In this document: one piece after another, positions 1 through 64,000 of the stretch | How the letters are laid out: the number at the start of each line of letters is the position of its first letter | Numbering within the stretch: the first letter of the stretch is position 1 | Assembly (NCBI RefSeq): GCF_009914755.1 | Contig: NC_060935.1 | Strand: one strand, 5' to 3' | Source of the DNA: the human T2T-CHM13v2.0 reference genome, Homo sapiens | Length of the DNA stretch: 64,000 nt | Position numbers and translations under genes: made by a program | Notes under the pieces: model-generated | The model's database searches: none | What the model was told of the DNA's origin: nothing | Seen by the model: the letters and a program-made list of their open reading frames with translations, nothing else

Positions 1-69
1 CTAGAAATGTGTCTCAAATCCCATATGAAATAAAATAGAATATACATTTAAATAATAAAAATGTTGTAG

Positions 70-404
<335 letters not shown>

Positions 405-527
405 TCTTACACCAACTTTTGTGGACAGCCATTTGGCATATATCAAAATTTAAAATGCTTAACCCTTGAACTAGCAATTCCACCTTTGTAATTATTGAGT
501 GACTCTAAATAGGCAAATACAGTGTTT

Positions 528-1275
<748 letters not shown>

Positions 1276-2071
1276 TAGATTAATGTACAAAGGTGTTAGT
1301 TGGGTCATTGTTTATAATAGCAAAATACTATAAACAACTGAAATATATTTTACTTCAGAAGGGAGGGGTTAAGGTTGCCTAAACAACCTATGACAAAGAG
1401 AAGTGATTTCTTTTAAGTTTTTTCAAAAACTTAAACCCAGGGGTCCCTCACTAAGTCTGGAGTATCAGGAAAATCCTTTTTGGGAAAGTGACAATAATCA
1501 AGTATATGTTTCAGGGAGGGAATGCTGGAGGGAAACAGTCCAAGCAGAGGAAATGGCATGGCTAAAGCCCTAGTGAAAAAGAGGCTAATGTGGCTGGAAT
1601 AGAGAGAGAACCAAGGAAGACTGGCTTCCTGAGATTTAAGGGATAGGTAAGGGCAGAGTAAGTAGTACCTTGTGGGATTTGGGACTTGATACTGGGGACA
1701 ATGGGAAGCTGTAGAGGGGTTTAAGTTTTTGCAGCACTACATCAGTGTAGTGTGGGATAAAAATTAAAAAAAAATTTTTTTTAAGTTTTTGCCGCAGATA
1801 TTTAGAATGACGGCTCTGGCTGCAGAATAAAGAAATAGGAACCCACAGTACACTACATAGCCTCCAAGTTCTTTGATGGTTTCAAGTGAAGAATATCAGG
1901 TTGTCAGGAATGTATCTGAAGCTTGGATTATTTAACATGCTGATTATTGTTGTATTTAAACAAAAAAAATTGATATGTTATTTTCAAATAATAAGAGATA
2001 CCTATAACTTGTATTACCTAATCTGACTCAACAAAGGATTTTTTTAATGAGAATTTTTAAACTGTTCTAGA

Positions 2072-2379
<308 letters not shown>

Positions 2380-2644
2380 TAGAATTGTTTTTATAAATAG
2401 GAAAGACTTTTCACGAGTTTTAAAAAATTAATATTCCATATATTAAGATGACAATTGAAGGACTTTGAATTAAAATAAAGCTAATTATTTTATTATTATT
2501 ATATTGTAAAATATTTAAATTTACCTTATTAATGTTCAATCAACTCAATTTGAATAAATAAATCTTTATCAAACAAACCTATTTTCAACTTAATTAATTG
2601 AGTTTCTTTAAACACTTAAATTGCATTTATAAATTCAATACATT

Positions 2645-2950
2645 TTCTTTTCTTTTTCTTTTTTTTTTTTTTTTGAGACGGAGTCTCACTCTGTCCCCCA
2701 GGCTGGAGTGTAGGGGTGTGATCTTGGCTCACTGCAAGCTCTGCTTCCTGGGTTCATGCCATTCTCCTGCCTCAGCCTCCCGAGTATCTGGACTACAGGC
2801 GCCCACCACCACACCCAGCTAATTTTGTTTTTGTATTTTTAGTAGAGACGGGGTTTCACCGTGTTAGCCAGGATGGTCTCGATCTCCTGATCTCGTGATC
2901 TGCCTGCCTCGGCCTCCCAAAGTTACAGGCGTGAGCCAGTGCGCCCAGCC
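2645..2950 (-). mobile_element. Alu (AluY-like)
   Basis: gcaagctc, gccattctcc and gttagccaggatggtc diagnostics. Confidence 0.9.
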
Positions 2951-4134
2951 CATTTTATTTGCTTTTAAGCACTTTAAATGGTTGGCCTCATAAGCAAAAC
3001 CTTTCTAAGTTCTTAAGTTCTTTTAAATATTGGAATACTATTTATAAACAGTAAAATTATTTTATAAGCCTAAAATCAATTACTCTGTTACATATTTTTA
3101 ATTGTGAATTGGAAGATCAAGTGTCAGATTATCTAAAATGCAAAGTTATCTAAAATTATAAATAGTACTTTTTAAGAAGACATGCCTAAATTAATATAAT
3201 ACTCAATTTATTTAAACACCACCTATCTCAAATACAACAAGAGTCTCTGAAAGTATCATTGGAAATACAGATTATCTGAGGTATGGTGTGACAATTCTGA
3301 TTCAGAGGTAGCAAGTTCTTAGAGTCTTTGGTTGTTGAGGCCTTTGATTTGTAACAGGAGGAGAAAAACATTTCATGGATGGTACAAATAAGACCATAGA
3401 AACTTGCAAACAGAATCTTTCTTTGATTACAAATGAAGTGAATAAATAGAAACATGAAAATCCTGGCTCCTCTGTGATCACAGAGCAGCTGATTTTTTCT
3501 GGGTTAAACTATAAACATAAAAACTATTTAAAAAATAAATGCACGTATTTGCTTCATTGTTATAGAAATACCTCTTAAATGTTCTAGATAGTGAAGATGT
3601 AAAGGTCATGAGTCCAAAACAGACTTTTGGTAAAAGGTAAAATATGCACCAAGAGAAAGAAAAGGAAGCAAATTCTCTGAGCAAAGGATTCACTACAGAG
3701 CTAGAATGTTAACGTGCTGCTGATGAGATCAAGATGTTTATCAAGTCTCTATCAGTTATGTCAAACTATCTCACTTATGTAATCAAGGTGACTAGGATAT
3801 AATTGCCAGAAGTTTACTGAATTACATTTTTAACTTTAGATTTTTTTATTTTATTTCTGAGATTTCCATTTCGTTCTTTTTTCTCGCTTTAGGGATTCAT
3901 TTCTCTGTTGAAATTGTTTCTCTTTCTATTCATTCATTTATATCTTCTCAAATTCCTTGAATACATTTATAGTAGTTTATTAATGTCCTTGTACACTAAT
4001 CCATCTGGGTCATTTGCTTTTATTGACCTTTCTTTCTCCTTTGATTTTTAGTCACGTTGCCTGTGTCATCTTAAATTTTTTAATTTTTAATTTCTGTCTG
4101 CAAGATATTGTTAAAAAAAACATAGACTCAATAT

Positions 4135-4255
4135 GTGCCTGTAGTCCCAACTACTTGGCAGGCTGAGGCAGGAAGATCACTTGAGACAAGGAGTTGGAGA
4201 CCATCCTGAGCAACATAGCGAGAGAACCTGTCTCAAAACAAAACAAAACAAAACA
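4135..4255 (+). mobile_element. Alu monomer (FLAM-like)
   Basis: Single monomer with (CAAAA)n tail. Confidence 0.8.
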
Positions 4256-4959
4256 TGCCACCAGCCAACCAAATTATGCACTGAAGTATATAATTTAACA
4301 CCCTCCTACCCCCGACCCGGGGCATGCCTTTTTTTTCTGTCAAGAATCTAAGGAGCTCATCACTTTGATTAAATCAATAGTTGAACTGGTCAGGAATGGG
4401 CTGCATCTTTAATTAGCTCCATCTCATCTTTGGTTTCAAATGTCTCGAGGAAAATACAGATTTTATGTATAATAGAGGGTTTCAATTTTATGCTCTGTCA
4501 CACGCTGAGCCAAAATCCTGCTGCTGGATCTTCCCGTCTTCCAAGAATGACTCAGTGTGTGGGGGCAACAGCACCTTAAGCTGACATACTCAACAAGGTT
4601 GAAAGGCTGAAGAGTCAGCCTGGGTGACAGAGCGAAGTGGCAGCTTACCCTGGCCACAAACCCCTACTGCTGCCACTTTCTTGTTCCCTTCTCCTCCAAT
4701 AAGGACTTTAAATACCAAATACATACAGATGATCCCTATATGGTTTTGATTTACTTCATTGTCTCTCTATTTACGAATCCAAGGAAACTGGGGTTACCAG
4801 CTCAGCAGAATGAAGTTGTTTATGGACCAGAGATTTTGTCTTGGGCTGCATATACCCAGAACCATTGTTCTTGAGCCAGTAAGGACCACTCTTAGCTCTT
4901 TTAAAATGATGTGATAGATTGAATTATTATTCCAATGCTTCATGAACTTCCTGTATTAG

Positions 4960-5395
4960 CATTCTCCATCTATATCCTTACCACATAACTCTTCAGTGTC
5001 TTTCATATGACTAAGCAGAGGATACATCTCCTCCTCCCAACTAATGATGTGCTTGGTCTTGTAACTTGCTTTGGTCAATGAGATGTGGGCCAAAGTGACA
5101 ACTGTGCCAGTTCCAGGCCAACATCTCAAGGGGCATCTTACGTTTCTGCTTACTTTCTTAGACTCCAGTGACCCTTCATGAGAAGAACATGTCTGCGGTA
5201 GCCACTGGTCCAAGGAGAATGAGGAAATATGTAGAGCAGCTTTGAACCTAATCAGCAGTCTGAAGTCAAGCCCAGTGGATTCCAGCCAAGCACAGCAGAA
5301 CCACAGCCAATCTATAGAACTATGAGAGAGGAAATAAATATTTGTGGCTATAAGCTATTGAGAGTTTAAACTTGATTGATAGGCAGCAAAAACTT
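4960..5395 (+). mobile_element. MLT1-type MaLR LTR
   Basis: ttgctttggtcaatgagatgtg...aaataaatatttgtggctataagc...cagcaaaaact terminus. Confidence 0.65.
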
Positions 5396-5424
5396 TCAAA
5401 TCAATTGTTCTTATTAAACATTTT

Positions 5425-5754
<330 letters not shown>

Positions 5755-6154
5755 TGATCTGGCTCTATTGGATTGACTAGATAACTCATATTTACTGCCT
5801 GATTGACTTGGACATTATTTTTAGAGCCATATTTGGCTATCTCCACAATTATTATGATCATTCTAATAAAAGATTTAAAATAACTGCAATAATCAGGATG
5901 TTTGGATTTTGTGTATTTAATTCTAAGGCAGTTTAATAAGTATGCATTCAGGATAAAAGTTTCTCTCAATTGTTTTACATTTTTCCTATTGTTAAAAAGG
6001 CTTTTGAAATAATGGTTTTATCTCAGAATCAAAAGGCATTATACTAACTGAACATCTACCAGGCATGTGGAAAGCATAAATATATACATATATAATCTCT
6101 TTATTTAAAAACAAATTATTTTTAAGATTTGTTAATACTTTCACAAGCCAGAAA

Positions 6155-6416
6155 GTTTTTTTTGTTTTTCTTTCTTTTTTTTTTTTTTACTGCAACCTCT
6201 GCCTGCAGAGTTCAAGTGATTCTCCTGCCTCAGACTCCTGAGTAGCTGGGACTACAGGCGTGTGCCACCACACCTGGCTAATTTTTGTATTTTTTAATTA
6301 GAGACAGGGTTTCACCATATTGGTCAGGCTGGTCTTGAACTCCTGACCTCAGGTGATCCGCTGGCCTCTTCCTCCCAAAGTGCTGGGATTACAGGCGTGA
6401 GCCACCGTGCCCAGCC
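6155..6416 (-). mobile_element. Alu, lacking part of the 3' end
   Basis: Poly-T joined directly to actgcaacctc. Confidence 0.88.
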
Positions 6417-6849
6417 TCTTAAGGTAAAAAGTTTAAAACACTAAAAAGAGAATTAACTGAAAAGATTTCTTCTTGCCCTGTCTTCTGGTTGCCTGGTCCA
6501 CAGGCAATTATTGTTACCAGCTCTTTTTTATATTCTTCCAGTGATATTACATGTACATACAAATACATATTTATATGTATATATTTTTTCCTTGAATTTT
6601 TTTTAGTTAATGCAGTACTGGAATATCATATAAACAGTTCTGTATCTTGCCTTTATTTTTTTACTTATTCTTTCAATGAATTTTTTTTTTAAATGGTTGC
6701 TTTGTGGTATAGTTGAAACGAAATATATCTTAAAGATTGCTCTACAGTAGTACAGTTTCTTCATTCTTTTATTTTATTTCCCCGTGTTTGAGTAAATTGG
6801 TCTTTAGTGGGATTGCTGGGTCAAATATACAATGGTAAAGTCTCACAAT

Positions 6850-7035
6850 AGAGTATGACATCTCATTCCGTCTTTATAACAACATTACGAGGTGAGAGTT
6901 GTCATTATTTTCTTTTTAAATATGGGAAAACGGAAGCTTACAGAAGTTAAATAACTTTCTAAGAGTCATGAGGCTAAGAAGCTGCTGCAGAGACAATCAA
7001 TCATTTCATCAGACTTCATGCTTTAAACCACTATT
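6850..7035 (-). mobile_element. MIR
   Basis: ggaaaacggaagcttacagaagttaaataactttctaag core. Confidence 0.6.
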
Positions 7036-7374
7036 CTGATTATGGTTTCTCCATGTAATAATCCATGTATACATCCCTTTGGTTTAACTCTCTTGTCTGA
7101 TAACAGGCTCTATGCTTGCCTTGGCTTAAGTTATTTCCTGGCACAGGACAGTTCTGGAGAAAGCAGATGAACCAGGCCTCTCAAGCAAAAACCAGTAGCA
7201 GAAAACCACTTATGCGATGAGAATGAGCTCTTTTATTTTGACTCACAGAAACCACCACCAATTTGGGAAATGAATTTTACTTTTTTTTCCTTTTTTAAAC
7301 TTTTTTTTTTTATATAGAGATGGGGTCTCCTTGCCCAGCCAGGAAATGAATTTTAGAATATAATGCAGTTATAA

Positions 7375-7691
<317 letters not shown>

Positions 7692-7941
7692 AACTAATTC
7701 ACATAAGTTTTAGAATAAACTTTATAACCAAACCCATATGTCAAAATAACATATTTGACAAAGAAGAAGCAACAACAAAAAATGGAGATTCAAACCATGG
7801 CAGTGTGTAAAATAAACAATCTTACAACCCCCACCAAATGTATGATATACAGTACATTTGCTTTTTCCCCATGACACTTCCACTCTGTCACCCTTCATTA
7901 AGCAACATTATATTTTACTTAGGCACACAAAGCAGACAACT

Positions 7942-8278
7942 CTTTTTTTTTTTTTTTTTTGAGATGAGTCGTGCTTTGTTGCCCAGGCTGGAGTGCTGGA
8001 GTGCAGGTGGCGTGATCTCAGCTCACTGCAACCTCTGCCTCTTAAGTTCGGGTTCAAGTGATTCTCCTGCCTCAGCCTCCAAGTAGCTGGAATTACAGGC
8101 GTTCACCACCGCGCCCAGCTAATTTTTTTTGTATTTTTAGTAGAGACGGGGTTTTGCCATGTTGGCAAATAATATTTACCTGTTAGATGTTATATATTTG
8201 CCTGACCTCAAGTGATCTGCCTGCCTAGGCCTCCCAAGGTGCTGGGATGACAGGCATGAGTCACGGTGCCCCACCCTG
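7942..8278 (-). mobile_element. Alu with an internal non-Alu patch
   Basis: Reverse dimer with an AT-rich patch at 8167-8200. Confidence 0.88.
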
Positions 8279-8424
8279 GTTTAATTTCTTATCTGACCCA
8301 GTTGACTATGAGCTCCTTGAGAGCATGGGCCACACTGAATGAACAAATGAAAGAACGAACAGAAGCAACTTTTTTCCCAAGAATATCTTTTATTCTCTTT
8401 CTTTCTCTAAATACGTGTATACAA

Positions 8425-8426
<2 letters not shown>

Positions 8427-8454
<28 letters not shown>
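8427..8454. repeat. (CA)n microsatellite
   Basis: About 14 CA units. Confidence 0.95.
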
Positions 8455-8460
<6 letters not shown>

Positions 8461-9231
8461 TCCAGAGGATACTACACATTTTATAAATAAAATTTATGAA
8501 ATAATATTTTTGGAAGTTTTCTATTAGCTTAGACTTTTTATTCTCTATTTCTAGAGAGAGACCCCAGATAATAATATATAATAATGCAGATTATTATGTG
8601 TACAATTAGTTATGAATTCATGTTTTGGAGGTGAGTATTCATTTGCTGCTTGTTCTTTTGCTTTCTTCATCTATATATGGAAGGAGATGCCAATAGATAA
8701 GATAAATATATGGGAGCAAAACTTAAAATTAAGAACTATTGTTCACTAAATCATATTTTTCTGCAAATGAGTGAAAAGATTGCTGGCAAAATATATTTTC
8801 TAAGTCTTAAAATGATGAACTGGTTTTTGGAATTTGGTTATCACGCATTTGAATTGTGAGCCAGGGTCCTTTCCTGATAATCACTATCTCTAAACTCCAT
8901 AATACCAAGTTCAACCTCCACCCTAAGTTCTCAACTAATGCTGCATTTGTCTATTCATACTGTTGGAGGATAACAATGGACAAGCAAGGTGAAATTGAAA
9001 TCAGGGCCTGGATCAGTCAACAAATATTCATTGAATATCTACTACATGCCAATTTTAGAGCCTGGTTTAGAGCCAACATTAGAATGGCTTGATTCTTGCC
9101 GTAGCTATCTTTCTAAGCCACAGACTTTAAAAACAAATGCTTTGAATTATACAGCATCTCGACTGTTCTTTAAAGGAAGTCCATGCACATGAAAGGATGA
9201 ATGTGACACCTTGAGTTTAAAATGCAAGTTA

Positions 9232-9630
<399 letters not shown>

Positions 9631-9877
9631 TTACACTTCCCAGTCAGAAAGGTGGTGAAATTAAAGAAACAAAAAAAAAGCTTTACATATTGTGTTTATG
9701 TGTACGTTCATTGAAAAAGGCATGGAAAGATAGATATTAAACTGTGAGCAGTGGTTACCTTATGGCCAAGGGCAGAGAGATGGAATTTTCATTTTTTCTT
9801 TGTGTACTTGTATTTGAATTCTTTAAAATAAGCATGCATTACTTTTGTGGTTATAAAACATGTAAATAATAATGTTT

Positions 9878-10175
9878 CAGGGAGCAGTGGCTCACTCCTG
9901 TAATCCCAACACTTTGGGAGGCCAAAGTGGGAGGATTGCTTCAGCCCAGGAGTTCAAGACCAGCCTGGAAAACATGCCGAAACCCCATCTTCTATCAGAA
10001 ATACAAAAAACTAGCCGGGTGTAGTGGTGCAGGCCTGTGGTCCCAGCTACTCAGGAGGCTGAGGTAGGAGGATCCCTTGAGCTCTGGAGGCAGAGGTTGC
10101 GGTGACCTGAGGTCGCACCACTGCACTCTCCAGCCTGGGTGACAGAGTGAGACCCTGTCTCCAAAAATAAAAAAA
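9878..10175 (+). mobile_element. Alu (AluJ-like)
   Basis: ggaggattgcttcagcccaggag J-type left arm. Confidence 0.9.
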
Positions 10176-10363
10176 GTTTATATAAGTAAACTACATATTT
10201 CTAGCAAGAATAAATAAATGTATATGCATATATAACAGGTAAATATTATTGCTGCATATTATCTACATACACTGGGTTTACATATAAAAGGGGGAAATTC
10301 TACCTGCTGACAGTGCTCGATAACTATTTGATTTTAAAGGGATTGGCTTTCAATTTTCATTTC

Positions 10364-10710
10364 CTTTTTTTTTTTTTTGAGACGCAGTCTGGCTCTGTCG
10401 CCCAGGCTGGAGGGCAGTAGCATGATCTCAGCTCAGTGCAACCTCTGGGGCCCAAGTGATCCTCCCACCTCAGCCTCCCACAGTGCTGGGATTACAAGCG
10501 TGAGCCACAGCGCCCAGTCTATAAATTTTAAAGGAGTAGCTGGGATTACAGGCATACACCACCACACCCAGCTAATTTTTTGTATTTATGGTAGAAGACG
10601 GGGTTTTGCCATGTTGGCCAGGCTGGTCTTGAACTCCTGAGCTCAAGCAATCTGCCCTCCTGGGCCTCCCAAAGTGCTGGGATTACAGGCATGAGCCATG
10701 GCACCTGGCC
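10364..10710 (-). mobile_element. Alu monomer (10364-10518) plus partial Alu (10533-10710)
   Basis: Two reverse Alu segments separated by a short AT-rich spacer. Confidence 0.85.
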
Positions 10711-11974
10711 TATGTCCTTTCTACTTTTGTGTTTAGTGTCCACATTTCTGTCTTTCTAATGATATAAAAAATTTACATGAGAAGAGTTATTGATTAGATA
10801 CAACAGAGGTTTCTAAAATTTAAATTAAATTAAAAATTTAATTAATTTATTTTTTGATAATTATTACCACTCCCAGGCTGAGAGATTTTTTTAAAGGAGG
10901 AATTAACTCCTCTTGTAAATACTCTGTGAACCAAGGGAAGGGTATAGCTATTTTCCTCAAAAACAATGGAAATGCTTCATATTCTGCAGAAACACAATAA
11001 TTAGTGGATTTGATTATTGAAAATAGTCCTGGGATACCACTGGTTCCTGGACAAATGTAGTACTTTTTCACATTACTACATGAGGTTATGATTGAGGTAT
11101 ACATTTCATGAAGGTATGGCCAAGGGGCTATCTTGTTCACCACTGCACCTAGCATAGAGATAGGAAATAACCGGGGCTTAATGTTGGTGGAAAGTAAATT
11201 CGTTGCATATTCTGATGAAAGAACTGGTAGTGAAAATCCATGAGAGAAGTTTTGTGCACTTATTTGTATTTAAAATTCCAGTTATCTAGTTTGTGCCCTG
11301 TCCTGAGTATTTAAAGAAAAAATGTGCTTGTTACAGTACAGCACATGATTTGAATAAGATTGCTAGTCTCTTGAGTTTTCCATGTCATTTGTGGGGACAT
11401 AAGTTTGTTGATTTATGTGCTAAGATATATTAATTGTTTACTCTGTATATAGTCTGTGAGGGATACAATAAAAGCCAAATCAGAGCTTTGGAGCCTTTTT
11501 TTTTTTTTTTTTAGAAGTTCACTTTGCTGTTAAAAGAAAGTTAAAAACTGTAAAAGGCAGACATTTCTATAATGAAATTCACCTTTAAAATGAAAAGAAA
11601 ATGAACAGAGGACTATTTCACCCTGGTCATTTCCCTCCAGAAAATAAAACCTTTGGACGTTATTAGTTGAAACTTTCTAGTATATCTAAATAGCACCACT
11701 AACAATAGTGTGAAATTATTGAGATTATAAATACTTATTTAACAATACTTCTTAGCTTCAAATGAGGGAAGACCAGTTTTCCTCCCCAGGTTTTACTTTT
11801 CATTCATGTGTGATATCATGCTAAGAAAAAAATGGAAAATACATGTCAAAACTTAACCTTTGCAGCACACTTTATGCAGTTCATTATGTTTCAATTAGAC
11901 AACAATAAAGATGCTAAAAAACTCAAAGAAACAAAAAGAAGAAATGAAAATGTTACTTTATATGGGACAAGTAA

Positions 11975-12205
<231 letters not shown>

Positions 12206-12242
12206 TAGTAGCCTACGGAAGGCAATGGAAAAGCAATTTTAG

Positions 12243-12545
<303 letters not shown>

Positions 12546-13790
12546 CGTAATTGACACATTTTAAAAGCTTATATTTAGGTCAATATCGCTACTCAATGAA
12601 AAAATTACGTTTGGTTTGTGTTATGTCGCAGCTCCACGGTGAACTATTTGAAAGCTTTGTGTGTTTTACGAGCATCATTTCCAACCTGGGAAGACAGCCC
12701 CACAAGTTTAAAACAAAAGTGCATGCGCGTGTGTGTTTTCCTACGTGCCCCAAATAGTGTATGCTAAGGAGGTTCTGAAATGCAGATTCACAGTGGAGAT
12801 ATTACGGTCCAGCTGGGTGTGGCTGTTGTGAAAAACTCTTCCTAGAGCTCATAGTGGGCTCCTTAAAGAGCTCCTCCAAACCCCCAAGGAAAAAGCCTTT
12901 CACACTTAATCTCTAAATAAAAGGCATTTTCCTGGGGATTCAAGTCAGGCAAGCTCGCCTAGGTATTTTTGTGGGTGTGGGAAGCGGCGTGCTGGAAGAA
13001 ACTCTCCAGCAGTGCTTTCCGAAGTTCCGGGTAAATTGGGCACCTCCCTCCCACTTCCCAGTTCCCAGAGGGGCAGCTGGACCCGCCCTGGCTCTCCAGA
13101 GCACCTGAGACGCTAAGGGAGAGGGGGTGCGGCGGCAGAAAGCCTCCGCTCCCTCCAACCCCCGCTCCCTCCAACCCCCACCGTCGGTAGCAGCTACGGG
13201 GCAGGCGGGAGGAAAGATGATTGACAGGCCCGCTCAGTGGCTGGGAAGCTAGAGGGAGGGACGAAGAGGGGACGGCTGAGTCTTCTTCTCAAAGTGGTTG
13301 GGTTGGGCCGCGGGAACTGCCTTCCCAGGCCTATTGGCTTCCCTGAATGGGTTGTTATGGTAACAAATGACCGAACAGTCCCTTATGAATCGGCCAATGA
13401 GAAGGGCCGTCTTTTCCAGTGCGCCTCCGAGCAGTAGATGTTGCGAAAGTCCGGGTAGAGGCCGGAGAAGAAGGCGGTGCCAGGGCGTCCTGCGGAAGGG
13501 CCGGGGGCGGGGCTCGTGACGTTGCCGGGACAGCCAATCACGCCTGGTTTTATCAGTGGCCCCGCCCTTTTACCGCACATTTCCCCTCCCCTAGTTCATT
13601 TCGCACGACGCAGCGGTTGGGAACACAGACATTTTCGGAGCTGGAGCCGCCACTGCCGCCGCCATTTTGTGTCTGTGGAGAAAGAAGCTTCTGTGGCGGC
13701 TGGAAGTGGACGGAGATCACCCGCGAGACGGCGGCGTTTCATACCCGAGGTTCCCCCTGTGTCGTCCCCCATCCCCCCTCCGCGGTCAGC

Positions 13791-13799
13791 ATGTGGTGA
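13791..13799 (+). other. Two-codon uORF (Met-Trp-stop) in PCF11 leader
   Basis: agcATG TGG TGA, 121 nt upstream of the main ATG. Confidence 0.7.
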
Positions 13800-13911
13800 A
13801 GCCGGAGCCGCGAGAGAGCCGGGGAGAGGAAGAGGAGTCGGAAGGGAGGCGGGGTATCCAGAGCGGCTTCAGCTTCAGCTGCAGCGGACCTCGGAGGGGG
13901 GCCGCGGCGCA

Positions 13912-14103
13912 ATGTCAGAGCAGACGCCGGCCGAGGCCGGTGCTGCGGGGGCCCGGGAGGACGCCTGTCGGGATTATCAGTCATCGCTCGAAGACCTGAC
14001 CTTCAATAGCAAGCCGCACATCAATATGCTGACCATTCTAGCCGAGGAGAACCTGCCCTTCGCCAAGGAGATCGTCTCTCTCATCGAGGCCCAAACCGCC
14101 AAG
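13912..14103 (+). CDS. PCF11: PCF11 coding exon 1 (start of CID)
   Basis: gcaATGt start; 192 nt, MSEQ...QTAK; donor AAG|gttttt. Confidence 0.96.
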
Positions 14104-15259
14104 GTTTTTATACACCCCGCAGCCTCCTATTACTTCTAATACTCCCTGATTTTAGTGTCAGCCTCATCCCAGGTCTCGCTTCCATCCCAAGGGGGACAGT
14201 GTTCCTTCTCTCCAACCCCCCCACCCCCCTCCAACTCAGGCTCGGTCTTTGGCCCAGGCTTCGAGCATGGGCCTCTGGGGGGGAGGGAGTGGGGAGGATA
14301 AAGGGTGGAGTCCCACTTCCGCTTTCCAACTCCCTTTTTAGGCCACCGCATTGTATATCCCGACACACACACGCTTTGAATAGAGCCCTTTGGGGTGGGG
14401 GAGACTTAAAGGCAGTTTGTGGTTTGGGGAAGTAAGAGTTAACATAAGCCATTTTAATTCCCTGGGAAGTGGGAGAGTGGGTCTCCCATTTTCCCCAAGC
14501 ACCCTTTTTGGTAATTGTGTTCTGTGGGTTGGAAGGAGGTGAAGGGGGACCTGGGAGCGAGCTGTTGGTGGGTGGGAATAGGGATTTGGCCCCGAGTGGA
14601 GCAGCCGCCTGTTAGGAGCCCAACATGGCGCCTGAAAAGCACATGATGCGAAAGGGAAGAGAGGAGAATCCATTCCCTGCCAGCCAGGCAGCTGCTCACT
14701 CCCGTCAGCCCCATTTTGGGGTGGGGGCGGCTAGATAAAACTTTTATTCTCCTATTGGAGGGTCTAATTTGTCCCAAAATAGGGGCAAGTGGGGTTGAGG
14801 GTGGGGTTTGGGTGGGGGGAGGAGATCTTATCCAACCTGTAGGTGGAGAACTGGCCCAGAGGGTAACAAGTACTTGCAGTTTCTCTGAAAAGTTCAGTCC
14901 CTCCTCCTCTTCCTTTTCTCTTTTTCTCCCTTCCCTGATAGCGAAGGAGTGTTTTTCTTTACCCCTTGACAGAAGTGGTCCTCTGCCACCTTATATTTCC
15001 CTGTAGTCCTCCTCTTCTGTGGATTCATATGGGAGCGATATGTCATTTAAGTAAAGTTACTGTTCAACTTAGTTACAATGAGTTTTAATAGCGTCCCAGT
15101 GCTACATTTTATTTTTCAAGCTTGTACTCACGGTTTAGTTTTTTCTAGTTGTTAGTGATTGCAATTATCAGGATGAGCCTCCTTTTAGCAGAGTGAACCC
15201 CTTTTTAAAGGCCACTTTAACAACAACCACCAATATATTGTTTAGAGACGGTTTCTGTC

Positions 15260-15435
15260 TAGTGTAAAACTTGAGTGGTCTGACTCTAATAAATGGTTTT
15301 GAAATGTGTGACTGGTATTATAAAATTTGTGAATAAAACATATAAAATATGTATTTGTCTTTTTTATTTACCTTTGTAAGGTGTAGAATCTGTTTCCAAG
15401 ACTTATTTTTATCTACGTGGTTGTGTGTTTTAAAC
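15260..15435 (+). terminator. PCF11 intron-1 intronic poly(A) site cluster
   Basis: TGTA 15263; AATAAA 15288 and 15332; TATAAA 15319 and 15341; downstream U/GU-rich tracts 15349-15370 and 15417-15431. Fits the known autoregulatory IPA of PCF11. Confidence 0.85.
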
Positions 15436-17799
15436 AAAAGTCTTTAAGTGACTTGGGTTCATTCTTCTTTAGGTTCCATCCACTCTTTTGGGTAAACCTC
15501 TTCACAAGATACACGGTTTCAGGTGGTCCTTTCATAATTTAAAGAGGACGAAAAGGAAGGGTTTTTTTTCTTTTTCCTTTTAAGGACCTCAACAAGTTTA
15601 TCATGCTCAGTCTGACAGCTAAGATACAAGTTTTCGTTCACTTTTTCCTGTGAAAGTGTATGTAAAACAGCTTTTTTTTTTAAGTGTGAGATTTAAAAAG
15701 GAAGCATTCGTCATACTCAACATGCTTTTTATTGATACCACAAACATCTTGGACATGAAAACTTAGTTTTTGCCTTGTTGAAGGCTTAACTTGACATTAA
15801 ATGCCTTAAAGCACTTGTGTTTTTAAGGCAAAAACATTGATTTTTAAAATCTAATTACCTCGTATCTTGGGATTTAATATTCCACAGCGCCTAATATTTA
15901 GCAGCTCAGGTTGTCACTCAAAGAACCTTGCTGGTTTTTAATGGATCCGGAAGACCTTCGAGAACCGAAAACTAAATGCTGAATATAGTGACCACATAAA
16001 ACTTGTGTTTGTATATCGCTACACAGTGATGAAAATAGATGAGCTCTTTGCTGGTAAAAGACAGCTGAAATTTTGGGGGCACACGTTTCCTGGTTATTTT
16101 TGTAAAGCCAGGTTGAGGAAAAGATGTAAAAGTCACTTTGGGGGATCTATCTTAATCTGGGTTGGGATCGAGGGTGAGGGGAGGGATTTCCGTTATTTGG
16201 TAGCAAACTGGCCTGGTTTTGTGTTTTGGAGGTGAATGTTTGTGTCCTTATTCTTTAGCTTCTCTGCGTTACTAAACTTAAAGGATTCACACTTAATTTG
16301 ACTCCTCCCAAGAGAGAGCAGTAGCGAAAAATAATACATAAAAGGACTTCACTTGTACAATAAAAAATTAGCCTACTTAACAGACTTTGGTGTTTAAGAG
16401 AGCCTGTTTATCTTCATAAGTACAATAATGACTAAAATGGTGTAAAACATGACATGGTAAGGTAAAGACACAGCAGTAAACCATTTGACATGTTCGTACT
16501 TAATATAGTTGACCCACATGCAGTGGGTGAACCCTTTTATTAGACAGTACCTTAAAAGAAATTTTTCATACAAAGTTATTCAAAGCTTCCCTTAGCCAAC
16601 TTTTGGTTGTAAAGGTGTTATCAGAAGCAAGAGCATTTCCACACACTTGTATGGGCAATTGGTTTTATTATATATGATGGCATTGTGTACTCCAGAACTG
16701 TGAGCCTACCCTAGCTTCAGGCAGCTATGGGTAAGTGTTACTTAGGGTTAAGATTCCTATACACGTGGGGTGGGTAAATGGGGATAACCTAAGTTTTTTT
16801 TTTTTTTTTTTTTTTTGTCTTTTTTTTTTATTTTAAATCATGGGTGCTCCTTTGGAGTCAGAGTTAAAACTATTATGGTGTGTCTTAATGCTCCTCAACA
16901 AGTCTGTGAACCTGCTGATGCTTTCTGGAAGCTTGCTGTGCCTTCTAAAAGCCAGTGGTGGGTAGGCATTGCAGTTGAACTGGGGCAACATTTCTTTACT
17001 TTGGAAAGGGCCACCTGTATCAGCATCACCACACTGGCTCTGCACAAATTTATAACCCCTGGTTTGTGCATGTCAGAGGAAAATATCTCGGCGGAGAGTC
17101 CAGGCTGTGAAGAAAATCTTCAGGACAAATCCTGGTTTCCAGAGTCAAGTTCAACCTGATTTACATGATTCAGCGGCTGCTCCATCCAGTTTTTCTTGTC
17201 TGAGTAACAAACTTGCAACTTCCTGCATGTTCGTGTGCAAGTTTCAGTGTTTTGCCATTGACTTCCTAGGTGAAGTGTTTTTAATTTTTGTTCATTTGGA
17301 TTATAGAGAAGTAATCCTAATGATTTTACAGGTAACAAAAGCTTCATAGACTTGAACATATAAAATATGCCCATGGAAATTAGTTTCTACAAGAGGTCTA
17401 AAAACTGCTTTGAGTGTAGGCACACCGTTGTAAGTTAATATGGGTCACAAAACTGACACTTGGATTATATAAAGTAATTTTCCCTCGCCTCCTCCTTATT
17501 TTTGTCACTTAAAACACAGGTCTTTTTACCACATGAACTTGAAATTTCATTGAGTGTTAAATGAGTATATTAGGGATTACAGCTGTTGTTCATCCTGGTA
17601 ATTCTGAGCTTTTTTGTGCTCAACTAAGGATTGTGAGAGTTGAGAGCTTGATTGAACACTTAAGTTTCATAAAGATTACTTCAAAAATATTTAGTATCAA
17701 CAAAAATAGAGGTCTGTATTGTAGGTTTAAAAACTCATTTTTAAATAATTATTTGGTGGTAATTCATTATACTAAACTTCTCAGTTTCTTTTTATTCAG

Positions 17800-17925
17800 G
17801 CTCCTTCCTCAGAGAAGCTTCCTGTTATGTACCTTATGGATTCTATTGTGAAAAACGTTGGAAGAGAGTATCTCACTGCCTTTACTAAAAATCTAGTTGC
17901 AACATTTATTTGTGTGTTTGAAAAG
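17800..17925 (+). CDS. PCF11: PCF11 exon 2 (CID, contains DSIVKN)
   Basis: tttattcag|GCT...AAG|gtacat; APSSEKLPVMYLMDSIVKNVGREY...FEK; 126 nt. Confidence 0.96.
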
Positions 17926-19165
17926 GTACATATGCATTTAGAAACATTTGCGTTTTTTTTTAAAAAATGTGTTCCTGATTAAATAAATATTTGCTTTGTG
18001 TTGGGTTTTCTTGGGTGGTGAAATGTTTTATACTTTTGGACATTTATCGTTAGTACCATTTCAAAGAAAGAGGCTGAAGTTAATGTTTTATGTTAGATTT
18101 TTAGAACAGATTCTAGGGGTTTACATTATCCATTTAAGAATAGATGGATTTGCTTTTAGAATTGTGCTTTTTAAAAAAATTGAGTGTGTTCATTTGAACA
18201 TCTGTTTCATCACTTACAAACCAGGCAAAAAGATCTGAAATCGTCAAGAGTAATTAAAATTTCATTGTTTACATTTCTGGTGTTAGGATGTTGACTGTTC
18301 TCTTGGGGGGGTAAAAAGCATAATCCCTCAGTGTCTCAACCTGTGATTGGTTCCTGAAACTTGTGTGTTTTTTTGTTTTGTTTTCTGGAAATGTTTACTT
18401 TTGTTACATTGTTCAAGGTATGTTTTAGGTGAATGTTGTTGGTATGTGTGAATGGTGGACCAGTTAATTGCTGTTGGTTATTCTGGAAATACTTTTGCCC
18501 CTACCTTAGTGTTCAGAAATTAGGCTTATTTTTCATATCTAGAGATTGTAAATTTCTTCCATAACACTGTAACATGGTGGTTTGGTTAAAGCAGTATTAT
18601 GTTGAGGAGGACAAGGGATTTGCTGAGGTAATTCTCTGCCTGTCAGGCTATATCTTTCACATTGAACAAAAAGGCACTTATGAGATACTTAGGTTTAAAG
18701 ATTGTTTCCTAACGTCAATATTTGGTGGTAGTTATTATATTTTAGTAGATGAACACCTGTGTGTCAGTTGTCAGATTTGTAGAATTGGAATTTTTTTTGG
18801 AAGAACTATTCAGTATTAGATTTTACATGTTTATTAGAAAATAAGTAGTTGCTATTTGAGAAATGTTTTTAAGTTCTTAGAGAAAAACAGTATATGCAGA
18901 AGAAATCTGGAAAGCTCTATATCATATAGCATTAAAATGCTTGTTAATAGAATATTGTAGACATTTGCTGAATACTGCTAACCAGAGGCTGTAGTCTTAA
19001 GGAGAAGCTTAACCAACCTCTTGGTTTCGGTTTCAGTATGTTCAAATTCACTTGGGTGTTTGGTAGCATACCTTTACTGAATCTAACTGGGCATTAACAT
19101 GACAGTTGATTAAAATGACCTTGTAATAAATACATTATTATCTGAAGACTTATGAATATAGTTAA

Positions 19166-19542
<377 letters not shown>

Positions 19543-20151
19543 AATGGCAAATTTTCTAAACATTTTTACGCCATCACAAACCTGAACAGAAAAGTTATTT
19601 AAAACTAAGGCTTATCAGTGGTTAAGATTTTGTGAATTTCAGTTGTTAAAGTGCTTTCCACACCACAATATCTTGTTCCTATGTACCCAACCATATAGTA
19701 TTGCTGAGCATTAGTTAGTGAGATAGTTTTGCTTTAATTTTAACTTTGTACTACTATGTAAATAATTTAAAACATTTAAGCCATCAGGTAATCAATTTTT
19801 CTAGTTGTTTTATATTTTTTAGTTTTATATTTTCTAGTTGTCTTACATTTTTTTTTCCCAGAGAAAGAGTAACTTTAGGAATATTATACTAAGCTCTAAG
19901 ATGTGGAAACGTTTTGTATATAGAAAGGCTCACCTGGTTGGTTGCTTGCATGAAGGCTAGGTGAAAATGGTTTTAATTACTCTGTTTTTGAAGGAGAAAT
20001 GCACCTTTAATAAATTATTACTGTTGTATATACTTACCAATGGGTAGTACAGTTCTGTATGTGAAGTAGAGCAGATTTATATAACTTATATTTAATATAT
20101 AAAATATTCTATAGTAACTTAACAAGCCATAGAATTGTTCTGTTGTTCTAG

Positions 20152-20340
20152 GTGGATGAAAATACTAGGAAAAGTTTATTTAAGTTACGTTCTACATGGG
20201 ATGAAATATTCCCTTTGAAGAAACTTTATGCCCTGGATGTCAGAGTCAATTCATTAGATCCTGCTTGGCCTATTAAACCTCTACCCCCCAATGTGAATAC
20301 GTCTAGCATCCATGTGAATCCTAAATTTTTAAATAAATCG
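20152..20340 (+). CDS. PCF11: PCF11 exon 3
   Basis: ttctag|GTG...TCG|gtaagt; VDENTRKSLFKLRSTW...; 189 nt. Confidence 0.96.
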
Positions 20341-20679
20341 GTAAGTTTTAATATGAATAGTAAGTAACATACTTTTAAGTATCACATTTTGAATTCTTCT
20401 GCAGAACTTACTGCCAGAAAGTCAAAATAGAATACTCGGTAGTGAATTGGTTCAATTTGAAAAAAAAAAAAATAGTGTGTATATGTTTGGAATTTTTATT
20501 TAGAAATATATTCACCTTGTTTAGGTATTATGTAACATTTATTTTGGGTTTTAAATTTCTGATAAGTTTTCTGTGTGATAGGAATTTGGATCATATTAAG
20601 AGTTAAGCTGATAATTTTTACTCCCTAGCTTCCGTTTTAGCTGATACGTTTTTCTTAAACAAATTGTCTTTTCTTATAG

Positions 20680-20874
20680 CCCGAGGAGCCTTCAACACCT
20701 GGTACAGTGGTCAGTTCCCCTAGCATCTCCACTCCTCCAATTGTTCCTGATATACAAAAGAATCTTACACAAGAACAACTAATAAGGCAGCAGTTACTGG
20801 CAAAGCAAAAACAGTTGTTAGAACTTCAGCAGAAAAAGCTGGAGCTTGAGCTAGAGCAAGCTAAGGCACAGTTG
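20680..20874 (+). CDS. PCF11: PCF11 exon 4 (Q/L-rich coiled coil)
   Basis: cttatag|CCC...TTG|gtaagt; 195 nt. Confidence 0.95.
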
Positions 20875-21072
20875 GTAAGTAAGGGAGATTGTCATTTTAA
20901 ATATTTTAAACCTGTCTAACAATAGGGAAGTAATGTTTATGTTTGAATTTTATTAACATGTTACTTTTATTAATAGTGTACTCTTTTTTCACTTTTATTT
21001 TACAAATGAGTATATTTATTAGACTATACTTTTATATCTTTATTGTAAAATTCACTTGATTAAAAACTGCAT

Positions 21073-21345
21073 AGGCCAGGCGCAGTGGATCATGCCTGTA
21101 ATCCCAACACTTGGGAAGTCTGAGGTGGGAGGATCGCTTGAGTTTAGGAGTTTGAGGCCAGCCTGGGCAACATAGTGAGGCCCTACCAAAAAAAAAAAAA
21201 TTAGCCAGGTGGGGTAGTGCATCCTTGTGATCCCAGCTACTCGAGAGGCTGAGTTGGAAGGATCACTTGCGGCTGCAGTGTGCTATGATTGCTTCACTGC
21301 ACTCTAGCTTGAGTGACAGATCAAGACCCTGTCTCAAGAAAACCC
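21073..21345 (+). mobile_element. Alu (AluJ-like), intron 4
   Basis: Dimer with a deletion in the right arm. Confidence 0.88.
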
Positions 21346-22072
21346 TCCAAAAACTACAAAACTACACTATTTCCTCCAAACAGTTTTCTGTTAGATTGCT
21401 ATCTTATAAAATAGCATCTTAATTTTGTTTAATCATTACATTATGTGGACTTAATATTTCAGTCCCAAGATGGTAGGCATGTTGTGGCAAATATTTTTGC
21501 ATAGTCTTTAATGTTTTATGAGCTTATGCTCCATGAACAGAAATGACAAAATTAAGGAGGCCAGGAAGATTATATCTTTCTACACATAAATGACTTTATA
21601 CTAAGTTATTTTGCTTAGCATCTGAGCTTATTCGACAGTGAGGTGCAGGAAGGCAGAATTTTATAAGTTCATTAATAGCACCACTTTGGGAGAAACTAAA
21701 TTTTAGGACTTAGAATTTAGCTGAAATGACTCTGATTCTTGTGCAGCCGGAGTGTAGTGATTTAGCAATTTCTTAGGAGCAGTATGGCTCAGAATCCTGA
21801 ACAATAAGGAAGAGAAACAATTTTTTTTCATTCTATTTAGAGATTATATTATAAAGTCTCAAAAAATACTAGTAAGAAATAATGGGCAACTTAAATCATG
21901 GACTTTTTCTTTTCATTGTAATCTCAATTTATACATTATAAGTGTACAATTTAAATGTAGTGTTGAGTAAATATATTTATTGAATAAAGCATTATCTTCT
22001 TCAGTTGTTTGCAATTTCTTGACAATCTGCATGTTCTGCAGTGTTAACATGAACATTTATTTTGTGTTTTAG

Positions 22073-23187
22073 GCAGTTTCTCTTAGTGTTCAGCAGGAAA
22101 CATCCAATTTAGGTCCTGGATCTGCACCATCCAAATTACATGTTTCACAGATTCCCCCTATGGCAGTTAAAGCTCCTCATCAGGTTCCTGTGCAATCTGA
22201 GAAAAGCCGTCCAGGACCATCCTTACAAATTCAGGATTTAAAAGGAACTAACCGGGATCCTCGTCTGAACAGGATAAGCCAACATTCTCATGGAAAAGAT
22301 CAGAGTCACAGGAAAGAATTTCTAATGAACACATTAAACCAGTCTGATACTAAGACAAGTAAAACTATACCCTCTGAAAAACTAAATTCATCCAAGCAAG
22401 AAAAAAGTAAATCAGGTGAAAAAATAACCAAGAAAGAACTTGACCAATTAGATTCTAAATCGAAATCGAAATCGAAATCACCCTCACCTTTGAAAAACAA
22501 ATTATCTCACACAAAAGACTTGAAAAATCAAGAATCGGAAAGTATGAGGTTGTCTGATATGAACAAGAGAGATCCAAGATTAAAAAAACATCTTCAGGAT
22601 AAGACCGATGGCAAAGATGATGATGTGAAAGAGAAGAGAAAAACTGCAGAAAAAAAGGATAAAGATGAGCACATGAAGTCATCCGAACACAGACTGGCTG
22701 GAAGTAGAAATAAAATCATAAATGGCATTGTACAAAAACAGGATACAATAACAGAAGAGTCAGAAAAACAGGGGACAAAACCAGGGAGATCGAGTACTAG
22801 AAAGCGATCAAGATCTCGATCACCCAAGTCTAGGTCACCAATTATACATTCCCCAAAGAGAAGAGATAGGCGGTCACCCAAACGAAGGCAAAGAAGTATG
22901 TCTCCAACATCGACACCTAAAGCTGGAAAGATTCGCCAATCTGGAGCTAAGCAGTCACATATGGAAGAGTTTACACCACCTTCTAGGGAAGACAGAAATG
23001 CTAAGAGAAGTACTAAACAGGATATTCGGGATCCAAGGCGAATGAAAAAGACTGAAGAGGAGCGACCACAAGAAACTACAAATCAGCATTCTACAAAGTC
23101 AGGCACTGAACCAAAGGAGAATGTAGAAAACTGGCAAAGTTCCAAGTCTGCCAAAAGATGGAAATCTGGTTGGGAAGAAAATAAAAG
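22073..23187 (+). CDS. PCF11: PCF11 exon 5 (K/R/S-rich, RS/SP region)
   Basis: ttttag|GCA...AAG|gtatga; 1115 nt, phase 2; matches ORF 22160..23218. Confidence 0.95.
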
Positions 23188-23299
23188 GTATGATGTTAAC
23201 ATTTTAAGTCAAGTGTAGTAGTGTATATGTTTCAAAAGATAGTGTTAATTTAAAAATTGGAAAATGTTTATTAGGTGCTATTAGTACTTTTTTTCCATC

Positions 23300-23470
23300 T
23301 AATTCTTACATCTCTGTGGGTTAAATACTATTATTATTTCTATTTTACAGATAAGGAAACTGAAGTTTAGAAAGGTTAACTAATCTACCTAAGGCTGCAG
23401 TCCAGGACATGCAAGAATCAGAATTCATATCTGTTTTTGCTGATTTCATATTTTGTGCTCTTAATCATTT
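23300..23470 (-). mobile_element. MIR, intron 5
   Basis: attttacagataaggaaactgaag core. Confidence 0.75.
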
Positions 23471-23597
23471 ATTTAATTACTTTTTGTGGTTACATATGCC
23501 CATTTTAACCATATCCTTTGAAAAGAATCTTTAAATATGGTCCTGAGTATTTTTTAAAAAAACATTTCAATGTAACATACTGCTTTTATGGTTTCAG

Positions 23598-23781
23598 CTT
23601 ACAACAGGTTGATGAACATAGTAAACCTCCTCATCTGAGGCATAGGGAGAGCTGGTCAAGCACTAAAGGAATTTTATCACCTCGAGCCCCAAAGCAGCAA
23701 CAGCATCGATTAAGTGTAGATGCCAATCTTCAGATTCCTAAAGAGTTAACTCTTGCAAGCAAAAGAGAATTACTTCAAAAG
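23598..23781 (+). CDS. PCF11: PCF11 exon 6
   Basis: tttcag|C TTA...AAG|gtagtt; 184 nt. Confidence 0.94.
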
Positions 23782-23887
23782 GTAGTTACTATGATTAATC
23801 CCATGTAGTCATCATTATCTATCGTCTATTTTTTTGGTATTTTTTTATATTTAAAATATTTTATTTCCTTTTATCACCCCTATACAG

Positions 23888-23978
23888 ACGAGTGAACGTT
23901 TAGCATCTGGTGAAATTACACAGGATGACTTCCTTGTTGTTGTGCATCAAATTCGACAGCTATTTCAGTATCAAGAAG
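23888..23978 (+). CDS. PCF11: PCF11 exon 7 (short form)
   Basis: tacag|ACG...GAA G|gtaaac; 91 nt, phase 1. Confidence 0.93.
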
Positions 23979-24371
23979 GTAAACATAGATGCAATGTACG
24001 GGATAGTCCTACAGAAGAAAATAAAGGTGGATTAAAAAAGAAACCTCTCTTATCTGATGCTGAATTAACCTACTATGAACATAAAGCAAAACTGAAAAGG
24101 ACACAGGTTCAGCATTCATTTCCAAGACTTGATCTCTTAGATCCTGATATTTTTGACTACCCTTTGACTGATGCCTTGTTGTCTGGAATAGAATGTGAGC
24201 CATCCAAAAGTAAACATGCAAGTAGGAATAGTGGAGCACAGTTTGACAGAAAAGAACAATTTAGTGAAAGAGCAAGACGTCTTTCTCCTATATCTGGGAG
24301 TCGTACTTATGCTGAGAATCTTTCACCCCATGAGGGCCGGAGAAGACATGACGAGCAAGTCTCTGCTAAAG
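23979..24371 (+). CDS. PCF11: PCF11 exon 7 in-frame extension via distal donor (+131 aa; 1686-aa isoform)
   Basis: Frame stays open for 393 nt to AAAG|gtagaa, same phase 1 as the proximal donor; a stop follows shortly after the distal donor. Confidence 0.82.
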
Positions 24372-24529
24372 GTAGAAAAAGTTAAATCAGATTATGCCTA
24401 TTGAATCACACAGCAGTGAAGGGAAAATGAACAAGCTAAGTGGGGATGGATTTTTGTGACTGTTCAGATTACCATTTTTTTTCCCATTTATTTTGTTATG
24501 TTTTTTCCCTTTAAGGAAAGGGAAGGGAA

Positions 24530-24780
24530 GGGAGCTAATATTTCTAAGGCCAGTTGTGTGTCAGGTACTTCATTAGGTATTTTTTATATGTAATTTGATT
24601 TAATCCTCACAACAATACAATGAAGTGTATATTCTCCCTATTTTACAGATAGGAAATAAAAGAGAGGTTAAATAACTTGCTCTCAAAATGAAATAATTAG
24701 TATGTTGATAGGATGGTAATTTTTTTGTTACTCAGGTGTGTCTGACTCTAGAGGGCATCCTCTTATCTGCTGCTTTACGC
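24530..24780 (-). mobile_element. MIR, intron 7
   Basis: tttaatcctcacaacaa...attttacagatagg...gaggttaaataacttgc. Confidence 0.75.
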
Positions 24781-24900
24781 TGTCGGTCTCTCCTGCCCCT
24801 CTAATGTAGTGAGATAGTTATATATTTGGATAAACATTCATACGAAAATAGAAGATTTTAAGATAACTTTAGTGAAAATAATTTTTTTCCTTTTTAAAAG

Positions 24901-26468
24901 GTGTGCGAGAAGAGCAGAGATCTCCATTCAATGATCGTTTTCCACTTAAGCGACCTCGATATGAAGATTCAGATAAACCATTTGTAGATAGTCCAGCATC
25001 AAGATTCGCCGGCCTGGATACAAATCAGCGACTTACAGCTTTAGCTGAAGACAGACCGTTATTTGATGGACCTAGTAGGCCATCAGTAGCAAGAGATGGC
25101 CCAACGAAGATGATTTTTGAAGGACCCAATAAATTAAGCCCTCGAATTGATGGACCTCCCACACCAGCTTCTCTTCGGTTTGATGGGTCACCAGGACAAA
25201 TGGGGGGAGGAGGCCCTTTGAGATTTGAGGGGCCACAAGGTCAGCTAGGAGGTGGGTGTCCTTTGAGATTTGAAGGTCCTCCAGGACCAGTGGGGACACC
25301 TCTGCGGTTTGAGGGCCCAATTGGTCAAGCAGGAGGAGGTGGTTTTCGGTTTGAAGGTTCCCCTGGTCTGAGGTTTGAGGGATCTCCAGGTGGTTTGAGA
25401 TTTGAGGGACCAGGAGGCCAGCCTGTGGGTGGTCTGAGGTTTGAGGGACATCGTGGTCAACCTGTGGGTGGTCTAAGGTTTGAGGGACCTCATGGTCAGC
25501 CTGTGGGTGGACTTAGATTTGATAATCCCCGAGGTCAGCCTGTAGGTGGACTTAGATTTGAGGGGGGTCATGGTCCATCAGGGGCTGCGATTAGGTTTGA
25601 TGGACCTCATGGTCAGCCAGGAGGTGGAATCAGATTTGAGGGCCCTTTGCTACAGCAAGGGGTTGGAATGAGGTTTGAGGGCCCCCATGGTCAGTCAGTA
25701 GCTGGTCTGAGATTTGAGGGACAACATAATCAACTTGGTGGGAACCTTAGGTTTGAGGGTCCACATGGTCAGCCAGGGGTTGGTATCAGGTTTGAAGGCC
25801 CTTTAGTCCAACAAGGAGGTGGAATGAGGTTTGAGGGTCCTTCTGTACCAGGAGGTGGCCTGAGAATTGAAGGGCCTCTGGGTCAAGGTGGTCCAAGATT
25901 TGAAGGTTGTCATGCTTTAAGGTTTGATGGGCAGCCAGGTCAGCCGTCACTCTTGCCAAGATTTGATGGATTACATGGTCAGCCAGGTCCTAGATTTGAA
26001 AGGACTCCTGGTCAGCCAGGCCCTCAGAGGTTTGATGGACCACCTGGACAGCAGGTTCAACCCAGATTTGACGGTGTACCTCAAAGATTTGATGGTCCAC
26101 AACATCAGCAAGCATCAAGGTTTGATATTCCTCTTGGTCTTCAAGGCACAAGATTTGACAATCATCCTTCACAAAGGCTTGAATCAGTATCTTTCAATCA
26201 GACTGGTCCATATAATGATCCACCTGGCAATGCTTTTAATGCCCCATCCCAAGGACTACAGTTCCAAAGACATGAACAAATATTTGATTCACCTCAAGGA
26301 CCAAATTTTAATGGACCACATGGCCCTGGAAACCAGAGTTTCTCTAATCCACTTAACAGAGCTTCTGGACACTATTTTGATGAAAAAAATCTTCAGAGTT
26401 CTCAATTTGGAAACTTTGGCAATATACCTGCTCCAATGACAGTAGGAAATATTCAGGCATCTCAACAG
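24901..26468 (+). CDS. PCF11: PCF11 exon 8 (FEGP repeat exon)
   Basis: taaaag|GT GTG...CAG|gtaagt; 1568 nt; matches ORF 24903..26486. Confidence 0.96.
25150..26165 (+). repeat. Coding tandem repeat: ~13-aa (39-nt) GGLRFEGPxGQPx / PRFDGP units
   Basis: Recurrent (A/C)GxTTTGA(G/T/A)GG at ~30-45 nt spacing; R-F-[ED]-G recurs more than 20 times in the translation. Confidence 0.95.
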
Positions 26469-28290
26469 GTAAGTCTGTTATTCTAAAATTGCGTTGTATG
26501 CAGATAAGTTAACCATTTTTTAATGTTTCTAGGAGGGTTTTCAGGACATAGTTTATTGTGTAGATTGGAAAGAAGTTTTTAATGTACTCTAAAGCCACAT
26601 GCTAAGGAAGTGGGATGAGCATCTTTTGGGGATGAAATTTGCAACTTAAATCCAAAATTGATTTTAGCTCTTTCAGGATCTAGGGAAATATCTCAATCAA
26701 ACCCCCACCTCCAGCTCTGTTTTTTCTTTTTCCTTTTTTTTTGCTTTAAAGCTTTTGAGATATTATACAATTGTGTGTCATAGACCTCTACATTGCAGAA
26801 CTGTTGAGCCCTGACGTGCTTTAAGGTAGCCATAGAATTGATTGAACTGTTCTTTGACCAAGAATTTCCTTAACCTGAGTTAAATAAGAAGATCAAATTG
26901 TGTCCCTGCTTTCACAGTCTACAATTCTTTTTTTTTGGTCCTTTTTTCCTACTTTTTACCACCTTTCCAGTCACTTCAGTTAAACACAATTGTTTGATAT
27001 TAATGACAACATAGCGAATAGCCTTCCAAATACACTCTGGTTACGAAACATGCACTGTTACCTGTTGGTATTCTTTCACACTTGTTCTGTATACATTTTA
27101 AAATGCATACTGAGACAACTTTAAGGCAGTATGTTTACAATTTGTGATTAATTCGGTTGGTTTTGAATGACTACTTTTGCTTGCGTGCTGAAATTCTCCT
27201 AGGCTGAGTTTTACTTCTTTTCCAGGTGCAGACATTTTCTTACTATGACAGATTTATTTTATAGTAGTAAGATTGCATGGAAGAAAATACAAAATAAGAA
27301 AGATTTTAAAAGTACATTAGGAACATTATTGATAGAAAGTAGTCCTTCTGTTCATCTCTAATGGTACGAAAAAACAGTTGGCTTGCCTAGATTTACTCTA
27401 CTGTATATCCTTGAAAGAAATGATACTCTTATTGACAGATACTCTAGAATGGTACTTACTTAGTCTTGTTTCTACATTACACAGAATCGGTGGGGTTTTT
27501 ATTATGTGTACTCACTACCAAAAGTCCACATGTATACTGAACAAGGATTATAAATGGATATTTATTCACATACCAGCAATATGTAGAAGTCCTGCCTCCC
27601 TCTGGACTGCAAATGCTGTATTTGTATGCCAGTATAGTTCTTGCTCCATGACTATTCTGTTTTTTAACATTCCCTTTGACATCTTTTACAAGACCTTTTA
27701 CAAGATTACTTTGTAATGTGGCTATAACCATGTGCAAAGATGATGGCCAAGCAAGATGCTTACCTGCTTGGTAATTCAGAATGCTAATTAGAACAGGCTT
27801 TTGATATCTGTGGAAAAGTGGCAAGGGTTAGGAGTTCTGGCCTCAGTTTTGCTCCTAACTAGCCCTTGTGATTGTGTATAGATCATATTGCATTATGTCA
27901 GTTCTTCTATTTGTAAAATAAGGGAAAGCACCAGCAAGGTAAAGTGACTTGTGTAAAGTAACACAGCTAGTTACCTTATATTTGCATGGTATCTTACAGT
28001 TTCCTTTTTGGGGGGCTACTTTGCCTCTCTAGTAGGTACCTTAAACTTTTCAAAGAAGTTTTAACCCATTCTCAGTAACTTATACCTCTATGAAACAGAT
28101 AAGGGAAGGTTTTATTGTTCCTGTTTGTAGAAGACCTAGAAGTGAAGTGATGCAGCCAAGTTATCTTTCTAAATCTTTATTTATAAGCCAGGCCTTGTGA
28201 CATCTATGAATATTTTTATGTAATTAGGATGTTAAAAGTTTTACTTGAAATATAGAAAGCATGTTCTTAAAATTAAGGTTTTTCTTAAAG

Positions 28291-28387
28291 GTTCTGAGTG
28301 GTGTTGCTCAGCCAGTAGCTTTTGGTCAAGGACAACAGTTTTTACCAGTTCATCCACAAAATCCTGGATTTGTTCAGAATCCTTCAG
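28291..28387 (+). CDS. PCF11: PCF11 exon 9
   Basis: cttaaag|GTT...TCA G|gtatgt; 97 nt. Confidence 0.93.
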
Positions 28388-28863
28388 GTATGTACTTTCT
28401 GAACTTTGTTTTTCAAAAGACAAATGATTATTGTTTTGTTGAATAGCTAACTTTGTGAATTTTAGGAAATGACAGTTTTGCAAAGGTATATTTAATTTAG
28501 AGAAATTTAATCTGGCTGACATATTTTTGTTCCTTTTCTAAGTTTATTTACATTGTGGATGTGTATTCATAATGACCCTATTTACAGCTAGAGATGGTTA
28601 GCGGGGACTTGTAGTCCACTAAACAAAGGGAAGGAAACCTATTGGGTGGAAACTGGGAGTGGGAGGGAAGGTATGACATTTGTGTTGAGATAGAATGAAA
28701 TAAATGACAGACCTTAGAAATCTCAGTGAATACTGAGGATACTGCATTAATAAAGTTGATTAATTTTTATGTTTTTGTGGGCACTCAAATAGCAAAAAGC
28801 GGCTTTCCTAGCCAGGTTCACTGATAAGCATCTTTGTTACTATGGGGTGATGCTTAGTACTAG

Positions 28864-29186
<323 letters not shown>

Positions 29187-29647
29187 CAAAATGAATTTTA
29201 GTTTTAATATGTGGTAATAGGGAAGTACATACATTAGTGATACTTGCTTTCATTTCTGAATCATTGAAACAGCTGTTTCAGAAACATGCTTTACTGTAGT
29301 ATTGAGTTAATCAGTTTACAATAAATTTATGGAGTTTTCCAAAACTTCTGAAGTAATTAGGAAATCCTAGCCAAGCTCTTTTTTATACATTAGTCCTTAA
29401 ATTGTGTCAAGAAATTCAATGAATTTGGAAGCTTTTAAGTTTTAATTTCTACATGGACAATTATGACTAATTAATATTTGTTATTATTATTATTTTGTTA
29501 CTATAATGAAAAGAGAAGGAAAGAATTTGGGATCTAAAGCCCAGAAGACCAGGGTTGGAATCTCTACTATGTTACTTTATAAATGCGCAGGCTTTAAGCA
29601 AGTATCTCCCCTGAGGTTCAGTTTTTTCCCTCTGTAAACAGCATATG

Positions 29648-30067
<420 letters not shown>

Positions 30068-30171
30068 CTATATTAATGTATTTTCCTTTAGAACTCAGTT
30101 TTTATTGTTGAGCAGAGGATTTGTTATATTGGGGTTAGTGGCATGAGATGCTCTACAGAAACTACAAATTT

Positions 30172-30501
30172 TCTTGTTTCTTTCTTTCTTTCTTTTTTTT
30201 TTTTTTTTTTTTTTTTTTTTGAGACGAGTCTTGCTCTTGTCACCCAGGCTGGAGTGCAGTGGCATGATCTCAGCTCACTGCAACCTCTGCCTCCTGAATT
30301 CAAGCAGTTCTCCCGGGCTCAGCCTCCCCAGTAGCTGGGACTACAGGCACATGCCACTACACCTGGCTAATTTTTGTATTTTTAATAGAGGCAGAGTTTC
30401 ACCATATTGGTCAGGGTGGCTTGAATCCTGACCTCAGGTGATCCACCTGCCTTGACCTCCCAAAGTGCTGGGACTACAGGTATGAGCCACTGTGCCCAGC
30501 C
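30172..30501 (-). mobile_element. Alu, intron 9
   Basis: Long poly-T plus reverse dimer. Confidence 0.92.
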
Positions 30502-30857
30502 TTGTTTTGCTTTTACAACCTTGGGTTATATGTGTATGTGTACAGGACATAGCAGTGTCACAGAGGAAATCATAATTATTCCCCTTGTTAGGGGGTATTG
30601 AATGGGACATTAGGTGTGTCTTCATTCTTCAAGTTCTTCTTACTCTTAAAAGATGTGTCAACAGTTTTCAGTGTGCTATATTTAGCTTCTCTCAAGGTTC
30701 CTTCTCTAATTTGAAAGTGTAAACATCCCTTTTCTAGTAGGAAATATACCCATGTTCATTTTTCAGACATATATTAGTCATCTGCTGTATGCTAGGCAGT
30801 ATGCTAGGATGAATTTAATAAGGTTCATCCTTCAAAGACCTTTATTTTTATTTTTAA

Positions 30858-31004
<147 letters not shown>

Positions 31005-31039
31005 TAATATAGAAAGGCTATTGATTTTTTTTTTTTGGT

Positions 31040-31260
31040 TTAACAAAAAACACATAATAATGCCAAACACCTCAGTTCCTTAGAAATATTAATTCATTTA
31101 ACCTCATATCAATCTTAGGTAGGAACTATTATTACCCTTTTTACAGGCACGGGAAACTGAGGCATAGATAAGGAACTTGATTATGTCACACAACTAGAAA
31201 GTGGAATTTCTGGTTAAAATCCCTGGAGTCTGGTTCCACAGTTTATGCTGTTGGTTACTA
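31040..31260 (-). mobile_element. MIR
   Basis: ttttacagg...gaaactgaggcataga core. Confidence 0.7.
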
Positions 31261-31609
31261 GACTTGGCTGCCCTCAGACATCTGAATAGCTAATTGTGCA
31301 TCTTAGGCATATAAATAGCTAATTTAAAGGAAAGTAAAGGTTAAACTAGTGAGTTAAATGTTACTGTAATTGATTATTGAAGTTGATCTCTTCATTCATG
31401 TATTCAGACATTTAGTTTGAACAGACATTAATTAGCCTACGATATATAAGGCAGTATGATAAATGTATACAGTGGTTAAGGGTAGGGATTATCTGTATGT
31501 GGATGCAAATTGAATTTCTGCCATTAAGAGGAATTTTTAGTGGTTCAGAACTTTTCTGTATAGGTGTAGTGAGATGCATCATAGTGACATACAAATACAT
31601 TAAAATATT

Positions 31610-31921
<312 letters not shown>

Positions 31922-31942
31922 TAGTTAAAGAATCACAATTAT

Positions 31943-32303
<361 letters not shown>

Positions 32304-32739
32304 TCACCAATGAGGATTCCTTATCAAGCAGAACAAGATTGTTAGGCTTATCTTATTTATTCAAGTTATTGAAGCTTTAGTAACCATGACACCTTTTCAG
32401 CAATAGCTTGAGCTGCTTTGCAAGGGCAGTATGCTTTTTAGCAAAGGTCATAGGAGCAGGTATACTCTGAGCCATCTGATTCATCTCCCTGTTTCAGTTT
32501 TCCTGTTACGTCAGGGAGCATTGAGGTCAGGAGTACTTCCACTTAGGCTTAGTGCTAAGGGGTAATAAACTATTTCATCTATATAAAACTACTTTTTCCA
32601 GTGTACTTAGAAGATGAGGAAGAGAGATTAGAAAGGTGGAAAGTTGGAGATGGGGTGGTGCTGCATTGCTTGGGAGAAGGGAGCATAAAGGGTCATTATT
32701 TTCAGTGTTGTCAGCATTTGTTTTAGAATATATTCTCAA

Positions 32740-33338
32740 CTCCAGTGTGGTGATTCCTCAAGCATCTAGAACTAGAAATACTATTTGACCCAGCAATCCC
32801 ATTACTGGGTATATACCCAAAGGATTATAAATCATGCTTTTATAAAGACACGTGCACACATATGTTTATTGTGGCACTATTCACAATAGCAAAGACTTGG
32901 AACCAACCCAAATGTCCATCAATGATAGACTGGATTAAGAAAGTGTGGCACATATACACCATGGAGTACTTTGCAGCCATAAAAAAGGATGAGTTCATGT
33001 CCTTTGCAGGGACATGGATGAAGCAGGAAACCATCATTCTAAGCAAACTATCACAAGGGCAGAAAAACAAACACCGCATGTTCTCACTTGTAGGTAGGAA
33101 TTGAACAATGGGAACACTTGGACACAGGGCAGGGAACATCACACACCAGGCACAGTCGGGGGGTGGGGGGTCTGGGGGAGGGATAGCATTAGGAGAAATA
33201 CCTAATGTAAATGACGAGTTGATTGGTGCAGCAAATCAACATGGCACATGTATACCTATGTAACAAACCTGCACGTTGTGCACATGTACCCTAGAACTTA
33301 AAAGTATAATAAAAAAACAAAAAAAAAAGAAGGAAAAA
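32740..33338 (+). mobile_element. 5'-truncated L1PA (ORF2 end plus 3'UTR)
   Basis: ORF2 C-terminus MFIVALFTIAKTWNQPKCPS; G-tract; poly-A; 15-bp TSD AGAATATATTCTCAA (32725/33339). Confidence 0.95.
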
Positions 33339-33557
33339 AGAATATATTCTCAAGTCATGCTGACTTGTAGACCTAAATGAAAAGATAATCTTAGGGGCTT
33401 TTGAAATTAAACTTATTAATAAATTAGATTTTGTCAAATTTACTGTTGGCAGGACATCTTGAAGAAAACTTTGAAAAATGCTTAGTATAATTTGCATCTT
33501 TAAGTTCTACATTCACTTCAAAAGTGGTTTTTTTTCTTTCTTTCTTTTTTTTGTTAG

Positions 33558-33677
33558 GAGCCCTCCCTAAGGCATATCCTGATAATCATCTCAGTCAGGT
33601 GGATGTAAATGAATTGTTTTCAAAATTGCTAAAAACAGGAATTCTCAAATTGTCCCAAACTGATTCAGCTACAACAC
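33558..33677 (+). CDS. PCF11: PCF11 exon 10
   Basis: ttgttag|GA GCC...ACA C|gtaagt; 120 nt. Confidence 0.93.
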
Positions 33678-34186
33678 GTAAGTGTGATTTTATACTTAAA
33701 TTTACACAAAGCTTCATTAAGTTTTTGAGATGTATGATGTAATATAATGATATAAGTTATGATAAAGGTCCTTACAATAATTGAATTCCTAGGTATAGCT
33801 TTTATTTTTGATTTTCGGTTTATAATGAAATTCTTTTAGATTTCCTAAGATTGAACTACCTTATAGTGGACATGTGTTTCAGTTAACTAACATACCTAAT
33901 GTGCAGGCTTTTTACCAGTAATTGTATGTTAGATTAACTTTTGAAAAGGTTTTGAATATTAATGAAATAAATGACTTTTATTATAGATGACTTTTAAGAA
34001 ATCAGAGTTAACATCACATATCAAAATAAAAAATTGTATTAGGTTCCTTGGCCAGTAAACTTGAGATCAGAAGCACTGAATGGACTAGGTGGATTTCTCT
34101 ATTTGCTTATAATACTATAGTGTTCCTCTGTAGAGAATACATGGAGAATGGTATTAAGAAATTTGTATGTCTCTTCTTAATTGAAG

Positions 34187-34292
34187 AAGTAAGTGAAGTA
34201 ACTGCTCAGCCTCCCCCTGAAGAGGAGGAAGATCAAAATGAAGATCAAGATGTTCCAGATCTTACTAATTTTACAGTTGAAGAATTGAAACA
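34187..34292 (+). CDS. PCF11: PCF11 exon 11 (acidic)
   Basis: ttgaag|AA GTA...AAA CA|gtatgt; 106 nt; tandem AAG-AAG acceptor. Confidence 0.9.
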
Positions 34293-34493
34293 GTATGTAA
34301 TCTAATTTTCTTTAAGATAAAGAGGCAGTGACTTTAATAACACTGTTATAGTGGACATTGTTACTATTAGTGCTTTCCCTTTCCCTTTATCCCTTTTACT
34401 GTTTTAACATTTAGGAAGTCTTTTTTTTTTTTTAATGTGGTAAAATATACATAACATAGTCTTTGGGAAGCCTATTTTTAAATCGTCTTTTAA

Positions 34494-34811
<318 letters not shown>

Positions 34812-34986
34812 TAATCTGTGATACAGAAAACTTAGGGAGTTTAAATATTAGGTATTGATAATTCATGTATTCCTGTTTAGTTTCATTTTCTGTGTATCAT
34901 CATTTTTTCTGTATTGATATTCTTAACATTTTTGAGGTTCAGAAATGAGATTTTCATAGTTCAGCATTTACAATTAAAAAAAAATC

Positions 34987-35308
<322 letters not shown>

Positions 35309-35723
35309 TCATTTTATAAGTAATGTTAATTGTGGAAAATTAGAACATACTATAAATAAAATCAAGAAAACGTACAACTCTCACTTTATGGATAACAACT
35401 GTTAACATTTGGTGCATATCTTTTCATAATTTTCTATTGTATTATAAAAAACATTTAAAGATTTTTCTAGTGAATAAATTCATTAATCCTGTGAGTACTT
35501 TATAAAAAATAAAATAGTGAATGAGTTTTTCACTCTTAAAATCATTTTTTAAATTTGAATTAGATACTATAATGTAAAATCCTTTTTTTTTTCAAAGTAA
35601 TACTTTCACATAAAGGCTTTTAATAAAAGATGGCATCCCTTTCTCCTTCACCCAACACTGTACCCTAGAGGCAATCATTTTATTTTTTTAACTTTTCAAA
35701 CTATTTTTTCTGCCATTTACCTC

Positions 35724-36012
35724 TTTTTCCTTTTTTTTTTGAGACAGAGTCTCACTCTGTCACCCAGGCTAGAGTGCAGTGGCCCTGTCTTGGCTCATTG
35801 CAACCTCCGCCTCCCAGGTTCAAGTGATTCTCCTGCCGCAGCCTCCTGAGTAGCTAAGATTATAGGCACCCATCACCACGCCCAGCTAATTTTTGTATTT
35901 TTAGTAGAGATGGGGTTTCATCATGTTGTCCAGGCTGTTCTCGAACTCCTGGGCTCAAGTCATCTGCCCGCCTCGGCCTTCCAAAATGCTGGGATTACAG
36001 GTTTGAGCCACC
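35724..36012 (-). mobile_element. Alu, intron 11
   Basis: Reverse dimer. Confidence 0.9.
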
Positions 36013-36075
36013 TATTTCTTATAATACACATAATTTTCTGTTTCTTGATTTACCACATCTGGACATAATCTCTTA

Positions 36076-36401
<326 letters not shown>

Positions 36402-36559
36402 CGGGCGGGGGGTGGATTTAGCTAGCTCTTGTAGTGTCCTACTAACTCCCCTCCATGTAGTTATAAGACTGTTTTTTATTATTCAGTATTAATATTGTGA
36501 CTAGATGTTTATTTTGTTGCTGTAACAAAGTACCAGTGTTCTGTTATTTGCTTTATTCT

Positions 36560-36857
36560 ATTTTTTTTTTTTTTTTTTTGAGATGGAGTCTCACTCTGTG
36601 GCCCAGGCTGGAGTGCAGTGGCGTGATCTTGGCTCACTGCATCCTCCGCCTCCCGATTCAAGTGATTCTCCTGCCTCAGCCTCCTAAGTAGCTGGGATTA
36701 CAGGCATGTGCCACCACACCCAGCTAATTTTTGTATTTTTAGTAGGGACAGGGTTTCACCACGTTGGTCAGGTTGGTCTTGAGCTCCTGACCTCGTGATC
36801 TGCCCACCTTGGCCTCCCAAAGTGCTGGGATTACAGGCGTGAGCCGCTGTGCCCGGC
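36560..36857 (-). mobile_element. Alu, intron 11
   Basis: Reverse dimer. Confidence 0.92.
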
Positions 36858-37480
36858 TATTTTTTTTTTTTTTCTTGGAGTTAATAACTGCTCTGTTTGT
36901 TCACTTACTTGGTCTTCTATATATACCTGTTTCTTCCCAAATAGGGAGCCCAGAATTTAAAAAACTAATTATTTGTTGACCACAGCAAACTAATTATTGT
37001 TTCCCAATGGTATTCTAAGTTTTCTCTTTAGTTATCCATACTATTATTATTTCTTCTGTCCTTTTTTCACTGTTACACCAGAGTGGAGAAGTTGAATTAT
37101 TCAGAATGCCAAAGATCTAGAGAGGTGAAATTTAACTGTTCTGCCATGTCCATCTTGACTTGACTCCAAACTAAAATAAGCTAACTATTGCCTTGTTAGC
37201 TAGCACAGGATCATTTCATTTTTAGCTAAAAGGAAATAAATAACTGGGTCAGGGCTATCAATAAGAAGACAGGCTCCATCTTCCAAAAGTCACCAAAGTT
37301 AAGGTAAAGAGGGTCAATCACATTGTTAGAGAATAATACTGATCTTTGGGTATTAACTGTTTCAGCCAGCTCTTGGTTTCACCATTGTTACAGTATGGAA
37401 AATTGAAATATTTGTAATTGGCTTTTAAAGGCCATTAAGCCATATTATCAACACTAAAGATTATTTCTTTTTCAAAATAG

Positions 37481-37664
37481 ACGTTATGACAGTGTTATAA
37501 ATCGACTGTACACTGGTATTCAGTGTTACTCTTGTGGAATGAGGTTTACAACATCACAGACAGATGTTTATGCAGATCATTTGGACTGGCATTATCGGCA
37601 AAATAGAACTGAAAAGGATGTTAGCCGAAAAGTCACTCATAGACGTTGGTACTACAGTTTAACA
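37481..37664 (+). CDS. PCF11: PCF11 exon 12 (CYSC...H...H zinc finger, start of Clp1-binding region)
   Basis: aaatag|A CGT...ACA|gtaagt; 184 nt; QCYSCGMRF...DHLDWHYRQN...RRWYY. Confidence 0.95.
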
Positions 37665-37821
37665 GTAAGTAACCCATGTGCCTCCATAGTATCTTTTAGG
37701 CTTAAATTATATCATTCTAAAAGTATATTAATTTTAATAATTATTAAAATTTAATTTTAATTAAGTAATTTAATAATTTTAATAACTGCTGGAATCTAAC
37801 ATTGAAATTTCCTGAATAAAA

Positions 37822-38059
37822 TTTGACCCCTAGAATATAAACAGATTTTTTAAAAAATGAATTTTGAAGAGTATTTTTTTTTTTAAATTAAGATTAGAGT
37901 ATAGCATACAGGCTTGTTCTAGCTCTAAAAGTCCAAGGCTTTGACCCCTGGAATATAAACACATTTTTTAAAAAATGAATTTTGAAGGGAATTTTTTTTT
38001 TTTTAATTAAGATTAGAGTGTAGCCTACAGGCTTGTTCTAGCTCTAAAATTCCAAGGCT
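37822..38059. repeat. Tandem duplication, 2 x ~118 bp, intron 12
   Basis: tttgacccct...gcttgttctagctctaaaa.tccaaggct occurs twice with a few substitutions. Confidence 0.95.
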
Positions 38060-38326
38060 CTAGGACTGTTTTTTGTAAAAAAAAAAATATACTTGAAGCT
38101 TGTCTTTTTTGAATTAGTAGTTGTAACTATAGAGTTAATGGAAAAGATCTTAATTATTAGTTTCATGTTGTCATTAGTTATATGTTTCAAAGTATAATTT
38201 TAAATAATATTAGAGCATAATGTAGAAAATAGTATACCCCTACCTTTAAATGGCATTATATTGAAGATACACAGTAAAAATTTAGAAATAAATGGAATAA
38301 TCTTTTAAAAATCAACTCCTTTTAAG

Positions 38327-38482
38327 GACTGGATAGAATTTGAGGAGATAGCTGATCTGGAAGAACGGGCAAAGAGCCAGTTTTTTGAAAAGGTGCATGA
38401 AGAAGTTGTGCTCAAAACTCAAGAGGCTGCTAAAGAAAAAGAGTTCCAAAGTGTACCTGCTGGACCAGCTGGAGCAGTTGAG
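38327..38482 (+). CDS. PCF11: PCF11 exon 13
   Basis: ttttaag|GAC TGG...GAG|gtgaga; 156 nt. Confidence 0.95.
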
Positions 38483-38871
38483 GTGAGAGAAGAACGTTTA
38501 AGTTTTCTCACAGTGGGAGTGTCCCTCACTTCCTTTATGTAAATACTCATAAACACATCACTATATTTATATCCCTGTTTTAATGATTTTAAGACTTCTT
38601 GAAAGCTCTACTCTTCAATTTTACTCTTACAATCTAGCTTTGAGTTTCATAACTACAGTGGCCAAAAGCAGTGAAATGTTTACTCTTTTTACTGGAAAGA
38701 TTGACAGAATCCCATAAATGTATTTTGAATCATACTGTATATTGGACATTATTCAAACTTTTGGAACACTCATAAATTCTTTACTCCACTTAACAGTGTT
38801 TGTATATTTTTACTTAATGGGGTTAAATATGGTCTATTATGTAAATTTCATTTTATATGATTCTATTTTAG

Positions 38872-38964
38872 AGTTGTGAAATCTGTCAAGAACAATTTGA
38901 ACAATACTGGGATGAAGAAGAGGAGGAATGGCATTTGAAAAATGCTATTAGAGTAGATGGAAAG
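38872..38964 (+). CDS. PCF11: PCF11 exon 14 (CEIC, second zinc site)
   Basis: ttttag|AGT TGT...AAG|gtaatt; 93 nt. Confidence 0.95.
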
Positions 38965-39510
38965 GTAATTTTCATTTCTTTATAAGGAAGTGTTAAGATT
39001 AGTGTTTTTTTGTTGGGTTAACACATTACTTTGAAAGGAGGCGGTTCATAATAGTTTTTGTTTGATTTTTGGTCTTAATAAAAAGGGTATTGGACTTTAG
39101 TAATAGAATGTTTGAATTAGAAGGGATCTTAGCAGTCACCCGGTTCTGTACACTTTACACAGGAGGTTGCACTATTAGTCAGTGACAGACCCAGGACTAG
39201 GTCTTCTGAATCTAGTTAGTCGTTTTTCTGTCGACCCACACTATTTTGATTGTGGATTTATATTTCATCATCAAACTATACTGTGCTGAAAACAAAGCAA
39301 GTTAGGCTAGATACTTAAATGGGCCAAGAGAAGTCAGTTTTTCAGACTCTTTAAGCATAAGGATGAAAATTTGGTTTTATCCATTTTGGGACCAAATAAT
39401 TTTTGTCTTCTTTCCAAAGACTATCTTCTGGCTTAAAGTTAAAAAGAAATATCAGAATAGCCCATTAGAAATGAATACGCACATATTTACTTTTTTTCTT
39501 TTTGCTTCAG

Positions 39511-39546
39511 ATTTATCATCCATCATGTTATGAAGATTATCAAAAT
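39511..39546 (+). CDS. PCF11: PCF11 exon 15 (36-nt exon IYHPSCYEDYQN)
   Basis: gcttcag|ATT...AAT|gtaagt; supplies HxxC of the second zinc site. Confidence 0.94.
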
Positions 39547-39954
39547 GTAAGTTCTTTTTGGTTACTGTATTTGTTCTCATTTGCATTAATAAATTTTACT
39601 TTTCAGTTTTTTTTTTGCATCAGAGCAATATTGTTATTTTAAACTTAATATATTGAACTGTTTTTGTTTTTTGATATAGCATTTAGGTTGTTCAGTAAAA
39701 ACTGGTGCCAGATTGACAGAATTGACATATATGAATATCATTTTCTGTGATAACGCAAACAATTAAAATTTTGAAATTTATCATTCCTTGCATTTTATTC
39801 ACTTGAATCATGGTATCTTTTACTAGTCCACTAGGCCCAAAGAAATGTGAGGAAAAGTGAAGATAAGGATCCTGATGGGGATACGTTTCTAGAGCTATGG
39901 GTAGCATTTACTGCTATTTTTTTTTCTTACATCTCTATTCAGCCATCTAAATAG

Positions 39955-40266
<312 letters not shown>

Positions 40267-40341
40267 TAGGTATACTTTTTAATGATCACATACGGAATCT
40301 AAAAATGATACCAGTCGTTGACCTTAAAAGTTCAAATGGTC

Positions 40342-40646
40342 GGCTGGGCGTGGTGGCTCATGCCTGTAATCCCAGCACTTTTGGGAGGCCGAGGCGAGTG
40401 GATCACCTGAGGTCAGGAGTTCGAGAACAGCCTGGCCAACATGGTGAAACCCTGTCTCTACTAAAAATACAAAAATTAGCCAGGCATGGTGGCGGGTGCC
40501 TATAGTTCCACCTGATTGTGAGGCTGAGGCAGGAGAATTGTTTGAATCCAGGAGGTGGAGGTTGCAGTGAGCTGAGTTCATGCCACTGCACTGCAACCTG
40601 TGCGACAAGAGTGAGCTCTGTCTCAAAAAAAAAAAAAAAAAAAAAA
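40342..40646 (+). mobile_element. Alu, intron 15
   Basis: TSD aaaagttcaaatggtc. Confidence 0.92.
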
Positions 40647-41151
40647 GTTCAAATGGTCATATTTGTAGTCTGTTTTTAAAATCAAGTAATGGAATAAATA
40701 GGTTTTTAGAGATAATGGGTTGGAGGCAATTTGGAAGGTTTATTTAGGTTGTCAGAAGACTAGTGTTGAGGGTGATGGTTTGTGGGGATTTAAAAAATCC
40801 TCAGACTATTTGAAATTAGGGTAGTAACAAGTCCCAGGATATATGTATGAGTTTAACATCTATGTAGAGATTAAAATGTAGAAGCATGTCTAATCAACTT
40901 TTTTTGGCTGTATAATGTCCTATAACTTAGCTGTTAACTGCTTAACTCACTGCTGAGTACATATTGAACGTGCAATATATATTTTATTTCTGGTTGTCTT
41001 TATGGCACATTTTGTTGGGAGGCAGGTGTTTCATTTGCATTTGGTTGTATGTGTGTTCTCTTGTTCATACAAGGGTCTTACAAGACTAAATGTTATTTAA
41101 TGTGAGAATTTTGAACTTTCATCAGTACTCATAGGGCCTTTCATTTTGTAG

Positions 41152-41367
41152 ACATCTTCATTTGATTGTACACCATCTCCCAGCAAGACACCAGTTGAAA
41201 ACCCCTTGAATATTATGTTGAACATTGTCAAAAACGAATTGCAGGAACCCTGTGACAGTCCCAAAGTTAAGGAAGAACGAATTGATACACCACCAGCTTG
41301 TACAGAGGAAAGCATAGCAACACCCTCTGAAATTAAAACAGAAAATGACACAGTCGAGTCAGTTTAA
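41152..41367 (+). CDS. PCF11: PCF11 exon 16 coding part with stop
   Basis: ttgtag|ACA TCT...GTT TAA; 216 nt. Confidence 0.95.
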   Translation, partial: TSSFDCTPSPSKTPVENPLNIMLNIVKNELQEPCDSPKVKEERIDTPPACTEESIATPSEIKTENDTVESV

Positions 41368-41505
41368 ATAAAATGAGAAAGGTATGTTTTTCTTTTTTAA
41401 AAAAGCTGCTGTTGGATCTAGAAGGTGAAGAATTTTTTTATGTATATATAGACATATCTATATAAATTGTCTGGCTGAGGCAGGGCCTTCAGCTATCATT
41501 TGGTT

Positions 41506-41661
41506 AATAAATACATTTTAGTATTTGCATTTCCTACTGCCTGCAGAGTTTCAGGTGCTTGTTGTGTGAAAGTTCTGTAGATGTGTGCAAATTTAACGAA
41601 ATGAAATTGTATGTGTAAAAATGTACGATTTTTCACTGTGCAACTGTAAATTATAAATAAA
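41506..41661 (+). terminator. Proximal 3'UTR poly(A) signals of PCF11
   Basis: AATAAA at 41506 and 41656, with several TGTA motifs between them. Confidence 0.6.
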
Positions 41662-42242
41662 AAATATTTTTGCTATTCATGGAGTGTAATATTTATGCAC
41701 ACCATCAAATAGTTTCTGTACTTTTTATTGGGTAAAAATGGAATTGAACAGCAACCTCAACATAAGATTTTTTTTCTAGTAGCCTCCCACTGATTAAAGA
41801 AGCAAGTTTGAGGTTTCATCCTTCAAAAGGGGGTTCCGAGAGAGCACCGTAGGGCTTTTCTCAAATAGAAAAGCCAGATTTTGAAAAAATTTTAAAGATA
41901 AAATAGGACATATTTTGCAGATATATATATATATATACACAAACACATCTCCAGGTATAGAGAACCATCCAGATGTTCACTTTTGAAAATATCTAATGAT
42001 GCAAAGTTTTATTCTTGAACTTGGACACTGATGCCATCAAACAATTAACAAATATATTTAAGTACTAAAGGTGATTTTTTTTTTAAAGACTTTTTCAAAT
42101 TGTCAAATGATTTAATGCAGATGAACATATTTCTATTTTAAGTAACGGGAATCTGTAAGAATGTTTGCTTGAGATATGGTTAACTTTTTTCTTTTGTTGG
42201 TTTTGACTTAGATGGACACCATGAGATGTTAATATTCATACA

Positions 42243-42330
42243 TGTAATAAATAGAATGATGAAGAAACTTTGTTTGTACTTCTTTATTTCTTGAAAAGCT
42301 TTAGAATGTGACTTTCTTGTTGTCTTTCAT
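42243..42330 (+). terminator. Distal (probably main) PCF11 poly(A) site
   Basis: TGTA overlapping AATAAA 42246-42251, then U/GU-rich tracts (tttgtttgt; tttcttgttgtcttt). Confidence 0.75.
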
Positions 42331-42860
42331 CTGTTTTTTGAAACATGAACATGGTACTTGCTATGAGCCAGGCACTCTGAGACAGGTTAGTCTTTTCTGC
42401 CATTTATTGGAGATAGGCATATAAAACACTGAGTTTTATTGAGCACATAGTATGTGGCAGGCACTAGCACTTTCTACATGTATTTTCTCTGGTATTCACA
42501 TCTAATAACTACATGGTAGATGGTGTCCCCACTTTACAGATGAAATTAAGCCACTCACTTTAAAATTTTTATAAGAATTTGAACGTGGCTTTGTTTCCTC
42601 TAATTCCATACAATTTCTGCAATTTTAAAAGATACCCCCAAATTGATTGTTAGGATAGAAATAAGCACACCAAACTACTGGAAGGTGGCTAAGGAAGATT
42701 CTACAAAAGTGGTGACATTTGAGTCTTGGAGGATAACCAGGAGTGGAGTCCATACTGATGGGAAGGGTATCTTTGGAAAATGAACAGCAAATGTAAAGGC
42801 TTAAAATACTTTTGTGTTTTCAAAAATTGACTTCTTATGGTTAAAACTCAGTAGTTTTGA

Positions 42861-43016
<156 letters not shown>

Positions 43017-43504
43017 TAAGTAGTGAAGAGCCTTCTTGGTCATGCTAAGGAATTTTTATTAAACTGATGACCAGAGCAGCCACTAGAAATTTTAAACAGG
43101 GTGACATCCTATCTGCATTTAAGCTTTTTTATTTTTTTAAGAATCAAGTGAATACAATTTTAGAGATTGCTAAATCCAGAGAGGTCCAGTGGGAAAACTG
43201 GTAGCCATTGGATTTGAGTTGTAAACACGTAACAGCTGAACTTACGTATATGAACACTGCCATAGGAACTGAGGTCTGTGAATCCAAAAATGTAGGCAAA
43301 ACTTCCTGTTGAACATTTTTCTGGGGAAACCACCATAGCTTTTATCAAATGCTTAAAGGTATGGAACATTCTAAAAGGAAGGTGATATTCAAACCTAAAA
43401 GTGTATCAACGGTATCCACATGGAGAAGAGGGTCAAGGATGGGGGAACAAAGACTGGTAGGTGGGAAGGTCAAAAAGAAAATGGGAAAACCAGCAATGGG
43501 AAAA

Positions 43505-43815
<311 letters not shown>

Positions 43816-44129
43816 CAGGAAGAAAATTTCAATGGACGAGGTAGTCAACAAAATGAAGTCAAGAAAATATGTAAGACTCAGAAATACTCTAACTGTTGAC
43901 CTAAGAACAGCTGAGTATGGGTGCCAACACCTGGTGCAATGGGTAGTGTGGATGAGAGGTAACAAAATATTAAAAGCTATTTTTTTAAATGAAGTTTAAC
44001 TCCAGAGATTGAATTGTAGTTAGACAAATAGGAGAGGCATTAGCATGTTAAGAGGAGCTCAGTGGAGAAATGGGTTGAAGATGGAGATGACCGGTATACC
44101 AGTCTCAAGGTTGTAACAAGATAGTATCA

Positions 44130-44369
<240 letters not shown>

Positions 44370-44514
44370 CTAGTATTTACAGTTGGGTTTGAGTTCAATT
44401 CTTATTTTCTCTTTGAGGTAGAAGGCCAGATGTAAGGCAGTGATCCAGATCTGCCCCATATTTGGCTGTGCATTAGAATTATAGTGAATTTAAAACAAAT
44501 TTTAATACTAAATT

Positions 44515-44630
44515 TAGAGATGGGGCCTTACCAGGTTGTCCAGGCTGGCCTCGAACTCCTGGGATCAAGCCAGTCTCCCACCTCAGCCTCCCAAGTAACT
44601 AGATTACAGGTGCACACCACTACACCTGGC
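44515..44630 (-). mobile_element. FLAM-like monomer
   Basis: Single monomer. Confidence 0.75.
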
Positions 44631-45815
44631 TTAGAATTAGTGAATATTAAGAGATTCCTAATCTCTGGAGAGTCTCATTTAGTTGATTCGCATTCAGGGG
44701 CACTTCTAGTATTCAAGCTCCATAGTTTTTTCTAATGAACAGCCAGATCTGGTAAATAATTCAGAAATCAACATCAACAGCATCCCCAAAGATAGAAAAA
44801 GAGTCAATACATAACACTGTTAGCTAGAAGTAGTAATCTAACACTGTAAAGTGCAGTAAGGAAAATTAAATGAAGCCTCAGAGATGATGGAACATTTTCT
44901 TTTAAATTGAATTGAAGTTTGAGAGAACAAGTAAAAGGAAAAGTATGTGTTTCCTAAAATCTAAAGATTTCATTAAGTTTATATCCTCCTGGTTTTAGTG
45001 TAATTTTCCCACTGAAAATGTCCAACTTTGATGCTTTGGAAAATAGAAAGCAATCTCATTGCAATTCAGCTAAAAATAAAAAGCTTTGGGAAGAAAAATA
45101 AGGAATTACATATAAAAAATTAAAACATTCTCATATAACAGCTTAGTATATACATATTTTTTATATGACTGACCTTACAATTTAGTACCAAGTAAGCAAC
45201 CTAATGGAGGTTTACACAAAATATTCAGGAAAATCTGAGGAGGCATCTAACCATGCTGCAGGTGGAAAAATGTAGCTGCCTAAATGGAGGTAGAAATGGA
45301 AAATAAAGACTATTATCAAGAAAGACCTGCACTCTTGTAGAATTGGGAAGTTTTTTCCTAATCCTAAATGGGGTCAGCTCCCAGAGATAATGGGCATTGT
45401 GTTGAGCAGGTGGGGAAGAGTAGCTAAATAAGAGCCAAAAGGTACCCAAGGAGTACCCCTGTGAAGATTTGGGAGTGAGCACCAAAAGAAGAACAAGAAT
45501 GACTGGGAAATAACAGAAAATGGCACATAGGCAGAAAGGAGTACAGACTGTCACCAATATCCACTTCGTTTTTTGTTTTTGCCTGGGGTTGGCCCTGCTC
45601 CCTTCTCTGAAACAAGATATAAAAAGCTGATTTATGATATCCTGCTTTATCACCCCACTTTAGAAAAACTGAGGTAGAAGTGGAGGACTAGTCATATTTA
45701 CTAACTGGAATCATACCTTCCTTCCTACTCACAAAAGGTTCCAGTTCTCTAGAATACTGAGATGACCACTCCAGGATGTATTCTGAACCCTGTTTCACTT
45801 AAGAAACTTCTTCCA

Positions 45816-46102
45816 GGCTGGGCGCGGTGGCTCACGCTTGTAATCCCAGCACTTTGGGAAGACGAGGCGGGCGGATCACAAGGTCAGGAGATCGAGACCA
45901 CGGTGAAACCCCGTCTCTACTAAAAATAAAAAAATTAGCTGGACGTGGTGGTGGGCGCCCGTAGTCCCAGCTACTCGGAGAGGCTGAGGCAGGAGAATGG
46001 AGTGAACCCAGGAGGCAGCTTGCAGTAAGCCAAGATTGCGCCACTGCACTCCAGCCTGGGTGACACAGCGAGACTCTGTCTCAAAAAAAAAAGAAAAAAA
46101 AA
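45816..46102 (+). mobile_element. AluY with 12-nt left-arm deletion (AluYd-like)
   Basis: GAGATCGAGACCA^CGGTGAAACC lacks TCCTGGCTAACA. Confidence 0.85.
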
Positions 46103-46259
46103 TTTCTTCCATAGTCAGGCACTTACCTTGAAATCCCATGCAGTCTGGATATTGCATCTTAGCTTTTTTATTAAAATTACTCTTATTATCAATGACTTCT
46201 TGCTAAAACCAGTGTGCTTTTCTTAGCTTCTTAATCTCTTCTGGACCACACTCACTTTA

Positions 46260-46403
46260 TTGTTTTTGAGACAGAGTCTCGCTGTGTTGCCCAGGCTGGA
46301 GTGCAGTGGCGTGATCTCAGCCACTCAGATTTTGGATAAGGATTTCAGATTTTGGATAAGGACTGAAAATCTCAGATTTTGGATAAGGGGTGCTCAACGT
46401 GTA
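46260..46403. mobile_element. Alu fragment fused to a Tigger/MER46-like terminus with a triplicated motif
   Basis: tcagattttggataagg x3 ending ...ggtgctcaacgtgTA. Confidence 0.55.
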
Positions 46404-46468
46404 TAATGTTATACAAAATAATTTCTTTCTGATTTTCACAGTCTCCTTTGTAAGATGTCCCTTTGCCC

Positions 46469-47417
<949 letters not shown>

Positions 47418-47559
47418 TAATCCTTCCTGTCATGTGTGTATCCTTTAAGGATTTGTCACGTGCTGTCTCATTTCCTCAGTAAATTTATCTACTACATATT
47501 GTATAGTGAAAAAAATAAAACCTTTACCATTATTATGTAAGTGGCTATAAACACTATAT

Positions 47560-48065
<506 letters not shown>

Positions 48066-48514
48066 TGACTCAGTTGCCCCATCTCTAAAAGTGAGGGGAT
48101 TAGGATGACTAATCCCAAATTCACTTCCAACAGTGAAAAACTTTATCTTCAGCCTATTAGTTCACCTGCCTGACAGTTAACTCATCAACCCACCCACACA
48201 ACAGTTACTAAGCCCTTCTCTTAAATGAAATATTCTAGACATCAGAAATGCCAAGATTTTAAGATACAGTCCCTACCTTCCAGAAGCTCAGGGTCCTTTA
48301 GGGGTGAGGAAAAATTGTTAAACAGATAATTATAATACAATGGGATAAGTGATCTAATAAAAGGTTGTGGGAATTCAGAGACTTTGAGGAGCTCCTGCAG
48401 AAAAATTCAAGACCTATTTTGGAATCCTAAGTCAGGTATTTATTATTTACTAGTGAAGGGGGAATTAATGAATTTTATAAGTATATTAGTCAAGAAGTTT
48501 ATTCTTTTCCTTAG

Positions 48515-48964
48515 AGGTAGAATGAAATATAGCCCCCCACCCTCCGGAGGCCTGGGTTAAGAGAGAATATTAACCGCTTATTTCTCCTCTACGCACGGAG
48601 AGGCTTATCTGTGTTCCACCGTTTCACGTTCCTTGAGGCACCACGAGTTCCTGCTTCCCTCCCTAGCGCGCTGTAAAGTCACAAGGTTGATAAGCAATTG
48701 CTACAAAAGCATGCATTCCCAAGGATGTAAGACATGTGGTGTAACAAATGTAAAAGAATAATTAACTGCCTTTGTTCTTGCTTCTGCAAGTAGGCTTCCT
48801 GTAGCACCAAACTCCCGCCACAAATTGCTTAAAAGGTGATTGATCCCTTTGTTCCGGGCTCAGACTTTCTGGACCCCAGTCCGACTGAGCCAGTGATCAC
48901 CTTAATAATAAAGGGTTGTCCTGAATTCTGTTTGGCCTCTCCCGTCTCTATTTGTCCCGCAACA
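48515..48964 (+). mobile_element. Solo ERV1-class LTR (~450 bp; family not determined)
   Basis: aactgcctttgttcttgcttctg, TATA-like cttaaaag ~48828, AATAAA ~48907, terminal ...gcaaCA; 5' end approximate. Confidence 0.75.
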
Positions 48965-50243
48965 CTAGCAGTATATCCTCAGGCAATTAACTTTTTTTTC
49001 CCTTGTTTCTCTCTCTGTAAAAAGGAAGAGGAATACTTATTTTGGCAGGTTATAATAAGAATTGAGTCAAACTCATTTATGTTGGCATAAAAAAATGAAC
49101 AAGAAAATATAAAGCACTTAGTACAATGCCAGGCAGATCATAGGAACTCAGTAGATGGCAATTGTAATATTACAAAAGGTGATGGAAGTCAAAGACAATT
49201 TACTGTACCTCAAGAGAGTAGCGGTAGGATCAGAAGAATTTCCCAAATGTGTTCACAGACCAAAACTGGGGGAAAAGCAGGGTAGTTTCCTGGTAAGACG
49301 AACAGCACATGACAAGGCAGAGATATTAAAAAGTAAGGTACGCTTCCAGGACGAGTTCATTATTCCTGAAGGGAGAAGGCAATAAGGGTGGAAAAACTGG
49401 GCCGAGAGGGGAATCCAGGTTGGTGATGCCCCTGGAGGGCAGGTAATTCTTACTAATTTCTGTATTTTCTGCTGCTGGCACAAAACGTGACCCATACGTT
49501 TGCAACAAATGGTGAAATAATTCATTCCTGTTGTTAAGCAATAGGGTTGTAGAAATATTTGAGCAGTAAACATGCTACAGTGAAAGGATTCTCGGATTTG
49601 GAGTCAGGAGACCTGAAGCACTCTTTTGACTAATGACCTGTGTTTTTTTACTGGTTTTACAACTTACCTGCTGCCTGGCCTTACCAAAGTACTGATATAT
49701 TGAGTCTCTTGACCCATAAAACAGGGGTAACAACTAACAAGCGATTATTAAAGAGTTGGCGCTAGTAAAGTACGCAATAAAAACAGCGGCTGCAGCTGCT
49801 AAATTCTCCTTTAGGTCTTTTTCCATACTTGCGAAATGACAGGGCAACAAATTTCCTTCCAACCACCACTGAGAAAGTATACCACGTTTGCCCAAGGACA
49901 AAAAGGCCCCGCCCGGCCCGCGCCACACAGGTCACCTACGCAGAATGCAGTCCTGGGGGGTTCCACTTGTGTCGCTCAGCGATGGAGGGCGCGATCGATG
50001 ACAGGCCACTCCAGAGACGGACCTAGATAGGTTCGCATGAGGCCGAGCCGAATTTCACCAAAAACCAGTTTACACCACCTCCCGATTTGTCCACACGAAA
50101 AGCCATGGAATAGCTGAGGGAAAGGAAACCGGAAGTAGCGTGGGCCGTGAGGAACGGGAAATGACCTCAGCACGTCGGAAGTGTACTCGTTTCCAAGGCG
50201 ACGGCCCTGCTGCCTCTCCAGCCAAGTGGCTGGAGTCGGGAGG

Positions 50244-51143
50244 CTGGAAAGAGACTCCGAGAAAGTACCAGCGGAAGGCGGCCGCCGCTACGGCGATTCG
50301 CAGGGAGTAGCAGACGAAGACGGTGGCCGCCGCACTAGCCACCACGTGTGGAGGATAAACGGTCTACACGGCCATTCCGGCGCCGAGTCTAGGGAAAGAG
50401 TTAGCGACGACGGGGAAAGAAAATGTGAAGAGAGCGACCGCCGCTCCAGGGTCGCTGCAGGAAGCCTAAGTGCAGACGCCGGCTTCTCCCGCAGTGACTT
50501 GAGAAGGGTCAGTGAAAACCTCGGCCACTGCCGCAGCGTCTCTAGGGAGAGAGTTAGGGGAGATAGTGGCCACAGTCACAGCTGCTCTTGGGAGAGAGTT
50601 AGGGGAGACAGCACCTTCTGCAGCAGCGACGTGAATTTTAGTGAAGTTGGAGGCCACCAAACTACCGACTCCAGGGGAACAGCCAGAGAAGACCGAGGCC
50701 TCCGCCTCAGTGGTCCTTGGGAGGGAGTCAGTGACATTCGGGACCCGCGAACTAGTGACTTCGGGGATAGAGTCAGTGACGATCGCAGTCGCCGCTTCAG
50801 TGGCTCCTGGGAGGGAGGGAGTGTCGAAGGCGGCCACAGCGTTGGTAGTTCTTGGGAGGAAGTAAGTGGAGACCGCGGCTACGCAGCCAGCGACTCCTCT
50901 GGTGTGAGCGGCAGTGAAGACGCCAGCTACCGCTTCAGTGGCTTTTGGGAGAGAGAAAGTGAAGACGAAGGTTTCCGCTGCAGCTTCTGGGAGAGAGCAA
51001 GAGAGGACCTTGGGCCCCGTCCTAGTGACGACGGAGAAGAGGGCCGCTGCCGCTGCAGTGGCTCGTGGGTGAGAGCAAGTGAAGACCGCCGCAGCATCAG
51101 GGGCCTGGACTCAACTCCTCCCCAGAGTCGGAGGTGTTGCGCC
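50244..51143 (+). CDS. Putative CUG-initiated 300-aa N-terminal extension of ANKRD42
   Basis: Stop-free and in frame with ATG 51144; aggCTGg context; frame-preserving internal repeats. Translation is inferred, not shown. Confidence 0.5.
50385..51095 (+). repeat. Degenerate ~45-nt tandem repeat (core TGG GAG AGA GTC AGT GAC/GAA)
   Basis: Cores at 50391, 50544, 50589, 50718, 50808, 50853, 50946, 50988, 51066; 19-nt exact duplication at 50545/50590. Confidence 0.85.
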
Positions 51144-51201
51144 ATGCCCGGGGTGGCCAATTCAGGCCCCTCCACTTCCTCTAGGGAGACTGCAAACCCC
51201 T
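51144..51201 (+). CDS. ANKRD42: ANKRD42 coding exon 1 from the AUG start
   Basis: gccATGc; MPGVANSGPSTSSRETANP; donor CCT|gtgagt, phase 1. Confidence 0.88.
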
Positions 51202-52304
51202 GTGAGTCAGACTGTCATTGGCCTTCATCTCTGTCGTATTCCTTTTCTCACTTAAGCCCGCAACAGCCTTAGCCCTTTCTGGCATTTCCTTTTCTCAGCC
51301 GTCACTCCCCCCTTTCCCTTTTTAATTTATTTTCAGGGGATACCAAAGCTGTTCAGCTCTCCCCTGTTCTGTATTATTTCCGCTTTCTTTCCTTTTTTCC
51401 ATCCACACTATTCCTCCGAGTCTTCTTGCCCAGCTTGACATCAACTCTTGTTCAGTCTTAATGGACGGACCCTTTTAAGTTCTTCCTTGACTTCCCTGCA
51501 GCATTTGACCCTGTGGAGGTGACAAATTAGTACTTACTTAGTTTTCTTCTTTCACTCCATTGAGTGACCCTTTCCCTTACCGTTTTCTTTTCTTCTGCCA
51601 TCTTCTTAAATGCAGCTTTTACCCCTTGATGATGCCATCATTGGTTCTCTTTTTCTTGTCATTTACTGTGACTTCAGTCCTACTGGTGGCCCTCAAATCG
51701 GTTACTCATTCAACCATCCAGTAAATATTTACTGCATATGCCTACTTTGTGCTCCGTCTTAAGGAACTTAAGAAGACAGGCACATTCTTTACCTTCTAGT
51801 GAGGAAGATAAATGCTGAGCAAATAATGACAAGTGAGATCAGTGTTATAAAGGACGGTAGAATGCCACTGATTCCAGTAGGGGGTGAGTATGGGTGTCAG
51901 AAAAAGCATTCTAATACAGAGACACACGTAACACTGAGACCTGAATTCCGTATCTCTCCTCGGAGCTGCAAACATATATATAGATATCTCCCTTCTGGAA
52001 ATTTTCCTTGGGTACCTCAAGAGCAGCATGTCCAAAATGTAATTTTATATCTATATATCCTCTCTGTCCTTCAGTGTTTGCTGTCTCAACTAATGGCACC
52101 ACAGCACTCAGATGATAAAGCCACACACCTTGGAGTTATCTTATTACTTTTCCCTTGTTTCACCCACTGTATCCATTCCAGTTTAGTTCATTCTAATTTT
52201 ATTAATATTTGTTGAATCTTTCTCCTTTTCTTTTCCCAGTGTTCAGAGTCTCATTTTTTCTGGTCTAGACTATTGTAAACTGTATTCTTACATGATCTAC
52301 CTAC

Positions 52305-52614
52305 TCTCTCTCTCTCTCTTTTTTTTTTTTTTTTGGAGACGGAGTCTTGCTCTGTCCCCCATGCTGGAGTGCAGTGGCGCGGTCCTCAGCTCACTGCAAT
52401 CTCCGCCTTCCAGGTTCACACCATTCTTCTGCGTCAGCCTCCCGAGTAGCTAGGGCAACAGGGGCCCACCACCACACCCGGCTAATTTTTTGTATTTTTA
52501 GTAGAAACGGAGTTTCACTGTGTTAGCCATGATGGTCTCCTCCTGACCTCATGATCTGCCCACCTCGGCCTCCCAAAGTCCTGGGATTACAGGCGTGAGC
52601 CACCGCGCCCGGCC
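52305..52614 (-). mobile_element. AluY-like, ANKRD42 intron 1
   Basis: (CT)n/poly-T tail; TSD acctactct. Confidence 0.92.
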
Positions 52615-52852
52615 AATCAACCTACTCTTTAGTCTTGCCTTTTTGCTCCCCATTCAGTAAATTCTCTTCCCTGAATTTAGCCTTGTAAACTCAGCCTTAC
52701 AGCTCTCAATCATTATAATTCTTCTGTTTAAAATTCCTCAGTGATTCTCCACTGTCTGCTCAAGTCCAAGTTTTTAAAAATAAGTTTCACCATTGTCTGT
52801 TTCTTGTCTAGTTCTAGCCTATTTATCCCCTTAATACTTTAGTAGTAGGATT

Positions 52853-52868
52853 TGTGTGTGAGTGTGTG

Positions 52869-52906
<38 letters not shown>
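52853..52906. repeat. (TG)n microsatellite
   Basis: About 17 pure TG units plus interrupted units. Confidence 0.95.
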
Positions 52907-52907
<1 letters not shown>

Positions 52908-54324
52908 TTTCTTGACCATGTCCTACTGTTCATGCTGTTTAGGCCTACTCACTGCTCCTACTTGCCTTGGCAAACTCCTGTTAATCCTTGAAGATTCTAT
53001 CTTAGATGTAACTTTCCCCAGGAATCCTTCTGTGTTCCCCTTCCCTCCTACCCTGGCTGAGTTTGAAGTCATCTGTGCTTCCACAGGTTCCTATGAATAT
53101 TTCCATCGTTGCTTTTACCACATTATTTTGTATTTTGTGTTTGTATCTTCTCTACTAATCTGTGAGTTCCTTGAGGGTGTCTTCATCTTTTTATCCTTAT
53201 GGTAGACACCAGACTTACGTTGAGTAGATGGATGAGTGGATGAGTGAATAAATCGGGATGGAATGTAGTGAGAAAAAAGACCATAAAATTAGATGGAGCC
53301 AAATTATGGGAGGCCATAGAGGTCATACTGAGAGTTTGGGTTTTGTTTTGTAGAGTAGCAGTGACCAACCAGTGGCAGTTTAGAGTAGGGGCATGAAGTG
53401 ATTAGGATAGTTGGTCTGTGTAAGATGGATTAGAGGAGTGTCTCTGTGTAAAATAAGTAGAGTGGATAGAACATCATTTGTAGGTCTGGCTGTGCTAGTT
53501 TAAAGAAGAATGAAGGTCCGGCCTAGGGATTAACATCACTGAACGTTTATTAAAGGTGTGTGTGTGTGTATGTGTACATGTGCACACCTTACATATGCTC
53601 TCGTTCCCATTTGCCATATATCTTAATTGTTCTTCAAGGTCTTGCTTGAATGTTTCCTCCTCCTCTGTGACTTGTTTTGTTTCTCCTTAATTTTACCTGT
53701 ACTCTCTGAGGACATTGCTGTCAGGTTTTTGTTTTCATTATGTATTTATCCAAATAGATTTTAATGTGTTGGCGGAAAAAAAATGTATTAAATCCATGTC
53801 CATTTTCTATCATGTTATCATAGTGCCTGACTCATGGTAGATGTTCAGAAAGGCTTTTTGAGTACAGTTATAGCAGTTTGCTAAGAGCAAAGATATAATT
53901 AGAGTATATAAAAAGATGTAATAAAAGTAAGATATAATTCCAGTGTAAAATATTATTTTTGCCCTTAAGAAATTAACATTCTGATTGTGGAGAGAGGACA
54001 TGTACATAGATAAATAGTAGTACAAGGTTGCACAGATCATTTGCCAGATGTGTTGGTGAGCTGTTTTCAAAACAACTTCAGGTCAGGAATCATGCCTGTT
54101 TTATTTAGAGAATGCTGAAGTTGAACTGCTTACTCCTTCATTCTTCTCTAATAGTTATCTGTTCGTGCTTAGATACCTTTATTGCCTCTGGTTCACAATG
54201 CTTATTAATTAAATTATAAAATATGAAGCACTAAGAGTATGTGAATTAAAAATCGTGGCCTGCCATTCCTTTCTTAGTGTAAGACATAAATTAGAAATAT
54301 AAGAAAGATGTTGATAAAATATAT

Positions 54325-54810
54325 TTGCATGTATGAGATGAGGCTCTGGTGAAGTCTTTTTCACTAGGGAGGCCTTTGTTATGGAGAACAACACATGGGG
54401 CATATTTCAAAATGGTTACTTTCCCCTTCTCACTGCCAAAAACATGAGTTCCTGGCTTTTCACAATGGTAACCTGGTGAGGTTTCTGAAGGTAAAATCTA
54501 TGAAAGTGTAGTGGCTCCCTAGGTAAGAGTGTGGCCCTTAGAAGTTTCTCATTCTTTGGCTAGTATGTACTCAACCTCTGGCAAGTCATCAACATTACCA
54601 TGTAAGTGCTTCTACCACTTTATGGCTCCAGGACTGTATTTTTCTGTATTTGTCTCTCCAGATTTGGGGTGGCAGTTTGCCCTGAGACCTCAGTTCTCTG
54701 ATGGGTCCAAGAAAAGTTGTTCATTTTCTGTTCATTCATTTTTCCCTATAAGGATGGGAGTGTCAACTTCCATGCTTTTTACATGTCAGTGTTGGAACCA
54801 GAAGTCTGTT
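54325..54810 (-). mobile_element. Ancient L1M-type fragment
   Basis: cctcagttctctgatgggtc...ttttacatgtcag...aaccagaagtc resembles an old L1 5' region. Confidence 0.5.
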
Positions 54811-54937
54811 TAAGATATTAATGACAAACATCTTTGTAGTAAATTATTTGGAAAGCCAAAGTAATTTTGTGCTTTCTGTTATATCACTGTTTTAGTCTTT
54901 TTTTTTCTTTCATAGTTTTGTAGTACATTGTAAGTAA

Positions 54938-55138
<201 letters not shown>

Positions 55139-55249
55139 TAAACTGAGGTAAGTTTTAGCTATAACAGTTTTGTAAATTTAGCAAACAGGGCTGAGACCTT
55201 ATGGTAGGTACTGCATATATTTTCTTTTCAGTCATAGTCAGTTTAATAT

Positions 55250-55590
55250 TTGGGTATTCCACTTTGCTAGGGCTTTATAACAAATTATCCTAAAATTTAG
55301 CATAATAAACTAATGATTTATTTATACTCATGAACAAACCCAAGAATTTGGATCCCGGAGACAGCTTGTCTCTGCTCCATGATATCTGGGGCTTCAGCTG
55401 GAATATTAAAAAGCTGGGGCTAGATTCTTCTGAAGGCTTATTCACTCAAGATGTCTCTGGTGGTTGATGCTGGTTATGGATTAGGCACCTTAAACTTCAT
55501 CCCTGTGGGCCTATTTGTGAGGTTTCTACATGTGAGCTAGTTTCTACTTCCTCACAATATGGTGACTGGGTTCCAAAGGTGAGCATAGAG
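55250..55590 (-). mobile_element. MLT1-type MaLR LTR
   Basis: ataacaaattatcctaaaatttag...gtctctgctccatg...tcagctgg...cttcctcacaatatgg. Confidence 0.7.
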
Positions 55591-57452
55591 GATTACTTGG
55601 AGTGGATAATAAAATGAATATGTATTCTAACATTTTTGCTTTAGTAGTGTCAGATTTTTAGAAAAGGAATGGAATGTTGCAGGTACATTTGAAGTCCCTA
55701 AGTACCCCTCTCAGGTGCCATTCCTCTGCTTCCAACTCCAGAGATAACTATTACCCTGATTTTGGTGTTTATTATTCCTATCTATGTTTTATGCTGTTAT
55801 TACATATGATTATATCATTATTTTGAATGACATACATTATATAAATGATATCACATTATGTATATTATTCTTTAGCTTTTTTTTGTTCAACAATATGTTT
55901 TTGAGTTTTATCCATATGGTTACATATATGTACTCTAGTTCATTTCTTTCAGCCATGTCGTTTATTCTATTCTTAGACTGGTATCAGAATTTATCTGTTT
56001 TTGTATTGTTGGATATTTATTTGGTTTCAATTTTTAGCTAGTACTAACTGCTTAGTGAGTATTTTAATGCAAATCTGATCCTTGGGCTCTGTCCAAGGCT
56101 AACTAGCACTTTTCTCATGATTCAAGGTTATGTGTATGGGGGGCTTATTTTAGCTACATTTCCCCAGCCTATAAGCTACAATAGGTCTGTTGACAATGCA
56201 TTGTCTTTTTACCCCTACCACACACACATGACTTCCTTCTGTGAGTATGGCAGTCCTGTGTGATATCTTCTTTATTTGTACTTCTTTGCTTCTTGTAACC
56301 AAATCTGGTTCAGAGACTCTCCCTCTACCAGTTTGTGTGCCTCACTTAAATGTTATTATAAACAAAGGATTTTTACTTGTGCCTTTCTTTGGAGCCTGAT
56401 GGTTCTTTGTGAGCTGGTATCCGTGGGTAGGTGGTTCTCTCTGCTGTTTCCTCCCACATTCCTATTTGTTCTGCACTTTGGCAGGTTTTTTAATCTGTTT
56501 GTAGTTTGAGTTACAGATGTCTCCTAGTTTCATCTAGTTGGAGTTTTCTGGGTTTTTTTGCTCTTTGCTTTTGGGTGATTTTGGAGAGAAGGGGGAAGTA
56601 CTGATTTTACTCTGCCATATTCTAATAGACATCAGGATATACCATTTATTTCATCTCTTTTCTGGTGCCCTTTCAGCTTCTCTTACTACTCTCACTCAGT
56701 CTACTTTGGTTAACTCACTCCTCCTATTGTGTAATTGTAGTATTGTTTACATTTCTTTCCTACTTTACAGTTTCTCCAGTCAGTCTTTTAAACTTCTTTG
56801 GCTTTATCGCTTCTACATAATTCATTTATTTGCTCTCTCTCCTGACTTTTGGATTATGTATTAAGTGCTTGATCATAGCTCATGCATATCTGACTGGCAT
56901 CTCAAATTCAACTAGTCTAACACTAAAACTGTTATATTTTTCCCTCCATTTTGTAGTTTTCTAGGGCAATAGCCTTTGAATCATCATTGAGTTGTTTCAG
57001 TATTTCATATAATCAAAACACATTATCAGCATTTGTCTAGATGAAGGTGCAGTTCGTGTTACACATTGATGCAGTGAGAACTAGTCACTAGGTCAGTTGA
57101 TTCTGCTCCATCTTTGTCTCCTGAATTTGTCCTCTCCATCCCCATAACCATGTTCTTAGATTTAATTAATTTTATTTTTTTGTGTGTGTGGTCCACCTGT
57201 AGTCCATATACTATATACAAAGCTATTTTCTCTGTAAAACTAAAATCTAATATTACTTGAGACCTTCCTTAAAACCCTGTAGTAACTCTCTGCCCTCCAT
57301 AGGATAAAGTTCAAGCCATTTAACATGGTAGACTTATTTCTCTAACCTCATCTCCCATCATAATTGTTTTATGCTATAGTACTGGTGACTACCATCATTT
57401 CCCAAATTAGTCTACTGTTCCATATTATCATAGGCTTTGCACATGCTGTTTC

Positions 57453-59059
57453 TTTTCTTTTCTTTTTTTTTAATACTTTAAGTTCTAGGATACATGGGCA
57501 GAACCTGCAGTTTTGTTACATAGGTATACATATGCCATGGTGGTTTGCTGCACCCAACAACCAGTCTTCTAGGTTTTAAGCCCTGCATGCATTAGGTATT
57601 TGTCCTAATGCTCCGCCTCCCCTAACCCTCCACCCCCCGACAGGCCCCAGTGTGTGATGTTCCCCTCGCTGTGTCCATGTGTTCTTATTGTTCAACTTCC
57701 ACTTATGAGTGAGAACATGTGGTGTTTGGTTTTCTGTTCCTGTGTTAGTTTGCTAAGAATGGTGGTTTCCAGCTTCATCCATGGCCCCGCAAAGGACGTG
57801 AACTCATTCTTTTTTTATGGCTGCATGGTATTCCATGGTGTATATGTGCCACATTTTCTTTAGCCTATCATTGATGGGCATTTGGGTTGGTTCCAAGTCT
57901 TTGCTATTGTGAATAGCGCTGCAGTAAACATACATGTGCATGTCTTTATAGTAGAATGATTTATAATCCTTTGGGCATATACCCAGTAATATATGACCAG
58001 GATTGCTGGGTCAAATGGTATTTCTGGTTCTAGATCCTTGAGGAATTGCTACACTGTCTTCCACAATGGTTAAACTAATTTACATTCCCACCAACAGTGT
58101 AAAAGAGTTCCTATTTCTCCACATCCTCTCCAGCATCTGTTGTTCCCTGACTTTTTAATGATTGTCATTCTAACTGGTGTGAGATGGTATCTCATTGTAG
58201 TTTTGACTTGCGTTTCTCTAATGACCAGTGATGAGCTTTTTTTCATATGTTTGTTGGCTGCATAAATGTCTTCTTTTGAGAAGTATCTGTTCATATCCTT
58301 TGCCCACTTTTTGATGGGGTTGTTTTTTTCTTATAAATTTAAGTTTCTTGTAGATTCTAGATGTTAGCCCTTTGTCAGATGGATAGATTGCACAAATTTT
58401 TTCCCATTCTGTAGGTTGCCTGTTCACTCTGATGATAGTTTCTTTTGTTGTGCAGAAGCTCTTTAGTTTAATTAAATCCTATTTGTCAATGTTGGCTTTT
58501 GTTGCAATTGCTTTTGGTGTTTTAGTCATGAAGTCTTTGCCCATGGCTATGTCCAGAATGGTATTGCCTAGTTTTTCTTCTAGGGCTTTTATGGGTTTAG
58601 GTGTTACTTTTAAGTCTTTAATCCATCTTGAATTAATTTTTATATAAGGCTTAAGAAAGGGATCCAGTTTCAGTTTTCTGCATATGGCTAGCCAATTTTC
58701 CCAGCACCATTTATTAAACAGGAAATCCTTCCCCTGTTGCAAAAGTCAGATTTGTTGAAGATCAGGTGGTTGTAGATGTGTGGTGTTATTTCTGAGCACT
58801 CTTGTTCTGTTCCATTGGTCTATTTATCTGTTTTGGCACCAGTACCATGCTGTTTTGGTTACTGTAGCCTTGTAGTATAGTTTGAAGTCAGGTAGCATGA
58901 TGCCTCCAGCTTTGTTCTTTTTGCTTAGGATTGCCTTAGCTCTACGGGCTCTTTTTTGGTTCCATATGAAATTTAAAGTAGTTCTTTCTAATTCTGTGAA
59001 GAAAGTCAATGGTAGCTTGATGGGAATAGCATTGAATCTATAAATTACTTTGGGCAGTA
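57453..59059 (-). mobile_element. 5'-truncated L1PA (~1.6 kb, disrupted ORF2 3' part), ANKRD42 intron 2
   Basis: ORF2 fragments ([21 protein letters not shown]); 15-bp TSD TGCACATGCTGTTTC at 57438 and 59060. Confidence 0.95.
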
Positions 59060-59437
59060 TGCACATGCTGTTTCATCTGCCTGTCTCATCTCTTCCCACT
59101 GGTTACCTGGTTGAAATCCAGGTCAGTCAGTACCCACTTGGTAAAGCTTTCTGTTTTCCCCCTCAATATCTCCCAACTAGTTACTGACTCCTTAGTGCTA
59201 CCTCTAAATCTTATAAATTTTAAAAAGTGTATAACTTTAAATTTTATTCTCTATTAGATTTTGAGCTCTTTGAAGATACCATTTGAGTCTCATTCATCTT
59301 TTTTTCCACAATACCTAGTGTAATATCTGGCATATTATAGGAGTCACATCATAAGTTCACAAGAAATGTTTCTCATGTTGCTGAATTTGTTGAATTAAAT
59401 TTACGTTTATATTTTTAGTGTCTAGCACAGTGCCTAG

Positions 59438-60716
<1,279 letters not shown>

Positions 60717-60721
60717 CGGTC

Positions 60722-61690
60722 AATTGATTTTTAACAAAGATGCAAATGTAATTCAGTGGAGAGCAGATATATTTTCATTAAATGATGTTGGCACAATTAC
60801 ACATATTCATATGTAAGAAAATGAACCTTTTATCCTAAGTGAATTAACACAGAAACAGAAAACGAAAAACCACATATTTTCACTTATATGTGGGACCTAA
60901 ATATTGGGTACACATGGACAAAGAGATGGGAACAATAGACACTGGGGATTCCAAAAGTAGATAGGGAAGGAGGCAAGGGTTGAAAAACTACCTGTTTGGT
61001 AACCTGGTCACTATTTGGGAGATGGGTTCAATAGAAGCCCAAATGCCTCAGCATCATGCAGCATATCCATGAAACGAACGAACTTGGCACATGTACCCTC
61101 TGAATCTAAAATTAAAAAAAAAAGAAAATGAAGCTTGAGCCATACTTGGTACCATATGCAAAAATTTACTCAAAACAGATTGTAGATAAATGTAAAACTT
61201 ATAAAACTTACAGAGAAAATAGAGAAGAAAACCTTTGCAAATCACGTACCTAAGAACTTGTAACCAGATTATATAAGGAACTCTCAGAACTCAGCAGTAA
61301 GAAAAAAAATTTTAATGGGCAAAAGACTTCAGTTGACACTTTCTCAAAGAGTACATATGGATGGCAATTAAACATATGAAAAGATGTTCAACATCATTAG
61401 CCATTAGGCAAATGCAAATTAAGACCACAATGAGATACCTGTAAGAATAGCAGAAAAAACAAAAAACCAAAAAAATGGCAATACAAAGTGTTTATAAGGA
61501 TATCGAGAAACTGGAACTCCCATACATTGCTGGTGGGAATGTAGAGAGGTACAGCCACGTTAGAAAACAGTTTGGCAGTTTTTAAAATAAAGTTAAATAT
61601 ATACTTATTTTATGTTCTAGCAATCTCACTTCTACATATTCACCCAAGACAAATGTAAAACCAGTACATGAATGTCGACAGTGGCTTTAT
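60722..61690 (+). mobile_element. Old L1 ORF2-end fragment with a nested L1 3'-end insertion (~60830-61121)
   Basis: aaaagatgttcaacatcattagccattagg...ccacaatgagatacc; nested piece flanked by aagaaaatgaaSctt. Confidence 0.75.
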
Positions 61691-62532
61691 TCTCTAGTAC
61701 CTGAACAATGCACATAATAGTCTTTTCATAAATATTGTTGAATAAATGAATGACTTACTATGATTATTATTGAGATTGAGGTTTTTTAATATTTTATTGT
61801 CATTAGTCTCTGCTGCAGGAAAATGATATTTACTTGATAAGCCTTTTAAACAAATAATATGATTATGACTTCTATGACAGTGTATCCCAATGATATGATC
61901 AATTCTTTTAAAAAGGAAGAGGTGGTAGCATATACAAACTTGAACATATAAAGACAGTAACACCGTATGTGGTACAGACCTTTAAGTACTGTATTATATT
62001 GAGATTTAGATTAATTTTTAAAAATCTTAAAGATACATTTGACTTCTCTCATTTTTTTTAAATAAACCATTTATTTTTTAGAATCACTAGAATAACAATG
62101 TTTGCTCTGATGCAAAAGCTCTGGACCCGTTTAAAGATCTATGTTTGAGATTGAAAACTGGCAGCCTTTGAGTGAATTTGACTCTTAGATCTGTTTTCTT
62201 TGGCCTGCACAGTATTGGTCAAACAGAATATTTACAAACATTGGATAAGCATTTCACTCATAGCAACCACTGACTGTAATTGAGTAGTGTCTACACCTTA
62301 CAGACAAGAAATATGGTCTCCAGTTTGCCACAGTTCCCACTAGTCTCTATTGTTTACCCAGCAGTGAGGCCAAATGTTGGTTGCCATGTCACTGTGCTTG
62401 TGCTTTTGTTTTTCTTATACATGGATCTCTCATTCACTACAGTCTGCTATTTTATGATAACAGACCAAATTTAAAAGATAAAAATGTTAAAAACATCCAC
62501 TTTATCACTTGTTAACATGGTTATTTTCTTAG

Positions 62533-62682
<150 letters not shown>

Positions 62683-62912
62683 TAGTTCTGTTGGGATATT
62701 GCTATTATTCTAATTATTTGACTCAATAGATTTAGTTTTATGTTCTAAACAAGAACTTACTGGATTCCACAACTCAGATATTCTGATACCAGCTATCCAC
62801 TTAAACAAATGGTATGTGACCAGAAATCCTCTTATCTCTGATGTAGTTGGCTGTCTGCGTTGTTTTAAGAGATCTCACAGTCATAACCAGATTATCTCTT
62901 TTATAGCTTGCT

Positions 62913-63272
62913 GCTGTGGTCTGAATGTTTGTGTCCTCCAAAATAAATATGTTGAAATCTTAACCCCAAGGTGATGGTGTTAAGAGGTGAGGCCTTTTGG
63001 GAGGTTATTAGGTCATGAGGGGTTTGCCCTCATAAATGGGATTAATGTCCTTTTGCAAGAGACCTCAGAGAGCTAGCTCTCTAGCCTCTTCCACCATATG
63101 AGGATGCTGTGAGAAGGCACTATCTATGCAGAATGAGCCCTCACCAGACAGAATCTGCCACCACCTTAATCTTGGACTTCCCAGCCTCCAGAACTATGAG
63201 AAATAAATTTTTGTTGTTTATATGCTCCCCAGTTTATGATATTTTGTTATAGTAGTCCAAACAGACTAAGAC
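62913..63272 (+). mobile_element. MLT1A-type MaLR LTR
   Basis: TGCTGTGGTCTGAATGTTTGTGTCC...aaataaatt...cagactaagaCA. Confidence 0.85.
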
Positions 63273-63431
63273 ACTTGGCCATGCCTAAAATTTCGTATTT
63301 AATGTATTGCCTGACCAGGGTGACACATTAATATATGGTAGGATCTAGTTTATTAGAGTAATTAATTTATTCAGTGTTTTGAAATAGACTGGAATTTGGA
63401 GGAGTACAGAGTCATATAAGCAAACAGCTGG

Positions 63432-63803
63432 TATTAGTCCATTCTCACACTACTATGAAGAAATACCTGAGACTGGGTAATTTATAAAGAAAAAAGGTTT
63501 AGATGACTCACAGTTCCACATGGCTGGGAAGGCCTCAGGAAACTTACAATCATGGTGGAAGGGGAAGCAAACACATCCTTCTTCACAGGATGGCAGGAAG
63601 AGAGAAGTGCTGAGCAAAGGGGGAAAGCTTCTTATAAGACCATCAGATCTCGTGAGAACTCACTCACTATCATGAGAATAGCATGGGGTAACCACCCCCA
63701 TGATTCAATTACCTCCCACTGTGTCCCTCCCATGACACGTGGAGATTATGGGAACTACAATTCAAATGAGATTTGAGGGGGAACACAGCCAATGTACATC
63801 ACA
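63432..63803 (-). mobile_element. THE1-type MaLR LTR
   Basis: gtattagtccattctcacact...gagactgggtaatttataaaga...gagatttg...acacagcc. Confidence 0.88.
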
Positions 63804-64000
63804 GTTCCTGCCAGGAAGAAGCGTGAGATTGTTTGAAGGGACAGGAGCTCTACTCAGTGAGTTACAAAACAATACAAAGCAAAATGTATGATTAAAGTTC
63901 TAATGAAAAATATAGATGAGAAGAATTGTGTAATTTAGGAGGAGGTAGAGGGATCATAAATGGAGGAAATAAAACATCAGCTAAGCCCAAAAGAGTGGGT

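What the first reader, a model, noticed from the sequence alone, without database searches (positions are those of the whole stretch)
50181..51201. ANKRD42 '5' UTR' looks like a hidden ~300-aa non-AUG N-terminal repeat domain
Seen: 321 stop-free codons (50181-51143) run in frame into the ANKRD42 ATG, with no in-frame AUG. An in-frame CTG at 50244 has optimal context (A at -3, G at +4) and lies exactly 300 codons upstream. The peptide is made of ~15-aa units R-x-S-G-S-W-E-R/G-V-S-D/E-D (e.g. RLSGPWEGVSD, RFSGSWEGGSV, RFSGFWERESED, RCSGSWVRASED). The Trp codons (50589, 50718, 50808, 50853, 50946, 50988, 51066) are spaced 129, 90, 45, 93, 42 and 78 nt apart, so units vary in length but always by multiples of 3. 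The same repeat places TGA in another frame. Inference: selection on this frame, giving a CUG-initiated isoform with a disordered S/R/E/D/G-rich domain with periodic Trp (phospho-rich or condensate-forming) in front of the ankyrin repeats. I recall ANKRD42 possibly appearing in comparative non-AUG-extension screens, so novelty must be checked; I know of no function for the repeat domain.
Basis: partly seen in the sequence, partly recalled or inferred. Interest (0 to 1): 0.85.

Follow-up and report, generated by a model that had tools for sequence, protein, structure and literature searches.

The report
Known CUG-started ANKRD42 N-terminal extension
The long "5' UTR" of human ANKRD42 really does encode a 300-residue, disordered, tryptophan-studded repeat region that starts at a CUG codon, but this extension was already published in 2011, so only the description of its repeats is new.

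Summary
The ANKRD42 AUG frame is stop-free for 331 codons (50151-51143) and has no in-frame AUG. A CTG at 50244 (A at -3, G at +4) lies exactly 300 codons upstream.

Ivanov et al. 2011 (PMC3105428) describe this CUG-initiated, ~900-nt extension. They match it to the 92-95 and 65 kDa SARP bands of Browne et al. 2007.

- 21 placental ANKRD42 models carry the extension fused to the ankyrin repeats.
- Trp is its best-kept residue (91% identity).
- It consists of about nine homologous ~15-residue units, R-x-S-G-x-W-E-x-x-S-E-D, all in one phase by frame-blind repeat detection.
- AlphaFold gives no fold (pLDDT 47).
- It has no Pfam family, no paralogue in the human genome and no relative outside ANKRD42.
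- 34 marsupial-to-shark orthologue models start at the ancestral "MP" AUG, so it looks like a placental-only gain.

RefSeq's selected transcript still starts at the AUG.

Function is inferred only: a phospho-regulated array of short motifs next to the PP1-docking KVHF motif.

Verdict: real, already known, low interest.

The parts
50148..50150 (+). In-frame TGA that closes the frame upstream. No in-frame ATG lies between it and 51144.
50185..50243 (+). 59-nt leader between the RefSeq exon-1 start (50185, from the hub's gene table) and the CTG.
   Evidence: Gene table in the finding; sequence.
50244..50246 (+). CTG start codon of the extension, with A at -3 and G at +4. The Leu column is kept in 16 of 17 orthologue models.
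   Evidence: Ivanov 2011, sections 12-13.
50244..51143 (+). 300-codon N-terminal extension: 33.1 kDa, pI 5.5, 65% S/R/G/E/D, 8 Trp. Predicted disordered.
50423..50428 (+). The only ATG between the transcript start and the main ATG. It is out of frame and followed at once by TGA (ATG-TGA).
   Evidence: Same point in Ivanov 2011, section 13.
50364..51095 (+). Array of about nine homologous ~15-residue units, R-x-S-G-x-W-E-x-x-S-E-D. Units: U0 50364-50420, U1 50517-50573, U2 50562-50618, U3 50691-50747, U4 50781-50837, U5 50826-50882, U6 50919-50975, U7 50961-51017, U8 51039-51095. U0 and U1 lack the Trp.
   Evidence: DNA repeats; 12 of 36 unit pairs reach hhalign probability >=90, against 0 of 144 column-shuffled controls reaching >=50.
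50781..51143 (+). Best-conserved core of the extension. Trp at 50808, 50853 and 50946 is kept in 21 of 21 models. The stretch ASEDRRSSRGLDSTPP is nearly invariant.
51144..51201 (+). Annotated AUG and the rest of exon 1 (MPGVANSGPSTSSRETANP). Met is kept in 20 of 21 long models (Lys in Galemys). The 'MP' start is shared down to shark.
54965..54976 (+). K-V-H-F in exon 2, residues 24-27 of the AUG form. It is an RVxF-type PP1-docking motif directly behind the extension. The assignment as the PP1 motif is recalled from Browne 2007, which I did not see.
   Evidence: translation. Ivanov 2011 states that ANKRD42 binds PP1.
50507..50508 (+). Annotated alternative splice donor inside the extension (exon 50185-50507 of other transcripts). 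It removes units U1-U8 and the AUG. The CTG frame then runs out of frame in exon 2 and stops after 19 more codons.
   Evidence: Gene table in the finding.

Best explanation
Positions 50244-51143 are coding sequence. They encode the CUG-initiated, 300-residue N-terminal extension of ANKRD42 (also called SARP or IkB-eta), as published by Ivanov et al. 2011.

How the two isoforms arise (inferred). Some scanning ribosomes start at the CUG at 50244, 59 nt from the annotated cap site, in A(-3)/G(+4) context. The rest leak past it. They meet only a one-codon ATG-TGA on the way and start at the ancestral AUG at 51144. One mRNA therefore gives a long isoform about 33 kDa heavier and a short one.

What the extension is (shown here). 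It is an intrinsically disordered, acidic, Ser/Arg/Gly-rich region built from about nine diverged copies of a 15-codon (45-nt) unit, R-x-S-G-x-W-E-x-x-S-E-D. Its Trp residues are its best-conserved positions. It appears in placental mammal models only.

What it does (inferred, about 30-40% likely). Each unit is a short linear motif, with a Trp anchor flanked by phosphorylatable Ser. The array sits directly before the PP1-docking KVHF motif. The long isoform would then be a multivalent, phosphorylation-tunable version of the PP1-binding ankyrin scaffold.
For: In the sequence:
- The frame is open for 331 codons with no in-frame ATG. 0 of 5000 dinucleotide shuffles gave a fully open frame.
- Codon-position composition is strongly periodic: G 0.42, G 0.46 and C 0.435 at positions 1, 2 and 3.
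- Repeat copies found without regard to frame are all spaced by multiples of 3.
- The copies differ most at codon position 3: 0.32/0.32/0.42 for the 58-nt family and 0.19/0.34/0.48 for the 26-nt family.

In orthologues:
- 21 of 21 hits of 526-2000 aa are ankyrin-repeat proteins with this region fused in frame, at 46-77% identity. The 20 named ones are all placental mammals.
- Trp identity to human is 147/162 = 0.91, against 0.67-0.69 for S, D, G, E and R.
- One long model (Galemys) has Lys at the AUG position.

Start site:
- The context is good and the Leu column is kept in 16 of 17 models.
- The only intervening ATG is ATG-TGA.

In print:
- Ivanov 2011, sections 12-13, describes the same CUG and about 900 nt of extension. 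Predicted products are 89.6 and 57.3 kDa, against observed bands of 92-95 and 65 kDa.

Disorder and uniqueness:
- AlphaFold2 gives pLDDT 46.6 and no secondary structure for the human extension. In a full-length orthologue, nearly all of residues 1-348 score below 50 while the ankyrin part scores above 90.
- Repeat units are homologous: 12 of 36 pairs reach hhalign probability >=90, against 0 of 144 column-shuffled controls reaching >=50.
- There is no Pfam family. Only 12 hits appear among 1.84 billion cluster representatives, and all are collinear ANKRD42 exon-1-like fragments. The human genome holds a single locus.
Against: - No direct proof of the start codon was seen. There is no mutagenesis, N-terminal sequencing, ribosome-profiling peak or peptide. 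A peptide search of the paper library found 0 papers.
- Ivanov et al. report only weak purifying selection (Ka/Ks ~0.4) and rank the extension 29th of 42.
- At protein level the extension diverges 2.9 times faster than the rest of the protein: mean pairwise identity 0.565 against 0.845 over 298 pairs.
- ANKRD42 occurs only once in the supplements of Fedorova et al. 2022. It is in a list of genes not re-evaluated because GENCODE and RefSeq 5' UTRs differ, so it is in neither their phylogenetic nor their ribosome-profiling set.
- The orthologue evidence is ascertained. Only models that already include the frame can be found, and two are flagged LOW QUALITY.
- I could not obtain orthologous DNA, so I ran no dN/dS or frameshift count.
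- ATG depletion in the leader is not significant once dinucleotides are kept: 1 observed against 3.5 expected, and 402 of 5000 shuffles are as low.
- For the functional part, RRxS is not enriched (3 against 1.2; 1140 of 10000 shuffles reach it). No partner was tested.
Confidence: 0.8

Rival explanations
1. The region is translated, but the long isoform starts elsewhere. Candidates are an upstream AUG on a longer or alternatively spliced transcript (the original assumption of Browne et al., as reported by Ivanov) or another near-cognate codon such as GTG at 50226.
For: Gene models in whale, pangolin and a bat begin 'MT(A/I)ARRK', which is homologous to the human ATG at 50161. Models in lemur, hyena and beaver begin at an ATG homologous to human 49982. 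In-frame GTG 50226 and ACG 50154/50172 exist.
Against: - In this human assembly ATG 50161 is in phase +1 and its frame stops at 50308.
- ATG 49982 stops after 14 codons.
- An in-frame TGA sits at 50148.
- The RefSeq exon starts at 50185, downstream of all of these (gene table).
- Ivanov et al. note that about 50 ESTs do not extend further 5', and that a northern blot shows one 3.6-kb mRNA.
- GTG 50226 has C at -3.
Confidence: 0.07
2. The frame is kept open in placentals, but in human little stable protein is made. Translation from the CUG would then mainly tune how many ribosomes reach the AUG, or the extension is a decaying relic.
For: - Ka/Ks is ~0.4 and the rank is low.
- Protein divergence is 2.9 times faster than in the rest of the protein.
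- The region is fully disordered.
- It is not annotated as coding in the RefSeq transcript selected in the gene table.
- It is absent from the 2022 re-analysis lists.
Against: - Trp is 91% conserved and three Trp columns are invariant in 21 of 21 models.
- Repeat copies diverge most at third codon positions.
- A 92-95 kDa band matching the predicted 89.6 kDa is reported from tissue (original paper not seen).
Confidence: 0.08
3. The open frame is a chance by-product of a T-poor, G-rich 45-nt repeat in a CpG-island 5' UTR and has no coding meaning.
For: The region has only 16% T and is a CpG island (GC 0.61, CpG observed/expected 0.82). The antisense strand also has a 214-codon open run at 50469-51110. 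A repeat unit that is open in one frame stays open when copied at 3n spacing.
Against: - 0 of 5000 shuffles are fully open, with 11 stops expected per frame.
- The other + frames carry 8 and 24 stops.
- The same frame is read into the ankyrin repeats in 21 placental models at 46-77% identity, with in-frame indels only.
Confidence: 0.02

Closest known systems
ANKRD42/SARP CUG-initiated extension of Ivanov, Firth, Michel, Atkins & Baranov 2011 (NAR 39:4220, PMC3105428; ranked 29th in their Table 1)
   Same: It is the same object: the same gene, a conserved CUG in good context about 900 nt (300 codons) upstream of the AUG, a single ATG-stop in between, and leaky scanning proposed to give two isoforms.
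   Different: The sections I read do not describe the internal make-up of the extension. Their Table 1 and supplements could not be read.
Other long non-AUG N-terminal extensions of human proteins (PTEN, WDR26, EIF4G3 and RASD2 are among the genes named in the two non-AUG papers read; PTEN-L and MYC CUG forms recalled)
   Same: A near-cognate start in good context upstream of the annotated AUG, with leaky scanning giving C-terminally coincident isoforms.
   Different: At 300 codons this is the longest of the 42 new extensions in the 2011 set. It is made of an internal repeat rather than unique sequence.
Trp-motif arrays in disordered regions (GW/WG 'Ago-hook' repeats of GW182/TNRC6; W-acidic kinesin-light-chain motifs). 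Recalled, not tested against any library.
   Same: Periodic Trp flanked by small and acidic residues in a disordered, Ser/Gly-rich region, with Trp as the best-kept residue.
   Different: The human extension has 0 GW or WG dipeptides, against 2.1 expected from its composition. The position two before the Trp is G, S or C, not the Leu/Met of W-acidic motifs. The resemblance is one of style only.
Ankyrin-repeat PP1 regulators with an RVxF motif (MYPT1, TIMAP, ASPP2). Recalled.
   Same: An RVxF-type motif (KVHF) beside an ankyrin-repeat domain. ANKRD42 is stated to bind PP1.
   Different: None of these is known to me to carry a Trp-repeat N-terminal region or to use a CUG start.

Membership tests
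[quoted passage not shown] 2011) | Stop-free region in frame with, and upstream of, the annotated AUG, with no in-frame AUG in the transcript and a delimiting upstream in-frame stop | tested here: met
   331 open codons, TGA at 50148-50150 and no in-frame ATG.
[quoted passage not shown] 2011) | Near-cognate codon in good Kozak context, conserved in orthologues | tested here: inconclusive
   The context A(-3)/G(+4) is met in human. The Leu column is kept in 16 of 17 models. Codon identity in other species cannot be read from protein models. Conservation of the CUG is stated in print.
[quoted passage not shown] 2011) | Protein-coding pattern of evolution across species | tested here: met
   Tested at protein level only. 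21 of 21 long placental models read the frame. Trp identity is 0.91. Repeat copies diverge most at codon position 3. dN/dS could not be run here; the published Ka/Ks is ~0.4.
[quoted passage not shown] 2011) | Protein product of the expected size in vivo | not testable with these tools
   Reported second-hand: 92-95 and 65 kDa bands against 89.6 and 57.3 kDa predicted. Browne 2007 is not held. My estimate for the extension is 33.1 kDa.
GW/WG (Argonaute-hook type) Trp repeat | Multiple GW or WG dipeptides in a disordered region | tested here: not met
   0 GW or WG in 300 residues, against a shuffle mean of 2.14.
LIR-type motif ([W/F/Y]-x-x-[L/I/V]) | Trp followed at +3 by L, I or V | tested here: inconclusive
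   3 of 8 Trp fit (WERV, WEGV, WEEV). 334 of 10000 shuffles reach that count. No binding test was done.
Any curated protein or RNA family | Match to a Pfam-A model or an Rfam model | tested here: not met
   0 Pfam families at E<=1 for the 340-residue translation. 0 Rfam matches in 49800-51500.

The most novel reading that the evidence does not exclude
The extension is a coding domain born in the placental stem lineage. A 45-nt minisatellite in the 5' leader of an old, AUG-started gene expanded in frame and became translated from a CUG. Its units were then fixed as Trp-anchored, Ser-phosphorylatable short motifs. Because it sits directly before a KVHF PP1-docking motif that my sample shows only in therians, the long isoform would be a self-contained switch. 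The repeats would act as multivalent partner-binding sites, or as substrates or pseudosubstrates of the docked PP1. That would give placentals a regulated form of the ANKRD42/IkB-eta scaffold that other vertebrates lack.
Probability: 0.2. Interest if true: 0.5.

Novelty: already known. Interest (0 to 1): 0.2.

Why it matters
The main claim is in print, so its value is mostly practical. Fifteen years after publication the extension is still labelled 5' UTR in the RefSeq transcript selected for this window (gene table). It was also unannotated in GENCODE v35. As a result, 900 nt of likely coding sequence is ignored in variant interpretation, proteomics databases and antibody or knock-out design.

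The added description gives concrete handles for a first functional test of the long isoform:
- nine Trp-centred units
- predicted disorder
- no relatives outside ANKRD42
- a placental-only distribution in gene models
- a position directly beside the PP1-docking motif

It also offers a tidy example of a protein domain that grew out of a repeat in a 5' leader.

Tried and rejected
- AUG depletion as evidence for leaky scanning. One ATG was observed in 50185-51143 against 3.5 expected from dinucleotide shuffles, and 402 of 5000 shuffles are as low. This is not significant.
- A start-enhancing hairpin after the CUG. The fold of 50185-50345 has z = -2.3, and its strong stem begins about 33 nt after the CUG rather than the ~14 nt I recall as optimal. 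I give it no weight.
- Basophilic-kinase (RRxS) enrichment. Count 3 against 1.2 expected; 1140 of 10000 shuffles reach it (not significant). RxS (16 against 7.9; 17 of 10000) and S[DE][DE] (6 against 1.9; 65 of 10000) are enriched, but that may simply restate the repeat.
- Docking of the extension on the ankyrin domain. In the AlphaFold2 model of the full-length Sapajus orthologue (61-sequence alignment), nearly all of residues 1-348 have pLDDT below 50, so nothing can be said.
- Pfam gave no hit and Rfam gave no hit.
- Dating the extension through unnamed fragments. The 165-525 aa search gave 22 hits, only 3 of them named, all placental. The two most divergent fragments (P0033, P0034) have no names.
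- Literature. Browne 2007 is not held. The Ivanov supplement is unreadable. 'SARP2' searches found 0 papers. The 6 papers that hold 'SARP', 'protein phosphatase 1' and the Browne title phrase were seen as a listing only. The search for peptide LSGPWEGVSDIR found 0 papers. I therefore cannot say whether the repeat make-up is described in Browne 2007.
Full report
**Observation**

- The translation of 50181-51201 in the ANKRD42 AUG frame has no stop.
- Going upstream from the ATG at 51144, the frame stays open to 50151, just after a TGA at 50148-50150. There is no in-frame ATG.
- The other two + frames hold 8 and 24 stops.
- In 5000 dinucleotide-preserving shuffles of 50151-51143, none had a fully open frame. 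The mean was 11.0 stops per frame and the longest open run was 274 codons.
- The CTG at 50244 has the context GGGAGG-CTG-G and lies exactly 300 codons before the ATG.
- The seven Trp codons and their spacings are as listed. An eighth Trp at 50349 was overlooked.

**The 'multiples of three' argument**

A frame-blind test gives the same answer.
- The repeat finder reports six direct-repeat families, including 7 copies of 58 nt and 11 copies of 26 nt. Every start-to-start spacing is a multiple of 3: 21, 42, 45, 48, 75, 78, 90, 93, 120, 129, 132 and so on.
- All six TGGGAG and all ten AGTGA words are in one phase.
- Tandem Repeats Finder sees only the best-kept pair, a 45-nt period at 50523-50608.
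- Composition is strongly three-periodic: G 0.42 and 0.46 at codon positions 1 and 2, C 0.435 at position 3.
- Repeat copies differ most at position 3: 0.32/0.32/0.42 for one family and 0.19/0.34/0.48 for the other.

**What is in print**

A full-text search for ANKRD42 with 'non-AUG' found three papers, two of them listed.

Ivanov et al. 2011 (PMC3105428; sections 12 and 13 read) describe this case.
- ANKRD42/SARP has a conserved CUG in good context about 900 nt upstream of the first in-frame AUG. It is ranked 29th in their Table 1.
- The longest of their 42 new extensions is 300 codons.
- The predicted products are 89.6 and 57.3 kDa. The bands of Browne et al. 2007 are 92-95 and 65 kDa.
- A single mRNA is seen on a northern blot.
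- About 50 ESTs do not reach further 5'.
- Ka/Ks is about 0.4.

I confirmed the lone ATG-TGA at 50423. My mass estimate for the extension is 33.1 kDa.

Fedorova et al. 2022 (passage seen; supplements searched) list ANKRD42 among seven genes whose extension is not annotated in GENCODE v35. It could not be re-evaluated because GENCODE and RefSeq 5' UTRs differ. The gene appears nowhere else in their nine supplementary files.

Browne 2007 is not held. From memory only, that paper numbers the PP1 motif K354-V-H-F357. That numbering would mean its conceptual SARP1 protein already included this region.

**Orthologues**

The 300-residue extension found 21 proteins of 526-2000 aa. All 21 have ankyrin Pfam domains. 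Twenty are named, and every one is a placental mammal: primates, rodents, carnivores, bats, a whale, a pangolin, moles and an elephant. Identity is 46-77%. Two are flagged LOW QUALITY.

In a MAFFT alignment:
- The Leu at the CTG column is kept in 16 of 17 models.
- The Met at the AUG is kept in 20 of 21, with Lys in Galemys.
- Trp is the best-kept residue, at 147 of 162 cells (0.91), against 0.67-0.69 for S, D, G, E and R.
- Three Trp columns are invariant in 21 of 21.

The extension diverges 2.9 times faster than the rest of the protein. Mean pairwise identity is 0.565 against 0.845 over 298 pairs. This fits the published weak constraint.

This evidence has limits. It is ascertained, because only models that already read the frame can be found. 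I had no orthologous DNA, so I ran no dN/dS or frameshift count.

**Age and uniqueness**

- A search with the ankyrin part of the lemur protein listed the best 120 of 355 hits.
- Pooling the 120 listed hits with the set gave 121 proteins. Of these, 34 are named non-placental ANKRD42 models (marsupials, birds, turtles, a crocodile, amphibians, coelacanth, shark, sturgeon), all 499-543 aa long.
- The eight N-termini I printed have 7-25 residues before the KK(V)HF position. The non-mammalian ones printed begin 'MP' like human, while the four marsupial models begin differently.
- Long forms, with at least 150 residues before KVHF, occur in 22 of the 62 named placental clusters where my pattern found the motif, and in 0 of 34 non-placentals.
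- A non-AUG extension would not be annotated in marsupials, so their absence is weak evidence.
- phmmer against 1.84 billion cluster representatives found 12 hits, all collinear exon-1-like ANKRD42 fragments.
- The 165-525 aa search gave 22 hits, 3 of them named, all placental.
- The human genome has one locus, both by DNA and by six-frame protein search.
- There are no Pfam or Rfam matches.

**Anatomy of the domain**

- The extension is 65% S/R/G/E/D, has net charge -10 and pI 5.5.
- Nine hand-cut 19-residue units were compared profile against profile with hhalign: 50364-50420, 50517-50573, 50562-50618, 50691-50747, 50781-50837, 50826-50882, 50919-50975, 50961-51017 and 51039-51095.
- 12 of 36 pairs reach probability >=90 and 26 of 36 reach >=50. 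Among 144 column-shuffled controls, none reached 50.
- The motif [SG]-x-W-[EV] occurs 6 times against 0.38 expected (0 of 10000 shuffles reach it).
- AlphaFold2 on the human extension with a 31-sequence alignment gives mean pLDDT 46.6, pTM 0.13 and no secondary structure.
- In a full-length orthologue with a 61-sequence alignment, nearly all of residues 1-348 score below 50, while the ankyrin repeats score above 90 and a C-terminal coiled coil is modelled.
- Shallow alignments limit these models, but both fit intrinsic disorder.

**Mechanism**

Shown here: the frame is coding-like, conserved in placentals, repeat-built and predicted disordered. The CTG has a good context, and almost nothing blocks scanning to the AUG.

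Taken from print: two protein sizes that fit CUG and AUG starts.

Inferred: leaky scanning produces both forms.

Also inferred, at roughly 30-40%: the units are Trp-anchored short motifs flanked by phosphorylatable Ser, placed directly before the KVHF motif (54965-54976), and they modulate the PP1-binding scaffold. No test here bears on partners, phosphorylation or condensates.

**Verdict**

The finding is already known (2011, with protein data from 2007). Interest is low.

Noticed in passing
window 50161-50307 (+), with P0005, P0009, P0011 and P0026: The human ATG at 50161 lies upstream of the RefSeq start. It is in phase +1 and its 49-codon ORF ends at the stop at 50308. It encodes MTSARRK..FQGDG, homologous to the 'MT(A/I)ARRK' starts of whale, pangolin and bat ANKRD42 models. 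In those species the AUG is in frame with the extension, so some laurasiatherians may make the long form from an AUG.
   Followed up: partly
window 49982-50023 (+), with P0003, P0006 and P0007: A 14-codon human ORF (MEGAIDDRPLQRRT-stop) in the bidirectional promoter region is homologous to the 'MEGAIDDRP/MEDEIEGR/MEGVIDTRP' starts of the lemur, beaver and hyena models. These are probably gene predictors reaching for an upstream AUG.
   Followed up: no
window 54965-54976, with the orthologue N-termini printed: The RVxF-type KVHF motif is present in placentals and marsupials (KKVHF or KKIHF). It is replaced in the other vertebrates printed: bird KKKQNY, coelacanth KKKMF, Xenopus KKRIY, shark KKKSF. 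PP1 docking may therefore be a therian gain that preceded the placental extension.
   Followed up: partly
window 50507/50508: An annotated alternative donor inside the extension skips units U1-U8 and the AUG. The CTG frame then shifts in exon 2 and ends after 19 codons, giving a 107-residue product without ankyrin repeats.
   Followed up: partly
window 50469-51110 (-): A 214-codon stop-free run lies antisense to the extension. It is the only such run of >=200 codons on the minus strand of the window. It is probably a by-product of the codon-periodic composition.
   Followed up: no
P0027 and P0032: Two database 'proteins' align to the extension with systematic R-to-C, A-to-V, P-to-L/F, S-to-F and H-to-Y changes. 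They look like translations of C-to-T converted (bisulfite-type) reads of this locus that entered a public protein set.
   Followed up: no
window 51105-51107 (+): A second in-frame CTG in good context (G at -3, G at +4) lies 13 codons before the AUG. A product from it would not be separable from the AUG form on a blot.
   Followed up: no
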